DNA of 64,000 nucleotides from an uncultured Gemmataceae bacterium (GTDB lineage Bacteria > Planctomycetota > Planctomycetia > Gemmatales > Gemmataceae), in the NCBI GenBank assembly GCA_963750165.1, contig CAVVPN010000011.1, forward strand, positions 768,001-832,000. Reading direction: 5' to 3'. Below, piece by piece: positions 1 to 64,000 of the stretch; position 1 is the first letter of the stretch; every line of letters begins with the position of its first letter. The position numbers and the translations under genes are program-made. A model generated the notes under the pieces. It worked only from the letters and a program-made list of their open reading frames with translations, had not been told where the DNA came from and did no database searches.

Positions 1-492
1 CTCCGGCGTGGGTTTGCCAGCCTTCTTGCCCAGATGGTCGGCCGGGAGCGGCCCCCCGACTGGCAAGTCAGGGCGCATCTCCGCCAGCATCCGCCGCAAG
101 GCCCGGGCCAGGGTGGTGGCAGTGCCGTGCTCCACGGTGAAGACGCGCGTGTTCCCGCCGTGCTTTCCCACTTCCTGCTTCCCCACTTCCTCCAGTGATC
201 GCAGGACTTCCCTGATCTCCGTCAGCTGCTCCACGCTGCCGCGGACCAGCAGCGCCTTGCGCTGCGGGAAGAACTCGATGAACGGCCCGCCCGTCTTGGC
301 GCCGCCGAACATCGCCTTGAGGCTGTTGGTCACCTGCTCGGCGTCCGGCCAGTCCAGGGGCAGCACTACCGTGACCGGCTTCGCCTGCTTGTCCTGGGCC
401 ATCACCGCGCCCGGCGGCCCCAGGAGCCAGCACCCCAGCACGACGCTTGCGATCAACCATCCCAGGCCGCGGCCAACTCGACGTGCGCTCAT
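1..492 (-). CDS. Secretin N-terminal (NolW-like) domain protein, runs off the window edge
   Basis: Manual minus-strand translation from ATG at 492: MSARRVGRGLGWLIASVVLGCWLL (signal-like) ... AEQVTNSLKAMF ... RKALLVRGSVEQLTEIREVLRSLE, matching the secretin_N pattern. Not in the ORF track because it is open-ended. Confidence 0.6.
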   Translation of the reverse strand, partial: MSARRVGRGLGWLIASVVLGCWLLGPPGAVMAQDKQAKPVTVVLPLDWPDAEQVTNSLKAMFGGAKTGGPFIEFFPQRKALLVRGSVEQLTEIREVLRSLEEVGKQEVGKHGGNTRVFTVEHGTATTLARALRRMLAEMRPDLPVGGPLPADHLGKKAGKPTPE

Positions 493-644
493 GGAATCCT
501 CCTGGAAGTTGCGACCCTCCTGGCCGGTCGTTTCCTTCACGGCAGCAGTACGCTTTCTACAAACGGTAACGCCGGATGATGAGAAGCGCATGAGGCGGAA
601 ATGAGAACCGCGGTCGCGGTATTTCTGCCGCTTGCGGCAGACCA

Positions 645-2445
645 TCAAAGCGCCGGCCCCGGCGCCGGCTCCTCGCGGTAGGGCTGGCCCTGTTCGTACA
701 GCCGCAGGCGCTGGTGGGCCGTTTCCCGGGTGCGCCCGGCCGGGTTCGGCAGTTCCACGACGCGCCGCTGCACCTTGATCGCGTCGGCGAACTGGCCGCG
801 CTCGGCGTGCGCCGCGGCCAGCGCTTCCAGCACCCAGGCGTCCTTTTCGCCGCGCACCTTCAGCGCCGCCGTGGCATGCTCCAGCGCCTCCTTGCCGTTA
901 CGCTGCTTCGCCTCCGGGCACGATGCCAGCAGCCACGCCAGCCGCGCGTGCGCTCGCCAGTCGCGCGCGTTCAGCTCGATGGCCTTGCGAAAATCCTGGC
1001 CGGCTGCCTCGTACTGCTGCTGGCGCAACTGAGCGCGGCCGCGGTTGCGGAACGCCGGGGCGTAATGGTCGTCCACATCGATGGCCTTGCTGAACGCGGC
1101 AATCGCCTCGGGATAATCCCGGTCCACCAGGAAGTAAATGCCGCGGTTGTGATGACTCTGCACCAGCCCCTTGCGGTAGCGGTTGCCGGTGGCGTGGTCG
1201 CGCACCGAGCTGCTCGTTGATCCGCAAGGCCTCGTCCAGGGCTTCCAGGGCCTTGGCGTACTCTCCCGAACGCAGGTGGACCATGCCCAGGCTGTTGGTT
1301 ACCTGGCCCAGCTCTTCGCGATACCGCGGCACCCGTGGGTACTCGGCGGTCAAATTTTTCAGCAGCCGCCGGGCCTCCCGCATCGCGGTTTCCGCCTGCG
1401 GCAACTGGTTCAAACTCGTGTACACCGCCCCTTGCCGATAGATGGTGCGGCTCAGGTGCCGCCAGTATAGCGGCAGCCGCGGGTGTTCGTCCGCCAGCTG
1501 CCGCCGCAGGACCAGTGCCTTGCCCAGCATCTCCTCGGCATCCCGTGGCTTCGCCGCCCGGTGCAGGCTCAGGCCGAGGTGGTGGTAACTCTCCGACAGG
1601 TCCAGCTGATAGTCCGCCACGGCCGGCGCCAGCTTGACCAGGCGCAAGCGCAACTGCAGCGCCTGCTCGTGGACCTCCTTCGCCTCCAGCGGCCGGCCGG
1701 TCGCCTCGAACAACAGGCTGCCGAGCCGGCTGAGCGTGAAGGCGTACGCCTGCAAATAGGTCGCGTCCTGCGGGAACTGCGTCACCAGCACCTGCTGTAG
1801 ATCCAGGGCTGCGCGGTACGCCTGCTCGGCGGCCTGCAGCTGGCCCTGGTCGCGCAGCGCGTCGCCGTGGGTGTGCTGGCACGCGGCCAGTTGCCGGCGG
1901 TGTTCTGGCACCTCGGGATGGGCCTCTTCCAGCGGCCCCAGCAGCGCCAGCGCCCGCTCCAACGCCTCGTTCGCCCTGGCGGGCTGGCCCTGCGCCCAGC
2001 GCAGCTCGCCGAGCCGGTGGTACGCGAGGCCGGTCTCCTGGCGGACCTTCGGGTCGTCTGCGGCGTCCTCCAGCAGTTCCTTGAAGAACCGCAGGGCGGC
2101 CTCCAGCTGCCGCAACCGCGGGGCCGCCGCGTCGGGGTCTCCGGCCAGTTCCAGTTCGACCGGGCTGACGCGCGTCAGCTGGTTCAGGACGGCCAGCGCC
2201 TTTTGCAACCGGTCCTCGGCCTCCGCGCGCCGCCGCTCTTCAACGCCCTTCTCTTCCTCCAGCCGGCCGCCGTACAGCACCAGACCCACGACCAGCGTCA
2301 CCACCGCCGCCACGCTCACGACCAGCAGGACCATCACGCTCGGGCCGCGCCGCCGCTGCGCTGCCAGCCGGAGCGGGGTCGCAATGCCCGTGGCGGGGCC
2401 GGGCCGTACCAAATGGACAGCGCTTTCGGGAATGACGGGATCCAT
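645..2445 (-). CDS. Membrane-anchored TPR protein with a frameshift near 1207
   Basis: ORF 898..2445 has one TM segment and TPR repeats up to LRINEQL. TPR continues in ORF 645..1205 (RDHATGNRYRKGLVQSHHNRG...LAWLLASCP...LAAAHAERGQF). One extra base at CTCG/GTGCGC. Confidence 0.8.
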
Positions 2446-2827
2446 GCGCGGATGACCTCCCAGTCTGGACGAGCTTCACCAATCAGCCCTGGTCGTGCAG
2501 GCGAACGCTGCAACCCAGGGAGGAAGGGATATGAAGACAGTGTAAAGCCCGCCGGGTAGGGAATGCAAGCGTTTGCTGGCGGGTGTGTCGGAACGCAATA
2601 GAAATGTCCTCTGTTTGGTTGAACTGGAGCGGTTCGCGAATGGCAGGCGCACACCACGGTTTGTGGTCCACGCGCTTGCGAACCGCTCCAAAAGCGAGAA
2701 AAATACAAACGTTATCCCTGGTGCGTTTGCATTCGGCTGCGGCATGAACTACCTTTCATTCGGCCAGGCAACCTGGCCAACGGTTTCTGGCCCACCCAGG
2801 GTTCCTCCAACGAAAGGATCGACTCAG

Positions 2828-3019
2828 ATGATTTCGCACCTGACCCGAAGTGTCGTGAACTTCCTGCAGCGTGAAGATGGCCCGACGGCCGTCGAGTACG
2901 CGGTCATGCTGGCCCTGATTATCGTGGTGTGCATCGTCGCCATCACCGCCCTGGGCAGCAACGCCAACGCCACCTTCTCCAGCGTCAGCAATACCATCGG
3001 CTCCACCACCGGCAGCTGA
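2828..3019 (+). CDS. flp: Flp family type IVb pilin
   Basis: MISHLTRSVVNFLQREDGPTAVEYAVMLALIIVVCIVAITALG: prepilin G-xxxx-EY Flp motif followed by a hydrophobic helix; AAGGA RBS upstream. Confidence 0.95.
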   Translation: MISHLTRSVVNFLQREDGPTAVEYAVMLALIIVVCIVAITALGSNANATFSSVSNTIGSTTGS

Positions 3020-3063
3020 CCACGGCTCGCCTCGCCTCGAAAGCAAGCAAAGTTGATAGCGCC

Positions 3064-3124
3064 AGACCCCGTTTACGGTTTGCGAGGAATGCCACTCGCG
3101 AACCGTAAACGGGGTCTCGTTTTT
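3064..3124 (+). terminator. Rho-independent terminator after the pilin
   Basis: AGACCCCGTTTACGGTT...AACCGTAAACGGGGTCT stem followed by a T-run. Confidence 0.8.
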
Positions 3125-3229
3125 GTCCGGGAACACTTATTCCGAGCCTGAGTGCCAGCGCTGGGCCTGCTTGGCCCCGCGCTGGCGTCGGGCTCGGACC
3201 CACCACGAAAATCCACGGGCAATCCCGTC

Positions 3230-3713
3230 TTAGCCGCCCTTGAGGATGAAGGAGTTCAGGAACTTTTGCACCTCCGGGTCCGAAAGCCGGTGCTTGTCCC
3301 CGAGGGCCATGAGCTGATACAGCCGATTGTTGGCGTACACCAGGCGCCCGGAAGCGAAGCCCCTGGTCGGCTGCTGAATCGTCATCTCAAACTCCCTGCG
3401 CGGCGCCCCCCACCCGAACGGCAGTGGACTTGAGTAAACTGCCGCCCTGCGAACGGACGATCGTGTTCACGAAGTTGTCGAAGTTCGGCGCAACGCCGGG
3501 GGGCAGATCGGTGTAGGAGACCATGTACGCCCCATTGCGGTGTTCCGCGACCAGCGTGGTCTGCGCGGACGACCCCTGCCCGCGCGTCTCTTTCCTGGTG
3601 CTGCTGGGCAAGTAGACGCTGTACGTCCCATCGTCGGACGTTCGCATGCGCCACTCGGGCTCACAGCCCAGCGGCAGCAGCATCACGACAGCCAACCAGA
3701 ACCACTTGTTCAT
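3230..3713 (-). CDS. Putative lipoprotein with a frameshift near 3400
   Basis: Lipobox LPLGC in ORF 3387..3713. Another frame continues REFEMTIQQPTRGFASGRLVYANNRLYQLMALG...VQKFLNSFILKGG to TAA at 3230-3232. Confidence 0.7.
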
Positions 3714-3771
3714 GAGCCCTCCACAGGTTCGGTAATGCGTCGGACGGGTTCGGCGAGCCCGGGGAGGAAAA

Positions 3772-3799
3772 GAAAGGGCCGCACCAGTGCGGCCCTTTC
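3772..3799 (-). terminator. Intrinsic terminator after the 1479-aa gene
   Basis: GAAAGGGCCGCAC / GTGCGGCCCTTTC hairpin with a T-rich tail on the minus strand. Confidence 0.6.
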
Positions 3800-3826
3800 C
3801 CGGTGATCATTGCTCGCGGCCGTCAC

Positions 3827-6800
3827 TCACTCCGGCGCGCTGGCCGCCTTCTGGCGGTAGTCGGCAATGATTTGACGCAGGGGGCCCTGAATGCGTTCCA
3901 AACTCGCGTTGACCCGCACCATATCCGGCCGGCTCAGCGCCTCCAACCGCGCGGCCTCCGTGAAGTCGAACTTCGCCGCCTCAAGCTTAGCTTTGTTTTT
4001 CTGCTGATACCGCGCCAGCCCCAGGAAATAGTGGTAGCGGGCGTCGGGTTCGTAGAAACTCTTGGCCTGCTGGAACTGGAACTCGGCCTCCTTGTACTTG
4101 CGCTGCCAGAAGTAGTCCAGCCCCTTGCTGAAGTAGCGCTCGGCCATGCGCGGGTCGGCGTTCGCCTGCGCGTCCAGCTGCTGGAACGCCGGGTGCTCGC
4201 GCACCATGCGCACCAGCTCCTCCGTCGGCTTGCCGGGATAGTACAGCCTCAAACCCTCGACGTACTCCACCACCGCCTTGGTGCGCTCGCTCTGCTGCAG
4301 GTACGCCAGACCAAGAATCATGTGGCCCTCGCCGCGCACCTTCATGTCCCTGGACTTTATCAGCACCTTCGCCAGTTTGATGCTCTCCTGCAACCGCTTC
4401 TCGCGCGCCAGGTCGTCCTTCTCATCGTCCTGCACCTGCACGCACGTCAGCGACAGCAGAACGAGCAGCGCCCGCGGGTCCGCGGCCAGCAGGGCGTTTT
4501 CCTCCTCACGGAGCCCGGCGGGCGGGGCCAGCTGACCGGCCTTGTCGCCCATCGGCGCTGGCGGGACCGGCTCCGCCGCAGCCCGCGGCAACTGCAACAG
4601 CTTCGCCAGCGCCGCCCGATAGCGGTCCTGCTCCGGCGCCTTGGCCAGCGCCGCCCGGTAGTTCGCCTCCGCCCGGTCCAGCTGGCCGCTCTGCTCGTCC
4701 AGCCGGCCCAGCACGAACAGCGCCTCCGGCTCCACCTGCGGATCCTTCTTCGCCGCCTCCGCGTCCTGCCGCACCAGCTGCCGGATCGCGTCGTTCATCG
4801 GTTTGCCAGCCGGCACGCTGTCCAGCCGCACCAGCGCCCGCGCCGTCAGCAGCTTGCCGTTGTCCGGCATCGCCTGCAGGGCGGTCGTCAAATCCTGCAG
4901 CGCTTCGATCGTCCGCCCGTCGGCGGCCAGCTTCCGCGCCAGCGGCAGATAGTAGGCGTCGGGGTCGGTCAGCTCCTTCAGCGCCGAGCCGGCCAGGGCG
5001 CCGACCTGCGGTGTCTTGGCCCGCGTCGCGGCGGTCTCGGCGGCCTCCAGCGACTTCCTGGCCTCGGCGAACCGGCCGTGGTTGCGCTGCGCCAGGCCGA
5101 GCGCCAGCAGCGCCTTGGCCTTGGCCTCGGTGCTGGTGCCCGAGTCCTTGGCAGCCACCCACTGAGCGTACTTGCTCACGCCAGTCAGGTCGGCGGCGTC
5201 CTTGCGGTCGCGGTTTTGCAGCAGCGCGATCCAGTTCTCCAGCCGCTGCTCCGGCGTCTCGGACAGCGCCTGCCGGGCGAGCGCCACCTTGAGCGCCGCG
5301 TCCTTGGCGGACGAGTCCACGGCCTCCTTGGCCAGCTGGCTCACGCCGCCGCCCAGGCCGCCCAGCGACTTCGCCATCTGGCCCATGTAGGTCACCAGCG
5401 GCGACTGCGCCGACAGCACCGCCTTGCGCGTGCCGCTGACCAGTTGGTCATTCTTGTCAGCCCCTCCCTTGAGAAAATTGCCCGTTTTCAGCTCCGCCAG
5501 CGCCGCGTCCACGGCCTTGGTCGTTTCCGCCTTCTCCTTCTCCAGCGCCAACTTGTCGGCGGTTAATGCCGTCTTCTCCTTGGTCAGCGCCTTGACCGAC
5601 GTGTCCAGGCCGTCGCGTTCCTTCGTCAATTTCTGGTTGTCCGTGGTCAGCTGCTCGTTCTCCTTGCCGAGGCGCTGCCACTCCTTCGCCAGGAAGTCCA
5701 CCGCCTTGACCGTGTCGTCCGCCTTGACCTTCGCGGTCTCCAGCGCTTCAGTGATTTGCTTGAGCTTGGTCTTGTTCACCGCCATCTGCTTGGCCAGCTC
5801 CTTTTCATTGGCCTCGGCGGCGATCTTGTCGGCGCGCATCGTCGTGAGGGTGTTGATGGTCAATTCGATGCGCTTGGTCAGGGCGTTATTGTTGGCGTCC
5901 TCGGCGTCCTTGAGCGCCTTTTGAACAGCCTCGTCCTTTTTGTTGACCGGCTGGTCGTTCTTCAATTTCTCCACGATGTACTTGTCGAAACGGATGTCGC
6001 CGCGGGCGGACAGTTCGTCCGGCCCCTGCGCGTTCTCAACCTTCGCCAGCGCCCCGTCCAGGTCGCCCTTCTGCCGTAGCAGTTGCGCTTCCACGGCCGG
6101 CTTCGGCTTCTCCTTGGCTTGCCACTTCGCCTGGGGCTCTTTGGTGTCGCCCGGCGACGGCGGAATCGCCGACAGCAGGTCCGGCTTGAAGTACCAGATG
6201 GCCGCGGCGCCCGCTGCGATCACGAACGACAGGAAGCCCAGCGCGAACAGCAGGAACGAAAACAGCGCCCCGACCATGCTGCGGCGCCGCTCGACCGGGA
6301 CGTAACCGCGCGGCAGCTTGCCCTTCGGCGTCGGCGTCTCCTCTTCCTCCTCGGCGCCGCCCACCGTGACAGTGGCGCGCTTCTTCGTGGTGGTCTTGCG
6401 GGTGGGCGTCGTCACCACCTCTTCCTCTTCCACCTCCTCGACGAGCACCTTGCTCTTGCCGACCTTCGCCTGCGTCCTCGCCTTGGGGACGACCAACTCC
6501 TCGTCCAGATCCTCGACCACCTCGGCGGCCTTGCCCTTGGCCCGGGGCGCCACCAGGGGCTCGTCCTCGACGACCTCCTCGACGGCATCGAGATCCACGT
6601 CCGGCTCGCCCGATTTGGGCGCCAGCAGCAGATCGTCCAGGATTTGTTCTTCCGTGGGGCCGCCCTCAAGCAGCACGCTCTCGTCGAGAACGTCCAGGTC
6701 CGCGCCTGCCTTGGCCTTGCCAGAGTCGGCATCGCCCCAGAGTTTGCCCGAATCGACCGCCTCGTCGGTTACCTCGACGACCTCTTCCACGCCGGACTGC

Positions 6801-8266
6801 GCCAGGTGTTCGGCCGACGAACCCAGGTCCACGGCGGACGACTCGGGGCCGGAGGTTGCCGTCTTGCCGAGGTCGATCTCACCGGATTGCGGCGTCGGTC
6901 GCTTGGACGGCTTGGTCTTGGACGAGTCCTCCAGCAGGTCCACGCCGGACTCCAGCGCCTCGGCGATCATGTCCACGCCGGACGGGGCCGGGCCGCGCGC
7001 ACTCTTCTTGCCCAGGTCCACTTCCGAGGCGCCCTCGACCAGCACCTCATCGCCGAGCACGTCGTCATCGGTGACGCGGGCGCCGGAGATCACCGAGCCG
7101 GTCGGGTCGATGGCGTCCAGGTTCAGGTCCGCGTCGGAGACGACACCGGGGCGCTGCATGTGCAGATCGGACGGGGCGGCCTCGGTCACGTCGAGGATTT
7201 CTTCCTCCATCACGTCCTCGCCAGCGTCCGGTTCGCCGAGCTTGGCGCCAGTCTTGCGTTTGGCGCCGGTCTTGCGCTTGGGTGGCGTTGGCGGCCCGGC
7301 CGCGGCGGCGCCGCCCAGGCCGGTATCAATTTCTTCGGGTTCCTGTGCGCCGAGCATGGTCGGCACGGAGCCCTTCGGGCCGATGCGCGTCGGTGCCGCG
7401 ACCTTGCGCGGCGCCATGGCGGTCGGCTTGGCGCCTGGTTTGGTTGGCGGCGGCGACCCGCCGACGATCGGGACTTCGCCGGACGACCGAGGGGGCGGCG
7501 CCATCGGGCCGGACGGCGGCGACTCTTCCACCACGTCCACGAGATCCTCGACGACCTCCTCGACGGGTTGCGGCAGTTTCTTGCTGGAACCCTCGACGAG
7601 CTCCACGTCCTCAAGCACGTCCTCGACCGGCATGGGGCTGGGCAGCATCTTGCTGGAGCCCGACAGCACCTCCACGTCTTCGAGCACGTCCTCGGACGGC
7701 AGCGGGGCCGACATCTTCACACTGGAACCGGACAGGACTTCCACGTCCTCCAGCACGTTCTCGGACGGCAGGGGCGCGGCGGGCTGCGGCAGCTTCTTGC
7801 TGGAGCCGCCGACGACCTCCACGTCTTCGATCACGTCCTCGATCACATCCTCGACCGGCATGGGCTTCGGCAGCTTTTTGCTGGAGCCCTCGACGATCTC
7901 GATGTCGTCAATCACGTCCTCGACCGGCATGGGGGCGGGGAGCCTCTTGCTGGAGCCCTCCACCACTTCCACATCCTCGATCACGTCCTCGAGCACTTCC
8001 TCGACGGGCAACGGCGCGACGGGCTGCGGCAGTTTCTTACTGGAGCCCTCGACGACCTCCACGTCTTCGAGCACCTCCTCGACCAACTCAACCGGTTCGA
8101 CCGGCTCGACCGGCATGGGCTTCGGCAGCTTTTTGCTGGAGCCCTCGACGATCTCAATATCCTCGATGATGTCTTCAACAGGTTCGACCGGCGCCGGCCG
8201 GCGTGGCGGCTGCGGCGGTTGTGGCGGCTGCGGGTTGCCGCGCGGGTCGTTATTTTTCTTTGCCAT
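3827..8266 (-). CDS. Large membrane protein: acidic tandem-repeat N-terminus, one TM, coiled coil, C-terminal TPR-like region
   Basis: 1479-aa ORF with repeats like VEDVIEDVEVVEGSSKKLPxPxP, TM LFSFLLFALGFLSFVIAAGAAAIWYF, a heptad K/E-rich region and TPR-like helices. Confidence 0.85.
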   Translation of the reverse strand: MAKKNNDPRGNPQPPQPPQPPRRPAPVEPVEDIIEDIEIVEGSSKKLPKPMPVEPVEPVELVEEVLEDVEVVEGSSKKLPQPVAPLPVEEVLEDVIEDVEVVEGSSKRLPAPMPVEDVIDDIEIVEGSSKKLPKPMPVEDVIEDVIEDVEVVGGSSKKLPQPAAPLPSENVLEDVEVLSGSSVKMSAPLPSEDVLEDVEVLSGSSKMLPSPMPVEDVLEDVELVEGSSKKLPQPVEEVVEDLVDVVEESPPSGPMAPPPRSSGEVPIVGGSPPPTKPGAKPTAMAPRKVAAPTRIGPKGSVPTMLGAQEPEEIDTGLGGAAAAGPPTPPKRKTGAKRKTGAKLGEPDAGEDVMEEEILDVTEAAPSDLHMQRPGVVSDADLNLDAIDPTGSVISGARVTDDDVLGDEVLVEGASEVDLGKKSARGPAPSGVDMIAEALESGVDLLEDSSKTKPSKRPTPQSGEIDLGKTATSGPESSAVDLGSSAEHLAQSGVEEVVEVTDEAVDSGKLWGDADSGKAKAGADLDVLDESVLLEGGPTEEQILDDLLLAPKSGEPDVDLDAVEEVVEDEPLVAPRAKGKAAEVVEDLDEELVVPKARTQAKVGKSKVLVEEVEEEEVVTTPTRKTTTKKRATVTVGGAEEEEETPTPKGKLPRGYVPVERRRSMVGALFSFLLFALGFLSFVIAAGAAAIWYFKPDLLSAIPPSPGDTKEPQAKWQAKEKPKPAVEAQLLRQKGDLDGALAKVENAQGPDELSARGDIRFDKYIVEKLKNDQPVNKKDEAVQKALKDAEDANNNALTKRIELTINTLTTMRADKIAAEANEKELAKQMAVNKTKLKQITEALETAKVKADDTVKAVDFLAKEWQRLGKENEQLTTDNQKLTKERDGLDTSVKALTKEKTALTADKLALEKEKAETTKAVDAALAELKTGNFLKGGADKNDQLVSGTRKAVLSAQSPLVTYMGQMAKSLGGLGGGVSQLAKEAVDSSAKDAALKVALARQALSETPEQRLENWIALLQNRDRKDAADLTGVSKYAQWVAAKDSGTSTEAKAKALLALGLAQRNHGRFAEARKSLEAAETAATRAKTPQVGALAGSALKELTDPDAYYLPLARKLAADGRTIEALQDLTTALQAMPDNGKLLTARALVRLDSVPAGKPMNDAIRQLVRQDAEAAKKDPQVEPEALFVLGRLDEQSGQLDRAEANYRAALAKAPEQDRYRAALAKLLQLPRAAAEPVPPAPMGDKAGQLAPPAGLREEENALLAADPRALLVLLSLTCVQVQDDEKDDLAREKRLQESIKLAKVLIKSRDMKVRGEGHMILGLAYLQQSERTKAVVEYVEGLRLYYPGKPTEELVRMVREHPAFQQLDAQANADPRMAERYFSKGLDYFWQRKYKEAEFQFQQAKSFYEPDARYHYFLGLARYQQKNKAKLEAAKFDFTEAARLEALSRPDMVRVNASLERIQGPLRQIIADYRQKAASAPE
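7545..8190 (-). repeat. Coding tandem repeat, about 8-9 degenerate units
   Basis: Recurrent GCTGGAGCCCTCGACGA..CTC..ACGTC blocks encoding E(D)VEVVEGSSKKLP. Confidence 0.85.
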
Positions 8267-8652
8267 GACAACTCCAGAGGTGTGAGGCCCCGGCGACGAC
8301 GTCGGCCCCGTGCGATGCGCGGAATCGGAAACGACACCCCATTTTCTCGCATCGACGGCGGTTCATCAATGCTTTTTCGCAAAAAGGCGCGGTCGGCCGC
8401 GCCCGGTGGCGGTGGAATTGCTCTCGTCAGCGTGCCCGGCACAGGCGCCGTGGACGGCACAGACGGTGGGTCTGCCGTTTGCGGGAACGTCACCAGAAGC
8501 GGACTACAATCCTTTTCCCCGCCGCTCCTGCTGGTCGCAAAACCGTCAGTGCCGGTGCGCGAATGACCAGATTTCGCGCGGCCAGGCGCTTGAGAATGCC
8601 CCACCCACGGCTTACGATGAAAAGAGGACCACCCGCCGAGAAAGGACCGGTC

Positions 8653-9570
8653 ATGGCCAGCGACGCAACCCCCGGCCTGACGCCCGCACTGCTGCACAAA
8701 CGCCAACGCCTGCTGGATCTGCTGCGCGACCTGGGTCGTGTCGCGGTCGCCTTCAGCGGCGGCATCGACAGCACCGTCGTCGCTCAGGCCGCCTTCCTCG
8801 CGCTAGGCGACAACGCCGTCGCCATCACCGCCGACAGCCCGAGTGTGCCGCGCTCCGAGATCGCCGAGGCCGTCGCCCTTGCCCGCCACATTGGCATTCG
8901 CCATCAGCTCGTCCGCACCAACGAGTTTGACGATCCCGACTACGTCCGCAACGACGGCAGCCGCTGCTACCACTGCAAGAGCGAATTATACGACCGCATT
9001 GAAACGCTGCTGCCGAAGTTGTGGCCCGGTCAGGAGACCGGGCCACAACGAGTGGTGTGCAGCGGTGCCAACCTCGACGACCTGGGCGACTACCGCCCCG
9101 GGCTGACGGCCGCCGCGGAACACGCCGTCCGCCACCCGTTGCAGGAGGCGAGCTTCACGAAGGCGGAGGTGCGCGCGGTCGCGCTGGACTGGGGCCTGCC
9201 GACATGGGACAAGCCAGCGTCGCCGTGCCTGTCCAGCCGGCTGGCGCCCGGCGTGACGGTGACACCCGAGCGCACCGGCCGCGTCGAGGCCGCCGAAGCG
9301 TACCTGCGCGGCCTGGGACTGCGCGAACTGCGCGTCCGGCTGCACGAGGGCGAACTGGCTCGCATCGAGGTGCCCGCGACGGAGCTGGAGCGCCTGGCCG
9401 ACCCAGCGGTGCGCGAGCCGCTGGTACGGCATTTGCTAAAAATTGGATTCCGCTTCGTGACGTTGGACCTGGAAGGTTTTCGCAGCGGCAGCCTGAACGC
9501 GCTGGTGCCGCTGGAGAGCAAGTTATTGTTTCGACAGCCGCCCGTGTCGTCAGGAGCACCCACCCCATGA
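8653..9570 (+). CDS. larE: ATP-dependent sulfur transferase LarE (TIGR00268 family)
   Basis: PP-loop AFSGGIDS, RCYHCK, GANLDDLGDYRPG, WDKPASPCLSSR and DLEGFRSGSLN motifs. Confidence 0.93.
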   Translation: MASDATPGLTPALLHKRQRLLDLLRDLGRVAVAFSGGIDSTVVAQAAFLALGDNAVAITADSPSVPRSEIAEAVALARHIGIRHQLVRTNEFDDPDYVRNDGSRCYHCKSELYDRIETLLPKLWPGQETGPQRVVCSGANLDDLGDYRPGLTAAAEHAVRHPLQEASFTKAEVRAVALDWGLPTWDKPASPCLSSRLAPGVTVTPERTGRVEAAEAYLRGLGLRELRVRLHEGELARIEVPATELERLADPAVREPLVRHLLKIGFRFVTLDLEGFRSGSLNALVPLESKLLFRQPPVSSGAPTP

Positions 9571-9833
9571 CCCCGTTAGCCGCCCCGCACGCCCTCGACG
9601 CCTACTTTCTGGAAGCGCGCTGTAAACTGCTGGACCTGGCCGCCATCCTCGACCGCATCGGCCGCGGCCGCGACGCCGCCGGCGCCGGCGCTGACCCGCG
9701 GCTGGCGCAGGTGCGTCAGGCGCTGGAGGTGCTGCTGGACCCGAGCAGCGGCCGGGCCGAGCGCGTGCAGCAGATTTTCTCGGACGCTTACGAACCGTGC
9801 TGGCAGCCGCCGAAGCCGCGCTATTCCTACTGA
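9567..9833 (+). CDS. Small hypothetical protein translationally coupled to larE
   Basis: ATGA overlap with the larE stop; MTPLAAPHALDAYFLEARCKLLDLAAILDRI...RAERVQQIFS. Confidence 0.75.
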   Translation: MTPLAAPHALDAYFLEARCKLLDLAAILDRIGRGRDAAGAGADPRLAQVRQALEVLLDPSSGRAERVQQIFSDAYEPCWQPPKPRYSY

Positions 9834-9855
9834 GGATTGCGCGGGAAAAGATCTC

Positions 9856-10746
9856 TTACTTCCACCATAATGGGACTCTGGCGTGCAGGATGAAGGAAAC
9901 CAACAACTGCGGCTTGTTTTTCAACGCTACCAAGGCCTCCCAAACGTGCTGCCGCAGTTCGGTGACATCACTGGGAGCCAGGTTGCACAACTGGCCATAC
10001 TTGGTCCAAGACCAGACGTCCTCGTCCGGATTGGTGTCCGGGGCGTGGGGGCGGGGCAGTCCTCCACCACGACTTCGGGATGACCAGCCAGCCACGCCTT
10101 GACCACCTGGGCCTTGCTGTGAATCTGCTTGCGGTCCCAGACGATGGTCCACGGGCCGCCGACCTCGCTCTTGAACTGCCGCAAGAACAGCACCACCTCC
10201 TCGCCATGAAAGTTCTCATTGTCGCCTGGCAGCATAAAGTGTAGGCCGACTCGGCGCGCTTGCGGGCTGAGGGTGATGGCACTGATCACGCTAATCGGTC
10301 ATGCCGATCCGAGCAATCCAGCAAGGGGGTCTGACCGCGCGGGGCCAAGGTCGCCGGACGACCGGGGACAGCAAAAAGCCGGATTCGTCGAGCAAAGCGA
10401 TGCGCGCGCGGCGCTGGTAGGATTGCCGAATGATCTGAGGCCAGTCATCAGCGAGCCACCGTTCGACCTCTTTGAGGTTACGTTCCCGGGCGCGTTTCTG
10501 CGGTCGCTGGCTTGTCCAGTGCAGGTGCCGCCGGAGCAACCGGTAGACGTGGGCGGGATGATCCCGGACGCCGAAGTTACGCCGGATCAGGACGGCGACC
10601 CGTTTAGCAGTCCACAGGTGGTTGAGCCACCCGTGCGCTATGGCCCCTTGCTTGAGCAAGGCTTCCAAGGTGGCGGTGACAGGGCAATCAGGCCGTCAGT
10701 CGGCAGCGGAGATCAGCCCCTTGGCATCCGGGCGGTGGCGCCGTAA
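9856..10746 (-). pseudogene. Degenerate IS630-family transposase
   Basis: Pieces in three frames: LWTAKRVAVLIRRNFGV..HPAHVYRLL..WTSQRPQKRARER..LDESGF; ISAITLSP..VWDR; APDTNPDEDVW. 5' end not resolved. Confidence 0.85.
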
Positions 10747-10911
10747 AAAAATCGAACCACCGCTGTTTCTGGCTGTCCTTCCTTTACGAGAATGTACGAG
10801 AAGTGGCTGGAAACTGTACGAGAAGACAGTAAAATAGAGAAGAGGCGGCGAGAAGAGCGGCCCCGTACAGCAGGCGGAAGTTGAAGTCTGATAGAGGGTT
10901 AAGAAGAAGAA

Positions 10912-10984
10912 GGACAGATAGCTCAGCTGGTAGAGCGAAGGACTGAAAATCCTTAGGTCGCCGGTTCGATCCCGGCTCTGTCCA
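10912..10984 (+). tRNA. tRNA-Phe(GAA)
   Basis: Cloverleaf: GGACAGA/TCTGTCC acceptor, GCTC/GAGC D-arm, AAGGA-CTGAAAA-TCCTT anticodon arm, GCCGG-TTCGATC-CCGGC T-arm. CCA not encoded. Confidence 0.97.
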
Positions 10985-10994
10985 CTCCTCTAAG

Positions 10995-11025
10995 GCCACA
11001 AGTCTCAATGACTTGTGGCTTTTTT
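10995..11025 (+). terminator. Terminator after tRNA-Phe (inside the island end)
   Basis: GCCACAAGTC-tcaat-GACTTGTGGC followed by TTTTTT. Confidence 0.8.
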
Positions 11026-11057
11026 ATTGCGCATTCCTGTTTCGCTTTACCTTCCGC

Positions 11058-11106
11058 GGGGGACAACAGGGGGACAATCGCAAGTTTGGTCCCCCGCGGG
11101 GGGACA
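11058..11106. promoter_or_regulatory. Putative integrase arm-type sites, left end
   Basis: GGGGGACAA twice with an 11-bp period (11058, 11069), plus an inverted copy and a further direct copy; the same doublet recurs at 23079-23098. Confidence 0.6.
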
Positions 11107-11282
11107 CAAGCCCCACCTGGCGGTCATCCGCTCCGACAGTTCAGGCTTTCCCCCGCCGCGCAGCGGCGGCCGGCCGCAGGCCGGGGCGTAGCGCTGCAGC
11201 CAGGGCGTGCCCGGCTCGGCTGGAGGGAAACCAAGCAAGCAAGTTAGCGCTGGGTAATTAAATATTAAATCGAGGATTATTG

Positions 11283-11310
11283 TTGAAATTGACGCAAGAG
11301 GTTATACAAT
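11283..11310 (+). promoter_or_regulatory. Sigma70-like promoter
   Basis: TTGAAA-16nt-TACAAT with an AT-rich upstream tract, ahead of the SWIM gene. Confidence 0.5.
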
Positions 11311-11387
11311 AGGAACTTAGTGCGGGAGAGGTGTTGGTAGCACCCCTCCCGCGGAACCACCAGTTCAACGTTTCGAGGGTCCAACTG

Positions 11388-11876
11388 ATGGCCACTTCCC
11401 AGGGTACGCGCGCGCCGCGGAAACGTCAATCGAAGAAGGGCCGCAGGCCGGGCGACATCCGCCAGGCGGCCGGGTTGCAAGGGCAACCACCGGCACCCCA
11501 ACTGGAACCGACGCCAGCGCCGGCGACCACACCGCAGGCGCCGGCAACCCCACCTGCGAAAGCACAACACCCCCTCGCCCTGCACCCCCAAAAGGCCGGC
11601 CACTTCAAAACCTGGCTCATGACCGTGGAAACCGGTTGGCTCGTCTCCGGGATTCCGACCGATCTCGGCCGCATGCCCAACGCCTGGAAGTTGCAGCGCT
11701 ACGACGGCCAGGCCACCCATCACGTCCATGAGTTCGAGTCCGCGGGCGGGCCGGTCATGATTTGCGATTGCGGCGAGGCGGTCATCAAGAGCGACGGGTT
11801 CAACTGCTCGCCCTGCGACCATGTGAAAATGCTGCACGCGCTCCGCCAACTGCTCGGCCACCAGGCGGAGGGCTGA
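11388..11876 (+). CDS. SWIM-like zinc-finger protein with a Pro/Ala-rich N-terminus (start uncertain)
   Basis: ICDCGEAVIKSDGFNCSPCDHVKML fits CxC-n-CxH. Confidence 0.65.
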   Translation: MATSQGTRAPRKRQSKKGRRPGDIRQAAGLQGQPPAPQLEPTPAPATTPQAPATPPAKAQHPLALHPQKAGHFKTWLMTVETGWLVSGIPTDLGRMPNAWKLQRYDGQATHHVHEFESAGGPVMICDCGEAVIKSDGFNCSPCDHVKMLHALRQLLGHQAEG

Positions 11877-11879
11877 GCC

Positions 11880-12182
11880 ATGAAACTGCGACACGCAACC
11901 ATCGTGCGGCGCTTGCCCAGCATTCTGCAGCGCGGCTTGCTGTGTTCCCGCAGCCGGGGCCGGCGGAAGGTCGTTTGGCTGCACACGCCGAACAAGACCG
12001 GCTGGGCGACGTTGCACACCGTCAAGCGCCACGGTGGACGCGTTGAGGCGGTCGTTGTGGTCGAGGTGAACGTGCCGCGCAGCTGGCTGCGACGGTCCCG
12101 CAAGGGGCTGTGGTATTGCATCCACGATGTGCCGGCCGACCGGGTTCGTCAGGTTCGGACGTTCGGCGAGATGGCGGCTTGA
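11880..12182 (+). CDS. Small ADP-ribosyltransferase-fold protein (Tpt1/KptA NAD-domain-like)
   Basis: LRHAT..RLPSILQRGL..VWL..VVVEVNV..GLWY...VPADRV parallels the LYHGT..SIL..GL..VHL..GVW...VP pattern. Confidence 0.55.
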   Translation: MKLRHATIVRRLPSILQRGLLCSRSRGRRKVVWLHTPNKTGWATLHTVKRHGGRVEAVVVVEVNVPRSWLRRSRKGLWYCIHDVPADRVRQVRTFGEMAA

Positions 12183-12378
12183 CGACGGCCAGGGCGGGCG
12201 GCGCGAGCCCAGCGCGCCGCCCCGGGCCGGCCGAGCTGCGGACGGGCGCGCCCAGGTCGTTTTGGGACAAAACGACCGGCGACCCGGAGGGGACAGCAAC
12301 CCGGCAGATGACGCAGGGTTTGGCATGGCATTTGCGCGACCCTTTCACCAACCTTCTCCTCTCCCAACCTCATCGGGA

Positions 12379-12597
12379 GCGTTGCGCAGCGCAGGTCCCC
12401 CAGGTTGATTCACGCAAACCTGTCAAGCCCCAGAAGGCCCAGCCCGGAACTGGAATTTTGGTTTTGGCCGTCCTTCGGTAGACCTGCAACCCGTCTGACG
12501 AGGCCAAAACCAAAATTCCGCATTCCCCGGGCTGGTCCCTCATGGGGGCTTGACGGGTTTGCAGCAATGCACCTGGGGGACCGGAGCGAAGCAACGC
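12379..12597. repeat. Long imperfect palindrome (~220 bp)
   Basis: Nested arms: GCGTTGC/GCAACGC, GGTCCCCCAGGT/ACCTGGGGGACC, GCAAACCTGTCAAGCCCC/GGGGCTTGACGGGTTTGC, CCAGCCCGG/CCGGGCTGG, GGAATTTTGGTTTTGGCC/GGCCAAAACCAAAATTCC. Confidence 0.9.
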
Positions 12598-12900
12598 CTC
12601 AAGCAGTTTTTGCGGAGCGAAGCGGGAGCAAAGACCTCCTCAACACGCGGCCAGGGAAGGCCGCGCACAGCATGACGGGCCCACCCCAGGCCAAGGATGG
12701 CGAAAGAACAAACAGAATTCGACACGCAAAAGAGACTGCCCCCCGTTCAGTTTCGCACAAAGTTTAGCAGCAACGAGCTGATCGCCCCCCATTTTTGCTC
12801 GAAGTATCCTCTGTAGGCCGCTCGGTACGTCGAAATGACATGCGCAAACGGACGCCGCCATTGGTAAAATGACGGTCGTCACCATTGGGGAGCGTAGGGC

Positions 12901-14082
12901 ATGGCGAAGACACGAAAGTGCAAAGTCGTGGTTGACGGGGCCTTCCAGGAGGCTACTTTCCACCAGTTCCAAAAACAGATCGTCCACGGGAGCGACAACG
13001 AGCCGCGAGAGCGTACGGTCGCCGTCGTGGAGTTGAGGAACGGCAAGTTGGTGAACTTCGAGCCGACCAATGTCCGGTTCCTGGACGAGCCTCCAGAGGA
13101 TGACCACGAACACGAAGGCCAGAGCGTCGGGAGCGAGGTCATGACCGGCCGCGATCTACTTGTGAAGTTGGAGACGTTCAAGTCAATCCTGGTCGCACGG
13201 GCGCGGGGCGAAACGCCGCGCGACGACGAGTACACCGCGCTGCGCCGCGAACTGGTTGCCAACCCCGCGATCAAGCAGGCGCTGCCGTCATTCGTCATCT
13301 CCTGTCGCACGGTGCAGGAGTTCTGGAGCTTCATCCAGCCGAAGTTCTCGACGTACAAGGCGCGAACAGACTTCCTCCAGCTGGAGTTCGAGCCGATCCT
13401 GACCGCGCTGGAGAACGACACCACCCCCAATTTGGGGGTCGGCGACCTGTTCCGCCATCAGTTCCCAGCTGGGCTGCCGTTCGGGCTCACCAAGCCGCAC
13501 GTCGTGTTGAAGCCGCAGAGCGGGACGCAGGTGTTCCAGTTCGAGGACGCGGCGGACGTCGGCGTGATCCGTAACGGCGCCTACCCGGGCCTCACCTTCG
13601 CCGGGCTGCAGGCGGCGGTAAGCGGCACGCCCGTTGCCCGCACGAAGCTGGACGAGAAGCTGGTCGCGCTCATCCAGACCGACTACGAGAAGACGTTCTT
13701 CCGCCAGTACGCCACGACCTACGCGATGATCACCACCGACGTGCCGGTGCTCGTACCGCAGGCTTGGATCCAGTGGCACTCGCTGAAGAAGGACGACCTC
13801 CGTGCCGCCGGCTCGTCGTACGCCGCGGATCTCTACCGGGTTGACTTCGTCGCATTCTGGAAGAACCGGCGCTTCGCCATCCTCATCGATGACATCAGCC
13901 ATTACGCGGTTAAAGGGTCCGGCCGATGGGACGCCAACGAAACACAGTACTCCAACCGCCTCAAGGAAGATCGCAAACTCCGCAAGGAGGGCTGGGACGT
14001 GTTCAGGGTGAGCAACTGGGAGATCCGCAGCGGCGGCCTGCCTGAGATACTCGCCGACTTACGAGAGTTTCTCGGGTTCTAG
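12901..14082 (+). CDS. Multidomain putative defence nuclease: Abi-family N-terminal-like domain plus Vsr/DUF559-like endonuclease
   Basis: ILVARARG..DDEYTALRREL..LPSFV..CRT..EFWSFI..F.TY..R..F...EFEP helical domain; C-terminal YRVDF..AILIDD..H..EDRKLRKEGWDVFRVSNWEI. Confidence 0.7.
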   Translation: MAKTRKCKVVVDGAFQEATFHQFQKQIVHGSDNEPRERTVAVVELRNGKLVNFEPTNVRFLDEPPEDDHEHEGQSVGSEVMTGRDLLVKLETFKSILVARARGETPRDDEYTALRRELVANPAIKQALPSFVISCRTVQEFWSFIQPKFSTYKARTDFLQLEFEPILTALENDTTPNLGVGDLFRHQFPAGLPFGLTKPHVVLKPQSGTQVFQFEDAADVGVIRNGAYPGLTFAGLQAAVSGTPVARTKLDEKLVALIQTDYEKTFFRQYATTYAMITTDVPVLVPQAWIQWHSLKKDDLRAAGSSYAADLYRVDFVAFWKNRRFAILIDDISHYAVKGSGRWDANETQYSNRLKEDRKLRKEGWDVFRVSNWEIRSGGLPEILADLREFLGF

Positions 14083-14222
14083 CCACGCCCTCAGGATCGC
14101 AGACAGAACCGCGTCTTCGATGTATCATAGCGCTGGCGGGGATAGGGCGTCGGCCGAAACCCGGAAAGCCTTGCCGGTTTCCCCACACTTCTCCTGCAAG
14201 GCGGCCGAAAGGTATCGGTGCA

Positions 14223-17156
14223 ATGTTGGAATATGACCGTCTTTCGGGTCGGATTCTATCCGCACTGACGGGCGAACTACTTCCGGACACATCTTGGCAC
14301 GTTCCCGAGCGCAAAGAACAGCGCATTGCGATTGCGGTCTGTGACGCAACGGGCATGACGCCCGAACGCTGGGACCGCCTGACCAAAGACGAGAGGATAC
14401 CGTGGCTGCACAAAACCTTGAAGGCCCTGGAGAAGCAACCCGCGCCCAATGCGTGGATCGAAGGCGATGACCTACCAGTCTATCGTCCGGAACCGGCCTG
14501 CGAACCACTCGCGGACGCTTCTCGCGTGGCTGGTCCAGCGGACCGCGCCGGGCGTTCGCAACTTGCTTCTCACCTCGTCGAATGTCAGCGCCGTCTAGCT
14601 GACTTTCGCACTCGACATGATTACATTGCCGTCAGGTGCGCTCTACTGCGGTTGGAAGGGGCCGGCGGGACGGTCCTTTACGACCATCCTTTCGCCCGCA
14701 TCCTGACCAATCGTGCTTTTTTCGACCGTCTGTCGGTGAGCCACGGGGAGACGTTCAACATCGCGTTCTTTCCGTTGGTGGACAGCATCGAGGCGGAGCG
14801 GATACCCGCCGCGCTGGCCTCAGTTGAAACAATCACAGGCGAAATTCACCCCCTACTGGGGGAGCTACCCAAGCCGGTTCGCGAACGCTTGCGGCTGCCG
14901 GACAGCGATAACTGGTGGCGTAGCGTCTTCCATCTCGCCTGGCATTTCCCCCGGCCATTCCTGAAGGCCACTCGCCGCCGGTTACTGTCTAAGGACGGTG
15001 CGCCCGCCGGCATCAGCGATGAGACTTTCGTGCAGTTGCACGGGATGGGCGGACGAAGCGACTTGCTGCCCGGCTTGATTTACAGCGAGATGGCACACGA
15101 CCTTTGTACGTGCTCAGAGGCCGCCGTGGCGGTCGTCCTCGACGCCTTGGAAAAGCACGCCCAAGCAGGCACCCCCGCCGGTTCGGAAGTACCAAGACTG
15201 TCGGCTGGGCAGCGACGGACCTTCGACCAGTTGCGGGCCGAGTTCGAGGCCGGAGCACAGATGCCGATGGCCTTTGAATGCAAGTTGCTCAAACTGGCCG
15301 ACAGCTTCGAGTCCCCGCCGGCGATCGAATGGGTGGGCCTGGAGGTTGGTGGATGCGTCGAGCGCTTCCTGACCCTCTCGAAGCTAAACGACCAGCAGGA
15401 GATTATCCAGATTCGCGGTCCGGCGACGGAGTGGTTTTGCCAAGTTGCCGAACGGGCTGGGAACGCGCTGCCCCCCTGGATTCCGGATTTCCCCCTGCTG
15501 TTTGATGACCCTCAACTCGGGTTCGGCGGACCGCGTCCCGTGATGAACCGCGACGCCTGCGAACGCTGGATAGGCTTTGTTTTCGCCACAATCAAACAGC
15601 ACGCCCCCGAATCCCTGCGCGTCACCTGGGGGACGCCAATGGGGCCGCTCTCCTACGGGTTCGCCACCCTCGAACGGAATCTGTGCGGCGCGTCCGTCCT
15701 TGCCATCGACCTGGCCCGGCTTACAACCGCAGCGGCAGAGACGGCGAAGCAGTTCCGAGAGAACTGCTCGCCGTTTACGGTTCCGTCGTTGGAAGAACAG
15801 GGATTCCAGTGGACCGAAGAGGTGCCCCCGCCTACACCGCCCGTAAACTATACGCTGGGTAAGTTGGTCGAGGGCCTACGGCTCTTCGCCGAAGATTACC
15901 AGCTTGTAGAAGAGCGAATCCGTGAAGAACACCCCATCACCGCAAAAGGATCCCGGTTTCGGCTCGGCGCGCACGTCAGCGGGGCGCGGGCCTGTCTGCT
16001 GGCCATCCCAGGTTTCGCTGAGTTGCGGGCGTGGGCGCGATCTGAGTGGGATGAAGAGATCAGTTTCGCGGTGAGCCGGCGTATCGTGGATGCGCTGGTT
16101 ACGCGATCCAATGGCCGCCTGTCCGCTAATGCCGCCGAAGGCTTGAGCCTGGCGGAGGCTGTCGCCCGTCTATCCGCCCTGCCCAGAGAGTCTCTAGAGG
16201 AGGACGAAGTGGATTCGAGTAGTAACGAGTTGCCCGCGCCGGTCGATCGGGAAACCAGGCAGCGAGTCATCTACGAGTTGGAAAACTGGAAACGAATCCT
16301 ATACGCCCCGCCGGCTGAAAAGCCGGCTCTCCAAAAGTACGTCGAGTTGACGAGCCGCATCATAGCCTGGCGTGGCCACCACGCCCCCCGGTTCGACGTA
16401 ACTTCGTTGGATGAAGTGCGGGGAATACTGGTACGGCGTGCCACTGGTGAACAGACGCCAGAGGAAGAACTACGGACGGTGGGGGAGAGAGCAGCAAGGG
16501 CCTGCGACCGCATCAAGGACTGGCTCCAAACAGTCGAGGGCCTCCTGGAAGAAAAGACCGCTGGCTACAGGCCGAGTACCGAAATGAGCCGCATCGTCTT
16601 CGAGCTAAACAATCCTCCCAACGACTCGCCCGCGAAGCCGGGCGAGCTGGTAGAAGTACCCAACCCCTTTGACGAAGCTCGCCGGTCGTGGCTGCCGATT
16701 CTGAAGGAGCATATCAGCAAAGTTCCCGAGCTGACTGGGGACCTGACCGAGGAGAAGCTTCGGCAGTGTCTATGGCGGAGATTTAGGGTGCGGCCGACGC
16801 AGGATCTTGACGCTGAACAAATGGTGGAATTGTTTGAAGGCGAACAGACTGGCCAACCTGACGAGGGGCCGGCTCGAACAGCCCAGAGACTGGAACATCA
16901 CCGGCTTGACGCCTTGTTGACGTCCCTGCTCTCTGCCTTCGACCGCAACTCGATGGAGCAGATGCTTCGCATGAAGATGAGCATCCGTCTCGAAGAAGAA
17001 GTCCCACATGGTGGATTTCGAGACCAGGTATTCTGGCTGATCGAGTGGGCAGAAGAAAACGGCCGGGTCGATGAACTGGCGCGCATGGCTCTCGAAACGA
17101 GGCCCCAAAGCGCAGAACTTCGGGCGTATGTCGAGGGCTTGCAGGACAGAGGCTGA
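14223..17156 (+). CDS. 977-aa protein of unknown function with a C-terminal EAD1-like domain
   Basis: C-terminal LLSAFDRNSMEQML..RLEE...FRDQVFWLIEWAEENGRVDEL..A...RPQSAEL aligns by eye with the N-terminus of the next gene. Confidence 0.75.
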   Translation: MLEYDRLSGRILSALTGELLPDTSWHVPERKEQRIAIAVCDATGMTPERWDRLTKDERIPWLHKTLKALEKQPAPNAWIEGDDLPVYRPEPACEPLADASRVAGPADRAGRSQLASHLVECQRRLADFRTRHDYIAVRCALLRLEGAGGTVLYDHPFARILTNRAFFDRLSVSHGETFNIAFFPLVDSIEAERIPAALASVETITGEIHPLLGELPKPVRERLRLPDSDNWWRSVFHLAWHFPRPFLKATRRRLLSKDGAPAGISDETFVQLHGMGGRSDLLPGLIYSEMAHDLCTCSEAAVAVVLDALEKHAQAGTPAGSEVPRLSAGQRRTFDQLRAEFEAGAQMPMAFECKLLKLADSFESPPAIEWVGLEVGGCVERFLTLSKLNDQQEIIQIRGPATEWFCQVAERAGNALPPWIPDFPLLFDDPQLGFGGPRPVMNRDACERWIGFVFATIKQHAPESLRVTWGTPMGPLSYGFATLERNLCGASVLAIDLARLTTAAAETAKQFRENCSPFTVPSLEEQGFQWTEEVPPPTPPVNYTLGKLVEGLRLFAEDYQLVEERIREEHPITAKGSRFRLGAHVSGARACLLAIPGFAELRAWARSEWDEEISFAVSRRIVDALVTRSNGRLSANAAEGLSLAEAVARLSALPRESLEEDEVDSSSNELPAPVDRETRQRVIYELENWKRILYAPPAEKPALQKYVELTSRIIAWRGHHAPRFDVTSLDEVRGILVRRATGEQTPEEELRTVGERAARACDRIKDWLQTVEGLLEEKTAGYRPSTEMSRIVFELNNPPNDSPAKPGELVEVPNPFDEARRSWLPILKEHISKVPELTGDLTEEKLRQCLWRRFRVRPTQDLDAEQMVELFEGEQTGQPDEGPARTAQRLEHHRLDALLTSLLSAFDRNSMEQMLRMKMSIRLEEEVPHGGFRDQVFWLIEWAEENGRVDELARMALETRPQSAELRAYVEGLQDRG

Positions 17157-17186
17157 AACGCCGACGTCGAAACACAGGGAGACGGT

Positions 17187-18257
17187 ATGCATCTGCCAAG
17201 TACTCAATTCCAAGAATTGCACGATGCCATCCGTGACGCCTATACGGTGAATCGGTTGGAGCAGATGCTGTATACTCGGATGGGGAAGCGTTTGGACGAG
17301 ATTTCCCTCGACACCGACTTCAAAACCGTCGTCTTCAAGTTACTGCGCGACGCCGAGATGAACGGCTACGTCCTGCCCTTGATCGTTGCGGCCAGGCAAT
17401 CGAATCCCGGCAACGAGAAGCTGCAGGGGATCGCCCAGCAGTTCGGGTTGTCGGCGGCGTCCGCGGCGCTGGAGAAGAAGGTCCGGGCTGACCTCCCTTT
17501 TCTGGACATCGCCTTGTGGCGGCGTCGCCTGGGGGAGATCGAAACTCGTGTTTGCAAGGTGGAAGTCGGGACGGGATCAGGGACCGGTTTCCTCGTCGGG
17601 CCTGGCACCCTTATCACCAACTACCATGTCCTGAAGGGGGTGATCGAAGGAACGGTGAAGCCCGCCGATGTCGCCTTTCGTTTCGACTACAAGCGAAATG
17701 AAGACGGGAGCATGATCAACCTCGGCACGGTCTTTCGCATGCCCGCCAGCAACTGGTTGATTGATTCCAGTCCGTATAGTGATGTCGATCTGATGCCGGA
17801 ACCGGGAGCCATGCTCCCTGGCCTGGACCAACTGGATTACGCTTTGGTCCGCGTCGAGGGAGCGCCGGGGGACCTCCCGGTCAACCACTCGAAGGCGGAA
17901 CACGGCGCCCCCGTCCGGGGGTTTATCAAGGTTCCGGGTGCCGGGATCAAACTCGCCATCGACGCGCCGATATTCATCGTTCAGCACCCTGAGGGGGCCC
18001 AGTTGTCACTGGCACTGGACACGAAGGGAGTGACAGAGATAAACGCCAACAAAACCAGGGTTCACTATCGCACGAACACGGAGGGCGGCTCCTCCGGATC
18101 CCCCTGCTTCGACGTGAACTGGGATCTGGTGGCATTGCACCATAGCGGGGACCCGAAAGCCAACCCGCTGGCTCTGGCCCGCTGGAACCGCGGTATCCCC
18201 TTTGACCTTATCGTGCAACAGATCAGAGGTCGGGGGCAGGGGGCCGCGTTAGGGTAG
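17187..18257 (+). CDS. EAD1 plus trypsin-like serine peptidase
   Basis: N-terminal AIRDAY..LEQML..RLDEI..VVFKLL..AE..G....LI.AA...NPGN; catalytic motifs GTGFLVG..TNYHV, LDYAL, GSSGSPCF..VALHH. Confidence 0.9.
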   Translation: MHLPSTQFQELHDAIRDAYTVNRLEQMLYTRMGKRLDEISLDTDFKTVVFKLLRDAEMNGYVLPLIVAARQSNPGNEKLQGIAQQFGLSAASAALEKKVRADLPFLDIALWRRRLGEIETRVCKVEVGTGSGTGFLVGPGTLITNYHVLKGVIEGTVKPADVAFRFDYKRNEDGSMINLGTVFRMPASNWLIDSSPYSDVDLMPEPGAMLPGLDQLDYALVRVEGAPGDLPVNHSKAEHGAPVRGFIKVPGAGIKLAIDAPIFIVQHPEGAQLSLALDTKGVTEINANKTRVHYRTNTEGGSSGSPCFDVNWDLVALHHSGDPKANPLALARWNRGIPFDLIVQQIRGRGQGAALG

Positions 18258-19291
18258 CACCCGTTCGACCTTAGCCATTCCACAGCGGATGCGAGGCGCG
18301 GCTTGCGTTCCGATCTGTCTGTACTTTTGCCAAAATCGACCCGTGAACGGTCAAGCGGTTTCGGCTGGTCAGTGCCCAGAGCGACAGACTCCAAAAAGTT
18401 GCTGACGGCACGAATTGAGCCTGCGGAGTTACATCAGTCCGGTCATACTCTTTCTGCGCCCGGGCCAGGGCGAGAGTAGCCGCAACAGCAGCGCCAGCAA
18501 CAGGGGCAGCGACCGCGGCGACGGCAGCGGCCGACGTCCCGACCTACGCGGTGCCCGTTCCCGCGACGCGACCGGACGCGCCGCGCCCGCCGCAGTCCGG
18601 CCCCGCTGGTGGCGGGCTCGGCCCGGCACCAGCAGCGCAGCGGGGGCCGGTCGCGGTGGGGTGGCGTCGGGAGGAGCGCAGCGGCCGGTCTGCTGAAGCG
18701 CCAGCTCAGCAGCCGGCCGCGGAGCGGGCCTGGGCGTTCGGGGCACACCGGGAAGCTGGGACGCGGCAGGACGCGCTACGCCCGCAGGATGCGGAGCAGG
18801 AACGCCGAGGTGCCGGGGCGTTTCACCCCGCCGTCAGCAAGAGCCTCCCCGGCGGTTGAGGGGGGCTGCCCGCCGAGGGCATCGTTCGCGCTGCACCGGC
18901 GGGGAAATCGCCGCCGCCACAGCTGCGAACACTGCACCGGGCAAGGGACAAAGGGACATGGCGGCACACCGGGCGGGGGCGGGGAGGGATGGCCGGGAGG
19001 AGCGCAGCGGCCCACGGCGAGCAATGCGGCGCGACGCCCCCTGGCAGTCCTCGGGCACGGCAAATGCGGCCAGGTGAGAAAAACGCGGCAAAACCGCCGG
19101 ACCACGCAAAAACGCCTCTTTCCCCTCCAGTTTTTCTTCTGATTACTGTACGAATGTCTAAGTGTTCGGGCAGCGGTTTGCGGTCTGTGCGGGTTGTCCT
19201 GGGACAATTGCAGGCGTGTGAGAGTGGATCAACCTGGGCTGAAACCGCTGCTACAGCCTCCAAAGTGGGCCGTAGCAGCGGGAAATGATCG

Positions 19292-19510
19292 TCAGGCGGC
19301 CGGCCTCGGCTCGTCATCGTCGGCGGCGGTGCCGGCGATGTCCTGGCTCAAGGCGGCGTGCAACTTCTGGTTGACGCTGGCCAGGGCGGCGCTTACCGCA
19401 TGACCTCCTTTGCCGCCCACGTGTTCGTGACCGGCAACCAGCTTGGACAGCTTGCCGAGGATGGAACGGGTGGCAGCGATCTGAGACGTAATCAAGGCTT
19501 TCACGGTCAT
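19292..19510 (-). CDS. Small hypothetical protein
   Basis: 72-aa helical ORF with a GGAGG RBS, downstream of DUF3987. Confidence 0.45.
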   Translation of the reverse strand: MTVKALITSQIAATRSILGKLSKLVAGHEHVGGKGGHAVSAALASVNQKLHAALSQDIAGTAADDDEPRPAA

Positions 19511-19622
19511 CCTCCAAAAAGGGACAAAGGGACACAGGAGCGCCGGGTTTGGTCGTTCGTCGCTGGTCCCAGCGAAACCCGTCCCGGCGAAACCCCCAAA
19601 AAGCTCTGGAAAAGCGAGGGTT

Positions 19623-21047
19623 TCACCGGGAGGAGTTTCCCTGGGAGGGGTGGATCATTTGCAACCGCCGAGTTGGGCGGCCCCCTTTGCTGGTCGCGGG
19701 AATCTGTTCCCAGGTGGCCTTGCCAGCATCGACCAGCCCCTGCAGGGCCGCGTCGGCGAGTTCAGCGGTCGGGTATCGTTCTTTCTGAAGGCTCTGAAGT
19801 TCGGCCGCGCGGATGCCGCCCCCGCGCTTTTGGATGTACTCCTCCAGGGACCAGGGTTTCTTGGCGGCGGCCGGCTGGGCGAGGAGGGCGTACAATCGCC
19901 GGGCCTCGGCGGCGAACCAGCGGCAGAGGGTGATGCCGGCCTCCACGCTTTCCAGGCCGACCGGGACCAGGTCAGACTGGTTGCGGGCCACTTGCCCGGC
20001 GACGTGGTGGACCAAGGCCAGGCGGGCGGCGGCCCCCTCGAACTTGGCCAGGGCCGCTTGCATGGGGCCGTCGGCGTTGATCTGCTCCCCGGCCCATTCG
20101 TTGTAGAACCGGGCCCAACTCGCCTGGGCCTCGTCGTCCAGCAACAAGGCGTGGGGTTGGCTCCCCTCGGCGTTGGGGTCGAAGTCGAGGTCGAGGAGCC
20201 GTTCCAGGAGCTGCTTGAAAGCGTTGCGGACCTCGGGGGCCACCACTGCTTTCGACCATTGCTTGCGTTGCGGGGGCGGCATGGCCATAAGGAGCCGGGC
20301 CGGCAAACCGGCTTCCAGGTTCTCCGGGGTCAATGCCCGTTGCAGGGTGCCAGGCTGAATGGTCCCGGTGACCGACACCACGGCGCGGCGGACGCGGATG
20401 TGGGGAGGCTTCGCCGCCTTCCGGTCCACTTTGATGCCCCGGCCGCCGTGGATTTCGAGCCAGCTGTGCAGGTCGCTGCCACGGCTCCGGTAGCGCTGGA
20501 AAGAGTCGAACCAGGTGGCCAGTTCGTCGCGCGCCAGCAGGAGGCCGCGGGGGTTTTTCTGCAACAGGACCGCCACCTGTTCGATGGTGATGTCGCCCAT
20601 GAGGACGCGCCGGGGGGCGGGCGGGTCGGTGTCGTCGTCCCCGGCCCGGCCGTGTTCCTGCTCGAATTGCTGGTACAAGGCGTCCTCGATCTCCGCCAGG
20701 CAGAGCAGCGACTGGTCGAGGGCCGGCGACTTGAGTTGGCCGCTATCAGCCACGGTCACCGCCCAGAGGATGGCCGGCTCCTGCCAACCTTCCTTGAGTT
20801 GGAGAACGCGCGTCGCCCCGATCGCCGAGGCGGTGACCGCCAGCATGGGGAGTGCCACCAGGGAGACGTCGCAGCCGAGCGCCCTGGCTGCCTGGACGGC
20901 AAAGGCGGCGAGGGGCTCGGGTAGGGCTTCGACGGGGAAGGGGCGATAGCCTGACGGCGCTGGAATCGGAATGCTGGTGATCGGCACGGCCCCGGTGTTG
21001 ACCGGGCTGGCCTTGAATTGGGGCCGAGTGATTGCTTTACTGGACAT
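19623..21047 (-). CDS. DUF3987/YfjI-family protein (island replication-associated)
   Basis: FPVEALP..., WQEPAILW, Walker-A-like ADSGQLKSPA, LLARDELATW, GTIQP, GLPARLL. Confidence 0.88.
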   Translation of the reverse strand: MSSKAITRPQFKASPVNTGAVPITSIPIPAPSGYRPFPVEALPEPLAAFAVQAARALGCDVSLVALPMLAVTASAIGATRVLQLKEGWQEPAILWAVTVADSGQLKSPALDQSLLCLAEIEDALYQQFEQEHGRAGDDDTDPPAPRRVLMGDITIEQVAVLLQKNPRGLLLARDELATWFDSFQRYRSRGSDLHSWLEIHGGRGIKVDRKAAKPPHIRVRRAVVSVTGTIQPGTLQRALTPENLEAGLPARLLMAMPPPQRKQWSKAVVAPEVRNAFKQLLERLLDLDFDPNAEGSQPHALLLDDEAQASWARFYNEWAGEQINADGPMQAALAKFEGAAARLALVHHVAGQVARNQSDLVPVGLESVEAGITLCRWFAAEARRLYALLAQPAAAKKPWSLEEYIQKRGGGIRAAELQSLQKERYPTAELADAALQGLVDAGKATWEQIPATSKGGRPTRRLQMIHPSQGNSSR

Positions 21048-21105
21048 GGCGAATCCTCAATATGGCCGGCTGGGCGAGTAACGGCGCTCCACCGGCCGTT
21101 TCATT

Positions 21106-21369
21106 TCACCCCTGCGGCGAACAGTTCACGGCTTCCCCCTGGCCGTCAGCCGGGGCGGCGGTATCCGGATCGGGTTTGGCTTCGATCGTGGAGCGCAGCA
21201 CCAATGCCTCGACGGCCTTCCAGTTGATCCGGCGCGACCGGCCCAACTTCACGAAGGCCAGCTGGCCCCGGTCCATCATCAAATACAATTTGGCGACGGA
21301 AAGCCGCAGGTAGGCGGCCGCCTCTTTCACGGTGGCCAACCCACGTCCAACCATTTCCAGGGTTTCCAC
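21106..21369 (-). CDS. Excisionase-like HTH protein
   Basis: LATVKEAAAYLRLSVAKLYLMMDRGQL..VKLGRSRRI. Confidence 0.88.
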   Translation of the reverse strand: METLEMVGRGLATVKEAAAYLRLSVAKLYLMMDRGQLAFVKLGRSRRINWKAVEALVLRSTIEAKPDPDTAAPADGQGEAVNCSPQG

Positions 21370-21415
21370 GGAATCTCCTTGTGTTTGTCAGAGTGCCCGG
21401 GTAGAATGGAGTCTA

Positions 21416-21437
21416 TTAGAGTCACAAAAGACTCTAA
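21416..21437. promoter_or_regulatory. Palindromic operator between the divergent xis and regulator genes
   Basis: TTAGAGTC-acaaaa-GACTCTAA, a perfect 8-bp inverted repeat. Confidence 0.55.
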
Positions 21438-21506
21438 AAGAATCTTGGCAGCTGATGGGAACTGTGACAAGCCTGGAAAGGCAAGACGACGAGAAAGGAA
21501 GGAGAG

Positions 21507-21899
21507 ATGGGTAAGAAAAATCCGAAGGCAACGAAGGCGCGGAGCGGACAAATCACACTGCGGGTTTCCCCGGAACAGCATGGGGAGTTGGTCGCGATTG
21601 CGGATGGGCTGGGCCTCGATGTCAACGGGTTGCTCCGGCTGATGATCGGCAGGACCATTGAGCACTTCCGGCTGGAAGCGATGCTGTTGCAGGAACAAGG
21701 GCAAGAGAACCTGAACCTGCTCAACCTCTGGAAGCAAGATAATCCGGGCAAGCCGATTCGTGAGTTTTGGGACCACTACTGGACGTACTGGGCGGCCAAG
21801 CGCGGGAAACAGGCATGGGAGTCAGGCCGCGGCTTCAACTTTGAGACGGCCGAGCAGCTGGCCCGGCAAGCGGCCGGGGGAAAGGAAGGTGAATCATGA
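21507..21899 (+). CDS. Ribbon-helix-helix (HicB-C-like) regulator coupled to the integrase
   Basis: SGQITLRVSPEQHGELVAIADGLGLDVNGLLR; ATGA overlap with the integrase. Confidence 0.7.
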   Translation: MGKKNPKATKARSGQITLRVSPEQHGELVAIADGLGLDVNGLLRLMIGRTIEHFRLEAMLLQEQGQENLNLLNLWKQDNPGKPIREFWDHYWTYWAAKRGKQAWESGRGFNFETAEQLARQAAGGKEGES

Positions 21900-23065
21900 G
21901 CAACCGCAAGCGGCGTGGGCGCGGCGAGGGGAGCATTGAGGTGCGCCCCAACGGCAAGTTTCGGGCGGTCGTCAGTGCCGGGAAAGACCCGGTCACCGGG
22001 AAGCGCGTGAAGATCAAACGCGATTTCGACACCAAGAGCGAAGCGCTCGCTTTCCGGGACGAGGCGCTGCGCCAGCTCCGGGCCGGCGTGGCGCCGACCA
22101 CGAACCGGGCCATCCTGTCGGACTGGCTCAAGCAATGGCTGGAGAAGGTCAAGCCGCAGCTGGCGACGCACAGTTACCTGGCCTACGAACGCGACGTGAA
22201 CAAGGCGCTGATTCCGCACCTGGGCAACCGGCTGTTGCGCAACCTGAACGCGCTGCAGATCGAAGCGGCCTATGCCAAGATGCAGGAAGCGGGCATCTCG
22301 GCCAAGATGGTTCGCAAGGCCGCGGTGACGCTCGGCGTGGCGCTGCAGTACGCGGTGAAACACAAATACCTGGCGATGAACCCGGCCCGGATCGCGGACA
22401 AGCCCCGGGTGCAGCAACGGGCCTCCACCGAGTTGCGGGTACTCGACCCGGATCAGGTCCGGCGCTTTCTCGACGAAGCGGCCGCGGATCGGTTCCACGC
22501 GCTGTTTGTGCTCTGGCTGGACAGCGGCGCCCGCGAGGGCGAGTTGTTCGCGTTGCACTGGCCCGACATCGATTGGAACGGGTCGGCGATCACGATTACC
22601 AAGGCCCTTGAGGAAGCCAAGGGGCGGCACCAGCTGAAAGAGCTGAAGACGGAGAAAAGCCGCCGGCGGATCATCATTGGCGCATATGCGCTCGACGCGC
22701 TCGCCGAGCACCGCAAGCGGATGCTGGCGGAAGGGCGGGACGTGCGAACGGGGCTCGTCTTCTGTGACAGCCAGGGCGGCTTTCTCCGGTCCAGCAACTT
22801 CCAGCGGCGACACTTCGACCAGATTCTTGCGCGTGCCGGGTTGCCGGACATTCGGCCCTACGATCTGCGGCACACCTGCGCCAGCCTGCTGTTGCTGGCG
22901 GGCGAGGATACGAAGGTCGTGAGCGAGCGGTTGGGGCACTCGACCACGCGCCTCACGCAGGACACCTATCAGCACGTGCTGCCAGGGATGCAGGCGCGGG
23001 CGGCGGCGAAAATCAACGCGATTCTGCAAGGAGCGGGGGCCGCTGCGGGCAAGAAGGCCGAATGA
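21896..23065 (+). CDS. int: Tyrosine integrase
   Basis: N-terminal arm-binding RGRGEGSI; catalytic GAREGEL, YDLRHT, ERLGH, DTYQH. Confidence 0.96.
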   Translation: MSNRKRRGRGEGSIEVRPNGKFRAVVSAGKDPVTGKRVKIKRDFDTKSEALAFRDEALRQLRAGVAPTTNRAILSDWLKQWLEKVKPQLATHSYLAYERDVNKALIPHLGNRLLRNLNALQIEAAYAKMQEAGISAKMVRKAAVTLGVALQYAVKHKYLAMNPARIADKPRVQQRASTELRVLDPDQVRRFLDEAAADRFHALFVLWLDSGAREGELFALHWPDIDWNGSAITITKALEEAKGRHQLKELKTEKSRRRIIIGAYALDALAEHRKRMLAEGRDVRTGLVFCDSQGGFLRSSNFQRRHFDQILARAGLPDIRPYDLRHTCASLLLLAGEDTKVVSERLGHSTTRLTQDTYQHVLPGMQARAAAKINAILQGAGAAAGKKAE

Positions 23066-23208
23066 GATCAGCACTCCCGGGGGACAACCGGGGGACTAAC
23101 GGTCTGGAAAATGGTAAAAATGTGTAGATGATGCTGGAACAGTGATTGCTGCAAGTGTCACATTTGCAATGCGTTATAGAAAACCGTGGAAGGTGATAGA
23201 ATGTTCAG

Positions 23209-23258
23209 GAAGGACTGAAAATCCTTAGGTCGCCGGTTCGATCCCGGCTCTGTCCACT
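23209..23258 (+). repeat. att site: duplicated 3' two-thirds of tRNA-Phe
   Basis: Identical to 10937-10986. Confidence 0.95.
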
Positions 23259-24087
23259 TTGGAATGACACAAGTCAAATATTATCAATAGTTTATGATGA
23301 TACCAATCGGTGTTAATTTGTTCATATTTTTACGGTGCCAGTATCCATTGATAGGATTCCGCCCAAAAATGGGCCTATGGTGATTCCCTGTAAGCGTTTT
23401 TTCCGCAAAAAGTCCCGCAATCCGCTCGGCCAATCCTCCGTAGATTCTTCGCTCACCGGCCAATCAGGACGCACCGTCCGAGGGTTAGCAGGTACTACAC
23501 GCGTTTTTTCGGGCCGCTCGTCACGCTCAAGCCGAGGCGTTAGGTTTGAGAACCTGCATCGGCGTGTCGGCCCGCCGCAGGTTGAGCAGTCCGGCTGGCG
23601 CGCATCGGTGGTTAGGACCGGAGTGCGCAACGTTGTTGTGCTATCGATCAAGCCTTGGGGGGCAAGGAAAACCAACTTCCCAGGTTTCGCCGTGCGGCGC
23701 CGCGGCGCGCAGGGCGGCGCCACGTACGGGTGGTTCCGCGCGCCGGAGTTGGCGGTGACGAGTGAAGACTGGGAGTGTCAGGCGCTACCGTTGGGAAGCA
23801 AGGCCGTCAAGACCGCCAACTTTTTGCGCGAGCCCAGGCCTGGCGGCCTTGCCCCCCTCCCCGGACCCTGCCTGGCACGCCGGGGCGCTCCCCCAGGCCC
23901 TCCGGGGGCACCGCACCAGCACCCCGCCACCGCGGCTTCGGGCCAAGGTTCGTGGGCCAGGACGCGCCAGGAATCCTGGGCAGTGGTGGTTCGGGGCCTC
24001 CTTTGCAAGATTTAAAGCCTTTGATTGATGGCCGTGCGGCGAATAGCATAGCGCGGATGCCTCGTGAAAGCCGGAGGGCCCCGGTCG

Positions 24088-24663
24088 ATGAACGACGTCA
24101 CCCGCATCCTGTCGGCCATCGAGAACGGCGACTTGCACGACGCCGACCAACTGCTCCCGCTCGTCTACGACGAGCTGCGCCGGCTGGCGGCGCACCGGTT
24201 GGCCCAGGAGAAGCCCGGCCAGACCCTGCAGCCCACGGCACTGGTTCACGAGGCGTACCTGCGCCTGGTGGATGTGGAGCAGGCCCAGCACTTCAACAGC
24301 CGCGGCCACTTCTTCGCCGCCGCCGCGGAGGCCATGCGCCGCATCCTCGTCGAACAGGCCCGCCGCAAGGGCCGGCACAAGCACGGCGGCGGACGGCAGC
24401 GCGTCCCCCTGGAACCCGCCCAGCCGGCCCAACGCGACGAGGCCGCCGAACTCCTCGCCATCCATGACGCCCTGGACAAACTCGCCGCCGAGGACCCGCA
24501 GGCCGCGCAACTCGTCCAGTTGCGCTACTTCGCCGGCCTCTCCGTCGAGGAAGCGGCCGAGAGCCTGGGCCTGCCCCGTTCCACCGCTTACGTCCACTGG
24601 TCCTACGCCCGGGCCAGCCTGCGCGTCTTGCTCGACAACGACCCGGACGGACTCCCCTCCTGA
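24088..24663 (+). CDS. ECF-type sigma factor (TIGR02999-like)
   Basis: VTRILSAI..LLPLVYDELRRLAA..PGQTLQPTALVHEAYLRL..FAAAAEAMRRIL..LRYFAGL. Confidence 0.95.
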   Translation: MNDVTRILSAIENGDLHDADQLLPLVYDELRRLAAHRLAQEKPGQTLQPTALVHEAYLRLVDVEQAQHFNSRGHFFAAAAEAMRRILVEQARRKGRHKHGGGRQRVPLEPAQPAQRDEAAELLAIHDALDKLAAEDPQAAQLVQLRYFAGLSVEEAAESLGLPRSTAYVHWSYARASLRVLLDNDPDGLPS

Positions 24664-24728
24664 GATTTTTTGGACAATTCGGCGCCAGTAGTCGCACTGT
24701 GAGGTGACGCCCCGGAGGTAATTCCGCC

Positions 24729-27700
24729 ATGAATGCCGATCAGGTCCGTGCGATCTTCATCGAACTGGTGGCCCAGGTGCCCCCCGAGCAGTGGGACGCG
24801 CGCCTCGCCGAACTCGCAGGGGACGACGAGGAGGTGCGCGGCAAGGTGGCGGCGCTGCTGGCGGCGCACCGTAAGGCCGACAGCTTCCTCGAACGGCCCG
24901 CGGCTCCCCTCGCCGGCACCGTTGATGAACCCCCGGCCGCCGCCGTGCCCCCCGCCAGGGGCGCCGCCCCGGAGGAAACCCCCGGGACCGTGCTGGCCGG
25001 CCGCTACAAGCTGGTGGAGGCCATCGGCGAGGGCGGCATGGGGACCGTCTGGATGGCCCAGCAGACCGCGCCGGTCAAGCGTTTGGTGGCGGTTAAGCTC
25101 ATCAAGGCGGGGATGGACAGCAAGCAGGTGCTGGCCCGCTTCGCGGCGGAGCGGCAGGCGCTGGCGCTGATGGACCACCCCAACATCGCCCGGGTTTTCG
25201 ACGCCGGCACCACCGAGAGCGGCCGGCCGTACTTCGTCATGGAACTGGTCAAGGGCGTGCCGCTCACCGCCTACTGCGACCAGCAGCGCCTGACGCCGCG
25301 GCAGCGCCTGGAGTTGTTCGTGCCGGTGTGCCAGGCCATCCAGCACGCGCACCAGAAGGGCGTCATCCACCGCGACATCAAACCCAGCAATGTGCTGGTG
25401 GCGCTGTACGACGGCAAGCCGGTGCCCAAGGTGATCGATTTCGGCATCGCCAAGGCGACCGGGCCGCAGTTGACCGACCACACGCTGGTCACCGGCTTCG
25501 GCGCCATGGTCGGCACGCTGGAGTACATGAGCCCCGAGCAGGCCGAGCGCAACCAGCTGGACATCGACACGCGCAGCGACGTCTACGCGCTCGGCGTGCT
25601 GCTGTACGAGTTGCTGACGGGCACGACGCCGCTGCACCGTAAGCGCCTGAAGCAGGCGGCGGTGCTGGAACTGCTGCGCATCATCCGCGAGGAGGAACCC
25701 CAGCGGCCGAGCACGCGGTTGAGTGAGTCGAAGGAGTCGCTGCCGTCGATCTCGGCGCAGCGGCAGATGGAGCCTGCGAAGCTAACGCGGTTGGTGCGCG
25801 GCGAGCTGGACTGGATCGTGATGAAGGCGCTGGACAAGGACCGCAACCGCCGCTACGAGACGGCCAACGGCTTCGCGCTGGAGGTGCAGCGCTACCTCAG
25901 CGACGAGCCGGTGCTGGCCTGCCCGCCGTCGGTGGGCTACCGCTTCCGCAAGTTTGCGCGGCGGAACAAGGGTAGTCTCGCGGTGGCCGCCGGGTTGTGC
26001 CTGGCCGTGACGGTGGCGCTGGTCGCCTCGGTGGTCGCGTTCTTCCTGGTGAGCGACTCGCGGGACCAAGAGCGGGAGCAACGCCTCAAGGCGGTCGAAC
26101 TGGCCGAGCAAAAGAACCTGCTGGCCATCAAGGAAGAAGGGGCCAGAAAGGAGTCCGACCAGCGCCGCATCCTGGCGGAAAAACTGGCCGAGGCCAACAA
26201 AATGCTCGCCAAGGAGGAGGCGAATGCCCGCGCGGACGCCGACAAGCGCCGCCGGGAAGCCGAAGCCGCCGAAAAACAACGGGCCAAACAACTGCTGCGC
26301 GCCGAAAGCCTCCTGAACATCGTCCACGTTACTCAAGCCAACGACTACCTCCAGAAATTTGACCTCGTCGGCTGCCGCCTGGCCCTGGACGAGACGCGCT
26401 GGGATTTGCGTGGCCCGGAATATGGCTACCTCGTCAAGCAACTGGACAAAAAAGCGCGAACCTTGTTCGGCCACACGGGCGCGGTCAATTGCCTGGCGTT
26501 AGCGGCGGACGGCAAGCGCCTGTTCTCGGGTGGCGGTTCCAAGGACGGCACCATCAAGGTGTGGGACGTGGAGACGGGCAAGGAAACCCTGACCATGCTC
26601 GGCCACACGGACGGGGTCTTTAGCTTGGCGTTGTCGGCGGACGGCAAGCACCTGTTCTCGGGCGGAGGTGATAAGACCATCAAGGTGTGGGACCTGGAGT
26701 CGGGCAAGGAAACCCTCACCCTGAACGGCCACACGGGCTCGGTCTTGAGCCTGGCGTTAGCAGCGAACGGCAAGCGCCTGTTCTCGGGCGGCGGCGACAG
26801 GACCATCAAGGTGTGGGACCTGGAGTCGGGCAAGGAAACCCTCACCCTCCGCGGCCACCCGGGTCCGGTCTTTATCCTGGCGTTAGCGGCGGATGGCAAG
26901 CGCCTGTTCTCGAGTGGCTACGACAGCAGCAGCACCGTCAAGGTGTGGGATCTGGAGGCGGGTAAGGAAATCCTCACCCTGCGCGGCCATAGGGGCACGG
27001 TCAGGAGCCTGGCGTTGTCGGCAGACGGCAAACGCCTGTTCACCGGGAGTGCGTCCGTTCAAACTCCCGGGGAGATCAAGGTGTGGGACCTGGAGGCGGG
27101 CAAGGAAACCCTCACCCTCCGCGGCCACACGGAGTGGGTCACTTGCCTGGCGTTGTCGGCGGACAGCAAGCGCCTGTTCTCGGGCGGTGGCCTCCAGGAC
27201 GGCACCATCAAGGTGTGGGACCTGGAGACGGGCAAGGAAACCCTGACCATGCTCGGCCACACGGACGGGGTCTTTAGCTTGGCGGTGTCGGCGGACGGCA
27301 AGCGCCTGTTCTCGGGCGGAGGTGATAAGACCATCAAGGTGTGGGACCTGGAGGCGGGCAAGGAAGCCCGCACCCTCCGCGGCCACACGGGCACGGTCAG
27401 GAGCCTGGCGTTAGCTGCGGACGGTAAACGACTGTTCTCGTACGGGGTCGGCTTTCAGCACGACACCATCCAGGTGTGGGACCTGGAGGCGGGCAAGGTA
27501 GCCCTGACCCTGAACACGGCCCCCAAATTGTCAGGGGCACTTGCCTGGCGTTGTCGGCGGACGGCAAGCGGCTGTTCTCCGACATCGGCGGCCACAGCAT
27601 CAAGGTGTGGGACCTGGAGGCGGGCAAGGGACCCCGCACCCTGCGCGGCCACACGAAAGGGGTCACATGCTTGGCGTTGTCGGCGGACGGCAAGCGCCTG

Positions 27701-29182
27701 GTCTCGGGCGGCGGCGACAGGACCTTCAAGGTGTGGGACCTGGAGGCGGACAAGGAAACCCTCACCCTGCGCGGCCACACGTTCGGGGTCACTCGCCTGG
27801 CGTTGTCGGCGGACGGCAAGCGACTGGTCTCGGGCGGCGGCGACAACACCATCAAGGTGTGGGACTTGGAGGCGGGCAAGGAAACCCTCACCCTTCGCGG
27901 CCACACGGGCCCGGTCAGGTGCCTGGCGTTAGCGGCGGACGGCAAGAGGCTGTTCTCGGGTGGCCAGGATAATACCATCCGGGTGTGGGACCTGGAGGCG
28001 GGCAAGGAAGAATGCACGCTCCGCGGCCACACGGGCGAGGTCTTTAGCCTGGCGTTGTCGGCAGACGGCAAGCGGTTGTTCTCGGGCAGCAACGACAAGA
28101 CCATCAAGTTGTGGGATCTGGAGGCGGGCAAGGAAGCCCTCACCCTGACCGGCCACACGGGCGCGGTCAGGAGCCTGGCGTTAGCTGCGGACGGTAAACG
28201 ACTGTTCTCGGGTGGCGGCCCCATCGGTAACGGCCCCATCGACGGCACCATCAAGGTGTGGGACCTGGACCCGGGCAAGGAAGCCCTCGCCCTCCGCGGC
28301 CAAACGGGCGGAGTCTGCGACCTGGCGGTGTCGGCAGACGGCAAGCGGTTGTTCTCGGGCGGCGGCGACGACACGATCAAGGTGTGGGACCTGGAGGCGG
28401 GTAGGGAAGCCCTCACCCTGCGCGGCCACACGGGCCGGGTCAGGAGCCTGGCATTGTCGCCGGACGGCAAGCGGCTGTTCTCGGGGGGCGGGGGCCTTGG
28501 CAAGCCCGCCGAGATCAAGGTGTGGGACCTGGAAGTGGGCAAGGACACCCGCACCCTCCGCGGCCACACGGGCGAGGTCAACAGCCTGGCGGTGTCGGCC
28601 GACGGCAAGCGGCTGTTCTCCGCCAGCGACGACAAGACCATCAAGGTGTGGGACCCGGAGACGGGCAAGGAAGAACGCCCCCTGACCGGCCACACGGGCG
28701 GGGTCTGGTGCCTGACGGTGTCGGCCGATGGCAAGCGGCTATTCTCGGGTAGCAAGGACAAGACCATCAAGGTGTGGGACCTGGAGGCAGGCAAGGTAAT
28801 CCGCACCCTAACCGGCCACGCGGGCGGGGTCAGGAGCCTGGCGCTGTCGGCCGACGGTAAACGGCTGTTCTCGGGCAGCGACGACAAGACCATCAAGGTG
28901 TGGGACATGGAGGGGGGCAAGGAACCGCTGACCCTGCGCGGCCACACGGACGGGGTCAATCGCCTGGCGTTGTCGGCGGACGGCAAGCGGCTGTTCTCGG
29001 GCGGCGACAGCACCATCAGGGTGTGGGACCTGGAGACGGGCAAGGAAGCCCTGACCCTGCGCGGCCACACGGACAGGGTCTGGAGTCTGGCGCTGTCGGC
29101 CGACGGGAAACGGCTGTTCTCGGGCGGCGGCCCCAACGACAACACCATCAAGGTGTGGGATTTAAAGCAGTGGGTCCCCTGA
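24729..29182 (+). CDS. Ser/Thr kinase with TM, coiled coil and 21 WD40 repeats; frameshift near 27535
   Basis: GEGGMG, VAVK, HRDIKPSN, DFG, YMSPE motifs. WD repeats continue from ORF 24729..27932 into ORF 27476..29182. Confidence 0.92.
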
Positions 29183-29397
29183 AAACCTGGAAAGTCCGCG
29201 ACATTCGGGAGGCGGCTTGATGACCAGGCCCGTGGGGCCGACTCCAGGCCATCCCGGCGGAGACCACGCGGCGATGAACAGGCACCCCAACTCGATCGCC
29301 CGCAGCCTCGGCCCGCTCGTCGAGCAGGTGCTCGCGCGTGCAAGCCGCCCGCCCGTCCGCCGCCGCCAGCGTCAACGCGCTCCAGGTAGAGCGAGTC

Positions 29398-29560
29398 TGC
29401 ACGGCTTCAATCGTGGCGCGGCCGCGGCCGTCGATCATTTCATCGCCAGCCAGTTGAGCCTGCTCGATGAGTTCGACCAAGGGGAGGAGATGCTGGCCTT
29501 CCTTTTTGAGAACTGGGGCGAGGGCCTGACTGTTCGAGCGATCGGAACCCTCGTACTCTA
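29398..29560 (-). pseudogene. Possible IS256-like transposase N-terminal remnant
   Basis: Minus frame reads SQALAPVLKKEGQHLLPLVELIEQAQLAGDEMIDGRGRATIEAV, recalled as an IS256-type N-terminus. Confidence 0.4.
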
Positions 29561-29696
29561 CCAGTGTGTCGGCTCCTTTCGTGAGACGTCGGCATCCGCC
29601 TGATGGTTCCGTTAGGCCGATCGGAGCCGTCGCTCTTCATGGAACCATGAGATGGGGAAGGGACACTCTCGTCCCGTGAATTTCCAAGAGACGACC

Positions 29697-30701
29697 ATGA
29701 ATCGTTCATCCCGGCAGTTTCGAACCGCCCTGCTCGCTTTCGCATTCCTGGCTCTCTCAGCCACGGCAATCGCTGAGGATGGGCAGAAACCGGCACAACC
29801 CGCCAACGACCAGGAGGGGAGACTCAAGCCCGTGAAGGTGTTCATCCTGGCCGGGCAGTCGAACATGGAAGGGCAAGGGTTCATCAAGGCCGACCCGCGG
29901 CGCAACGGCGGCAAGGGGAGTCTGGAGTTCCTCGTCAAGGATTCAGCCACGGCGGACAAGTTCAAGCACCTCGTGGATAGGGACGGCAAGTGGGTCGTGC
30001 GCGACGATGTCTGGATTCACTATCTGGGCCGTAAGGGCAAGCTCACGGTGGGCTACGGGGCCAAGGAAGACCGGATCGGGCCGGAACTCGGGTTCGGCCA
30101 CGTGATCGGTGACGCCTTTGAGGAACCCGTTCTGCTCATCAAGCTCGCCTGGGGCGGGAAGAGCCTCGCCAGGGACTTCCGCCCGCCGAATTCGGGCGGC
30201 GAGGTCGGGCCGTACTACAAGGAGATCGTCGAGAGGACGAAGGCCGTGTTGAAAGACCTGAAGAAGGAGTTCCCGGGGTTCGGCGAACGCGGGTACGAGC
30301 TGGCCGGGTTCGGCTGGCACCAGGGGTGGAACGACCGCATCAACCAAGCGTTCAACGACGAGTACGAGAAGAACCTGGCCAACTTCATCCGCGACCTCCG
30401 CAAGGACCTCGGGGTGAAGAACCTCCCCTTCGTGATCGCAGAGACCGGGATGAGCGGTCCGGAGGAGAAACACCCCCGGGCGTTGTCCCTGATGAAAGCC
30501 CAGGCGGCGGTGGCCGAGTACGAGGAATTTAAGGGGAACGTGGCGTTCGTCGGGACGAAGGCCTTCTGGCGGGACAAGAGCGTGTCGCCGACCGGTCAAG
30601 CGTACCACTGGAACACCAACGCCGAGACCTACTACCTCATTGGCGAGGCGATGGGCATTGCCATGAAGAAGCTGTGCGTCGCGAAGCCTCCAGCCAAGTG
30701 A
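29697..30701 (+). CDS. Secreted sialate O-acetylesterase-domain (SASA) protein
   Basis: Signal peptide; VFILAGQSNM, IGPELGFG, KLAWGGKSL, WHQGWND. Confidence 0.9.
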   Translation: MNRSSRQFRTALLAFAFLALSATAIAEDGQKPAQPANDQEGRLKPVKVFILAGQSNMEGQGFIKADPRRNGGKGSLEFLVKDSATADKFKHLVDRDGKWVVRDDVWIHYLGRKGKLTVGYGAKEDRIGPELGFGHVIGDAFEEPVLLIKLAWGGKSLARDFRPPNSGGEVGPYYKEIVERTKAVLKDLKKEFPGFGERGYELAGFGWHQGWNDRINQAFNDEYEKNLANFIRDLRKDLGVKNLPFVIAETGMSGPEEKHPRALSLMKAQAAVAEYEEFKGNVAFVGTKAFWRDKSVSPTGQAYHWNTNAETYYLIGEAMGIAMKKLCVAKPPAK

Positions 30702-30735
30702 GTTGAATTGTTGCTCCAACCCCCGGAGGCTTCCA

Positions 30736-32388
30736 ATGCCGCGTGCGTTCTGCCGCTCTTGCGTGGCTGTTTGCTTCACCTTCGTCATTTTCTTCAAGCC
30801 GTCTTGCGTCTTTGCACAAGATGGGCCCGTCGTGAAGGCGGAGATGTCGGGTTACCTGCTCGTTCCGCACGGCAAGGTGTCTGAGAAGTACAACGCCGGG
30901 TTCTCCATGTACGTGGCGGCCTGGCCGCTGCTGAAGAAGTACCCGGGGCAGCAGTTCCAAAGCGGCCTGTTTGGCACGTGGATGTTCGCCCAGTTCGACG
31001 GACCGGCGCCGAAGGATCACTACTCCGACATTGAAGGTGGGCTCGGCTGGTGGCGGGACACGCGGTTCGCCACCGAGACGCCGAAGTTCATCATGGGCGG
31101 CGTGGCCCTGAACTTCAACGAGTGGGCGAACGGCCCTGGCGCCGGCAAGGGTCGAAATTGGAAGAAACCCGCGGGCCACTACGCCGTGGCCCAACTCAGC
31201 CCGTGGGTAATCTGGCCCCCGGACGGCCTCAACCTGAAGCAAGGGACGTCCGGGGAACTCTTCGGTTACGGCTACCTGCCCCTGCCGCTGACGCCACCCA
31301 AGAAGACCACCGCGGGAAAGAACGTGCCGACCGGGAACCACTGCTGGACCCTGTTCCTGAACACCGGCAACTTCAAAGGGCCGGTCGCGTTCTTCTTGCC
31401 GTATTTCTGGTCGCGTCCCTCCGTCGAGAACCCGAGCCTGGCGGGTTTGTTTCTCGACACCCGGCCGTCCGAGCCGAACAAGGCGGTCCAGATGGAGACC
31501 CAGCACATCCCCGCGTACCTGTCCAGGGACGTGAAGGGAGTCACCTACGCCCGCATCGCTCCCACCTTGTTCCCCGGGAAACCGGACGGTGATGCGGTGT
31601 TGATTCACCGCATCACCGCGTACAGCAAGGCCGCCCTGTGGGACCGCGTCCAGGCGTGGTTCGACGGCGGGCCGGCGGCGTCTGGCGAGATCGACCCCAA
31701 GGCCGCCACCGTGCACAAATTCGACAGCAAGGGCGGAGCGACGTGGCGAATCTATCCCCTCAACGCTCCCAAGAACAAGAAGGTGCCGCTCGCCTGGAAC
31801 TCGTTCGCCACCCCCGTCGCCATCGATGACTTCTCTTACGGATATCGCTGGGCCAAAGACGCAGTGACGAGCGCGGACGCGAAGGACGGGGCGCTCGTCA
31901 CCCTGCCCGAGTTCTACCGCTTGGAGAAGAATCAGAAGGGCAAGGAGCAATGGGCGGTGGTCAGCCCCAAGGACGTGCCGGCCGAGACCGGTTTGGCCAA
32001 GGTGGAATTCCCTCGACGGCGTGATGCCACGCCTGAACCCTACGTCACGCCCGACGAAGCGGATAGTTGCTGGAAGAAACCGGGGCCGGCGGCGGGACCG
32101 TTCGAGGCGAAACTGGGGGACGGCAGCGTGGTCACATATTACTGGTACCGGTTTGCCGACCAGCCCGCCTTGCTGAACGCCGACCTGACCGCGGACGAGC
32201 GGGAGAACCTCCAGAAACGGGTGGAGATGCTGCACAAGAAGTGGACCAAGGACCGCGAGTACCTTCCCCCTCCGACGGTCGGCAAGCTCGCCGATCTCGA
32301 CCCGGCGCTGATCGTGACTCCTCCGAAGGGCATGGAGATCGGCTACGTGCCCATTGTGACACGACAAGCCGCGAAACAGAAGAAGTAA
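30736..32388 (+). CDS. Secreted hypothetical protein
   Basis: Long ORF with host-like codon usage, a signal peptide and Trp/Pro-rich content. Confidence 0.8.
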   Translation: MPRAFCRSCVAVCFTFVIFFKPSCVFAQDGPVVKAEMSGYLLVPHGKVSEKYNAGFSMYVAAWPLLKKYPGQQFQSGLFGTWMFAQFDGPAPKDHYSDIEGGLGWWRDTRFATETPKFIMGGVALNFNEWANGPGAGKGRNWKKPAGHYAVAQLSPWVIWPPDGLNLKQGTSGELFGYGYLPLPLTPPKKTTAGKNVPTGNHCWTLFLNTGNFKGPVAFFLPYFWSRPSVENPSLAGLFLDTRPSEPNKAVQMETQHIPAYLSRDVKGVTYARIAPTLFPGKPDGDAVLIHRITAYSKAALWDRVQAWFDGGPAASGEIDPKAATVHKFDSKGGATWRIYPLNAPKNKKVPLAWNSFATPVAIDDFSYGYRWAKDAVTSADAKDGALVTLPEFYRLEKNQKGKEQWAVVSPKDVPAETGLAKVEFPRRRDATPEPYVTPDEADSCWKKPGPAAGPFEAKLGDGSVVTYYWYRFADQPALLNADLTADERENLQKRVEMLHKKWTKDREYLPPPTVGKLADLDPALIVTPPKGMEIGYVPIVTRQAAKQKK

Positions 32389-32569
32389 GATCCCCCCAGC
32401 GTTGTGAGGGCACCCCTGACGATCCACCTCGCGACGAAGCGGACTGCGAAGAGTTCGGCTGTCCCTGGGACTGGAAAATGAGACAGGCACGTTTTTCAGC
32501 GCAATGAGGTCCGAAATAAATGTGCCTGTCCCTTTTCCCGTTTCTCGCGTCCGACACACGCCACACCGG

Positions 32570-35500
32570 TCACGCCAGGCTCAGCGCCAGGATTTCCACG
32601 TTGCCGTTACCGGGCAACCGGATGCTCTGCACGGTTTTGCCCGCGAGCAAGCTCAGGCTGTAGCCGTACACGTGGAACGTGTGGCTGTCCCGGCCGCCGC
32701 TGGCCAGGTCGCGGTAGGCCAGGTCCACGGCGTCGGACTCGCCGGCGTAGTGCTGCGGCGTGTACCAGTCACTGATGCTTTGCGTGAACGTCTGCGTGCT
32801 GCCGTCGGTGTAGGTCACCACGAACGTCTGGTTCGGCTGGTTGCCGTTCACGGCGGTCGCCAGGAAGTTCAGCGTCGTGTAACTCCCTACGGGCAGGCTG
32901 ATCGTCTGGCCGGCCGCGGCGATGACGTTGTTGCCGCCGGCCGCGCCCAGGGTGAACTGGGTGCCGTTCCACGTCTGGCTGGTCCCCAGCAGGTTCGCCG
33001 AGAGCGCGGCGCCGCCGCCGTCCAGGCCGCCCGTGAAGGTGCTGCCGTCATTGACGATGCCGACCCGGTTGAAGGCGCCGGCCAGGGACACCGAGCGCCC
33101 GCCCGCCGGCGAGACCGGGTCCACGAAGTTGTCGAAGCGGACGTGGCCGGTGAAGCTCGCGGGCGTCGCGGTGCGGAAGCCCGGCTTCACCGCCGACGCC
33201 GTGCCCAGTGTCGTCAGGCCCGTGATCGAGTACGACACGGGCGCCAGCACGGTCGTCCCGGTGCCGACTCCCGTCGGGCCGTAATCGACCAGCGAGAACG
33301 TGCCCGAGAAGCTGCCCGATGCCGTCTCCTTCGTGGTGAAGATCAGGTCGAGCCAGTCGCCGGCGGTGATGGTGCCAGTCGGCCGGGTGTTGTTGGTCGA
33401 GGTGGCGGGCGAGGCGCCGTTGTCGTACTGGAACTCGACGGTGTTGTTGCCGAGGATGTGCGCGGAGATGAACGAGAAGCCGGCGTTGAAGCCCGTGGAC
33501 GTCGGCGCCAGGAAGCCGACCTGCAACGGCTTGTCGCCGCTGCCCAGGCCCGAGACGGCCGTCACGTACTCCGAGAGGGTGTGGATCTGGCTGTCGGACA
33601 GGTTCACCGTTGAGGGGGTGTAGATCGCCGTGGCGTCGATGGCGACGCTGCCGCTGGACTGCACGCCGCCGCCCGCCGCGGGGCCCGGCTGGTCCTGCAC
33701 GCCGAACGCCGCGCCCCACGACAGGCTCGTGTTGTTGGCGCCGCCGTTGTTATACAACGTGAAGTTCGACGTGAAGGTACTCGCCCCGGCGTTGAAGTTG
33801 ATGTTGACCCCCGTGACGGCCGTGATCGTGAACGAACTGGATGTGGCGCCGGTCAAGGTACCGTCGCTGGCGGCCAGGGTATAGGTGCCGGCCGTGTTGA
33901 TGGCGAGGTTGCCGAACGTGGCGACGCCGTTGACGGCGGCCGCGCTCACGGTGCTGGAACCGCCGGCGAAGGTGCCGCTGCTGAGCGTCAATGTCACGGT
34001 AGAAGTGTTGCCGGGGACCGTGTTGCCGTTGGCGTCCTGCACCGCGACCGTCACCGCGGGGGTGATGGTGGCGCCGGCAGTCGCGTTGCTCGGCTGCTGG
34101 GCGAACGCCAGCCTGGCCGCGGCGCCGGCGGTGATTGCGAACGAAGTGGAGGTGACGCCGGTCAGCGTGCCGTCACTGGCGGTCAGCGTGTAACTGCCGG
34201 CGGCGTTGATGACGAGACTGCTGAAGGTGGCGACGCCATTGACCGCGGCCGCGCTCACGGTGCTGGAGCCGCCGGCGAAGGTGCCGCCGCTGAGTGTCAG
34301 CGTCACGGTGGACGTGTTGCCGGTGACGGTGTTGCCGAGGGCGTCCTGCACCGCCACCGTCACGGCGGGACTGATCGCCATGCCGGCGGCGGTGTTCGTC
34401 GGCTGCTGGGCGAACGCCAGCTTGGCCGCGGCGGCGGGGTTGATCGTGAACGGGCCGTAGCCCGGATCGAGGTTGGGGTTGGTGTCCGTGGCCCGCAGGA
34501 TGTAGCTGCCGGCGGCGTTGATGACCAGGTTGCTGAAAGTGGCCATGCCGTCCACAGCCTGGGCGCTGACGGTGGTGCTGCCGTTGGCGAAGGTGCCGTG
34601 GCTGAGCCCCGCCGTGACGGTGGACGTGTCGCCGACGAGGATGTTGGAGTTGATGTCCTCGACGGCGGCGACAAAGGCGCCCAGGGGCACCCCGGCCGTG
34701 CCGCTGCTGGGCTGTTGCAGGTACGCCAGCTTCGCGGCCGTGGAATCGACCAGGAAATTGTCGAACGCCAGGGTGCCGGTGCCGCCGCTGTTGGAGGTGC
34801 GGAAGCCCGCGTACATGGTGGCGGCGGTGCCCACGGTGGTCAGGCCGGTCACGGTGTAGGCCACCGGCGCCAGCACCAGTGTCGGCGCGGCGGTGCCGGT
34901 CGGGCCGTAGTCGAGCAACGAGAACGTGCCGTGGAAACTGCCCGAGGCAGTTTCCTGTGTGGTGAAGACCAGCTGCAGCCAGTCGCCGGTGGTGATGGTG
35001 CCCGTCGGCGTGGTGGTGTCGAGGGCGACGGCACTGGTGCCGGCTCCGTTGCCGGACTGGAACTCCACCTGGTGGTTGCCGTAGACGCGGGCCGAGATGA
35101 ACGAGAAACCCGCGTTGAACCCGGCCGTCCGCGAGGTCAGGAAGCCGATCTGCAGGGTGCGGTCGCCGGCGGGGCGAACCGGGGCGGTCACAAATTCCGA
35201 GACCGTGTGAACGGCCCCGTCCGAGAGGTTGAAGGTGGTCGGCGTGTAGACGGCCGTCTCGTCGGTGGCGGTGCCGATGATGCCGCCGCCAGCCGCGCTG
35301 CCGGCCTGGTCGTCGATGCCGGCGGTGGCGCTCCAGGTAAGGGCGGTGCCGCCTGCCACGCCGGCGAGGTTGGTGGCGAACGGTGTCGTGAAACTGCTCG
35401 CGCCGCTGTTGAAGTTGACGAAGGCGGTCGCCCCGATGGTGAACGTGTTGGACACGACGGCGGCGAGGGTGCCGTCGGAGGCGGTCAGGGTGTAGGTGCC

Positions 35501-38500
35501 GTTGTTGGCGACGGCCAAGGTCCTGAAGGTGGCCACGCCGGCCACGGCCTGGACGCTGACGGTGTTGCCGCCGCCGGTGAAGATGCCGCCGCTGCTGAGC
35601 GTCAACGTCACCGTGGACGTGTCGCCCGGCAGCACACTACCGGCGGCGTCCTCGACCGCCACGCGGACGGCCGGGCTGATGACGGTGCCGCTCGACGTGC
35701 CGCTCGGCTGCTGCAGCACGGCGAGTTTTGCCGCGGGGCCGTAATCGACGTTGATGTAGGCGGTGACGCCGGTGACGTTGTAGTCCGTGGTGTCGGTCGG
35801 CGTGAAGACGACGCCGAGGGGCTGGTGCTGTCCGGGAGCGAGCACGGTCCCGGCGGCCGGGTTGTAGGTGAAGGTGCCGGGCACGTTCGCGGTGGCGTCG
35901 AGCTGGGTCACGCTCAGAGGGGTGCCGTCGGTGATGTCGGCGGGGTTGGCCCAGGTGATGACGGGCGTGGCCGGGTCCACGTCCACGTCGGACTGGGCCG
36001 TCACGGTGTTGTAGTCGGCGGTGTCGGTCGGCGTGAACGTGACACTCAGGGGGAAGTTCTGGCCGGTGGGCGGGATGGTGCCGGCTCCCGGAGTGTAGAC
36101 GAAGCTGCCGGGGATGGTGACGCCGTTGACCGTGGCGGTGGCGTTGAGCTGGGCCGGCCCCAGGGCTTGACCGTAGGTCATGTCGGTGTCGGGACCGGTC
36201 CAGGTGATGACGGGCGTGGCCTTGACCACATTGACGAGCACCGTGGCGTTGGCCGTGGCGTAGTCAGCCGAGTCCGTCGGCGTGAACGTGACCGTGAGCG
36301 GCTGGTTCTGCCCCACGGGCAGGACGGTCCCGGCCGGCGGCGAATAGCTGAAGGTGCCGGCGAAACCCGCGTAATTGCTCACGAAGGCGTCGAGTTCAGT
36401 GCCGTCCAGGGCGGTGCCGTAGGTCAGGTTGGCGGGCGTGGCCCAGGCCAGGGTGGGCGTCGCCGGGCCGACGACGAAATCGTCGATGGAGACGGTGCCG
36501 CTAACGACCTTGACCACGATGGTGTGGCTGCCCGCCGTCAGCAGCGGACTGGTGTAGACCGGGGCGATGACCGACGTGGCAGCCGTGAGGTTGACCTGTG
36601 TCGGCGAGTTGCCGTCGATGAAGACCTGGGCGGCGCCGCCGGTCGGCGTCAGGGCGGCGTAGAGGGTGATGAGGGTGCCGGTGAACGTGACCGTGGCGGT
36701 GTCGCCGCCAGTGCTGTCGCTGGTGATGGTGCCGCCGTTGTTGTTCGGCAGGCTCGTCGGCGTCTGCACCCAGTTCGTGGTCGGGTTGGAGTAAACGACC
36801 TGCGGGATGCTGCCGGTGTTGTTGGCGTTGTTGTCGTCGATGACGGTCAGCGTGTGGGTGCCGATGGTGAACGCAAACGACGTGGCGGCGGTCAGGCCCG
36901 GGTCGGTGGCGGTGAGGGTGTAGGTACCCGGCGCGGTGATGACGAGGTTGTTGAAGCTGGCGACGCCGTTCACGGCCGCGGCGGTGGCGGTGGTGCCGCC
37001 GCCGAAGAAGGTGCCGCCGCTCAGCGTCAGCGTCACGGTGTCAGTGTTGCCCGTGGCGACGTTGCCGAAGCCGTCCTCCAGGGCCACGGCCACCGAGGGA
37101 TTGACCGCCTCACCGGCATAGGTGTTGTTCGGCTGCTGCGTGAAGACGAGCTGCGTGGCCTGGGCGACGACGTTGAACGGGTTGGACTGCACCGCGGGCA
37201 GCACGCCGTCGGTGGCGGTCAGGTTGTAGCTGCCGGTGACGTTGAGGACGAGGTTGCTAAACGTGGCCACGCCGTTGACGGCCTGGGCGCTGACGGTGGT
37301 GCTGCCGTTGGCGAAGGCGCCGTGGCTGAGCGTGAGCGTCACCAGGGAATTGTCGGTGGTGATGACGTTGCCCGCGGAATTCTCGACGGCGGCGGTGACG
37401 GCGGGACGGACCGCGACGCCGGCGACGGTCTGTGTCGGCTGCTGGGTGAAGGCGAGCCGGGTGCTGGCGGCGATGGTGAAGGGACTGGACGTGGCACTCG
37501 TTAGCAGGCCGTCCGTGGCAGTCAGCGTGTAGGTGCCGGCGGCGCTGATGAGCAGGTTGCTGAACGTGGCGACGCCGCTGGTCATCTGGGCGGTCACGGT
37601 AGTGCCGCCGCCGACGAAGGCGCCGCCGCTCAGCGTCAGCGTCACGGTGGAGGAACTGTCGGCGGTGAAGATGTTGTTGAACTGGTCCTCGGCCGAGACC
37701 ATGATCGGCGGACTCAGGGCGATGCCGGCGCTGCCGGTCGCCGGGGGCTGAGTGGTGAACACCAGCTTCGTCTCCGCCGCGGGCGGGATCGGCGTGCTGC
37801 GGCTGCCGCTCGTGTGGTCGCCGGCGGCATCGGTGATGCTCACGGTGTTGGTGACGCTGGTCGTGCCGACGGGAATGCTGGCGTTGAGATCGACGGAGAA
37901 GACCACCGACCCCGTGACGCCGGCGCCGAGACTGCCCACCGTGAAGGTGTAGGTCGAGCCGGCGCCGCCGCTGCCCGAGGTCAGCGTCCAGCCCGACGTG
38001 CTGTCGGCCAGGTCGGCGGTGGTGTTGGCCGGCACCGTCTCGGTCAGCACCACACCGGTCGCGGCCGTGCCGAGACTGTTCACGATGCTGCCGGCGTCGT
38101 TGTAGTTGATGGTGTAGGGGATGGTGCTCTGGGCCGTGGGGAGGATGTTGCCGTCGGTCAGCGACACGCCGAGCTGCGCGGCCGAGCCCGTCGTCGGCGT
38201 GATTTCCAAGCGGTCAATGGAGATGGTGTTGCTGGCGGCGTTGTTCAGGATCTCGAAGGTGTGCGTGCCGGCTCCGAGTCCCGAGACGGTGTAGACGAGC
38301 ACGTCGCCGGCGCCCATGCCGTTGGGCGAGCTGTTGGCCGGTGACAGCAACACCGACTGCGTGCTGCCGCCATCGACGGAGAAGGTCGCCGTGCCGTAGC
38401 CGCTCACCTCGTTGGCGTACACCTTGATCTGCGAACCGGTGAACGTGAGCGTGGCGTAGTCGCCCTGCACGTTGTCCGTGCTGACCGTGCCGTCGAAGGT

Positions 38501-40543
38501 GCCCATCGTGGAACTGCCGGTGATGTGCGTCCAGCCGGTGCCGACGTAGTTGAACTGGTTCATGCCGGTGCCGGTGACGGCATCATCGACGATGGTGTCG
38601 CCGGTGAGGCCGAACGCCTGGATGCTGTGTGTGCCGACGAAGACATCGCCGCGGGCAACGGCGATGCTGTTGTACTTGCCGCCCAGGCCCACCTCCTGGT
38701 AGGCGCTGCTCCAGATCGGCTGCATGGTCAGAGCGTTGTAAGCGTAGAGAACCGGGTCGCCGTTGGAAAAGCTGGTGAGGCTGTCGGTGCGCTGCACGCC
38801 GGCGTCCACCACCCAGTCGATCTCGTTGGCGGTGCCGTTGCCGGTGATGAGGTTCGAGCCGGGGTTGCTCATGACCGCCGTGTTCGAGGCCACCACCTGC
38901 AGGTAGGCGGGCTGGCCGGGACTGTGCATCACCTTCGTGAGAATCAGCGACGGGGCCACCGGCGTGCTGGAACCGACGCCCGACTTGCTGCTGCCGGCGA
39001 AGATCACGTACTGACTGCCGTCGGGCCCGGTGAAGGTCGCTGGCGTGTCGCGCGCCTTGGCGGTGTTGCCCGAGGCGCTGGACTCGTTGTAGGGGCCGAA
39101 CAGGGACAGCGGGCCGTCCTGCGCCGGGAAGCCCTGCCAGTAGGTGCGCACGCCCGTGCTGGTGGTGTCGTACAGCGATGGGTCCTGGTCCGGGGACAGA
39201 CCGCTGGGCGGCCGGGACGTGAGGCTGGCCGGGTAGGCGGCCGGGCTGCCGTTGGGGTTGGCCGTCGGGTTGTTCAGGTGGTTGCCGGCGTCGGCGAGGT
39301 AGCCGTTGCCCTGCTTGCCGCCGAAGGCCGCCAGCTCGGTGGTCGTGGACGAGCCGGCCGGCAGGTTGATGAGGATGGGCGAGCCGCCACCGAGGTCGCT
39401 GTCGATGGTGTCCTGGGTCGGGTAGTTCCACGGCGTGTAGACGCCGGTGAGCGTCAGCGTCTGACTGGGGCCGAACTCCAGCAGGGAGTTGCCCCAGTCG
39501 CCGGCCGGGTTGCCGGTGCCGCCGGGCGAGTCGCCGGTCGTGACGAAGACGTTGCCGTTGCTGTCGATGGTCGGCCCACCTGCCCCCCACATGCCGCCGT
39601 TGGCGCTGGTGGCGGTGCTATCGACCGCCGAATAAGCGCTGACGATGGCCGGCGTCTGGCCGTTGGCCGTCCCGTTGGTGACGCCGGTGGCCACGGTCGT
39701 CATCCAGCCGGGGTTGCTGGCGCCGTAGCAGGCAAAGTCCACGTAGAGCGTGCTGCCGTCCGCGCTGAGGTTCAGCCCCCCGCGCTGGTCGGCGCCGCTG
39801 GACGAGAAGGGCACCGCAATGCCCGGACCCTGCAGCGTGTTCTGGTTCAGCGAATCGAGCAGCGACTGGGTGAAGATCAGCGGCCAGCCCGAGACGAGAC
39901 TGCCGTCGTGCAGGCTCAGGGCGAAGACCTCAAAATTGTTGCCGCCGTGGTTGGGGTTGCCGGCCGCGGAGAGGTAGTCGGTCACCGACGCGGTCACGTA
40001 GAGCCGGCCGCTGGCCAGGTCGATGACCGGGGTGCTCAGGACGCCGATGCTGTTGCCGTCCACGCCGGCGTAGGGGTTGCCGAGGTGCGTCTTCCACAGG
40101 ATGGTGCCGGGGGCGATGCCGGTCGGGCCGTTGGTGTCCTGGGCCGCGATGGCGTAGACGGTGCCGCCGCCGGTGGCCGCGAAGACGACGCCCAGCGACT
40201 TGTTCTGAAACGACGCACTCTGAACGCCGTCGCCGGAGTGGTTGGCAGCGTTGCCGGGGCCGGAGATGAGTAAGCTGTCCAGGAACAGCGGCGTGGCGTA
40301 GATGGCGCCGTCGAGCTGGGGCGACTGCCAGACCTGGCCGAAGCCCGACGCCACGTTGGTCGGGGTCAGCACGGTTTCCACGGAGTTGAAGCCGGTGCGG
40401 GCGGCGTCGCCGTGGAACTCGGTGTTGCTGGGGGCGCCGGGCTGCTGCCCGAGGGTGAAGGACGGCGTCAGGCGGTCTTCCAACCGCTCCAGGTGCAGGC
40501 GTGAACGGGGGGCCTTTTGGGGGCGGGGAACGCGGCGCGGCAT
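32570..40543 (-). CDS. Giant surface protein/adhesin: LEDR motif, beta-propeller, CBM-like, DUF11-like and Ig-like repeats
   Basis: RLHLERLEDRLTPS; PQQ-like propeller; repeated KLAFxQQP...AVNGVATFSNL units; three TPxITW repeats; Thr/Gly-rich. Confidence 0.9.
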   Translation of the reverse strand: MPRRVPRPQKAPRSRLHLERLEDRLTPSFTLGQQPGAPSNTEFHGDAARTGFNSVETVLTPTNVASGFGQVWQSPQLDGAIYATPLFLDSLLISGPGNAANHSGDGVQSASFQNKSLGVVFAATGGGTVYAIAAQDTNGPTGIAPGTILWKTHLGNPYAGVDGNSIGVLSTPVIDLASGRLYVTASVTDYLSAAGNPNHGGNNFEVFALSLHDGSLVSGWPLIFTQSLLDSLNQNTLQGPGIAVPFSSSGADQRGGLNLSADGSTLYVDFACYGASNPGWMTTVATGVTNGTANGQTPAIVSAYSAVDSTATSANGGMWGAGGPTIDSNGNVFVTTGDSPGGTGNPAGDWGNSLLEFGPSQTLTLTGVYTPWNYPTQDTIDSDLGGGSPILINLPAGSSTTTELAAFGGKQGNGYLADAGNHLNNPTANPNGSPAAYPASLTSRPPSGLSPDQDPSLYDTTSTGVRTYWQGFPAQDGPLSLFGPYNESSASGNTAKARDTPATFTGPDGSQYVIFAGSSKSGVGSSTPVAPSLILTKVMHSPGQPAYLQVVASNTAVMSNPGSNLITGNGTANEIDWVVDAGVQRTDSLTSFSNGDPVLYAYNALTMQPIWSSAYQEVGLGGKYNSIAVARGDVFVGTHSIQAFGLTGDTIVDDAVTGTGMNQFNYVGTGWTHITGSSTMGTFDGTVSTDNVQGDYATLTFTGSQIKVYANEVSGYGTATFSVDGGSTQSVLLSPANSSPNGMGAGDVLVYTVSGLGAGTHTFEILNNAASNTISIDRLEITPTTGSAAQLGVSLTDGNILPTAQSTIPYTINYNDAGSIVNSLGTAATGVVLTETVPANTTADLADSTSGWTLTSGSGGAGSTYTFTVGSLGAGVTGSVVFSVDLNASIPVGTTSVTNTVSITDAAGDHTSGSRSTPIPPAAETKLVFTTQPPATGSAGIALSPPIMVSAEDQFNNIFTADSSSTVTLTLSGGAFVGGGTTVTAQMTSGVATFSNLLISAAGTYTLTATDGLLTSATSSPFTIAASTRLAFTQQPTQTVAGVAVRPAVTAAVENSAGNVITTDNSLVTLTLSHGAFANGSTTVSAQAVNGVATFSNLVLNVTGSYNLTATDGVLPAVQSNPFNVVAQATQLVFTQQPNNTYAGEAVNPSVAVALEDGFGNVATGNTDTVTLTLSGGTFFGGGTTATAAAVNGVASFNNLVITAPGTYTLTATDPGLTAATSFAFTIGTHTLTVIDDNNANNTGSIPQVVYSNPTTNWVQTPTSLPNNNGGTITSDSTGGDTATVTFTGTLITLYAALTPTGGAAQVFIDGNSPTQVNLTAATSVIAPVYTSPLLTAGSHTIVVKVVSGTVSIDDFVVGPATPTLAWATPANLTYGTALDGTELDAFVSNYAGFAGTFSYSPPAGTVLPVGQNQPLTVTFTPTDSADYATANATVLVNVVKATPVITWTGPDTDMTYGQALGPAQLNATATVNGVTIPGSFVYTPGAGTIPPTGQNFPLSVTFTPTDTADYNTVTAQSDVDVDPATPVITWANPADITDGTPLSVTQLDATANVPGTFTYNPAAGTVLAPGQHQPLGVVFTPTDTTDYNVTGVTAYINVDYGPAAKLAVLQQPSGTSSGTVISPAVRVAVEDAAGSVLPGDTSTVTLTLSSGGIFTGGGNTVSVQAVAGVATFRTLAVANNGTYTLTASDGTLAAVVSNTFTIGATAFVNFNSGASSFTTPFATNLAGVAGGTALTWSATAGIDDQAGSAAGGGIIGTATDETAVYTPTTFNLSDGAVHTVSEFVTAPVRPAGDRTLQIGFLTSRTAGFNAGFSFISARVYGNHQVEFQSGNGAGTSAVALDTTTPTGTITTGDWLQLVFTTQETASGSFHGTFSLLDYGPTGTAAPTLVLAPVAYTVTGLTTVGTAATMYAGFRTSNSGGTGTLAFDNFLVDSTAAKLAYLQQPSSGTAGVPLGAFVAAVEDINSNILVGDTSTVTAGLSHGTFANGSTTVSAQAVDGMATFSNLVINAAGSYILRATDTNPNLDPGYGPFTINPAAAAKLAFAQQPTNTAAGMAISPAVTVAVQDALGNTVTGNTSTVTLTLSGGTFAGGSSTVSAAAVNGVATFSSLVINAAGSYTLTASDGTLTGVTSTSFAITAGAAARLAFAQQPSNATAGATITPAVTVAVQDANGNTVPGNTSTVTLTLSSGTFAGGSSTVSAAAVNGVATFGNLAINTAGTYTLAASDGTLTGATSSSFTITAVTGVNINFNAGASTFTSNFTLYNNGGANNTSLSWGAAFGVQDQPGPAAGGGVQSSGSVAIDATAIYTPSTVNLSDSQIHTLSEYVTAVSGLGSGDKPLQVGFLAPTSTGFNAGFSFISAHILGNNTVEFQYDNGASPATSTNNTRPTGTITAGDWLDLIFTTKETASGSFSGTFSLVDYGPTGVGTGTTVLAPVSYSITGLTTLGTASAVKPGFRTATPASFTGHVRFDNFVDPVSPAGGRSVSLAGAFNRVGIVNDGSTFTGGLDGGGAALSANLLGTSQTWNGTQFTLGAAGGNNVIAAAGQTISLPVGSYTTLNFLATAVNGNQPNQTFVVTYTDGSTQTFTQSISDWYTPQHYAGESDAVDLAYRDLASGGRDSHTFHVYGYSLSLLAGKTVQSIRLPGNGNVEILALSLA

Positions 40544-41060
40544 GGGTCCTTCTCTCCGATGCAAGAGGACGGGTACCGGGGCAACGGGTTTACGGGCAAC
40601 GGGGCGACTGCGGACGACGTGAGGGGCACTGCAGGGAATCCCGCGATTAGCCCCGGACACCCACGGATACAAATTGGCGAAATAGATGTGAGAGAACGTA
40701 GCCCGCCTGGGTCGGGTGGTCAAGGAAAAAATGAAAATCCGTGGTCAGAATGCAAGCCGAAATGACTCGGGGTCTCCGAACTCGCAATCCTCAACGGGGA
40801 AATCCAGCTTCTCAGGTCTTGTCCCGCAACGTGTAGGCCGCGGCCAATAAGCGCGGCCGCTTCCCGAGAGTTCGGCTCCACAATGTCTATCGAATCTCCG
40901 AGGGGAACTGACAGTCGGGTCGTCGCCGTCCCCAGGGAAGCGCAGCATTGGCGAAAAGCGATGCCGAACGTTGCCGGGTCGCCCTGGGCGGTTACCCACC
41001 CAGGGCTCCCACAGATCCGGACGTGCGGAATTACCGCATCCGGCTCGTCCGGCCAACGGT

Positions 41061-41885
41061 TCACACGCGCCGGTACACCGAGTGGACCACCCGTGCTGCC
41101 GGCAGCGGATACCGCTCCAGCAGTCCCCACAGGCTCGCCCAGCCGAAGCAGCCTTTCCAGCTACGCCGAGAAAGCCACTTCCGCCAGATTCGCGCCACGA
41201 TTGCTCGCACACGGTCCAACGAGGAGCAGTTCCCCGTCACCCCGTAGTAGACGTCGTGGCCGCGTAGCTTCTGGCTCAGTGTCGCGTGCTGCTCCTGGAT
41301 CGGTCGGTGCCGGTTGCGCCGACACCATTCCCCTATCGCTTTCGCGAACCGGCGGATTCGGCTGGCTGCCGTCCGTTTCTTGACTGCCGCGTTGTTCTTC
41401 CTCGACTTCCCCCAATAATGGGTGAACCCCAGGAAGTCAAACGTCCGCAGTTGGTTGCCCCCCTGCGGTCCCTCTTGTCCTTTCTGCTCCCGGGGCCGCG
41501 CGAACGGCACCAGTCGCGTCTTGTCCGGGTGGATCGACAGCCCGTACTTGCCGAAACGCTTCGGCAGCACCTCCATCACTCGTCGTGCGTCTGACTCATC
41601 GGTGAACCCGATTACGAAGTCGTCGGCGTAACGGATCAGGAAGGTTCGGCCCAAAAGACGTGGCTTAACCACTTCTTCCCACCAGACGTCCAGCACGTAG
41701 TGCAGATAGACGTTGGAAAGCAAAGGAGAGATCACCCCGCCCTGGGGGGAGCCTGTCGAGGGATACGTCACTGCACCCCCCTCCATCACTCCCGCGGAAA
41801 GCCATTTGCCGATCAGTCGTAGCGCTACCCCGTCACGTACCCTTTGCCTGAGCAGTTCCCGCAAGTGGGCATGATCCAGCGTGTC
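41061..41885 (-). pseudogene. ltrA: Group II intron RT/maturase, C-terminal part (no endonuclease domain)
   Basis: DTLDHAHL..GSPQGGVISPLLSNVYLH..IRYADDF..FDFLGF, then the X domain. Confidence 0.93.
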
Positions 41886-42226
41886 AAACGACCTACCAAC
41901 ATGATGCCCCCTTCGAGCACCCGCCTGAGGAGCCTGAAGAGGTCGAGGTGACCGACCCGACCCACCCGCTGTTCGGGCGGCGTTTCCGTGTCGTGTCCAT
42001 CAGCCATCCGCCGCGACGCCCCGGCCAGGTCACCGTGGCCTACCGGCAGGGGATGCGTCTGCGCATCCCCGTCCTGGCCACTAACCTGGTCCCTGGCACT
42101 GCTGCGTCGCCTCGCAGTAAGCTCACCAGAGTAGCCCTGCTCGATCTCCTCGCTCTGGTGAAGGAGTGCGAAGCCTCATGTCCCGTTCCCCCCGGCGCGT
42201 CTGGTCCGGACTCTCCGATGGCCTGA
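41886..42226 (+). CDS. Y4bD/Y4pK (DUF5372)-like small protein, open from the element's left end
   Basis: VTDPTHPLFGRRF motif; the frame has no stop from the junction through the GTG at 41948. Confidence 0.6.
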
Positions 42227-42393
42227 AAAAACAGGTCATTGGCGATCTTCTTTCTGTCTTCAAGGAGGTACTCCATGAGCTTGCCCGAAACCATTCAACC
42301 CACCCACCTGGATCGCCTGGCCGTCGTCTACGTCCGCCAGTCCAGCCCCCACCAGGCCCTTGCCAATCAGGAGAGTCTCAAACTCCAGTATGA
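42178..42393 (+). CDS. Small accessory ORF overlapping both neighbours
   Basis: MSRSPRRVWSGLSDGLKKQVIGDLLSVFKEVLHE, an amphipathic helix. Confidence 0.4.
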   Translation: MSRSPRRVWSGLSDGLKKQVIGDLLSVFKEVLHELARNHSTHPPGSPGRRLRPPVQPPPGPCQSGESQTPV

Positions 42394-44343
42394 TCTGCGC
42401 CACAAGGCCCAGGCTGCCGGCTGGGACCCTGGCCGGATCCGGGTCATCGACACCGAGCTGGGCCGCACCGGCCGCTCCGCCACAGGACGCGCCGGCTTCC
42501 AGGAGCTGGTCACCCTGGTCAACCAGGAGCAGGTCGGCATCATCTTCGCCTACGACGTCACTCGCCTGGCCCGCAACTGCACCGACTGGTATCAGCTCCT
42601 CGACCTGTGCGGCTGGCGGCACTGTCTGGTCGGCGATCAGGACGGCATATACGACTCTACCACTCCCAATGGCAGACTTATCCTGGGACTCAAGGGCTTG
42701 ATCTCCGAACTGGAGCTGCACACCTTGCGGGCCCGCCTGACCGCCGGCCTGCTCAACAAAGCCCAGCGCGGTGAGCTGGCCAAACCGCTACCCATCGGAT
42801 TAATTCGCGACCCGCTGGGGCGGGTGCTCAAGCATCCCGACCAGGAGGTCCAGGGCCGGCTGGACCTGGTCTTCGCCACCTTCCTGCAGCTCCGAGCCGC
42901 CTGCCGGGTGGTCCGCCACTTCAACGGCCATGAGTTGCTGTTGCCGCGGCGAGATCGCTTTGGCGATCTGGTTTGGCGGCAACCGACGGTCCCGGCCATT
43001 CTGTCCATCCTGAAGAACCCCGCCTACGCCGGCGCGTTTGTCTACGGCCGGACCCGGACGGTGCCCAGGGCCGTGCGCCTCACGAGCGGACCCAGAAAAC
43101 GCTGCCGATGGACGAGTGGAAAATCCGCATCCCTGACAAGTATCCGGCCTACATTGATTGGCCGACGTTTGAGACAATCCAGGGTATGATCCGCGACAAC
43201 CACTCTGAGTATGATCGCAACCAGACCCGGGGTGTGCCTCGCCCCGGCAAGGCGCTGCTGCACGGCATCGTCTGCTGTGGCGAGTGTGGCCACCGGATGG
43301 TGGTGCAGTACAAGAAGGGGACCCGCTACCTCTGTAACTATCTGCGTCAGCACTGGCAGGTGCCGGTCTGTCAGAACCTGCCGGCCGACTCCATCGATGA
43401 CTGGGTCGTTGGGACCTTTTTCGATGTGCTTTCTCCGGCGGAACTGGATCTGTACAGCCAGGCCGTGGCGGCGTTACAGCAGGACGATGACCAGGTGCGG
43501 CAGGCACAGCGGCAACAGCTCGAACGGCTCCGCTACCAGGCGCGGCTGGCCGAGCGGCAGTACAACCAGGCCGACTCGGACAACCGGCTGGTGGCCGCCG
43601 AACTGGAGCGGCGCTGGGAGGCGGCACTGCGGGAACTGAAGGACGCGGAAGAGAAGTTCCAGCAGCAGCAACAACAGCCGCGGCTGGCCGAAGCGTTGAC
43701 TGCGGCAGAGAGGGAAGCGTTCCTGCAGGCCGGCAAGAAAATCCCCCAGTTGTGGCAACAGGGCCGGTTGTCGCAGCAGCAGAAGAAGGCGTTCCTGCAC
43801 TGCCTGATCGACAAGGTGGTCGTCCACCGCTCCGCTCCAGATACTATTCAGGTGCGTATTGTTTGGAGAGGTGGCGAGGCGACGGCCAAGGCGCTGACGG
43901 TGACGGTGGGCTCGCTGGCGCGGCGGTCGGGGTCGGCGGAGATGGAAAAGAAGATCCTCGAAATGGTCAAAGAGAACAAGAGCGATGAAGAGATTGCCAC
44001 TCTGTTGACCCGAGAAGGGCATCGTTCGCCGAAGCACGACGCCGTGCTGGTCAGCACGGTGCGAACCATCCGCCTGCGCCACCGCCTGTTCCGCAAGCGT
44101 AGCCAGTCCCACCCGCGCCACATCCCCGGCCACCTGACCATCCCGGAACTTGCGGACCGCCTGCGCCTCAAGCCAGGCTGGCTCTACCACCAGATTCACA
44201 ACGGCACGATCCAGGTCGCGCGCGACGCGGAAACGAACCTCTACCTGTTCCCCGACCACCCCAGTACCATCGCCCGGTTCGAGCAACTCCGGGCTGGCAA
44301 GATCCAGAAGTTGCGTTTTTATGGAGGGTATCAAGATGCGTGA
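42275..44343 (+). CDS. Large serine recombinase with a C-terminal HTH extension; frameshift near 43065
   Basis: AAGGAGGT RBS; YVRQSS, DVTRLARN, ILKNPAYAG, Zn ribbon CGECG..C..C, coiled coil, final LTIPELADRLRLKPGWLY. Confidence 0.9.
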
Positions 44344-44345
44344 TC

Positions 44346-44864
44346 GAAGAATTTGCGGATGTCCACTTCCAAGACCCAGCCGCCCCCGTTCTTCATCAAG
44401 TGCTGCCGTAGGTCTTCCAGAGCCTGGTGTGCCGATCGGCCTGGCCGAAACCCGTACGAGCAGGGCTTGAAGTCCTGCTCATAGATCGGTTGCAGTAGCA
44501 GGACGATCGCCCGCTGGAGGACCTTGTCCTCCAGCGTTGGTATCCCGATCGGCCGGGTCTCAGCAGACCCGGGTCCTTTCGCGATATGCACCCGTCGCAC
44601 CGGCGGTGCCCGGTAGGAGCCGGACTTGGCCCGTTCCAGAAGCGAACGCAGATTGGCAGTCAGGTCCGCTTCGTAGTCCGCGGCGGTGATCCCGTCCACA
44701 CCAGAAGCACCATCCCGGCGCGTGCTCCAGTAGGCCACGAGCAACCAGGTGAAGTCGAGGTGGTGGTTCAGGGAAGCGAATCCCATTTGCGGGGCTTGCC
44801 GCGCAAGCTCCGCTATCCGCCGTTGTCGCGTTGACACGGGATCGGCTCCTGGAATAGCCGCCAT
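44346..44864 (-). pseudogene. ltrA: Group II intron RT, N-terminal part
   Basis: GVDG, YRAPPVRRVHI, RPIGIPTLEDK, SYGFRPGRSAHQA, VLEVDIRKFF. Confidence 0.93.
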
Positions 44865-45772
44865 GTTTCCCTCCAGCGGATCGTTGACCAGAGGCCCCCT
44901 TCCCTGTCCAGGCTCCGGGCCGGGGTAGCCCGTTCGCCTGACGTAGCGGTACTATGAGGCCTTCCGACTCCTGCCTGCCCATCGGCCCAAGCTCATTGGG
45001 TTCGCCGAGGACCTACCGCCGTGTGCCAGCGATGAGTTCGCTCCCTTCGCGGCTCGCTGGCAACCGCGGGGCCCGGGCACCTTGAATCGGCTGACCCGCA
45101 CAGCCGAGAGTAACGGCGGGAACAGACAGGCCTCCCAGGTTCCTGGGGAACCCCAAGGTGGCCGCGCCGACTTCTAAAGACCCCGGCGGGACCGCCCCCC
45201 AGGCCAGTACAGGAGAGCAGGCGCGGCCACCACATGCGCGCACGGCAGGGGCTCCCGCGAAGAGACCTAATTTCGGGGCTGAATGGGCCGGCTCGGGACA
45301 CAGGCTGTCTACGCTTCGCCCGCCAGGTCGCCCTGGAGGACGCAAGACTCGCTTCCGGCTGTTGGCCAGACTCTACCGGGTGGGCTCGATGACCCACTGG
45401 GTTCCACCGAAAGGTTTTGAGCTGTTTCCTACATCTCTCCTCCTTCCCCAGGCTTTCCCTGGCGCAGCGCGCTTCGGTCCGCCCCACCGAAGTGAGTTCG
45501 TGTCGAAGCGTTCGACGCGGAGGTCACATCGGCCGCTGGATCGACCAAGCGGGCACAGTCCGTGAGCACCCCGCAGCGCCAGTGCCCGCGGGTAGGCGCC
45601 CGCCACCTTCGTCTTCGGCGTTCGTAACCGAGCGCTGGCGTTGCGGCGCGTCTGCCGACCGTGTCCCGTGTTCATTTTCCCTTCAGCATCGGTCTCAGGC
45701 TTGACCCGCCCGGCAGCCGGCGGTAGCTGTGAAGGCGCCCACCGGGTGACGGGGATTCGGCGTCGCGGCACG

Positions 45773-46192
45773 CTACTTCTTCTTCTCGCGCAACGGCTGA
45801 TTCGCTTCGCGCACCATCGTGAGCACGACGGCCCCGGCCTGGAGGGGGTTGCCGCGCCGCTGGTCGCGGACACCGGCGTTGGGCCAGATGGTCAGTTTCA
45901 GCCGGCCGCCCTCCAACCAGTTGGTGCAGACCACCGTCTCCCGGTCGCCTGCCAGGTCCAGGAGCCCGGCCGCGACGTTCACCCTGGCCCCGCCGCGGCT
46001 GCCGCCGAACGGGCTGACGAACGCGAACGACTCCCCGTTCAAAGTCAGGCGGTAGGGCGTGGCGGCCGGGTCGATGTCCAGGGCGCCCCGGGCGGTCTCC
46101 ATCCGCACGGCAGCCCAGGTGCCGGACAGTTCCGGCGGCGCGTCCTGGGGCGCGGCGTAGCACAGGGTGGTGAGGACCAGGGTACGGAACAT
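45773..46192 (-). CDS. Small secreted TIGR03067-like protein
   Basis: Signal peptide, then ELSGTWAAV...LEGGRLKL. Confidence 0.6.
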   Translation of the reverse strand: MFRTLVLTTLCYAAPQDAPPELSGTWAAVRMETARGALDIDPAATPYRLTLNGESFAFVSPFGGSRGGARVNVAAGLLDLAGDRETVVCTNWLEGGRLKLTIWPNAGVRDQRRGNPLQAGAVVLTMVREANQPLREKKK

Positions 46193-46456
46193 GGTCGGGG
46201 ACTACTGGGGCGGAACCGGGCTGCGACCAGTTCAACTGGGCGCAATCGCCAGGTCAAGTGGAGGCCCCGGATGGCCCTGAGTTTTTCGTTGACGGCGGCG
46301 CGGGCCGGCCGGAAGATGTCGTGGGGGTGACGAAAGGCACGGATTGCGCTTCACCGCCGGGGTGTCGGTGCTCGCGGCTTGCGGCCGCCGAACAGCCGGA
46401 TCGTCGGCATGACCCGGTGTTTACCTCGTTTCAATCATAAGGAAGGAGTTGCTCTC

Positions 46457-48679
46457 ATGCTCCGGCACCTACTTTTGCCAGCCTTGCTTTGCCTGGGAGG
46501 ACCAGTTGTTGCCTCCGCGCAGAACCCGGCCGCCGGCAAACGATCGGTCGCGGACCTCATTGCCGGACTCAAAAAAAGCGAGTATGAGAAAACGCAAGCT
46601 TTTCAGGAACTGGAGGCCCTCGGCCCAAAGGCGGCGGCGGCCATCGAGGCCCTGGTGGAGGTGCTGGCAGAAAATAATAAAAATGATCACCTGCGAGCGC
46701 TTATCGTCCTTGGGAAAATCGGCAAGCCTGCGGTGGAGCGGCTTACCCAGCTCCTGACCTGTGAGGACGAGGAGATCCGGCTTTATGCCGTCTGGGGGCT
46801 GGCCCTGGTCGGCCCTCCAGCCAAAGACGCGGCGCCGGCAGTGATCCAGGCGTTGGCGGATAAATCGGCCGGCGTGAGAGCGAAAGCGGCGTACGCCCTG
46901 AGCCGCATTCACCCGGAGCCGGAACAAGCCGTCCCCGCCCTGGTCAAGGCTCTGGCCGATGATGAGGAATCCGTGCGTCAAGCGGCGGCGGCGAGTCTGC
47001 CCCCCATGGGCAAGGCCGCCGTTGCCCCCCTGATCAATACCTTGCAATCCAACAAGGCCGGTCTCCGCGCAATCGCGGTCAGAATCCTCGTTGAGATCGG
47101 GGCGGCCGCGGAACCAGCCATTCCGCAGTTAAAGACCTTCCTGCTCCGGCCGGAAAAAGGAATTGCCGAATCGGCCGCCGAGGTCCTCGCCGGCCTTGGC
47201 GCCCCCGCAGTTCCCGTCCTGCGTGTGGCCGCCACCAATCCGGACAACAAGGTCCGCGACCTGGCGCTACGGTCGCTGCAAAAAATCGGCGCCCCCGCGA
47301 TTCCTACCCTGGTGGATCTCCTGGGCGACCAGAATCAGGAGTTGCGCCGCCGGGTCGCGGGGATTCTCGGCTCCATGCAGATTCACGACAAGATGGTGGT
47401 GAACGGCCTGGGGTACGCCCTCAAGGACAAGGACTTTCAGGTGCGGCGCAGTGCCTTGCAAGCCTTGCGCAGTTTCGGCACCGAGGCCAAGTTGGCGGAG
47501 CCTGACGTCAGCGCCTTGCTGACCGACCTCCACCCACAACTTCGACTGGAGGCATTTCAGACGTTACAGGGTCTGGGCGTTGACCCGCGTCCCATTTTGA
47601 AGAAGGCATTGAGCCATCCCGACCCCGCCGTTCGCACCCCTATCGCCAGCCTCATGGTGCAGCTCAAGGTGGAAGTCGATCTGGCAGAGCCGGTTCTCCT
47701 CCAGGGATTGAAGGAGAAGAACGGCGCCCTGAAGATGCTGGCGGCTCTGTCCCTGGCGCAACGCGGTTTGCAAGCCGACGTGGTCTTGCCCATCTTCATC
47801 GACGGCCTCAAGAACGAGGAGACCAGCGTCCGGCGGCAGGCGGCAGAAGCCATAGCCCGCTACGGCCCCAAGGGACGCATAGCGGAGGCCAACCTCACGG
47901 CCGCTCTGGACGATCCGGACGGCGGCGTCCGGTTACAGGCCCTGCTGGCACTGCGGAAGGTCGCAGATGCCAAAACGCTGATGCCGGCCATGATCAGGGT
48001 ACTCAAACAAAAGGACACCATCCTACACCGTCAGGCGGCCCAGGTTATTTTCCAGGTCGGGCCCGAGGCGGTGGGATTCATCGTGGCGGTTCTCAAGCAG
48101 GAGGACGCGCCGGCCGTACGGCTGGTGTGTTTGCAGACGTTGGCGATGGTCGGGCCGCGGGCCAAGGAAGCCGTGCCCGAGTTGATCAAGGCGCTGAAGG
48201 AGCCTGCGCCACGGGCCAGACTGAACGCCGCCCGCGCCCTGGGCAACATTGGTCCCGACGCCAGGGAGGCTCGAACGGCACTGGCCCAGGCCGAGAAGGA
48301 TGCCGACGACACCGTGCAAAAAATCGCCAGTGCCGCTCTGGCCCAGATCATTGCCGACCCCAAACAGACAATATTCGAGGCGCAGGGGTTGCTCGCTCCA
48401 GGCGATCCGCTCGATCGAGTGCGCACCGGTGCCTTCCACGTGGTTCATACCTTCCCGATGAAAGCCGGTAAAACCTACACGGTCAACCTGAAGTCGCCCT
48501 GGGATAATTTCCTGCGCTTGGAAGACCCGCAAGGCCAGCAGGTGGCTCAGGACGACGACAGTGGCGGGATGCTCAACGCCCGGATCATTTACGTGGCCCC
48601 AACCGACGGCTGGTATCGGATCATTGTCACCAGTTACGGCAATGGTGTCTCGGGGAATTACACGTTGAAGGTTGAGTGA
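46457..48679 (+). CDS. Secreted HEAT-repeat protein with a C-terminal PPC-like domain
   Basis: Repeated A.PALV.AL.D....VR..AA..L; C-terminal DNFLRLED..G..VAQDDDSGG.LNARI. Confidence 0.9.
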   Translation: MLRHLLLPALLCLGGPVVASAQNPAAGKRSVADLIAGLKKSEYEKTQAFQELEALGPKAAAAIEALVEVLAENNKNDHLRALIVLGKIGKPAVERLTQLLTCEDEEIRLYAVWGLALVGPPAKDAAPAVIQALADKSAGVRAKAAYALSRIHPEPEQAVPALVKALADDEESVRQAAAASLPPMGKAAVAPLINTLQSNKAGLRAIAVRILVEIGAAAEPAIPQLKTFLLRPEKGIAESAAEVLAGLGAPAVPVLRVAATNPDNKVRDLALRSLQKIGAPAIPTLVDLLGDQNQELRRRVAGILGSMQIHDKMVVNGLGYALKDKDFQVRRSALQALRSFGTEAKLAEPDVSALLTDLHPQLRLEAFQTLQGLGVDPRPILKKALSHPDPAVRTPIASLMVQLKVEVDLAEPVLLQGLKEKNGALKMLAALSLAQRGLQADVVLPIFIDGLKNEETSVRRQAAEAIARYGPKGRIAEANLTAALDDPDGGVRLQALLALRKVADAKTLMPAMIRVLKQKDTILHRQAAQVIFQVGPEAVGFIVAVLKQEDAPAVRLVCLQTLAMVGPRAKEAVPELIKALKEPAPRARLNAARALGNIGPDAREARTALAQAEKDADDTVQKIASAALAQIIADPKQTIFEAQGLLAPGDPLDRVRTGAFHVVHTFPMKAGKTYTVNLKSPWDNFLRLEDPQGQQVAQDDDSGGMLNARIIYVAPTDGWYRIIVTSYGNGVSGNYTLKVE

Positions 48680-48971
48680 GGGCAAGCCGATGTCCGTTGC
48701 GCGTCGGTCCGCCCCTTCTCTGCACGGAACGCACTTTCGCCAAGCTGCTTCGGACACAACGCCGGGGGCAGTAACGAAGTACTGGGGGCTCACCGCGGGA
48801 TTGACTGGCGGCAGTCGCAGGAAGAGGGTTGGCGAGGTCGCCGGCCCGGCGGGCTTCGTACAATCTTTTCATTGCCTCTGCGCCGCCGGCATACGCGCCC
48901 TGCGGCCACGTCAAGGAGGTGCCGGACGGGGCGAGCGCCTGCCCTTGGTTTTCCTCGCACCTGGAAGGTAG

Positions 48972-49593
48972 GTGACCGTGTTCCGCGTGTGCCTGCTCAG
49001 TGCCCTGCTCCTGACCCCATTGGCGGCCGACCAACCGGAGCAGGAGCCGCCCTACCAGATCCCCACGCCCACGGGGTGGGCCAAGGAGACCATCGCCCTG
49101 CCGCCGGCATTCGCGCCGGACATGAAGTGGAAGGGGGCCGAGGAGTTGCGCTTCGCCCCGGGCATGTTCAAGGCGGACGCCCCCGACTTCTTCTCCTACG
49201 CCCTGCTGTTCTGGCTGCCCGAGGGTGCGGAGATCGACGCCAAGACGATGGAGCGGGAGTTGCTCGCCTACTTCCGGGGCCTCGCCGCGGCGGTGTTGAA
49301 AGGCAAGAAGCAGGCGGTGGACACGAAGACCTTCCGCCTGACCATCACGGCCGCTCAGCGGCAGCCCGACAAGCGGCCTGGGGGTGAGGGGGTGGCAGGC
49401 TACGTCGGCGAACTGAAGTGGACCGAGCCGTTCGCCACCGGCAAGCCCCAGACGCTCCGCCTGGAGATCCACAGCTGGCCGAGGCGCGAAGCACAAGCAC
49501 CACTGCGTCTTCGTCTGTGCCTCGCCCCAGCCGGAGGCCGGCGCGGTGTGGAAAACCCTGCGCGAGATCCGGGCCGGCTGCACCTTCCGCTAA
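48972..49593 (+). CDS. Secreted hypothetical protein with a frameshift near 49485
   Basis: EELRFAPGMF..FFSY; a second frame gives a natural ending KHHCVFVCASPQP..VWKTLREIRAGCTFR*. Confidence 0.65.
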
Positions 49594-49996
49594 CCGACCA
49601 GGCAGGGCGCTGTAGACCGCTGAGGCGTGTCGGACCGCTGCGCGCTGTGGACTTCGGCTTGCTCGCGTCGGTCGGGGTGACCGGAGCAGATTAGCAGAAT
49701 TGCCGAGCGGGTAGAGGCGGGGCGGGCCAAAGCGCGCATGGGGAATCGTTAACAGAAAATGACTCCAGCAAAGCTCAGGTGCTTTTTCCTTGAACCGCTG
49801 CGAACTCGATGTTACCCTGTCGATTGTACGGGGCCGTATCAATAACTTCTCCGGAGTCTGACACCGTGTTCCTGTCGCGAGTCCTCCCGTCTGCGGCGAT
49901 GTCGGCAGCGGGCCTTCCTCGAGAGCGGAAGGAAGCCTGGAAAGTCCACGGTTGCCGCACACCGGCCTCCGGCGCCCCCACTCCGGAGTGCTTCGG

Positions 49997-50515
49997 ATGA
50001 GCCGCTCAGGCCGGCGCCGGGCGCCACAGTCCGAGCCTGCTCCTTCGGCAGCCCGGGTGCAGGCTGGCCACAACCTGGCCCTTGGTCTGCGGGCCGCTTA
50101 CCTGATGATGCACCGCCGGGCCAACGCCGTGTTCAGTCGGTTCGGGCTGACGGCCGACCAGTTCGTCCTGCTGACAGCGTTGGCCGGGGGCGACGGGGTG
50201 ACGCAGAAGGAACTGGCGCGGCGCACTCACTCCGACCCGAACACGATGAGCGAGATGCTCGGCCGGCTGGAGCGGCGGGGATTGATCCTGCGAGAACGCC
50301 ACGCCGACGACGGGCGGGCCTTGAGGGTGTCCCTGACCGAGGCCGGTTGGGCTGCACAGCGGCGGGCCATGGAGGGAGTGGCTCCGTTCTGCGGGGCGCT
50401 CGCAGACCTCGTCCCGGCGGACGAGGGGGAGAAGTTGCTCGGCAACCTCAACCGGATCGCCGGCGGGATGGGTGCGACGGACTCGCCCTCGGCCCGCGAC
50501 GCGGGCGTCCGCTGA
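49997..50515 (+). CDS. MarR-family regulator
   Basis: GLTADQFVLL..TQKELA..LERRGLI.R....DGR...V.LT..G. Confidence 0.9.
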   Translation: MSRSGRRRAPQSEPAPSAARVQAGHNLALGLRAAYLMMHRRANAVFSRFGLTADQFVLLTALAGGDGVTQKELARRTHSDPNTMSEMLGRLERRGLILRERHADDGRALRVSLTEAGWAAQRRAMEGVAPFCGALADLVPADEGEKLLGNLNRIAGGMGATDSPSARDAGVR

Positions 50516-50582
50516 CCCGCCCTGCCGTTGCGTTTCTCGGACTTCCGATTCGTTTCCTGGTGAACTCTCTGGGAGGCCTGCG

Positions 50583-51503
50583 ATGAAGACGGTGGCGAAA
50601 CACGCGTGCTTGTTGACCGGGCTCGTCCTGACGGCCACCCTGCTGCCGGCCCGGGCGGCCGGCGAAGGCAAGGCCCCGGCGAATCAACAGGAAGGCGCCG
50701 TCCCCAAGGGGCAGCGCCTCTTCTACGCCTCGCACAGCCTGATGTGGTACGTCCCGACGCCGCTGGGCGAGTTGGCCGATGCCGCGGGGATCAAGGGCCA
50801 CAAACTGGTCGGCCTCCAGATGCTCGGCGCCTCCAGGACCGCGCAACACTGGAACCTGCCCGAGGAGAAGAACAAGGCCAAACAGGCGCTGAAAAAGGGC
50901 GGGGTGGACGTTCTCGTCCTGTCGCCGATCCAGTTCCCCGACGAGGGCATCGCCAACTTCGTCAAGCTCGGCCTGGAGCACAACCCCAACATGCGTTTCG
51001 TCGTCCAGGTTTCCTGGGGCGGCTGGGACATTGACAACCAGGACTTCCCCAAGGGGGCTACCGGCAAGGTGGACCGGAACAAGACGCCGGAGCAGCTGAA
51101 GAAACTCTACGCGCGCAACATCAAGGCCGCGGAGGAGCAGGCGGACGCGATCAACAAGAAGGCGGGCAAAAGGGTCCTGTTCCTGGTGCCCAGCGCCCAG
51201 GCGGTCGTGACCCTGCGGACGAAGATTCACAACAAGGAAATGCCCGGCCTGACCAGCCAGGCCGAACTGTTCCGCGACCCGATCAGCCACCCCGCGACGC
51301 CGCTGGAAGCCCTCAATACCTATCTGCATTACGCCGTGATTTATGGCCGAAGCCCGGTCGGCCTGCCCAGGCCCGCCCTGTTGAAGAACGCCAAAAAGGA
51401 AGCCTGGGATGACCAGTTCAACCGCACCTTGCAGGAGATCGCCTGGGAGACAGTGAGCGGCTACCCCTACAGCGGCGTCGCGGCTGCGGCGAAAGAAAAG
51501 TAA
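50583..51503 (+). CDS. Secreted SGNH-like hypothetical protein
   Basis: Signal peptide; FYASHSL and FRDPISH motifs. Confidence 0.7.
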   Translation: MKTVAKHACLLTGLVLTATLLPARAAGEGKAPANQQEGAVPKGQRLFYASHSLMWYVPTPLGELADAAGIKGHKLVGLQMLGASRTAQHWNLPEEKNKAKQALKKGGVDVLVLSPIQFPDEGIANFVKLGLEHNPNMRFVVQVSWGGWDIDNQDFPKGATGKVDRNKTPEQLKKLYARNIKAAEEQADAINKKAGKRVLFLVPSAQAVVTLRTKIHNKEMPGLTSQAELFRDPISHPATPLEALNTYLHYAVIYGRSPVGLPRPALLKNAKKEAWDDQFNRTLQEIAWETVSGYPYSGVAAAAKEK

Positions 51504-51534
51504 TGGCGTTCGGAGAGCAGGAGCGGGCAATGCC

Positions 51535-52850
51535 ATGAAAGCTCTCGTTGTCGGTGGCGGCATTGGCGGCCTCACCACCGCACTGTGCCTCCATGAGATC
51601 GGGGTCGAGGCCCGGGTGTTTGAATCCGTCGAGACGATTCGCCCGCTCGGAGTCGGCATCAACCTCTTGCCCCATGCCGTGCGGGTCCTCGATCAACTTG
51701 GGCTGTTGCCCCGGCTCACCGCGTCGGCCGTCACGACGGCGGACCTCGCTTACTTCAACAAGTTCGGTCAGTTGATCTGGCGGGAACCTCGGGGCCTGGC
51801 TGCCGGCTACGCCTGGCCGCAACTCTCCATTCACCGCGGCCGCTTGCAGGCGATCCTCCTCGACGAGGTGCGGCGTCGCCTGGGCCCGGACTCGGTTCGC
51901 ACCGGGTGCCATCTGGCTGAATTTGAGGACCGCGGCCGCGAAGTGTTCGCCCGCTTCGTGAAACGCAAGAGTGGCGCGACCCCCGTCTCGGAAACGGGTG
52001 ACCTGTTGGTGGGTGCGGACGGCATTCACTCTTGCGTTCGGACCACCTTTTACCCCAACGAAGGCGCCCGCGCTTCGCAGGGAAGATGCTCTGGCGCGCG
52101 ACCACGGAAACGGCGGCGTTCCTCACGGGCCGCTCGATGATCATGGCGGGACATGCGGCGCAGAAATTCGTTGCCTATCCGATCTGCCCCGCGGCCGCCG
52201 CGCAAGGCCGCTCCCTCGTCAACTGGGTGGCCGAGCTGGACGTCGGTACGAACCTGCCGGAGCGGCGCGACTGGAACCTGCGCGGCAGCAAGGCCGACTT
52301 CGCTTCCGCCTTCGCGGCCTGGCGTTTTGACTGGCTCGACATTCCGGCACTCATTGAAGGCGCCGCGGAGGTCTTCGTGTTTCCCATGGTCGATCGCGAC
52401 CCGCTGGAGCGCTGGAGTTTCGGCCGCGTCACCCTGCTGGGTGACGCCGCTCACCCGATGTACCCGGTCGGCTCCAATGGGGCTTCCCAGGCCGTTCTGG
52501 ACGCGGAGTCGCTGGCGGCGTCACTCGCCTCTTCAGCCGATGTTACCTCCGGCCTCCGGCAGTTTGAATCCGACAGACTGCCGGTCACGGCCACTGTCGT
52601 GCACAGCAATCGACACCTGGGGCCCGAAGTCGTCATGCAATTGGTGGAAGAGCGAGCGCCGGAAGGGTTCAAACAACTCAGTGACGTGATCACGCAGAGA
52701 GAGTTGGAGGAAGTGGCGGCACGCTACAAGGTGATCGCCGGGTTTGACCGGGACTCCCTCAACCGCACCGAACGCTCAACCCCGCCGGGAGTCGGTGGGG
52801 CCAGAAACGGTGGCGGTTTTGGAGCACCTCACGTGGTGGATGATTCATGA
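51535..52850 (+). CDS. FAD-dependent monooxygenase with a frameshift near 52065
   Basis: GGGIGG, GADGIHS, then LLGDAAHPMYP.G.NGASQA in the second frame. Confidence 0.9.
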
Positions 52851-53767
52851 GTCGTTTCTCTCAAGCCTTGTTCGGGGCGGCCCTCGCCATGCTGGTGGGC
52901 CTTGCCACAGCCGTGGCACAGAATCCGGGCGGTCAGCCGCCGGGCGGCAAGCAACCCGCGGGCGCCGGCGGTTCCGGCCCGTACAAGGCGATCGTCATCG
53001 GTGAGCCGACCCTGGCGTCGCACGCCGTTTACCGCCCCAGGGACCTCTCGCCCTTCGGCAAGGACAACAAGCTGTCGATCGTCCTGTGGGGCAACGGCGG
53101 CGGCGCCAACAGTTCCAGCAGCTATGCCCGATTCCTCACGGAAATCGCCTCGCACGGGTTCCTCGTGGTGGCCATCGGTCCGGTGAAAGGCGCGGCGAAG
53201 GACGGCAAGGGGGCTGGCGGCAAGGGGGGCGGGACCAAATCCTCCCAGTTGCTTGACGGGCTGAACTGGGCCATCGCCCAGAACGAAGGGGACGGCGACT
53301 ACAAGGGGAAACTCGACACGAAGAAGGTTGCCGCGATGGGCCATTCCCTCGGCGGGTTGCAGGCCCTGGAAATCTCCACCGATCCCCGCATCACGACGAC
53401 CGTCTGCTGGAACAGCGGGGTGCTCGGCGGCGGCAAGGCGCTGGGGCCCAAGGTGTCCCGGGATGACTTGAACAAGTTGCACGGGCCGCTCGCATATTTC
53501 AACGGCGGGCCGAAGGACATCGCGACCCCGAACGCGGAGGCCGACTTCAAGGCAATCAAGACCCTTCCGGTCTTTTTCGCCAGCTGCGACGTGGGGCACG
53601 GTGGGACTTTTGTGCAACCGAATGGCGGCGGGTACGGGGTGGTGGGGGTGGCCTGGTTGAAGTGGCAGCTCAAGGGAGACGAGGAGGCCGCCAGGATGTT
53701 CCGGGGCGACCCCCCCGGGCTGGCCGCCGACAAAAAGTGGACCGTAAAGGCGAAGAACCTGAAATAG
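52847..53767 (+). CDS. Secreted alpha/beta hydrolase
   Basis: WGNG, IASHGF, nucleophile elbow GHSLGG, GHGGT. Confidence 0.88.
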   Translation: MSRFSQALFGAALAMLVGLATAVAQNPGGQPPGGKQPAGAGGSGPYKAIVIGEPTLASHAVYRPRDLSPFGKDNKLSIVLWGNGGGANSSSSYARFLTEIASHGFLVVAIGPVKGAAKDGKGAGGKGGGTKSSQLLDGLNWAIAQNEGDGDYKGKLDTKKVAAMGHSLGGLQALEISTDPRITTTVCWNSGVLGGGKALGPKVSRDDLNKLHGPLAYFNGGPKDIATPNAEADFKAIKTLPVFFASCDVGHGGTFVQPNGGGYGVVGVAWLKWQLKGDEEAARMFRGDPPGLAADKKWTVKAKNLK

Positions 53768-53774
53768 TAGAAAA

Positions 53775-53811
53775 CCCCTCCCCCCTCCCCTGCGAGGAGA
53801 GGGGGGAGGGG
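53775..53811. repeat. REP-like palindrome or terminator between convergent genes
   Basis: CCCCTCCCCCCTC...GAGGGGGGAGGGG; a related hairpin sits at 56014-56044. Confidence 0.6.
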
Positions 53812-53838
53812 CATCCTACAGAGCATGACTGTCTGCGA

Positions 53839-54378
53839 TTATTCGGTTGTGAAGCGGACCTCGTCGCACACCAGGTAACCGCCCGGCGGCGCGCCCGAAA
53901 AGCGGATGTAGGCGATCGCCGAACCCTTCACCGTCAGCTCGAAGCTCGGGATCGGCTGCTCCGGCCTGGTTCGCTTCGGCACCTTCTCCCGCGACGCCCT
54001 GGCCACCACCTTGCCGTCCCTGTCACACGCCTCCACGAGGGCCGCGCTGCCGACCGACCCCCACAACACCAGCGTGACGCTCGACACCGGTTTCGGAAAG
54101 CGGACCTCGACCGGGATCGACTCGTTGGCCATCGCGTTGAGAATGCCCTTCCGCGGTGTCTTCAGGTGCGGAAAGAACATCACCCGCCCCGCAGCCTTGC
54201 TCCTGGCCGGCTGATGCGCCGGGGCGAAGACGACGCCCTGGTTGGTGTAACTCGGCATCGGCTTTCCCGTTTCGACCTTGTCGAAGGTGATGGTCACCGG
54301 CCCCTGGGCCGGCGCCGCGCCTGCGGGCGCGAAGAGACCGCTGAGGACCGCCAGGCTGATTATTCGCGTGTGCGTCAT
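53839..54378 (-). CDS. Secreted hypothetical protein
   Basis: Signal peptide and beta-sandwich-like pattern; directly follows DUF1552. Confidence 0.75.
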   Translation of the reverse strand: MTHTRIISLAVLSGLFAPAGAAPAQGPVTITFDKVETGKPMPSYTNQGVVFAPAHQPARSKAAGRVMFFPHLKTPRKGILNAMANESIPVEVRFPKPVSSVTLVLWGSVGSAALVEACDRDGKVVARASREKVPKRTRPEQPIPSFELTVKGSAIAYIRFSGAPPGGYLVCDEVRFTTE

Positions 54379-54381
54379 GGT

Positions 54382-55698
54382 TCACACCATTTCCAGCCCG
54401 CGCATCGTGCCCGTCGAGGGGCCGAAGCTGTTCTGATTGATCCCCATCCGTCGTAGCATCGACACGAACAGGTTGGGGAGCGGATAGTTGCGACTGCGGT
54501 CGAAGGTCAGGTGCTGGCCGTGCCGGAAGCCGCCGCCGGCAAACAGGGTCGGCAGGTTCGTTGTCGAGTGCGCGTTGGCGTCCCCCAGGTTGGAGCCGTA
54601 CAGGACCATCGTGCGGTCCAGGAGCCGCGCCCCGCCTTCCCGCACCTCCTTCAAGCCCTGGAGCAGGCCGGCCAGCAGCCGCATGTGCCCTTCGTCGATC
54701 ACCCGGAGTTGCGCCAGCTTTTCCTCGGCCATGCCGTGGTGCGACAGGTTGTGATAGCTGTCGGTGATCGTGGCGCCGGCGATCTGCAGGACCGGCGTGC
54801 CGACGCTGTTGAGCATCAGCGTGATGGCGCGGGTCGAATCGGTCTCGAAGGCCAGGCGCGCCAGGTCGTACATGACCTGCACGCGGGCCATGTACTGCGC
54901 CGGGCTGGCGGGGTCGGTCGGGGCACTGACGTTGACCCGCGGCCTCGGGCGGTCGGCCCAGCCGCGCGACTCCTGGAGCCGGTGCTCCAGGTCGCGGACG
55001 CTGGAAAAATACTGGTCGAGCCGGCCGCGGTCGCGGGCGCCGACCTGCCGTTGGAGGTCCCTGGCCTGCCCAGCGACCGCGTCCAGGATGCTCCGCCCCG
55101 TGTCGATTTCCCGGATCTGGGCCTCGACCTGGGCGGGGGTGCCTTGCAGGAAGAGCTGGTTGAACACCCGGGACGCCTGGTTTTCCGGCGGGATCGCCAC
55201 GCCGGTGCGCGTCCACGACAGGCTGCGGCCGCCGTTGACCGCCAGCGTCAGCGACGGGAACCGCGTCGAATTGCCGACCCGCTCGGCCACCAACTGGTCG
55301 AGCGAGATCGAGTTGCGGAACGAGCTGCTGGCCGGGTGCGGGGCCGCGGTCAAAAAGCAGATGTCCGACGGGTGGCCGCCGTCCACGCCCGGGTGCGACA
55401 CGCCGCTCAGCACGGTGAAGTCGGCGCGGTGCTCTTGCAGCAGCGTCAGGTAGGGCGAGGGCGTGAAATCACGGCCGGCGTCCCGGGGGAAGAAGCGGTC
55501 CGGCAGCAGGCCCAGGTTGTTGCAGATGCAAAACATCCGCGGCGGCGGGCCTGGGTTCTGCGCGGACGGCGCCTGCATCGACTCCAGCAGCGGCAGCGCC
55601 AGCGCCACGGCCGCGCCGCGGAGGAAGCGCCGCCGCGAGATCGGCCGCCGGGTGGATGCGAACGGGGCCGTGAACGCTGAGCCGGTTTGCGGGTTCAT
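54382..55698 (-). CDS. DUF1552 (HXXSHH) protein
   Basis: Tat-like SRRRFLRG, SISLDQ, LAFETDSTR, YHNLSHH, GSNLGDANAH. Confidence 0.93.
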   Translation of the reverse strand: MNPQTGSAFTAPFASTRRPISRRRFLRGAAVALALPLLESMQAPSAQNPGPPPRMFCICNNLGLLPDRFFPRDAGRDFTPSPYLTLLQEHRADFTVLSGVSHPGVDGGHPSDICFLTAAPHPASSSFRNSISLDQLVAERVGNSTRFPSLTLAVNGGRSLSWTRTGVAIPPENQASRVFNQLFLQGTPAQVEAQIREIDTGRSILDAVAGQARDLQRQVGARDRGRLDQYFSSVRDLEHRLQESRGWADRPRPRVNVSAPTDPASPAQYMARVQVMYDLARLAFETDSTRAITLMLNSVGTPVLQIAGATITDSYHNLSHHGMAEEKLAQLRVIDEGHMRLLAGLLQGLKEVREGGARLLDRTMVLYGSNLGDANAHSTTNLPTLFAGGGFRHGQHLTFDRSRNYPLPNLFVSMLRRMGINQNSFGPSTGTMRGLEMV

Positions 55699-56153
55699 CG
55701 CCGGTCTTCCCTACTGGTTGCGGAACGCCCTTGGGGCCACGGCGGCGGATTTGGGAGTCCAGCTTACCCAACCGGAGGCACGGGGGCAATAAGTTTCCCT
55801 TTGATAACGCTGCCGAGAGCCACCCTATCGCCGCCTGATACCTGTTCCGGCGGTTCCTGTCCGGTTCCCTCCCCCTGGGTGGGGTTGAGTTTGCCACTTT
55901 GCCAGATTGCCAGATTACACCTATCCCATGACGGCACTTCGGCACGGACTGGCAACCCTCGGCACCGCCACACCCCACCGCAACGCGCTATAATCTGGCT
56001 GTGTCCCCCCACCTTCCCTCTCCCCCCTGGCGGGGGAGAGGGAACCGGACACCCTCTCCCGGTTCGTGTATGAGCCGGACGCACAAGTGGCCTATCTGGC
56101 CTTTGGGGCAGGTGCTTGTACCTGATCGATGAAGCTGTCCCTGGCAAGCTGGC

Positions 56154-56630
56154 TTACGTGATCAGCACCGCCTCGACGGCGTCGTACCAGGCGACGACGC
56201 GATCAACCACGTCCCCAAGCAAGACGTCCGTCAGTGGGGCGCAATTCGCCTGCGTGTGGTGGACGAGCTTCGGGCCGTCCCCGTTCACGACCGGCTCCGC
56301 GAGCCAGGAGAAAAACGCCTGTTCGTCCCGCACCGTGAAGAAGAACAGGCAGACGGGGTAGGTGAATTTCCTCAGTCCCTGGAAGAAGCCCATCGTCGGT
56401 CCGAGAACCTTGTTCGCCTGCTCGGCAGTCGTGGGGGAGGGCACGCCGCGCAGCAGGACGCCGAAGACAATCCGCATCGGCTTGTCCTCGCGGTCCACGT
56501 AGACGTGGAGGTCCAGGTCTGTCTGCTCCTTTGTCTCCACGACGCGCAGGTCGTCCCTCCGGGTGAGGATGACGTTGGCCCTGGAACGCACCTGGTCGCC
56601 GATATAACGCTCGTTCGTCTCCCTGGTCAT
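56154..56630 (-). CDS. DUF4365-like protein with degenerate catalytic motifs
   Basis: LTRRDDL..DLDL.V..FGVLLRG..PVCLFFF..AFFSW. Confidence 0.65.
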   Translation of the reverse strand: MTRETNERYIGDQVRSRANVILTRRDDLRVVETKEQTDLDLHVYVDREDKPMRIVFGVLLRGVPSPTTAEQANKVLGPTMGFFQGLRKFTYPVCLFFFTVRDEQAFFSWLAEPVVNGDGPKLVHHTQANCAPLTDVLLGDVVDRVVAWYDAVEAVLIT

Positions 56631-56639
56631 GGCGAGTCC

Positions 56640-57134
56640 TCATTGGTTGTGAAAAGACGACGAGGTCCGCCTCATATCGCGGCCTTGCCAGAACCCGCGT
56701 ACTTCCTCCCACAGTCGCAGGAGGGTCGCGCCGTTCAACTCGTGAGCCGTGGTGATGGACGGGATCGCCGCGCTCATGCCCTGGTGAACCGAGATGACGA
56801 ACGCCCGTTCGTCGCGTTCCTGGACTCCGATGACGTAGGTGGGGGCCGGGAATGCGACCATCTGGCGAATATCCTCCTCAGCGAACTCGACCCGAAGGCG
56901 TGGAGGGTTCTGCGTCCTGGTGTAGTCCTTCCGGGTAGTCTTCACCTGCACGAAGAAGAAGGGCGTGCTGGGGCCGACGTCAACCAGTTCGACCAGGAAG
57001 TCGAACGTCTGCTTCTTCTCACCCAGGAAGTGCGGCCAGAAGTAAGGCAGGTCGGCGTCGGTCCGCCAGATCCGGTCGAACCGCATCGAGGCAATCGACT
57101 CGCCTCTACCCCCGATGTAGTCGGATTTTCCCAT
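56640..57134 (-). CDS. DUF4365-like PD-(D/E)xK nuclease
   Basis: IGGRGE..FDFLVEL..FFFVQVKTT. Confidence 0.75.
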   Translation of the reverse strand: MGKSDYIGGRGESIASMRFDRIWRTDADLPYFWPHFLGEKKQTFDFLVELVDVGPSTPFFFVQVKTTRKDYTRTQNPPRLRVEFAEEDIRQMVAFPAPTYVIGVQERDERAFVISVHQGMSAAIPSITTAHELNGATLLRLWEEVRGFWQGRDMRRTSSSFHNQ

Positions 57135-57337
57135 CGGCGCCCCTTCCCACACAATCCTTTCTGTTGATTCTACGGAAGTGGCGGCTGGAGAGCCGCGCGT
57201 TGTCGTCGAGAGCCACCCTATCGCGGCCTGAGCCGGGCGCAGAAGTGGCCGGTCTGGTGCGCGGCGATCCACACGCCGATAGCAATGTGACTGCCGCGCC
57301 GAGGGCTTCGACGCGAACGCACCTCGGTGTGTCCGGC

Positions 57338-57532
57338 GAATGGCACTAGCTTAAGCGCAAGCTGTGGATTGGTAATACTTTACTGCGCAGCACCGCGGTT
57401 GGGGGCCTGCGGCCTCCCTCACGAGGCGCTGAAATCCGCAGGCCTCATCCATCAGCGCCGGCGAGCCGACTTTTCGGCGCTACTGCGCAAGTCGTTACGA
57501 GAAAGCCACTTGCGATTAAGCTAGTGCCATTC
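57338..57532. mobile_element. MITE / internally deleted IS4-like element
   Basis: TIR GAATGGCACTAGCTTAA(G/T)CGCAAG with one mismatch; 11-bp TSD GTGTGTCCGGC at 57327-57337 and 57533-57543. Confidence 0.85.
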
Positions 57533-57681
57533 GTGTGTCCGGCCGCAGGCGCAACGAACATCGTCTTGTCCACGCTGCGTCTCGAAAAGCAATCATGCGG
57601 CCCCCGGCTGCTTTTCGTCTTCGTCAACCGTATTCGCATGGACAAAATTTCACTTGACGCTTTGCTGTGTGCTTATAAAAC

Positions 57682-59039
57682 CTGACCGTCACGGATTGTG
57701 GGGCGAATGATTTCCGCGGCGGTATCCACCCAGGGAAGCGGATACCAAGAGGTTTTGGAGCCAGTCGTCGTGATACCGGTGCTGGTTGATCCGCTCCGCC
57801 GGGCTGCGCCAGCCGCCGTGGGCCCGCGCCGTCGCGGGGTGCCACGGCCGGAAGTTGTGCAACAGCGCCCACCCCCGACAGTGCAGGGCACAGGCCGCGG
57901 CGCTGCCGTGCAGGTGCTGCGCGTCCTCGAAGTAGCGGCTCATGGACCGCATCAGCCGGTCCAGCATGGTGCTGGTCCGGTGGCCGCCCGGGTGCCGGTA
58001 CGCCACGCCATACTCCCGCGCCCGGCCGCACAACTTCTCGACCTGTTCCAGCAACCAGGCGGTCAGGGGTTGGACCCGCGCCCACTGCCCCAACCGCCGC
58101 AGCCGTTGCGCGAAACTCCGGCGGTCCGGGCGCGGAACGCCTCCCACACCTTCCGGGACAGTTCCGCGAACGCCGCGCTGAGTTTGCCCCGGCTGCGGAG
58201 GTTGAGCCAGCCGTGCAAGAAGCAGCGCAACAACACCACCAGCGGGAACAAAGTCCGCCACGCCTGGTGGGTGGCCGCCCAGCCATCCACACTCACCGTC
58301 TGGGGTCGGTAGTCGGGCTGCACGTCGTGCGCCTCCTCCTGGAAGGTCGTGTAGGCGGCTTGCAAGTCCTCGGCGCCGGCCGTCTGGGCCAGGGCCGCCC
58401 CCAGGCAACAGCCCTCCCCGACCGTGGTGGCGATGTAGTTCTTCAGGCCGGCGCGGCTCTGGTGGTGCTCGTCGGCGAGCAGGTGCTCGGGCAGGGGGGC
58501 GCGGCGGAGGGTGGTGCCGACGATGCTGTGGCGCCCCAGGCCGACCGCCAGGCGATACCAGTACATGGCGTCCCTGCCGAAGACGCGGGCCAGGGCCCAG
58601 AAGGGCACGCCGAAGGCCCGCAGGAACAAGGGCGCCTGCACCTGGTCGGCCGAACCGGTCTGGTACGGCAGGGCGAAACTGGGGCGGACGGAGAAGGCCT
58701 GGCCGGTGGCCCGCAGGCGGAGGCGGCGCAGCGCAGGCCGGTCTTGGCGGAGCGGCGGCTGTCCTTGAGGCGGTAGCCCAGGGCGAAGTCTTGGGGGAAC
58801 AACTCCGGCCAGGAGCGGAAGGCTTGATCGAGCCAGCCGCGAAACCGCCTTGGGTCCTCGACGAGGTCTTGGTAGGCGTCTGTGCCGATGGGCAAACAAA
58901 TGGTAGAACAAGAGCGGGCCAAGGGTCACCTCCGCGTCGTGCGGGTTTACAGCAAAGGTGATTCTTGGCCCGTTTCATGCGCTTGTCCCCTGGACGCTTG
59001 TTTACAACTCCAGGCCGCCCCTCAATCCGTGACGGTCAG
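57682..59039 (-). mobile_element. Insertion sequence with a frameshifted DDE-like transposase (57689-58922)
   Basis: 24-bp TIR CTGACCGTCACGGATTG(T/A)GGGGCG; 8-bp TSD TATAAAAC; motifs LLADEHH, VSVDGW, CFLH, RTSTMLDRLM. Confidence 0.9.
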
Positions 59040-59131
59040 TATAAAACTAGCAATTAATGCCGGCGAGCGGCAATTCCCGGAGTAACTTCCTCTAGGTCCA
59101 CAGATACCAACCTCCAACTCGAGGTCCACCC

Positions 59132-60613
59132 ATGAGCCCGCAACCCTCGACATCATGCCGCGCAGTTCGCTCCTTGGTTCTGGCTGGCGCGGTTGTTGCT
59201 TTTCTGGCCCTCGCTTCCGACCTGTTCGCCGGACCCCCAATTTCTTTCATCAACGGTGACGACTTTCGCCTATCTCGTTTCGGCGACACGGAAGGCCGCC
59301 TGATGGCCGTCCCGGCTCGCGGCCCTTCGGGGGTGAGGGGTGCCTTTGGTCGAGTCGGCGGCGTTTTGTTTCAAGGGACGGCAAAACCCGCGAACCCCAT
59401 CAAGGGCCCCATCAAGCTTTCGTTCAAACCAAAAGGTAAACATGATGCCAGCCTCCAGGTCGAGTTCGACGGGATGCAAGGCTCATCTGAAGTGCCGGCC
59501 TGGGTTTGGGTTGTCGCGGCACGATTCGCGGCAAACGGCAACACAGCGGCAATCAGCCTGTACGGCAACCCCGAAACCAAGGCCGATGTCGATTACCTCA
59601 GGGCCAATCCCGATGGGTTTTTGGTTAATTATCATCCTGAGTTGGCAAACACGTTGGTAGGATTCATGCTCTTTTTGTCTGACACAATGTTTGTCCAAGG
59701 TAACCCCAACCTCATGCGCAAGGCCACCACGAAGCTGCAGGATTTTGATAAGTACTCAGGTTACCACCAAAAGTTCAATGAACCGAAAAGCGCCGCGGCG
59801 GCGAAACAGCTCGCGGCGGCCATCAACGTCGGCGATTGGCAAACCTACATGCTCAACGACGTCGCGACCGATTACACATTCGCCGTCGCCGGCGGCGCAC
59901 TGAAGTTAACGGGAGTGCCGGATTACCAATTCGCCAAATTCGACAAGAAGTTGGAAATTAAGAATGGTAAACTCACCAATAACGATCCAAAAGACAAAAC
60001 AACCAAGGTGGCCTGCAAGACGCACAAGTTCATGATGGAGGCTGGCGAGGCGTACAAAATCCGCATGGTGAGCAGCGAGGTGGATGCTTTCCTCCGCCTC
60101 GAAGACAAAGACGGTAAACAGTTGGCGGAAAACGACGACGAGAACAAAAGCACCTTTAACGCGCGAATCGACTTCGTGTGCAACGCAACTGCGGAGTATC
60201 ACATCATCGCCACCTGCTATCCGAAACCGGTGGATCCTAAGTTAGCGACGGTGGGAAAGTATCAACTAACTGTGGAGCAGATGGTTGCGGTTAACAACGC
60301 CTCAAAGGCGATCCGGGACAACCGTAACTTGCTTTACGACCTGAACCCTCAACTTTATGCCGTGGTCGATGACTTCGCCCAGATGGTGGCATTTTTCAAT
60401 TACGTCAAGGCCCAGAATCCTGCCGGCTTCAAGGCGTTTGTGAACCAACTCGGCGATGTGATGAAGATCATACCCGAGATGAAAACCCCCGCAGGTTGGG
60501 CGCCCAAGGCCGTCAAATCCACACTCTCGGGATCCCACGCGCGGCCACTTGTCCATTGGGCAGGGTCCGAAGTTACGCGACGCTACTCCGAGGTGTCAGG
60601 CTTGTCCTATTGA
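59132..60613 (+). CDS. Secreted protein with an internal PPC-like domain
   Basis: Signal peptide; VDAFLRLEDKDGKQLAENDD..NARI. Confidence 0.75.
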   Translation: MSPQPSTSCRAVRSLVLAGAVVAFLALASDLFAGPPISFINGDDFRLSRFGDTEGRLMAVPARGPSGVRGAFGRVGGVLFQGTAKPANPIKGPIKLSFKPKGKHDASLQVEFDGMQGSSEVPAWVWVVAARFAANGNTAAISLYGNPETKADVDYLRANPDGFLVNYHPELANTLVGFMLFLSDTMFVQGNPNLMRKATTKLQDFDKYSGYHQKFNEPKSAAAAKQLAAAINVGDWQTYMLNDVATDYTFAVAGGALKLTGVPDYQFAKFDKKLEIKNGKLTNNDPKDKTTKVACKTHKFMMEAGEAYKIRMVSSEVDAFLRLEDKDGKQLAENDDENKSTFNARIDFVCNATAEYHIIATCYPKPVDPKLATVGKYQLTVEQMVAVNNASKAIRDNRNLLYDLNPQLYAVVDDFAQMVAFFNYVKAQNPAGFKAFVNQLGDVMKIIPEMKTPAGWAPKAVKSTLSGSHARPLVHWAGSEVTRRYSEVSGLSY

Positions 60614-60650
60614 GTTCGCGTAGCCATCCTGCCAAGGCGAGTGGAGAGAG

Positions 60651-61676
60651 TTGTCATTGGAGCGTACACCATCTGACAACCTGAACAACCGATTTTACCA
60701 CTCTTTTCCGAGGCGAGCGAAGGAGGATTCTGTTGCCCAAGGTCTTGCAATCCTCCAGTCCATCCTGGAAACGGGACTCTTACTGGTCCCCGAACTGAAT
60801 GAATTCCCAGGCGAGTTAGACGAGGACACTGGCCAGGTCGGGTCTCCGCTCAGGGCTTTCCGGCGAAGGTTCTGCCTCACACAGCTTTCGGCCGCCGAAG
60901 TTGGCGGTCACGGGGCCGTGTTCGGCAATTTCCACCTTGCGTTTACCTGGCAAGTGGTGAGGCTGCTTGGTGCAATCCCGGTGATCTACATTCCCCAGCC
61001 GCTTGGAGTGGGCCAACACGACCTCGGCCTCCTGGGTAACACCCTGGTCCATCGGATGTTCGAAATTCAACAGTTACTCGAAGACCTCGACAACCTTAAT
61101 CAATCTATTGCCGCGAACCGCGAGTGCTCGCAGATCGAGCTCAACGTCGCAGATCGCAAGCGGGTCTTTAGGACGGAGGACCTATCTTGGTTATTGTCTT
61201 CCTTGACCGATCGACGACAGCCTTTGGCCGTGTTGGCGGCGGTGACCAAGGTCATGTCGGCGTTTTTTCATCCCACGGAGTACTATGCAGAAGAAAAGGG
61301 AAGCTGGGGTGCCGGTAGGTTAGGGGCAGCCAAGGGCCTGTCCTATTACAAGCAGCGCGAGTGGCGGATCGTAGGCGACATTGTGTTGAAGCAGGAGAAA
61401 CTTGACCGAAAATTGTTAGACACCGAAAGTCGTCGGCTCCTGTCTTTTGACGGCGAGTTTTTCGGTCGTCAAATGGAGTTCCCTTCGGGCAAATGGCGGT
61501 TGGTGGACAAATGCACGACGATCGAGGCCGTCGGGGGTAAGCACGTCCGGTTCTTAATAGACGCGATCATCGTGCCTAACGAGGCGTTGGAGCGCGCGGC
61601 GCAATTGGCGCAACAGTTCGGGCTGGTTGGTGACGCGGTAACGACCATCGACGAGTTAACGAGGCGTGCACAATGA
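60651..61676 (+). CDS. AbiGi-like (ART-related fold) putative defence protein
   Basis: FYH..L.ILQSILETGL..FCLT....H...FG.F.LAF..GAIPVIY..YYKQREWRI. Confidence 0.65.
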   Translation: MSLERTPSDNLNNRFYHSFPRRAKEDSVAQGLAILQSILETGLLLVPELNEFPGELDEDTGQVGSPLRAFRRRFCLTQLSAAEVGGHGAVFGNFHLAFTWQVVRLLGAIPVIYIPQPLGVGQHDLGLLGNTLVHRMFEIQQLLEDLDNLNQSIAANRECSQIELNVADRKRVFRTEDLSWLLSSLTDRRQPLAVLAAVTKVMSAFFHPTEYYAEEKGSWGAGRLGAAKGLSYYKQREWRIVGDIVLKQEKLDRKLLDTESRRLLSFDGEFFGRQMEFPSGKWRLVDKCTTIEAVGGKHVRFLIDAIIVPNEALERAAQLAQQFGLVGDAVTTIDELTRRAQ

Positions 61677-62401
61677 ACTCCACTTGGAACAGCTTGGAAG
61701 TGGCTAAACTGTTCGTTTCCTTCCTGACTCCCCTGGTCGTTTTGCTCGTCGGCGTTTGGGTGCGCAAGCTTCTGGAGAAGTTGGAATCCGCTCAGTGGGT
61801 AAATCAAACAGTCATCGAGTGGAAGATGCGGGCTTACGAAGAAATGGCGCCCGCGTTAAACGATGTGTTTTGCTACATGTTGTATGTTGGCAGTTGGAAG
61901 GAGTTGACGCCCCCGAAGATCCTCGAAACAAAGCGGTTCTTGGACAAAAAAATTGCTGTGCTCGGACCGCTGTTTTCTGATGGCCCTCATGTCGCGCTGC
62001 GGGAATTCATGGATCTTTGCTTCAAGACCTGGCGCAGGCGCAACTCGGACGCGGGGTTCCGTACGGATTTTGATTCGCGGAGGGAGGCGCTGGGTAATCA
62101 ATGGAATAAGGAATGGGAGGCTCTGTTTGTCGAGGAGCGGGAAAAATCGAGCCGGGAACAGATCGAAGCGAAATACAAGGAACTGGTGAGGCTGTTGGTG
62201 CGAGACCTTAACCTGTCGCTTCATATCGAGTCGGTTGGGCAACGTGCGGTGTCGGGCGCACAGGTGGCGAACGCTGGCGCGCCACTGGATCAGAATGGCT
62301 TGCCTGGCACCGCAGGCCGAGGGCAACAGTCAGCCGAACATGCTGAACCGTTCCCTCCCGGGACAGCAGCAAGGGAATCTATCGTGCGAGAATCCCAATA
62401 G
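61673..62401 (+). CDS. Membrane-anchored hypothetical protein coupled to the AbiGi-like gene
   Basis: ATGA overlap; N-terminal TM LFVSFLTPLVVLLVGVWV followed by a helical domain. Confidence 0.7.
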   Translation: MNSTWNSLEVAKLFVSFLTPLVVLLVGVWVRKLLEKLESAQWVNQTVIEWKMRAYEEMAPALNDVFCYMLYVGSWKELTPPKILETKRFLDKKIAVLGPLFSDGPHVALREFMDLCFKTWRRRNSDAGFRTDFDSRREALGNQWNKEWEALFVEEREKSSREQIEAKYKELVRLLVRDLNLSLHIESVGQRAVSGAQVANAGAPLDQNGLPGTAGRGQQSAEHAEPFPPGTAARESIVRESQ

Positions 62402-62476
62402 GCGTTGGACGGTCCAACGCTACAGGATGTGGGGCCCGAAACCTCCAGCGGGTTGCTGGTTCATCGCTCTCCTTCC

Positions 62477-64000
62477 CTACTGGTTCCGGAACAGTTCGCT
62501 CTGCACGAGCGCGTGAACCAGGCTGCGAACGCCATACCGCCTTCCCCGCGCCGCGTCGAGGATGCGCTCAACCTCGCCCCGGTCGGAAAACCGCACCGGC
62601 GCGCCGGTGGCGTAGACCGTCAGCTGCCGGACCAGGTTCCGCGCGATCGGCGCCTCGTCCTGCACCAACAGCTTCCTGAGTTCGCGCACGTCCTTGAACG
62701 GCCGGCCGTCGGGGAGCGTGCCGGCCGAATCGACCGGCAGGGCGTAATGGAATTTGAACGCCTGCCCGTTCATGCCGAAGCCCTTGACCGCGGGCACCTT
62801 GTCGGACACCGCCCGGTAGCGCGCACGGTAGCCGCCCATCACGTCGAAGCTCTCCAGCGCGAAGCCCGGCGGGTCCATCTTGCTGTGGCAGGCCGCGCAG
62901 CTCGCGCTCTGCCGGTGCTTGTCCAGCTGCTGGCGGATCGTCACCGCGCCGCGGATGTCCGGTTCGACGGCCTCGACCGACGGCGGCGGGGGCGGCGTCT
63001 CCAGCCCGAGGACGTGCTCCGTGATCCAGTGGCCGCGCAGCACCGGCGAGGTCGTCGTGCCGTTGGCGGTCACCGTGAGGACGCTGGCCTGCGTCATCAG
63101 CCCGCCGCGAAAGCTGTCGGGCGGCAACTTCACCTTGCGGAACTGGACGCCCGAGACGCCCTTGATTTGGTAATGCTCGGCCAGCCGCTCGTTCAGGAAC
63201 GTGAAGTCCGAGGCGACGACGTTCCGCGCTGGCAGGTCGGCGCGCAGCAGTTCCGCGAAGAACAGCCGCGTCTCCTCCAGCGTCGCCAGCTTCAGCGCGT
63301 CGTCGAGTTCGTAATCGTTGTACAGGGTCGTGGACGGCGCCGTGTCGTTGATCTTGCGCAGGTCGAGCCAGTAATCGGTGAACGCCTCGACGAAGCGCCG
63401 CGCCTTCGGGTCGTTCAGCAGCCGCTCGGTCTGTGCCCGCAGCACGGCCGCCTTGCTCAGCTCGCCGCGGTCCGCCAGCGTCCGCAGCGCGTCGTCCGGG
63501 GTCGAGTTCCACAGGAACAGGGACAGCCGCGTGGCCAGCGCGTGGTCGTCGAGTTTGCCCGGCCGGGCCGCGACGAACAGGAAGCCGGGCGACGACAGGA
63601 CGGCCGTGTAGGCGGTCAGCAGGGAGCGCGTGAAGCCGTGGCCCTTTTTGAACTGGTCATCGTACAGCGCCAGGAATCGCTGCACGTCGGCCTCGGCGAC
63701 CGGACGGCGATACGCCTTCTTCAGGAACGAGCGCAGCAACCGCTCGGCGTCCATGCGCGGCGCCTTGGATTCAACCTCGTAGGGGGCTTCGCGCACCGGG
63801 GGGCGGCCGAACCCCTTCCCCTTCGGCCCACCTTTTTTCGGGCCGGCTGCCGGGTCCGGGCCGAGTTCCAGCAGGACGCCCGTCCGCGCCTCCTTCGACG
63901 GCACCAGCGGCAACTGGTCGAACAACAACCGATAGCCCACGCCGCCCACCGGGTCGTCGAAGAACGGGCCCTCGATCTCGATCCACTGCACGGCGTAGCC
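62477..64000 (-). CDS. DUF1592/1588/1585/1595-domain (PSD/PSCyt) protein, 5' end outside the window
   Basis: LATRLSLFLWNSTPDD, TSPVLRG.WI, CAACH, DPPGFALESFD. Confidence 0.93.
   Translation of the reverse strand, partial: GYAVQWIEIEGPFFDDPVGGVGYRLLFDQLPLVPSKEARTGVLLELGPDPAAGPKKGGPKGKGFGRPPVREAPYEVESKAPRMDAERLLRSFLKKAYRRPVAEADVQRFLALYDDQFKKGHGFTRSLLTAYTAVLSSPGFLFVAARPGKLDDHALATRLSLFLWNSTPDDALRTLADRGELSKAAVLRAQTERLLNDPKARRFVEAFTDYWLDLRKINDTAPSTTLYNDYELDDALKLATLEETRLFFAELLRADLPARNVVASDFTFLNERLAEHYQIKGVSGVQFRKVKLPPDSFRGGLMTQASVLTVTANGTTTSPVLRGHWITEHVLGLETPPPPPSVEAVEPDIRGAVTIRQQLDKHRQSASCAACHSKMDPPGFALESFDVMGGYRARYRAVSDKVPAVKGFGMNGQAFKFHYALPVDSAGTLPDGRPFKDVRELRKLLVQDEAPIARNLVRQLTVYATGAPVRFSDRGEVERILDAARGRRYGVRSLVHALVQSELFRNQ

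Follow-up and report, generated by a model that had tools for sequence, protein, structure and literature searches.

How does a small serine-recombinase element that carries neither a repressor nor a known directionality factor (RDF) control the direction of its recombination? The locus described here provides a testable answer, in which the state of the DNA would decide whether a cofactor of the recombinase is present. It was analysed within a window of 64,000 nucleotides (the whole stretch of DNA under study, from an uncultured Gemmataceae bacterium), to which all plain coordinates refer. The first gene of the element, orfA, has no start codon of its own at the left end of the integrated copy, and a ribosome-binding site (RBS) with an ATG is found at the opposite end. 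The reading favoured in this study, with a probability of roughly one half, is that the split orfA is rejoined in the excised circle and that its product, OrfA, would likely act as a cofactor turning the recombinase toward reinsertion. Three points are established at the level of sequence comparison: the split gene itself, an att palindrome centred on AA and the conservation of the reading frame.

The element and the gene that it interrupts

The features of the locus are the following.

41887..44348, plus strand: IS-like large-serine-recombinase element, 2460 bp plus the repeated AA core (empty site, target alignment, empty-site joints in public contigs)
41887..41913, plus strand: left end, with the AA core and the P-prime arm of attP, orfA codons 5-13 (15/25 mirror matches; arm consensus of 15 elements)
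41888..42226, plus strand: orfA body, DUF5372-like, 112 codons without a start of its own at the left end (PF17342)
41948..41950, plus strand: internal GTG at residue 21 of the orfA body, possible secondary start in a subclade (RBS -6.4 kcal/mol)
42178..42393, plus strand: orfB, conserved small ORF with its own RBS, extending from the last part of orfA into the first part of the recombinase gene
42275..44343, plus strand: large serine recombinase, with Resolvase and Recombinase domains, zinc ribbon with coiled coil, and C-terminal HTH (Pfam)
44322..44348, plus strand: right end, with the P arm of attP carrying GGAGGG (44323-44328), the ATG (44336), orfA codons 1-4 and the AA core (sequence; ATG in 15/15 right arms)
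44349..44864, minus strand: 5' part of the interrupted reverse transcriptase gene, the target (RVT_1, TIGR04416)
41061..41886, minus strand: 3' part of the interrupted reverse transcriptase gene (RVT_1, GIIM, TIGR04416)
45170..45388, minus strand: group II intron RNA domains D1-D4 (RF02005, 98.1 bits)
40973..41048, minus strand: group II intron 3' domains (RF00029, 36.7 bits, below the gathering score of 40; E 1.1e-4)

The three genes of the element follow one another on the plus strand in the order orfA, orfB, large serine recombinase, and no replication or transfer gene is found within it. The element is inserted antisense in the reverse transcriptase (RT) gene of a group II intron, a point that adds to the original prediction. 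Its deletion in silico (2460 bp) restores an RT ORF of 448 aa, which is the same whether the core is taken as TC or AA. The same length is obtained by blastx of both flanks against RT proteins (four of five hit pairs), and contigs in four of eight public runs (X1, X2, X4, X7) skip exactly 2460 bases at this position. These contigs come from relatives, other than the source strain, and related introns with an empty site therefore exist. The element is a single copy in its own genome, which also holds a second RT gene without insertion (G000:C11:1754842-1755465) and a distant recombinase fragment (G000:C11:1857956-1858303). Just downstream of the intron lies the gene of a 2717-aa repetitive protein with weak Ig-like matches (32570-40723, minus strand), and upstream of it that of a 766-aa HEAT-repeat protein (46379-48679, plus strand).

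The recombinase matches PF00239, PF07508 and PF13408 above cut-off, the matches spanning a one-base frameshift. Indeed, a one-base deletion near 43065-43070, relative to the closest full-length relative (L120), splits the gene into two overlapping ORFs; the reading frame is open for about 697 aa in relatives. This deletion is either real or an assembly error. Sister copies in other few-contig genomes (L041 versus L042) also carry differing frameshifts, which hints at assembly errors. The match of orfA to PF17342 (DUF5372) has an E value of 4.8e-5 and 23.8 bits, under the curated cut-off of 25, yet a protein atlas groups it with DUF5372 clusters (score 0.94); it is therefore named DUF5372-like. 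Two relatives, L070 and L081, score above the PF17342 cut-off.

The small orfB begins 46 nt before the orfA stop, is conserved only over its first ~35 residues, is visible by eye in most of 17 elements and has no match in Pfam. It is a short amphipathic ORF, the last conserved codons of which form the RBS and start of the recombinase gene. An 11-pair hairpin (42215-42242) covers the orfA stop just upstream of this RBS. Both orfB and the recombinase gene possess their own RBS (-8.3 and -12.7 kcal/mol, respectively), so that the closed translation loop through orfA, orfB and the recombinase, as first proposed, is not needed; this part of the proposal is not supported, orfB starting moreover inside orfA. 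No sigma-70 promoter consensus was found in 41700-44500, the joined sequence being inspected by eye only.

The predicted circle junction and its frame in the family

The position of the crossover determines how OrfA would begin. When the two ends are joined, an imperfect palindrome, taken as attP, appears about AA with 15/25 symmetric matches, against 4/25 about TC. The AA core copies are located at 41887-41888 and 44347-44348. Four relatives (L040, L048, L082, L087) have AA in common without TC, and relatives inserted in IstB genes share AA only. A TC crossover is ruled out by this symmetry together with the relatives sharing only AA. The TC core and the MRDQ protein start of the original prediction are consequently replaced by the AA core that it had listed as an alternative, with which the OrfA of the circle would begin MRDRTT. 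Its proposal that attP lies inside the accessory gene is borne out, the palindrome about AA falling within orfA, after codon 4. Across the family, the palindrome reaches 13-18/28 symmetric matches in the AA/TA clades and is weaker, with 10-12/28, in distant clades.

The right end reads as originally described: GGAGG (44323-44327), an 8-nt spacer and an ATG (44336-44338) overlapping the end of the recombinase gene at its stop TGA (44341-44343). Scripted joining of the ends, with a TC or AA core alike, gives a stop-free ORF of 116 aa running from the ATG at 44336 into the DUF5372-like ORF. In all 15 elements compared, the recombinase stop falls between 17 nt before and 5 nt after this ATG. In many relatives the recombinase ends at a TAG overlapping the RBS; the window lacks that TAG (44321-44343) and its recombinase reads past the orfA ATG.

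Relatives were drawn from three sets of 401 genomes each, of the class (matches in 82), of the phylum and of a second phylum, and from plasmids; a related-locus search of genome contigs gave just three loci. Element length was set independently of the hypothesis, from the alignment of the two flanks with one and the same target protein. Of the 41 orfA-bearing elements with sufficient flanking sequence, 26 were resolved in this way. No length could be set for the other 15, nor in 35 of the 37 additional recombinase loci or in 15 of the 17 loci of a later set. Under a preset rule (of the starts within the last 45 nt, the one with the best RBS), the join was in frame and stop-free in 22/26. With the junction-proximal ATG, a rule picked after the results of the preset rule had been seen, the start was in frame with orfA in 24/26, a set that includes sister copies and close kin and thus represents about six geometries and not 26 independent trials. 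The right-end ATG was also in frame in both of two further target-defined elements, and in all six elements that were placed via sister copies and kept out of the counts. The two exceptions are L051, with a one-base loss in the extension, and L083, an interrupted element in which the start codon is lost.

This conservation of frame spans recombinases from 61% down to 28% identical to the copy of the window, and it is kept across differing cores (AA, TA, GG-containing, CCTT) and spacings. The distance from start to core is 66, 69, 72 or 75 nt, so that length changes preserve the frame. Between the left end and the core of the protein, stops interrupt the orfA frame in one element of 26, and the other two frames in 6 and 19. 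In ten elements, uncorrected pairwise counts beyond the att arm give a pN/pS of 0.60 in the orfA frame versus 0.97 and 1.34 in the others, and the value of 0.17 for the orfA core denotes strong protein-level constraint. The check originally suggested was whether homologous elements keep the right-end RBS and ATG in the frame of the left-end ORF; its outcome favours the proposal, since junction frames are not random. Nor do OrfA homologues all start at the internal GTG, a codon present in 3/26 elements, and the stretch upstream of it stays open. This result would also provide DUF5372 with its true start, database entries being truncated or beginning in flanking DNA.

Some members of the wider group depart from the common size or content. 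L228, of 4394 bp with extra cargo, keeps the in-frame junction. Two more distant recombinase elements, L091 and L072 (with its right end at about 4550 and its left end at about 2044), have no DUF5372 profile match; their right-end RBS and ATG, once the ends are joined, continue in frame into the longest ORF of the left end (about 110-120 aa), in which only a helix like the end of DUF5372 is seen by eye. The layout with a right-end start may have outlasted the barrel domain in these two cases.

Traces of the circle itself were sought in public data. Of 195 homologous proteins in which the core could be recognised, one had a junction-type start. This natural protein, P0009, begins MRDRTT, carries the expected 25-residue extension and is encoded on a contig of 2494 nt. 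Its close relatives are elements of 2464 bp, and we infer that the contig represents a circular 2464-bp element with a 30-nt assembly overlap. A strict circle-junction motif had no match in metagenome contigs. Looser motifs gave 88 metagenome and 24 viral loci (112), of which 11 were element ends, all integrated and without a junction. In eight of 22 public runs, which hold relatives only (each with 0.05-0.07 of the words), no returning joint was present among those listed.

Possible roles of OrfA

The insertions of the family lie in conserved motifs, at two sites in RT genes and two in IstB, as well as in rve-type transposases, other serine recombinases and, in a single case, dctP. Most of these are genes of other mobile elements, and L110 and L111 lie in genes of other large serine recombinases. 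Near-identical copies occupy one motif in divergent RT alleles, different subclades are found in different gene families, and the att arms and the target sites have DNA features in common. Several genomes contain multiple copies (G344 with four, G292, G204). A tree of the catalytic domain (66 rows, 7 dropped) is for the most part poorly resolved and shows only that DUF5372-bearing elements lie on several branches. What emerges is a family whose insertions fall in conserved motifs of the RTs of group II introns, of the helper and transposase genes of IS21 and of other recombinases.

In the favoured reading, the recombinase, translated from its own RBS, would excise the element as a circle. The joint of the circle would reconnect orfA, split after codon 4, and the junction ATG would yield full-length OrfA only from this form. 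OrfA would then contact the recombinase as a cofactor and turn it from excision toward reinsertion, which would split orfA again and switch the cofactor off. Such a cycle would be a two-state switch with no need of a repressor. With no replication or transfer gene in the element, a circle can last only by inserting again. A classical RDF produced solely by the circle would block this step, and an integration-promoting OrfA is for this reason preferred to the alternatives below. If OrfA indeed favours integration, directionality control of this kind would form a new class among large serine recombinases, enzymes employed in genome engineering. More tentatively, the locus may exemplify a widespread family of IS-like serine-recombinase elements, parasitic on other mobile elements, in which attP would serve as a translation switch, its arm as the RBS and OrfA as an integration-promoting inverse RDF, contrary in effect to all RDFs known so far.

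A first alternative, considered unlikely, accepts the split gene and makes OrfA a classical RDF produced by the circle, which would block immediate reinsertion and promote the excision of sister copies in a positive feedback. The SH3-like barrel predicted for OrfA does not exclude it, as RDFs have no fold in common. It is also consistent with a small gene adjacent to a large serine recombinase having a zinc-ribbon/coiled-coil region, the region bound by RDFs in the accessible text of PMC11795197 and PMC12286644. According to the same sources and PMC11722253, in the parts available, a classical RDF activates attL x attR excision and inhibits attP x attB recombination. The first excision, however, would have to proceed without OrfA, and the activity would oppose the reinsertion needed by a non-replicating circle, which the multi-copy genomes show to succeed. 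Moreover, the gene of an RDF should be intact in the integrated element, whereas start and RBS of orfA are at the other end in 24 of the 26 elements, with a truncated form initiated at the internal GTG being possible in three.

A second alternative, judged quite unlikely, again accepts the split gene; OrfA would be a leader or KOW-like factor raising recombinase output in the circle, or would bring the circle to mobile elements. The proximity of the recombinase stop to the ATG is compatible with translational coupling, and the prevalence of mobile-element genes among the targets with the second role. The AlphaFold model of OrfA (pLDDT 76.8, pTM 0.48) predicts an SH3/KOW-like barrel (residues 16-67) followed by a helix (81-96), and NusG/Spt5 KOW domains are among its best fold neighbours (Z 5.2-5.3). 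Fold matches are nevertheless weak and generic, with Z at most 5.4, values under 8 denoting a common arrangement according to the guidance of the tool. Foldseek gave no match of the model to PDB or BFVD at E 0.001 or better. The SH3/KOW-like fold, as modelled, does not decide the function of OrfA. Against this alternative also stand the separate RBS of orfB and of the recombinase gene, a constraint on the orfA core exceeding what a leader needs, and the DNA features common to target sites and att arms.

According to a third alternative, the right-end RBS and ATG would be a by-product of the recombinase site, and OrfA would be made from the internal GTG in the integrated state, or never made. 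Both arms indeed contain the GGG-ATCA motif from which the RBS derives, with a mean RBS energy of -9.4 at the right versus -8.0 in the mirrored left arms, and the codons of the att arm show no coding constraint (pN/pS 0.99). The ATG located 11 nt before the core is in contrast arm-specific, being present in 15/15 right arms, 2/15 mirrored left arms and 0/15 target arms. In terms of sequence, the start would thus be only partly an att-site by-product, its Shine-Dalgarno motif doubling as att-arm sequence. With regard to the GTG, the copy of the window has an RBS of -6.4 kcal/mol in front of it and many close OrfA homologues are annotated in the protein collection as 92-aa proteins from this codon, so that a shorter OrfA may exist in this subclade. 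The initial claim that OrfA is made only from the circle is accordingly weaker for this copy, even if it is favoured by the position of start and RBS at the other end in nearly all elements (24/26). Half of the elements (13/26) have no in-frame ATG, GTG or TTG between left end and core, and only 2/26 have a start there with an RBS of -5 kcal/mol or better. In addition, predicted strand 1 (E18-V21) and the fold alignments (from residue 16) begin upstream of the GTG, and a product initiated at this codon would therefore miss part of the barrel. With the frame held across cores and spacings, and with L051 and L083, the only exceptions, both damaged elements, this third alternative is very improbable and largely refuted.

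Finally, the RBS and ATG at the right end face outward and could, in the integrated state, drive translation of that half of the disrupted target which lies downstream. However, 20 of the 26 insertions are antisense, and in all six sense insertions the ATG position falls outside the frame of the target protein, which rules this out.

Comparison with known systems

The element can be compared with several systems in which recombination and gene expression are linked. It resembles the pairs of integrase and RDF (SPbeta SprA-SprB, phiC31, TG1, Bxb1) by the domain order of the recombinase, an attP of about 50 bp with a 2-bp core and a small neighbouring gene; in these pairs, as far as the available text of PMC12286644, PMC11722253 and PMC11795197 describes them, the RDF gene is intact in the prophage and promotes excision, whereas orfA is split on integration. 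The multi-targeting TndX-like clade of Durrant et al. has DUF4368 in most of its members (accessible part of PMC10083194); unlike these, the recombinase studied here has no DUF4368 match at E 0.1.

A similar organisation is that of a DUF5372-to-recombinase element of Sinorhizobium fredii NGR234 (pNGR234a, NC_000914.2, 33989-37258), which we take to be NGRIS-4 / y4bA-y4bD. It likewise has the DUF5372 gene first, the recombinase last and an in-frame ATG at the right end, and sits in a transposase gene; it differs by its 3320 bp, two extra genes, a CCTT core and only 29% identity in the C-terminal part of the recombinase. No description of a split gene in this element was found in the literature, nor any paper on DUF5372, nor anything relevant on y4bD, y4bA, NGRIS-4 or y4pK. 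A split DUF5372 gene was likewise not found in the literature covered, which left aside most subscription journals and supplements; att tables of large-serine-recombinase surveys may list members. The available portions of PMC10083194 and PMC10970691 contain no description of the split-gene layout.

Lyras and Rood reportedly described in 2000 a circle-junction promoter for tnpX of Tn4451/Tn4453. Like the present element, Tn4451 depends on a large serine recombinase, and it passes through a circular intermediate, as the present element would. TnpX needs no cofactor (accessible text of PMC5704250). Circle-junction promoters are also known in ICEclc (Pcirc) and ICEKp1 (PMC13023037, in the part available). 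In all of these, as proposed here, the joined ends switch on the expression of an element gene, but such promoters act at the transcriptional level and drive the recombinase, whereas the junction described here would act in translation and build an accessory protein.

Two systems place attP inside a gene. In the integration-dependent immunity of mycobacteriophage BPs, integration removes the C-terminal 33 residues of the repressor and renders it active (available text of PMC4557955). The link between gene product and recombination state would be the same; however, the 5' end is removed in the present case, the complete form would belong to the circle and the element is IS-like rather than a phage. 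In the "suicidal" archaeal integrases of the SSV1 type (SSV1, pTN3, pT26-2), the att site lies inside the tyrosine integrase gene, which is split on integration (PMC8371274, accessible part). The common principle would be a recombination site within an element gene that is whole only in the free form. In the SSV1 type the integrase itself is split, whereas here integration leaves the recombinase gene unsplit and deprives another, small gene of its RBS and start; the present element is moreover bacterial, IS-sized and based on a serine recombinase, and it would work alike without being a member of that group. Judged from the junctions compared here, the split DUF5372-like gene is a real and conserved variant of state-dependent gene splitting.
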